A DNA stretch of 11,463 nucleotides, taken from contig JALVPN010000152.1 in the NCBI GenBank assembly GCA_027031765.1, positions 1 through 11,463 on the forward strand. The letters are read 5' to 3'. Under the pieces are notes generated by a model, which saw nothing but the letters and a program-made list of their open reading frames with translations, was not told the DNA's origin and did no database searches. The translations under genes and the position numbers were made by a program. The stretch is from Promethearchaeota archaeon. GTDB taxonomy: Archaea > Asgardarchaeota > Thorarchaeia > Thorarchaeales > Thorarchaeaceae. How positions within the stretch are numbered: the first letter of the stretch is position 1; each line of letters opens with the position of its first letter. This document shows positions 1 to 11,463 of this stretch, one piece after another.

Positions 1-960
1 GCCCTTCCTCCACACCACCACCGTCCTGTCAGCAGACCCGGAGTAGAGGTACCGGTCGTCCACCGCAAGCGCATATACCCAGTGCGAGTGGCCCTTGAGG
101 GTGGTGGCCTTTTCCCAGGAGCCCTTACGCCACACCACCACCGCCCCGTCCAAAGACCCGGAGTAGAGGTGCTGCTCGTCCACTGCAAGCGCCCGTACAC
201 TGTCCGAGTGGCCCTGGAGGGTGGTGGCCTTTTCCCACGAGCCCTTACGCCACACCACCACCGCCCCGTCCAAAGACCCGGAGTAGAGGTACCGGTCGTC
301 CACCGCAAGCGCATATACCCAGTGAGAGTGGCCCTGGAGGGTGGTGGCCTTTTCCCAGGAGCCCTTCCTCCACACCACCACCGTACTGTCACGAGACCCT
401 GAGTAGAGGTACTTGTCGTCCACTGCAAGCGCCAGTACACTGCCCGAGTGGCCCTTGAGGGTGGTGGCCTTTCTCCAGGAGCCCTTCCTCCACACCACCA
501 CTGTCTCATCCCATGACCCGGAGTAGAGGTACTTGTCGTCCACCGCAAGCGCATATACACTGTCCGAGTGGCCCTGGAGGGTGGTGGCCTTTCTCCAGGA
601 GCCCTTCCTCCACACCACCACCGTACTGTCACGAGACCCGGAGTAGAGGTACTTGTCGTCCACTGCAAGTGCCAGTACACTGCCCGAGTGGCCCTCAAGG
701 GTGGTGGTCTTCTCCCAGGAGCCCTTCCTCCACACCACCACTGTTTCATCCCAAGACCCGGAGTAGAGGTACTTGTCGTCCACCGCAAGCGCATACACAC
801 TGTCCGAGTGGCCCTCAAGGGTGGTGGTCTTCTCCCAGGAGCCCTTCCTCCACACCACCACCGTACTGTCACGAGACCCGGAGTAGAGGTACTTGTCGTC
901 CACTGCAAGCGCCAGTACACTGTCCGAGTGGCCCTCGAGGGTGGTGACTGCGATCCATGT
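1..960 (-). repeat. Coding tandem repeat, 120-bp unit x8 (continues off the left edge), each unit one 40-aa WD40 repeat
   Basis: Every second 60-nt line begins gccctt(c/a)c and the units align without gaps. Examples: 601-669 is identical to 841-909, and units 361-480 and 601-720 differ at 8 of 120 positions. Confidence 0.98.
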
Positions 961-1272
961 GTCCATGGCCCAGATGTGGACTGTACCGTCCTTGCACCCT
1001 ACGAAGATGTGCTCGTCATCCCGGACGACTGACAGGACTGGTGAGTCGTGGTGGAGTACTGCGACGACATGTCCCGGCCCCTTCTCCCTGACGAGCACGT
1101 TGCCGTCTTCAGACGCTGAGACCACGTAGCGTGCTGTTGCGCAGATCCCGGCAATCCCCTTGGAGTGGCGTGGCGCGCCGTGTACAATGACACCTGGGCG
1201 CTCCTGCATGGCGCCGTGTACAATGACACCTGGGCGCTCCTGCATGTGTTGTCCCTCGTGGTGCTCCTGCAT
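1..1272 (-). CDS. WD40-repeat (beta-propeller) protein, C-terminus beyond the left edge of the window
   Basis: Manual translation of the minus strand is stop-free from ATG 1272 to position 1: MQEHHEGQHMQERPGVIVHGAMQERPGVIVHGAPRHSKGIAGICATARYVVSASEDGNVLVREKGPGHVVAVLHHDSPVLSVVRDDEHIFVGCKDGTVHIWAMDTWIAVTTLEGHSDSVLALAVDDKYLYSGSRDSTVVVWRKGSWEKTTTLEGH... Canonical GH...S-G-S-x-D...W WD40 signature, with the His/Ser/Asp/Trp tetrad intact in all 8 conserved repeats. An in-frame TGA near 1354 lies upstream. Alternative in-frame ATGs at 1245 and 1209. Confidence 0.95.
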   Translation of the reverse strand, partial: MQEHHEGQHMQERPGVIVHGAMQERPGVIVHGAPRHSKGIAGICATARYVVSASEDGNVLVREKGPGHVVAVLHHDSPVLSVVRDDEHIFVGCKDGTVHIWAMDTWIAVTTLEGHSDSVLALAVDDKYLYSGSRDSTVVVWRKGSWEKTTTLEGHSDSVYALAVDDKYLYSGSWDETVVVWRKGSWEKTTTLEGHSGSVLALAVDDKYLYSGSRDSTVVVWRKGSWRKATTLQGHSDSVYALAVDDKYLYSGSWDETVVVWRKGSWRKATTLKGHSGSVLALAVDDKYLYSGSRDSTVVVWRKGSWEKATTLQGHSHWVYALAVDDRYLYSGSLDGAVVVWRKGSWEKATTLQGHSDSVRALAVDEQHLYSGSLDGAVVVWRKGSWEKATTLKGHSHWVYALAVDDRYLYSGSADRTVVVWRKG

Positions 1273-1285
1273 GTGTTGTCCCTCG
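1175..1285. repeat. Nested tandem duplications over the WD40 start: perfect 36-bp x2 (1175-1210, 1211-1246) and a 23-bp repeat with 27-bp period (1236-1258, 1263-1285)
   Basis: gcgccgtgtacaatgacacctgggcgctcctgcatg occurs twice back to back. gctcctgcatgtgttgtccctcg occurs twice. gctcctgcatg occurs three times. Confidence 0.95.
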
Positions 1286-1435
1286 CAGGTGGTGGGCGTT
1301 TCGCGCCCACATATTGTTTTCGTGTGCCTGCACTGTGCAAGTGAGTGGACTAGTCAGGACTGCGACGACGGGCACATGCAGCAGGTGATGTGCTGAGACC
1401 ATCATGTGTGGGCCGGCGGGCCGGTCGTGGGCGGC

Positions 1436-1526
1436 GTGGCAGCCAGTGCTACTTGGCAGGGCCATACTCATCCCGGTCATACCCGTCCCAGTGTCACGCG
1501 GTGTGGCAGCCAGTGCTACTCGGCAG
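1436..1526. repeat. 24-bp direct repeat pair (1 mismatch) separated by 43 bp, in the divergent intergenic region
   Basis: gtggcagccagtgctactTggcag at 1436-1459 and gtggcagccagtgctactCggcag at 1503-1526. Confidence 0.9.
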
Positions 1527-1542
1527 AGGGGTGTGCAATGGG

Positions 1543-1582
1543 GCAAGAAATAATACTTGCGGGGCAACGTGATGTCTGAGGT
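1543..1582 (+). promoter_or_regulatory. Putative archaeal promoter (TATA-like AAATAATA) and RBS (GAGGT) for the 1589 gene
   Basis: AAATAATA at 1548-1555 is a rare AT-rich stretch in this GC-rich region and lies about 35-40 nt upstream of ATG 1589. It is flanked by the inverted repeat GCAAG/CTTGC. GAGGT is at 1578-1582. Confidence 0.45.
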
Positions 1583-1588
1583 ATTGGT

Positions 1589-2032
1589 ATGCAGAACAGG
1601 GTACCGTTCGTACTCAGTCTTATTGCAGGAGTGATATTCATTTTCCAGTCGTGGACAGGGAGCATTGGGATGCTCCAGTACATCGCGGTCATCCCGGACG
1701 TGGTCCCGGAGCTGGCGCAGTACGAGTGGCTGTTCACGCTGTTGCTGTACGTCCTGACGGCCATTGCAGGCCTTGGTGGTGTTGGAGTGATTGCTGGAGG
1801 CGTGCTGCTCACACGGGGGCGTGTTGGGACCGGCAAGTTCGTGATCGGCCTTGCTGCTGGGATGTCACTGATAGGCGTGCTGGTGAACCTCGGCACGAAC
1901 ATCTGGCTCGGTGGTGCTGTTGGTGCCCTTGACATCCTCATGTTGGGTGGCTCCCTGGCAGCCTTCGTGGCGATAGTGCTCTCCATAGTGGCCCGGAGGA
2001 TGGCAGGCACAGGAGGGACTGCAGAGGAGTAG
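1589..2032 (+). CDS. Hypothetical integral membrane protein (about 4 TM helices, Gly-rich)
   Basis: 147-aa ORF with four long hydrophobic Gly/Ala/Leu/Ile/Val segments, a positively charged loop (TRGRVGTGK) and a basic C-terminal patch (ARR). Promoter-like and RBS-like signals lie upstream. Confidence 0.85.
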   Translation: MQNRVPFVLSLIAGVIFIFQSWTGSIGMLQYIAVIPDVVPELAQYEWLFTLLLYVLTAIAGLGGVGVIAGGVLLTRGRVGTGKFVIGLAAGMSLIGVLVNLGTNIWLGGAVGALDILMLGGSLAAFVAIVLSIVARRMAGTGGTAEE

Positions 2033-2082
2033 GTGCGGTCTGGGCGCACTGACTGGTGGCCCCCAGCTACTGCGTTGGGTCT

Positions 2083-2152
2083 CAGTACAGTACATCGCAT
2101 CACCTCACGTCACAGCACCTCACGTCACAACACGGTACGGTACAGTACAGTT
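2083..2152. repeat. Degenerate pentanucleotide array (C-N-N-Y-A) x14
   Basis: cagta cagta catcg catca cctca cgtca cagca cctca cgtca caaca cggta cggta cagta cagtt. C at position 1 in 14/14 units and A at position 5 in 12/14. Includes the 14-bp repeat cacctcacgtcaca at 2101 and 2116. Confidence 0.85.
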
Positions 2153-2420
2153 GCAGTAGGTGCACCATTGTTGTGTGGCACCGCATGACACGGGATAGAT
2201 AGGCTGCTGGCTGCGTCCGGGTGGCGTGGCCCATGCCAGGCCATTGGGCAGTGGACAGTGTCGACACAGCAGTGGCGGGTCATGGCCTGTGGGGGGATGC
2301 GGGTGGTGTGTGGTGGACGCGGGTCACAGGAGCACTGGGTGGTGGTCACGGCACCGTGCCTGAAATCGAAAGAGTGAAAACGGAGTCACGGTCGCAGGGT
2401 CGTGTGGAGAGTCTGGCGAC

Positions 2421-3494
2421 TTGAGGCTGCCAACGATAGGTGTGCTGGGTTCACACAGCGCTGAGGAGGTCGGCACTGCCGCGAAGGCGGCCGGGTTCCC
2501 GACACTGGTGGTGTGTCAGTCCGGCAGGGAGAAGATGTACACGGTCTACGACAGGCACCTGTTCGACCACATAGTCACGCTTCCGCGGTTTGCGGACATC
2601 ATCACCGACGAGGTGCAGGATCAGCTTGAGGAGCTGGGTGTTGTATGGGTGCCCAACCGGTCGTTCTCTGTGTATGTCGGTTACGATGCGATTGAGAGGG
2701 ACTTCCGCATCCCTGTGTACGGCAACAGGCGGATCTTGCGGATTGAGGAGCGGGGCACGCTGAGAGACCAGTACTGGCTGCTGGAACAGGCCGGTATCAG
2801 GACGCCGCTGCGTTTCCAGCCCGATGAGATTGACCGGCTCGTCATTGTGAAGGTGCAGCAGCGGGCGAGGCCTCTGGAGAGGGCGTTCTTCTATGCGACG
2901 TCCACCGACGAGTACCACGAGCGCGCACGGGCACTGGTCAGGGAGGGGGTAATAGATGAGGAGGCGTTGGAGGCGGCCACCATTGAGGAGTTCATCGTGG
3001 CACCACGGTTCAACGCGAACTTCATCGCGTACGGGATGCGTGAAGAGTTCGGACGCCTCGACCTCGCAGGGTTCGATGACAGGGTGCAGACCAACCTGAC
3101 GGGACTGCTGAACCTGCCAGCAAGGGACCAGCTGAGCCTGTCCATCACGGTGGTCAACGAGGAGGTCGGACACAAGGGCCTGACGATGCGGGAGAGCAAG
3201 AAGCCACTGGTGTACGCTGCTGCCGAGCAGTTCCTCGATGCCGCGGGAGAACACTTCCCACCTGGCATGATAGGCCTCTTCGCCCTCCAGGGGGCCATCA
3301 CAGAGGAGTCCGAGTTCGTCGTCTTTGACGTCAGCCCGAGAGTCCCCGGGGCACCGTGTGTTGGGCCGACCAGCCCGGAGATGCGCAGGCTCTCCCTCAA
3401 ACACGGCAGGCCCGTGCACTCTCCAATGGACCTCTGCATGATTGACATCATGAGGGCGGTCGAGGAGGACAGGCTGGACGAGATAACGACGTAG
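2421..3494 (+). CDS. purP: PurP-family ATP-grasp protein (formate-dependent AICAR formyltransferase/FAICAR synthetase or a PurP-like paralog)
   Basis: N-terminal TIGVLGSHSA, VPNRSFSVYVG, YGNRRILRIEER, VKVQ...ERAFFYA, IEEF and the C-terminal DRLDEITT are characteristic of the archaeal PurP family. TTG start, with GGAG upstream. Located in a purine cluster. Confidence 0.85.
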   Translation: MRLPTIGVLGSHSAEEVGTAAKAAGFPTLVVCQSGREKMYTVYDRHLFDHIVTLPRFADIITDEVQDQLEELGVVWVPNRSFSVYVGYDAIERDFRIPVYGNRRILRIEERGTLRDQYWLLEQAGIRTPLRFQPDEIDRLVIVKVQQRARPLERAFFYATSTDEYHERARALVREGVIDEEALEAATIEEFIVAPRFNANFIAYGMREEFGRLDLAGFDDRVQTNLTGLLNLPARDQLSLSITVVNEEVGHKGLTMRESKKPLVYAAAEQFLDAAGEHFPPGMIGLFALQGAITEESEFVVFDVSPRVPGAPCVGPTSPEMRRLSLKHGRPVHSPMDLCMIDIMRAVEEDRLDEITT

Positions 3495-3649
3495 CAATCA
3501 CCTCCCCACTGCTGTTGGACGTGCTCCTTGACGGCGGCCGCGATGGCAGTCCCTGACCCGGGACGTGAGACAGGGCCACTGACGACCACAGGCTGTCCGG
3601 GAGCAGGCCTGCCCTCAGTGTCGTAAAGGCCCTGCTGTCGAATCCACAT

Positions 3650-3666
3650 CATTCTTAACTGGAATG
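3650..3666 (+). promoter_or_regulatory. Possible TATA-like element (TTCTTAAC) for purC-S, framed by the inverted repeat CATTC/GAATG
   Basis: The most AT-rich stretch of the 212-bp purP-purC gap, about 45-55 nt upstream of ATG 3707. Confidence 0.35.
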
Positions 3667-3706
3667 TACACGACAAGGAGCGAGCCGAGGACGGAAGAGG
3701 ACCCTC

Positions 3707-4684
3707 ATGACAGGAGAGCATTCAGACCTGATCCGAGAGGGAAAGGTGAAACGGGTGCTGAGCGACCCGGCCTCTCCCGACACCATCATCATCGAGTTCA
3801 CGGACGCCGTGACTGCTGGTGACGGTGCGAAGCGTGCGGAGATGCTAGGGAAGGGCAAGCTGGCATGCGAGACCAGTCTGCTGCTGCTCCGCTACCTCCA
3901 GCAGAGGGGGATAGCGACGCACCTGGTCGAGAAGCTCGATGGGCCGAGGCTGCGGTGCCGACGTGTCGAGATACTGCCAGTCGAAGTCGTGTGCAGGAAC
4001 ATTGCTGCCGGGTCCGTGTGCAGACGTTACGGCATAGAGCAGGGGACGGTGTTCAAGAGGCCGGTGGTGGAGTTCTTCCTCAAGGACGATGCCCTGGGTG
4101 ACCCGCTGGTGACCCCGGAGGTGGCGGTCCAGATGGGCCTGGCCACAGAGGACGAGCTGGCCTTCATACGTTCCGTGACGCTCTCGGTCAACTACTACGT
4201 CCGTGAGCTGATGCGTCAGGTCAAGCTCACCCTCGTGGACTTCAAGCTCGAGTTCGGGCGGACACCGGAGGGCGAGCTCCTCGTGGCAGACGAGATATCC
4301 GGCGACACCATGCGGGTCTGGGACGAAACCTCGACCTCACTGGACAAGGACCTCTTCAGGAAGTCGACCGGCGACCTGGTCAGCGCATACGTCGAGCTGC
4401 TGGAGCGCCTTGTGAGTGCCGACACAAAGGCCGTGGGGCCGCGGACGGAGCGCATCGTTGTGGAGGTGATGCCGAAACGGGGGGTCAAGAACCCGCCCGG
4501 TGAGGTCACGATGAAGGCACTGCGCAGGCTCGGGATGAAGGGTGTCCAGGACGTCCGTGTCGGCAAGCTCTTTGTGATATCCCTGGACAGGCCCGTGTCG
4601 CCAGCACTGATGCGCGAACTTGAGGCCATGAACCTGAAGCTGCTGTCAAACCCGGTTGCCGAGACCCACCACGTGAGGTTGTGA
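3707..4684 (+). CDS. purC-purS: Fusion of SAICAR synthetase PurC (about aa 1-237) and FGAM synthetase subunit PurS (about aa 248-325)
   Basis: PurC motifs EGKVKRV, EFTDAVTAGDG, PVEVVCRNIAAGS, EFFLKDDALGDP, LVDFKLEFG, ADEISGDT, LDKDLFR. These are followed in frame by PurS motifs VEVMPKRGVKNPPG, LGMKGVQDVRVGK and KLLSNPV. No stop codon between the domains. Confidence 0.93.
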   Translation: MTGEHSDLIREGKVKRVLSDPASPDTIIIEFTDAVTAGDGAKRAEMLGKGKLACETSLLLLRYLQQRGIATHLVEKLDGPRLRCRRVEILPVEVVCRNIAAGSVCRRYGIEQGTVFKRPVVEFFLKDDALGDPLVTPEVAVQMGLATEDELAFIRSVTLSVNYYVRELMRQVKLTLVDFKLEFGRTPEGELLVADEISGDTMRVWDETSTSLDKDLFRKSTGDLVSAYVELLERLVSADTKAVGPRTERIVVEVMPKRGVKNPPGEVTMKALRRLGMKGVQDVRVGKLFVISLDRPVSPALMRELEAMNLKLLSNPVAETHHVRL

Positions 4685-5385
4685 CGTTGTCAATTGCGGT
4701 CATCAGGTTCCCCGGTACGAACAACGAGCACGATGTCATCCGCGCCCTCAGACAGGTACCCGGGGCGGAACCGTTCCTCGTGCCGAGCAGGCTTGGTGCC
4801 CGTGCGGTGCTGGACGCCGACGGGGTCATACTGCCCGGTGGCTTCTCGTACGGCGACTACCTGCGTGCAGGGGCCATTGCTGCGGTTGAGGAGGTCATGG
4901 ACGGCGTCAAGGAGCTGGCAGAAGGGGGACGTCCCATACTGGGCATATGCAACGGGTTCCAGGTCCTCACAGAGGTCGGACTGCTACCGGGTGTCCTGCT
5001 ACCCAACAAGACCTCGCGCTTCATCTGTAAGTGGGTGCACCTGAGGGTGTGCGATGAGAACACCCTGTTCACCGAGGGGCTTGCGGGCCTGACGATACGC
5101 ATCCCGATAGCCCATGCAGAGGGGTGCTATCACTGCAGCGATGACGAGCTGACACTCCTCGAACAGGAGGACCGGATCATCTTCAGGTACAGCGACGAAC
5201 ACGGCGTTGTCACACCAGAGGTGAACCCGAACGGCTCGCTCGACAACATCGCAGGGATTGTGAACAGGCGTGGCAACGTCCTCGGGATGATGCCGCACCC
5301 GGAACGTGCAGCGCGGCCGGCCCTGTCATCGGCTGACGGCATGACCATACTTGAGAACTTCGTGCGTGGTGCCCGCGCACCGTGA
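4681..5385 (+). CDS. purQ: Phosphoribosylformylglycinamidine synthase glutaminase subunit PurQ
   Basis: [30 protein letters not shown] (catalytic Cys), [20 protein letters not shown] (His-Glu). GTG start overlaps the purC-S stop (GTGA). Confidence 0.97.
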
Positions 5386-5394
5386 GGTGGTACG

Positions 5395-7563
5395 ATGCTG
5401 ACAAAGGAAGAGACCGAACACGCCACCCGGGTCCTCGGGAGGGAGCCCAACAGGACCGAGCTCGCCATGCTGGACGTGCTCTGGTCAGAACACTGCAGCT
5501 ACAAGAGCAGCAAGCGGTGGTTCCACCTGTTCAAGACGGACGGCGAACGCGTGTTCCTCGGCATAGGTGAGGGGGCCGGGCTGGTGGACCTCGGCGATGG
5601 TGTCCTGCTCGGTGTCGCAATGGAGTCCCACAACCACCCCTCACAGGTCGACCCTTACAACGGGGCAGCAACGGGCGTCGGGGGCATCATCCGCGATGTC
5701 ATATCGCAGGGCTGCAAGGCCGTGGGACTGATGAACTGCCTGCGTTTCGGCCCCCCGACCAGGCCACACAATGCACACCTCCTCGAACAGGTGGTCCGCG
5801 GCATCTCCGACTATGGGAACAGCGTGGGCATCCCCATGGTCGGCGGAGAGATAGAGTTCGATGACAGCTACGACTACAACTGTCTTGTGAACGTCGTCTG
5901 CATAGGCGTTGCCACTGCCGACCGCATTGTACGGAGCAGCGCCAGGACACCGGGTCACAGCCTCGTCCTCTTTGGTTCCACCACCGGCCGGGACGGGATT
6001 GCAGGCGTCAGCTTTGCCTCTGAGACCTTCTCCGATACCGAAGAGGAGGACAGGGGCGCGGTGCAGATTGGCGACCCCCTGGCAAAGAAGGTACTCATAG
6101 ATGCCCTTGAAGAGCTGCTGGACGAACACCTCCTGGACGGGCTGCAGGACCTCGGTGGTGGGGGCCTCACATCGGCCGCTGGCGAGATGGCGTCTCGTGG
6201 TGGTACAGGCGTCAACATCGACCTCGGTACCGTGCCGCTCCGTGAGGAGGACATGCAGCCATGGGAGATCATTGTCTCGGAGTCACAGGAGCGGATGCTC
6301 GCCGTTGTGGCACCGGAGAAGGTGGAGCGGGTCCTTGAGGTGCTGGCACAGAACGAGGTGCCGCACGCAGTGATTGGCAGGGTGACCGACGATGGCTACT
6401 ACACGGCGGTAATGGACGGTGAGGTCTGTGCGAGGCTGCCAGTGTCCCTGCTCGTGGACGGGTTCCCGGAGCCGAAGCGAGTGGAGCAGGCCCTGCCGGT
6501 GGAGAGCACATCGCTAGCATGGGTGCGGGGACCTGATGACTATGCGGCAACAGTGAAGCAGCTGCTCGGCTCACTCAACATATGCGACAGGTCGTGGGTG
6601 TACAGTCAGTACGACCAGCATGTGCAGGCGAACACAGTGGTGGACATTGGTGAGAACGCAGGTGTCCTGGAGTTCCCACGGGGCAAGCTTGTAGCGTTCA
6701 CGAGCGACTGCAACTCGTTCTGGTGCCTCCTGGACCCGAAGAGTGGCGCCGCGAACTCGGCCTGTGAGGCACTGCGCAACCTCGTGTCCATGGGTGCAGA
6801 GCCCATACTCATCGCCGACTGCCTGAACTTTGGCAACCCCGAGCACCCGGAGTCATATGCCCAGTTCGTCGAGGCTGTGAGGGGGCTCGGACAGTTCTCC
6901 CACGACTTTGACATCCCAGTTGTGGGTGGGAACGTCTCGCTCTACAACGAGTCGGTGGTCGAGGGCAGGACATTCAGGATAAACCCGACACCACAGATAA
7001 TGATGGCAGGACTGTTCCCTGCGGAGAGCAGGCCAGTGCGCAGGACACTGTGTACACCATGGGCAAACCTGTTCCTCGTGGGCCGCACCCACCGGGAACT
7101 CAACGGCAGCGAGTTCCAGCGGCTCACACTGGGCCACGTCACCGGGCTCCCACCACGGTACCAGCCGGACGACGAGAAACGCACCATGAGGGCCATGCTG
7201 GAGGCCCACGCCGCAGGCCTGATACGCTCGTGCAACAACGTCGGCCGTGGTGGCCTTGCTGTGGCCCTCATGAAGATGGTCCTGTCCGGAGAGTACGGCT
7301 TCAAGGTCAAGCTCGAAGACATACCGGGGACCGCCACAAGCCCCACCGAAATCCTCTTCTCAGAGACGCCATCACGGTACATTGCAGAGGTCACGGAGAG
7401 CAACCAGCCACAGTTCTTCGAGATCATGAGACGTCACAAGGTGCCCGTCGCCGAGCTCGGCCTTACGACACAGGACGCCGTGGCCGACTTTGGACTGTTC
7501 TCGCTCACCATCAGTGAGGCAAGGGAGGCGTACTCCCATGTGTTCGAGCGGTACCTCGACTAG
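5395..7563 (+). CDS. purL: Phosphoribosylformylglycinamidine synthase subunit PurL (small type)
   Basis: [68 protein letters not shown]; 722 aa. RBS-like GAGGTGG overlaps the purQ stop. Confidence 0.98.
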
Positions 7564-7569
7564 GGGGCA

Positions 7570-9021
7570 GTGTTGATGGAAAGAGTACTCGTAATCGCTG
7601 GTAGCAAGAGCGACGCACGCATCGTCGAGAAGGTCACCTCCACACTTGACGCCCTCGGCATCACCTACAGGACCGAGTATGCGTCCGCCCACAGGGAGCC
7701 GGACAGGGTGCGGGAGGTAGTCATGGCCTCGCCAGCAGAGGTCATCGTCGCGGTCGCCGGGCTCGCAGCCGCGCTCCCGGGCTTTGTAGCATCGCTCACC
7801 GACAGGCCGGTAATCGGCGTGCCCGTGTCAGCAGCACTCGGGGGACTCGATGCCCTGCTCTCCATCGCCCAGATGCCAAAGGGAGTGCCTGTTGCCACAG
7901 TCGGGATAGACAACGGCCAGAACGCAGCACACCTGGCAGCGAGGATCCTCACTCTGACGGGTACCGTACAGCCGACAACACCACCGCGCAGCTATGCAGA
8001 GGCTGGTGTGGACGAGGGCGCTGTGCAGGCCGGGCTGTCAGTCCTTGCCGAGTACGTACGCAGGTCGTTCACAGAGAACAGGGTGGTCGAGGACTTTGGT
8101 CACTACGCAAACATGGTGCAGGTGCGAGACGACCTCTGCATCGCCATGTCTACGGACGGCGTTGGTAGCAAGATGCTCGTCGCGGAGATGGCCGGTGACT
8201 ACAGTACTGTTGGCATAGACTGTGTGGCCATGAACGTCAACGACCTCATCTGTGTCGGCGCCGACCCCACCGGCTTTGTCGACTACCTGGCCGTGGAGAC
8301 CCCACCACCGGAGGACGTCCTCAGACAGATCGGGGAGGGGCTGCTCAGGGGGTGCCGCGAGGCCGGCATCCCGGTCCTTGGCGGGGAAACGGCGGTCCTC
8401 CCAGAGATGATACGCGGGACGCGCCCTGGCAGGGGCATCGACCTCGCGGGCACGGCGGTCGGTGTCGTCAGTCCCGACGAGGTCATAGACGGCAGGGACA
8501 TCGCGGAAGGGGACATCATTGTCGGGATACCATCGAACGGGCTGCACTCAAACGGGTTCACGCTGGCACGCAAGGTGCTGCTCTCCCAGTATGCCCTCGA
8601 CGACAGGCTGCCATGGGGCAGGACGGTGGCCGAGGAGATGCTCAGGCCCACGAGGATATACGTGGAACACTTCAGGCGCCTGAAGAGAGCAGGCGTGAGG
8701 GTCAATGGCATAGCCCACATCACGGGTGGGGGGCTGCGGAAAGTGCTGAGGCTCGGCCCGTGGCGGTACGTCCTGAACGCCCGGCTGCGGGTGCCCGAAG
8801 TGTTCACACTGATAGCCGAGGTCGCTGACATACCTGACGAGGAGATGTTCACCACATTCAACATGGGCACCGGCCTCATCATGGTAGTCCCGGAGGACGA
8901 CATATCGTCGGCAGTGAGGACGCTTGAGGGCCTTGGAGAGGTACATGTCCTGGGCCATGTGGAGGCACCCGATGATGGGCCTGCAGTTGTGGTCGAAGAG
9001 AGAGGAGTCGTGATCGAGTGA
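7570..9021 (+). CDS. purE-purM: Fusion of PurE (AIR carboxylase/N5-CAIR mutase, about aa 1-127) and AIR synthetase PurM (about aa 141-483)
   Basis: PurE motifs GSKSD, SAHREP, AGLAAALPG, PVIGVP, DALLSIAQMPKGVPVATV, NAAHLA. Linker TLTGTVQPTTPPR. PurM motifs SYAEAGVD, GHYA, STDGVGSK, GIDCVAMNVNDLICVGA, GGETA, GLHSNG, HITGGG, TFNMG. The start could be GTG 7570, TTG 7573 or ATG 7576. Confidence 0.95.
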   Translation: MLMERVLVIAGSKSDARIVEKVTSTLDALGITYRTEYASAHREPDRVREVVMASPAEVIVAVAGLAAALPGFVASLTDRPVIGVPVSAALGGLDALLSIAQMPKGVPVATVGIDNGQNAAHLAARILTLTGTVQPTTPPRSYAEAGVDEGAVQAGLSVLAEYVRRSFTENRVVEDFGHYANMVQVRDDLCIAMSTDGVGSKMLVAEMAGDYSTVGIDCVAMNVNDLICVGADPTGFVDYLAVETPPPEDVLRQIGEGLLRGCREAGIPVLGGETAVLPEMIRGTRPGRGIDLAGTAVGVVSPDEVIDGRDIAEGDIIVGIPSNGLHSNGFTLARKVLLSQYALDDRLPWGRTVAEEMLRPTRIYVEHFRRLKRAGVRVNGIAHITGGGLRKVLRLGPWRYVLNARLRVPEVFTLIAEVADIPDEEMFTTFNMGTGLIMVVPEDDISSAVRTLEGLGEVHVLGHVEAPDDGPAVVVEERGVVIE

Positions 9022-10343
9022 CGAGAGTACTGCTTGTCGGCAACGGGGCGCGCGAGAACGCCATCGCCTGGGCACTGGTACGCGGCGGAGGCGTCACGCT
9101 GGACGCCATTGTCTCAAGGCCCCACCCGGGGATCTCCCTGCTCGCTGACCGGTGCCATGTGCACCCAATAACCGAGCCCGCAGAGTACCCTGATGTCACG
9201 GGCTACGACTATGCAGTGATCGGCCCGGAAGCACCGCTCGCAGCGGGGGTTGTGGACTTCCTCGAAGAGAGGAGCGTGCCCTGTGTGGGGCCGACACGTG
9301 CTGCAGCCCAGATAGAGACCAGCAAGGTCTTCGCACGACGACTGCTGGCACGCGCAGCGCCGTCCGCAAACCCGACATTCGTGGTGGCTGAGGAAGAGAA
9401 GGACATTACAGACTTCATCGGGGAGGTCGGCCTGTCCAACGTCGTGGTGAAACCGGACGGGCTGACCGGCGGCAAGGGCGTCAAGGTCTTTGGAGAACAC
9501 CTCACCTCGCGTGAGGAGGCAACAGAGTACGCACTGCACCTGGTCAACAAGGACGGGCGGGTGATACTGGAGGAGAAGCTTGTCGGCAGAGAGTTCACAG
9601 TGCAGTGCTTTGTCGACGGGGCCCACCTGGTCCACATGCCACTGGTGCGGGACTACAAACGCGCCTACGACAATGATGTGGGACCGAACACCGGCTCGAT
9701 GGGCTCGTACTCTCAGCCAGACCACATGCTCGACTACGTCAGCAGCAGCGACCTTGAGGAGGCCCTGCGCATAATGCGGGCGAGCACCGCAGAGCTCCAC
9801 CGCACGACCGGTGAGAGGTACAGGGGCATCCTGTACGGCCAGTTCATGAGGACGGAGAGCGGCGTGAAGGTGGTGGAGTTCAACGCCCGCTTCGGAGACC
9901 CGGAGGCGCTGAACGTGCTGGTACTACTTGACGGGCCACTCGATGATGTGTGCAGGCGCATAGTAGAGGGGAACGTGTCGCGGCCGCGGTTCAGGGAAGA
10001 GGCCACCGTGTGCGTGTACGTGGTACCCGAAGGGTATCCGGGGCCGGATGTCGTAAAGGACAGCCCACTCACCTTCACAACGCCCACCGGAGAGGCCCCA
10101 CAACCAGAGGTGGCATGGCTGCGCGGGGGCACGGGTGCGGACGGACAGCCCTACCACACGCACATGTTCTTCGCGTCCGTGTACACTGACACCGAGGGGC
10201 GGGTGCGTACGACTGGTAGCCGCTCACTGGCAGTTGTCGGGCTCGGCGGCTCTGTGAGAGAGGCACGTGAGAGGGCGTATGCTGATGTCGGACGAGTACA
10301 CGGGGCCGTGCGGTTCCGGACGGACATTGCAGCAGGGGTGTGA
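9018..10343 (+). CDS. purD: Phosphoribosylamine-glycine ligase (GAR synthetase)
   Basis: VLLVGNGARENAI, GPEAPL, AAQIETSKVFA, VVKPDGLTGGKGV, EEKLVGREF, DYKRAYDND.GPNTGSMGSY, EFNARFGDPE, GYP. GTG start overlaps the purE-M stop (GTGA). Confidence 0.97.
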   Translation: MTRVLLVGNGARENAIAWALVRGGGVTLDAIVSRPHPGISLLADRCHVHPITEPAEYPDVTGYDYAVIGPEAPLAAGVVDFLEERSVPCVGPTRAAAQIETSKVFARRLLARAAPSANPTFVVAEEEKDITDFIGEVGLSNVVVKPDGLTGGKGVKVFGEHLTSREEATEYALHLVNKDGRVILEEKLVGREFTVQCFVDGAHLVHMPLVRDYKRAYDNDVGPNTGSMGSYSQPDHMLDYVSSSDLEEALRIMRASTAELHRTTGERYRGILYGQFMRTESGVKVVEFNARFGDPEALNVLVLLDGPLDDVCRRIVEGNVSRPRFREEATVCVYVVPEGYPGPDVVKDSPLTFTTPTGEAPQPEVAWLRGGTGADGQPYHTHMFFASVYTDTEGRVRTTGSRSLAVVGLGGSVREARERAYADVGRVHGAVRFRTDIAAGV

Positions 10344-10386
10344 CCAGCACCCCCATAGAAGACCAGGACTGGAGGAGAGGTCACCG

Positions 10387-10470
10387 GTGGACACAGACCG
10401 CCCGCACTGGCCACAGCACACGGACACGTACACGTACGTGAGAGCCCAGCCCAGAGTGTGGACACGATGA
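10387..10470 (+). CDS. Candidate 27-aa upstream ORF translationally coupled to guaA
   Basis: GGAGGAGAGGT at 10371-10381, then 5 nt, then GTG. Reads MDTDRPHWPQHTDTYTYVRAQPRVWTR and its TGA overlaps the guaA ATG (ATGA). No homology evidence. Confidence 0.3.
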   Translation: MDTDRPHWPQHTDTYTYVRAQPRVWTR

Positions 10471-11463
10471 GAGCAAGAGAGAGAGTCTATGTTGTGGACT
10501 TCGGGGGACAGTACACGCACCTCATAGCCCGCAGGTGCAGGGAGCTGGGGGTCTACGCGGAAATCGTCAGCGATGAGACCGTGCTCCGCCCCGAGATGCT
10601 CACCGGTGTCAGGGGAGTGATACTCTCAGGCGGGCCACGCACTGTGACAGAGGACGACCTGGACGGCCCCTTCAAGTCCAACATCCGCCTCCTCCAGGGC
10701 TACCGGGTCAAGGTCCTCGGCATCTGTTTCGGACACCAGCTCCTCGGTGCCTGGCTGGGCGCACAGCTGGCCCCGGGTGGCAACCCCGAGTACGGACAGA
10801 CCACCATCCGTGTGCTCGACCGTGAGGATCTGCTCCGGGAGTTCAACGACGAGCACACTGTGTGGATGAGCCACAGCGATGAGATCACGGCCCTGCCGGA
10901 GGGAGTAACGGCGCTCGCCGTCAGTGGTGAGGAGCATGTGGCAGCATTTGCGGACCGACAGCGCGGGGTCTTCGGCGTCCAGTTCCACCCTGAAGTCGCC
11001 CACACGCCCCGTGGAGAGACCGTGCTCAGGGCGTTTCTCCGGGAGGTCTGCGGGTACACCGAGACCTGGACGCCGGCCAGCACGAGGGACGCGATAGTGG
11101 CACGCATCCGGGCACAGGTGGGTGACGGACGTGTGCTCATGGCGACGAGCGGTGGCGTCGACTCCACAGTGGCCGCCTACCTCATCCGGATGGCAGTGGG
11201 CGACCGTCTGCACTGTGTGTTCGTCGACAACGGCCTGCTGCGTCGCGGCGAGCGCGAGGAGGTCGTCAGTGCCTTCGCTGACATGGGCTTCGAACACTTC
11301 ACATGGGTCGATGCAGGCGACAGGTTCCTGACAGCACTCAGGGGTGTCGAGGACCCCGAAGAAAAACGACGTATCATAGCCGAGATGTTCATCCGCGTGT
11401 TCGAAGAGAAGGCACGACAGCTCGAAGAGGAGTACGGCAAGTTCGACTTCCTCGGGCAGGGGA
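10467..11463 (+). CDS. guaA: GMP synthase (glutamine-hydrolysing), single-chain GATase + ATP-pyrophosphatase form, truncated by the window edge
   Basis: Manual translation MRARERVYVVDFGGQYTHLIARR...ILSGGP...GICFGHQ...WMSHSD...GVQFHPEV...VLMATSGGVDSTVAA...VFVDNGLLR...DPEEKR...FLGQG. GATase triad and PP-loop are in one frame. Confidence 0.97.
   Translation, partial: MRARERVYVVDFGGQYTHLIARRCRELGVYAEIVSDETVLRPEMLTGVRGVILSGGPRTVTEDDLDGPFKSNIRLLQGYRVKVLGICFGHQLLGAWLGAQLAPGGNPEYGQTTIRVLDREDLLREFNDEHTVWMSHSDEITALPEGVTALAVSGEEHVAAFADRQRGVFGVQFHPEVAHTPRGETVLRAFLREVCGYTETWTPASTRDAIVARIRAQVGDGRVLMATSGGVDSTVAAYLIRMAVGDRLHCVFVDNGLLRRGEREEVVSAFADMGFEHFTWVDAGDRFLTALRGVEDPEEKRRIIAEMFIRVFEEKARQLEEEYGKFDFLGQG

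Follow-up and report, generated by a model that had tools for sequence, protein, structure and literature searches.

A highly repetitive WD40 array with variation concentrated at top-face positions, and its paralogues, in a hydrothermal-vent archaeon

Positions 1-1272 (minus strand) of the DNA described here would encode the N-terminal portion of a highly repetitive (HR) WD40 beta-propeller protein, cytoplasmic in location, of a hydrothermal-vent archaeon that probably belongs to the Asgard group. The whole stretch analysed, called the window below, covers bases 1 to 11,463 of contig C152 (JALVPN010000152.1), which belongs to a MAG of 2.95 Mb in 229 contigs, 95% complete. In the explanation favoured here, the protein would open with a short tail and two blades that are old and diverged, followed by at least eight young ones, the latter generated by duplication of single units and of two-unit blocks and probably kept alike through exchange within a pool of units shared with no fewer than five or six paralogues. 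The DHSW tetrad and the strand cores would be under strong purifying selection, and the top-face residues 13, 14, 16, 30 and 32 of each unit would be made to differ from blade to blade, probably through diversifying selection. Since a conserved scaffold is combined with a diversified top face, the array is proposed as a modular protein-binding platform, the specificity of which could be altered through five residues per blade as well as through the gain, loss or swap of blades. As a whole, this explanation is given a probability of roughly 0.6.

The open reading frame starts with an ATG at 1272-1270, and the minus-strand translation of 1272-1 gives 424 stop-free residues from 424 codons, being the sole long ORF over 1-960. 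The 3' end of this partial coding sequence is missing because contig C152 ends at base 1, inside the array. The WD40 family of Pfam (PF00400) matched the protein in 8 stretches with an E value of 7.7e-65 (213 bits against a cut-off of 27). The first blade begins at aa 25 and is preceded by a hydrophilic tail of 24 aa, where a perfect 36-nt tandem duplication (1175-1246, minus strand; 2.0 copies, 100% by Tandem Repeats Finder) doubles a 12-residue peptide; the same duplication is found in two other assemblies, L031 and L033. Two diverged WD40 blades follow (aa 25-104; 961-1200, minus strand), delimited by the 40-aa register, the strands of the structure model and blastn, and after them come eight near-identical units of 120 nt, or 40 aa (aa 105-424; 1-960, minus strand). 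When the sequences preceding the genes of C152, C23, C142 and C225 are aligned, a conserved block stands out with a BRE/TATA-like element, CGAAAACAATATGTGG (1307-1322, minus strand), some 40 nt ahead of the ATG; this element may be the promoter.

The upstream ORFs of the WD40 gene gave no Pfam match. The next gene upstream, purP (2421-3494), is placed on the opposite strand and forms part of the archaeal purine operon that Pfam recognizes on C152, so that the neighbours of the gene are purine-biosynthesis genes and the context points to no function. Between the WD40 gene and purP, there is an ORF of 147 aa (1589-2032, plus strand), which has a gene call in three other assemblies as well; it has neither a Pfam nor a PADLOC match. 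The operon itself contains two gene fusions according to Pfam, one joining SAICAR synthetase with PurS (3707-4684) and the other joining PurE (AIR carboxylase) with PurM (AIR synthase) domains (7570-9021). PADLOC returned only a match of the WD40 region to the HEAT-ARM_XIII candidate model and a weak coiled-coil match to LmuB, neither of them informative.

In the register used throughout, units 1 to 4 occupy positions 841-960, 721-840, 601-720 and 481-600, and units 5 to 8 positions 361-480, 241-360, 121-240 and 1-120, all on the minus strand. Tandem Repeats Finder, applied to 1-946, reported a period of 120 (7.9 copies, 85% matches) together with a period of 240 (3.9 copies, 91%), the latter explained by the pairs 3/5, 2/4 and 6/8, which are the units most alike. 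Any two units differ at 8-28 of their 120 nt, and pairwise amino acid identity has a mean of 0.81 and a range of 0.70-0.93, a similarity that is far above chance. The DHSW tetrad (H11, S29, D31, W37) is complete in 8/8 units. The eight-repeat array with a near-invariant scaffold, described earlier in a sequence-only reading of the same DNA, was reproduced residue for residue by translation, the 40-aa register and the codon table. In fact, the residues following GHS (DSVL, DSVY, GSVL, DSVY, GSVL, HWVY, DSVR, HWVY) and those following SGS (RDS, WDE, RDS, WDE, RDS, LDG, LDG, ADR) coincide exactly with the ones listed there, and the codon table equally bears out that a switch often alters 2-3 nt of a codon flanked by identical codons (AGT/TGG, CTG/TAT/CGG, CGT/TGG/TTG/GCT).

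Outside these sites, the units also vary at positions 3, 5, 9, 22-24 and 33, and unit 1 starts with TWIAV instead of SWEKT. With units 2-5 alternating between an A and a B form, no more than about four types of hot spot are represented in the array. From unit 2 to unit 8 (1-840), the neighbours 2-3, 4-5 and 6-8 have the strand-d segment with positions 3, 5 and 9 in common, and the a-c segment alternates between types. Such a mosaic suggests short conversion tracts, or else a mixing of units during assembly.

The location of this variation on the fold was examined with an AlphaFold2 model of the window protein built on an alignment of family members (pLDDT 89.7, pTM 0.84). Each 40-aa blade is modelled as four strands in d-a-b-c register with pLDDT >90, as expected of a WD40 blade: strand d covers positions 4-9, the d-a loop 10-14, strand a 15-20, the a-b loop 21-23, strand b 24-29, the b-c turn 30-32 and strand c 33-38. 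In the model, the variable positions 13, 14 and 16 lie in the d-a loop and at the start of strand a, and positions 30 and 32 in the b-c turn. The top-face hotspots of WD40 proteins are defined as R1, R1-2 and D-1, D-1 being the residue that precedes the tetrad Asp (PMC3419727). D-1 is position 30 of the present unit, and R1 and R1-2, located 14 and 16 residues earlier in the 40-aa unit, are positions 16 and 14. The assignment of the variable sites to the top face, which had been claimed from the letters, thus holds for R1-2 (14), R1 (16) and D-1 (30); it relies on the strand map of the model, the established WD40 topology and the definitions of PMC3419727. Positions 13, 14 and 16 are accordingly modelled as R1-3, R1-2 and R1, and positions 30 and 32 as D-1 and D+1. 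Lesser variation affects strand d (3, 5, 9) and the bottom a-b loop (22-24). When the 26 high-scoring units of the whole genome were considered, entropy peaked at positions 30, 16, 13, 9, 14, 5 and 32, the scaffold staying at about zero, and 24 different hot-spot combinations were counted in those 26 units.

Substitution rates were determined across the repeats, taking positions 13, 14, 16, 30 and 32 as hot spots. With Nei-Gojobori estimates on the eight window units, the scaffold had a dN/dS of 0.10 with a dS of 0.20, and the hot spots reached a dN of 0.80. On these sequence estimates the scaffold is held by strong purifying selection. In a minimum-event count for the window, 0 non-synonymous events were needed at 57.6 scaffold sites, 10 synonymous events at 20.4 sites and 14 non-synonymous events at 12.2 hot-spot sites, the hot-spot rate being 2.3 times the synonymous one (one-sided binomial p=0.03). 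For the 19 most similar family units the same ratio was 2.5 (p=5e-5), and it exceeded 1.5 only at the five hot positions. By three ways of counting, hot-spot dN amounts to 2.3 to 4 times the synonymous rate of the scaffold. Nevertheless, event counts are crude, as they saturate and take no account of recombination, and for this reason diversifying selection at the five top-face positions is called suggested. The comparison across repeats proposed with the first description of the array gives an excess at the hot spots, on counts that are blind to recombination.

These values have to be confronted with a neutral account, in which a young propeller was recently amplified, its scaffold being constrained by folding and its loop residues drifting, with no receptor role. 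No positions of a WD40 protein are less constrained than those of the top face, so that relaxed constraint would explain much of the pattern; moreover, prokaryotic WD40 proteins have commonly amplified their repeats in recent times, and there too the hotspot sites are the variable ones (PMC5587647). The small number of hot-spot types and the simple A/B duplication of units 2-5 would fit such drift, and the excess over the synonymous rate within the window is marginal at p=0.03. What drift alone accounts for less readily is a non-synonymous rate above the synonymous one in all three counts, the several switches that need 2-3 nt in a codon beside identical flanking codons, and the near-unique combination of hot-spot residues per unit over the family. 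The neutral account is considered unlikely on balance, and the binding platform with a diversified top face is preferred; its anatomy is supported, and selection as the cause of the diversity weakly so.

The array is not alone in its genome, where no fewer than eight related loci were found, most of them at the end of a contig. Related arrays are carried by C23, C142 (two genes), C206, C225, C173 and C155, contigs of 2-5 kb with the array at or near the contig end. Complete, less repetitive relatives are encoded on C85 (611 aa) and C196 (632 aa), each with ~14 blades (12-13 unit matches) and no tail, and on C160 (883 aa); internal repeat identity is ~0.5 in the C85 and C196 paralogues and in the relative L010. 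The segment with the N-terminal blades (961-1200) has 75-92% nt identity across C23, C142, C225 and C206 in blastn, and blades that are 85-92% nt identical, together with a conserved upstream block, are common to the window, C23, C142 and C225. That these copies might be strain alleles was ruled out, given that farther upstream their flanks carry the 3' ends of other family members and not the purine operon; as the upstream flanks of C23, C142 and C225 differ from that of the window, the genes are tandem paralogues.

The paralogues draw on a common pool of units. Scaffold nt identity is 0.93 between the units of the window and those of C23 and C225, and 0.94 among the window's own units. Exchange within this pool is partially supported by the synonymous distances: unit scaffold dS is 0.19 between the window and C225 and 0.40 between the window and C206, against 0.39 and 0.93 for the adjacent unique N-terminal segment, whereas for C23 and C142 the unit dS is not below that of the flank, so that the units may be exchanging in part of the family.

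The gene family is lineage-specific. Outside the genome, other genera of the same family gave only weak, generic WD40 matches among 40 relatives, and this is due to a conserved protein of ~380-440 aa present in same-family genomes (L015, 963-2288, plus strand; L017, 1252-2406, minus strand). It has seven canonical WD40 blades, and after them a short helical C-terminal segment with a winged-helix-like look. In the same set, a genome from another family of the order (G025) contains 13 moderately repetitive relatives. A homologue search aimed at longer proteins brought up no fused close relative, all matches being generic WD40 proteins of STAND, kinase and HET-E type with 29-44% identity.

As regards the reliability of the array itself, the printed order and number of units are putative, coming from a short-read assembly. 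The exact PurP protein is present on three other assemblies, all of which break inside or before the array. L031 is 100% identical to the window over the part that it covers. For L033 the identity is likewise 100% across a flank of 3,379 nt, and its array comes without two units (240 nt) and with at least 4 further differences, all inside the array; the absent 240 nt sit exactly between two 75-nt exact repeats, so that collapse and unequal recombination both fit. The difference in repeat number expected between related assemblies is thus observed beside an identical flank, in a form inseparable from assembly error. Within the array the longest exact repeat is 75 nt, and therefore an assembler with k above 75 could thread it correctly; matches to other contigs reach 43 nt at most. 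In the Logan contigs of one hydrothermal vent metagenome run, the array appears in ~180 fragments with a summed word depth of 44-960, as compared with 12.2 in the flank. These contigs neither span nor order the array and give no evidence either way on copy number; nothing came from two further runs, and the exact-pattern scan of metagenome contigs with a 41-mer specific for unit 8 gave no match.

Such data lend themselves to another interpretation, namely that the units are real and their order and number represent a short-read path through several paralogues or strains, in which case no cell would contain the array as printed. The contig ends inside the array, most paralogues lie at the ends of 2-5 kb contigs, and the Logan fragmentation, the uneven depth and the differences in L033 around a gap bordered by 75-nt repeats all agree with a chimera of this kind. 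The difficulty of assembling such repeats has also been documented for NLR genes of the fungus Podospora (PMC12222747). Nevertheless, the repeats are short enough, both inside the array and between contigs, to be threaded at a suitable k, L031 agrees wherever it covers the window, and the conclusions on variation rest on units shorter than one read. A chimeric array is accordingly judged quite unlikely, and it would affect the order and number of the blades in the proposed platform and not the location of their variation. The claim that the protein is rapidly re-specified through repeat recombination stands in part only: the mosaic, the common pool and the 240-nt difference of L033 are in line with it, and none of them is separable from assembly error.

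Since the gene is cut off by the contig end, its C-terminal part has to be deduced from the paralogues. The attempt to join the start of the window to another contig by exact overlap failed, its first 31-127 nt occurring nowhere else in the MAG. In C23 and C142, a linker comes after the array and leads to a degenerate propeller and then to long helices spanning ~430 aa, with a strongly conserved motif at the end. This family tail, a degenerate propeller plus ~430 aa of helices with internal helical repeats, is seen in L022 (C142, 1531-4092, minus strand) and also in C33, C206 and C225. As the window gene is closest to C23, the same architecture is inferred for it, and the missing part would probably consist of the linker, the degenerate propeller and the ~430-aa helical tail, with no NTPase; the complete relatives on C85 and C196, which are tailless, speak against this. 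The tail of the C142 paralogue belongs to no Pfam family, drew a blank in the ESM Atlas feature search and had 0 matches at E<=0.001 in a set of 1.84 billion representative proteins. The model of its tail module has an overall pLDDT of 64 and a pTM of 0.41, the helices themselves being at pLDDT 80-95.

The succession of propellers and long helices raises the alternative of a housekeeping, eukaryote-like scaffold, that is, a coat, tether or adaptor of protocoatomer-like type in an Asgard archaeon. Foldseek gave IFT-A, CPLANE, HOPS and nucleoporin chains as the best rows for the tail module, and the genome has a Pfam match above cut-off to EAP30, of ESCRT-II type, which, with the archaeal purP of the contig, also points to an Asgard archaeon. 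Nevertheless, those rows have a TM of 0.13-0.17 and an rmsd of 20-40 A and therefore reflect domain order only. Moreover, the tail is devoid of relatives in the representative set, same-family genomes are devoid of close relatives of the gene, and a fast-evolving, multi-copy array is unlike a conserved machine. Altogether, a housekeeping scaffold appears highly improbable next to a recognition platform.

The array fits a class already described. 'Highly Repetitive' WD40 proteins of prokaryotes and fungi have a conserved scaffold and variable predicted hotspot sites (Hu et al. 2017, PMC5587647), and the general pattern is published for them. In that work the class is marked by an internal repeat identity of >=0.7 and by diversity concentrated at the predicted hotspot sites R1-2, R1 and D-1; the window array has a mean of 0.81, complete DHSW tetrads and its diversity at those very sites. 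The same survey counted only 63 archaeal WD40 proteins in total (PMC5587647). A member of the class, the WRAP propeller of Nostoc punctiforme (PDB 2YMU), matches the window array at E 5.2e-74. The window gene departs from the proteins described there in having 40-aa units of FBXW7/beta-TrCP type, in lacking a kinase or STAND domain and in being one of a tandem family whose tail is an orphan. By sequence as well as by fold, the array is matched best by FBXW7/Cdc4, beta-TrCP and the designed Tako8/Ika8 (PDB 2OVP, 1P22, 6G6M); the units of Tako8 align without gaps over 40 aa, and the rmsd is ~5.5 A between 8-bladed Tako8 and the window model, which is a truncated one of 10 blades. FBXW7 uses its R1 arginines to bind the phosphodegron (PMC3419727), and that R1 position is a hypervariable one in the window units. 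Compared with F-box proteins, the gene is without an F-box and its blades are far more alike than in any of them.

A further resemblance is to the fungal NWD/HNWD proteins (HET-E, HET-D), which are NACHT-WD40 allorecognition NLRs (Paoletti et al. 2007, PMC1805685; Dyrka et al. 2014, PMC4986451). In HET-E, the pairs 7/9 and 25/27 are variable and under positive selection, one pair on either side of a conserved d-a loop residue and the other around a conserved residue of the b-c turn (PMC1805685), and these pairs are positions 14/16 and 30/32 of the window unit. Both families have about ten members, a pool of highly similar WD units, which here may be evolving in concert, and a near-unique combination per unit. 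Differences are equally clear: the units here have 40 aa and not 42, their identity is lower (77-93% nt), the family is known from sequence alone, and the window gene lacks a NACHT NTPase as well as a HET or other death domain. The proposed parallel with HNWD/HET-E stands for the hot-spot positions and probably for the mode of array evolution, and not for NLR membership, there being no NACHT and no effector upstream. As a separate matter, an origin through a diversity-generating retroelement was rejected, since the hot-spot codon changes use all four bases and the window proteins include no reverse transcriptase domain.

No NACHT/STAND NTPase is found N-terminal of the window repeats, the protein starting 24 aa before the blades, with the promoter-like block ahead of it, and the upstream ORFs being blank in Pfam, and no effector or death domain (HET, PNP_UDP and similar) is found in the window gene or in the tails of its paralogues. 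A scan of a species-genome collection retrieved a single relative, L021 (contig CAZSTY010000033.1, uncultured archaeon), with repeats of the same subtype that are 55-56% identical to the window array. In its ORF (889-3855, plus strand), the repeats are C-terminal of a P-loop STAND-like NTPase, which gives a match to nSTAND_NTPase5 below the Pfam cut-off; one in-frame TGA occurs inside the repeats. L021 thus shares the repeat subtype with the window gene, which has no NTPase, and its own repeats are not highly repetitive. Furthermore, C131 of the window genome encodes an NTPase N-terminus 56% identical to that of L021, and stops at the contig end.

With these elements, a more far-reaching idea can be formulated, in which the tandem genes constitute an NTPase-independent hypervariable repertoire (WD40 face, degenerate propeller and orphan tail) swapping blade cassettes among themselves and with the STAND NTPase receptor, as an Asgard innate immune or self/non-self system, in the prokaryotes nearest to the eukaryotes. 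This is a speculative and rather improbable extension. Under the binding-platform reading itself, partner recognition would be the role of the array, and a host-virus or allorecognition role is pure conjecture.

Near-identical WD40 blades with variable top faces mark the fast-evolving recognition proteins of fungi (HET-E/NWD), and the pattern recurs in STAND and kinase proteins of cyanobacteria. The novelty here lies in the lineage of the host, in an architecture free of NTPase and in a tandem family whose tail is an orphan. WD40 arrays of this type break short-read MAG assemblies, and hence their true extent is systematically under-reported. The blades of the family would offer a natural set of stable, near-symmetric 40-aa modules with varied binding residues. 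If the proposed reading is true, this mode of generating binding diversity would extend to the archaeal relatives of eukaryotes, in the form of an NTPase-free, multi-gene family with an orphan tail.
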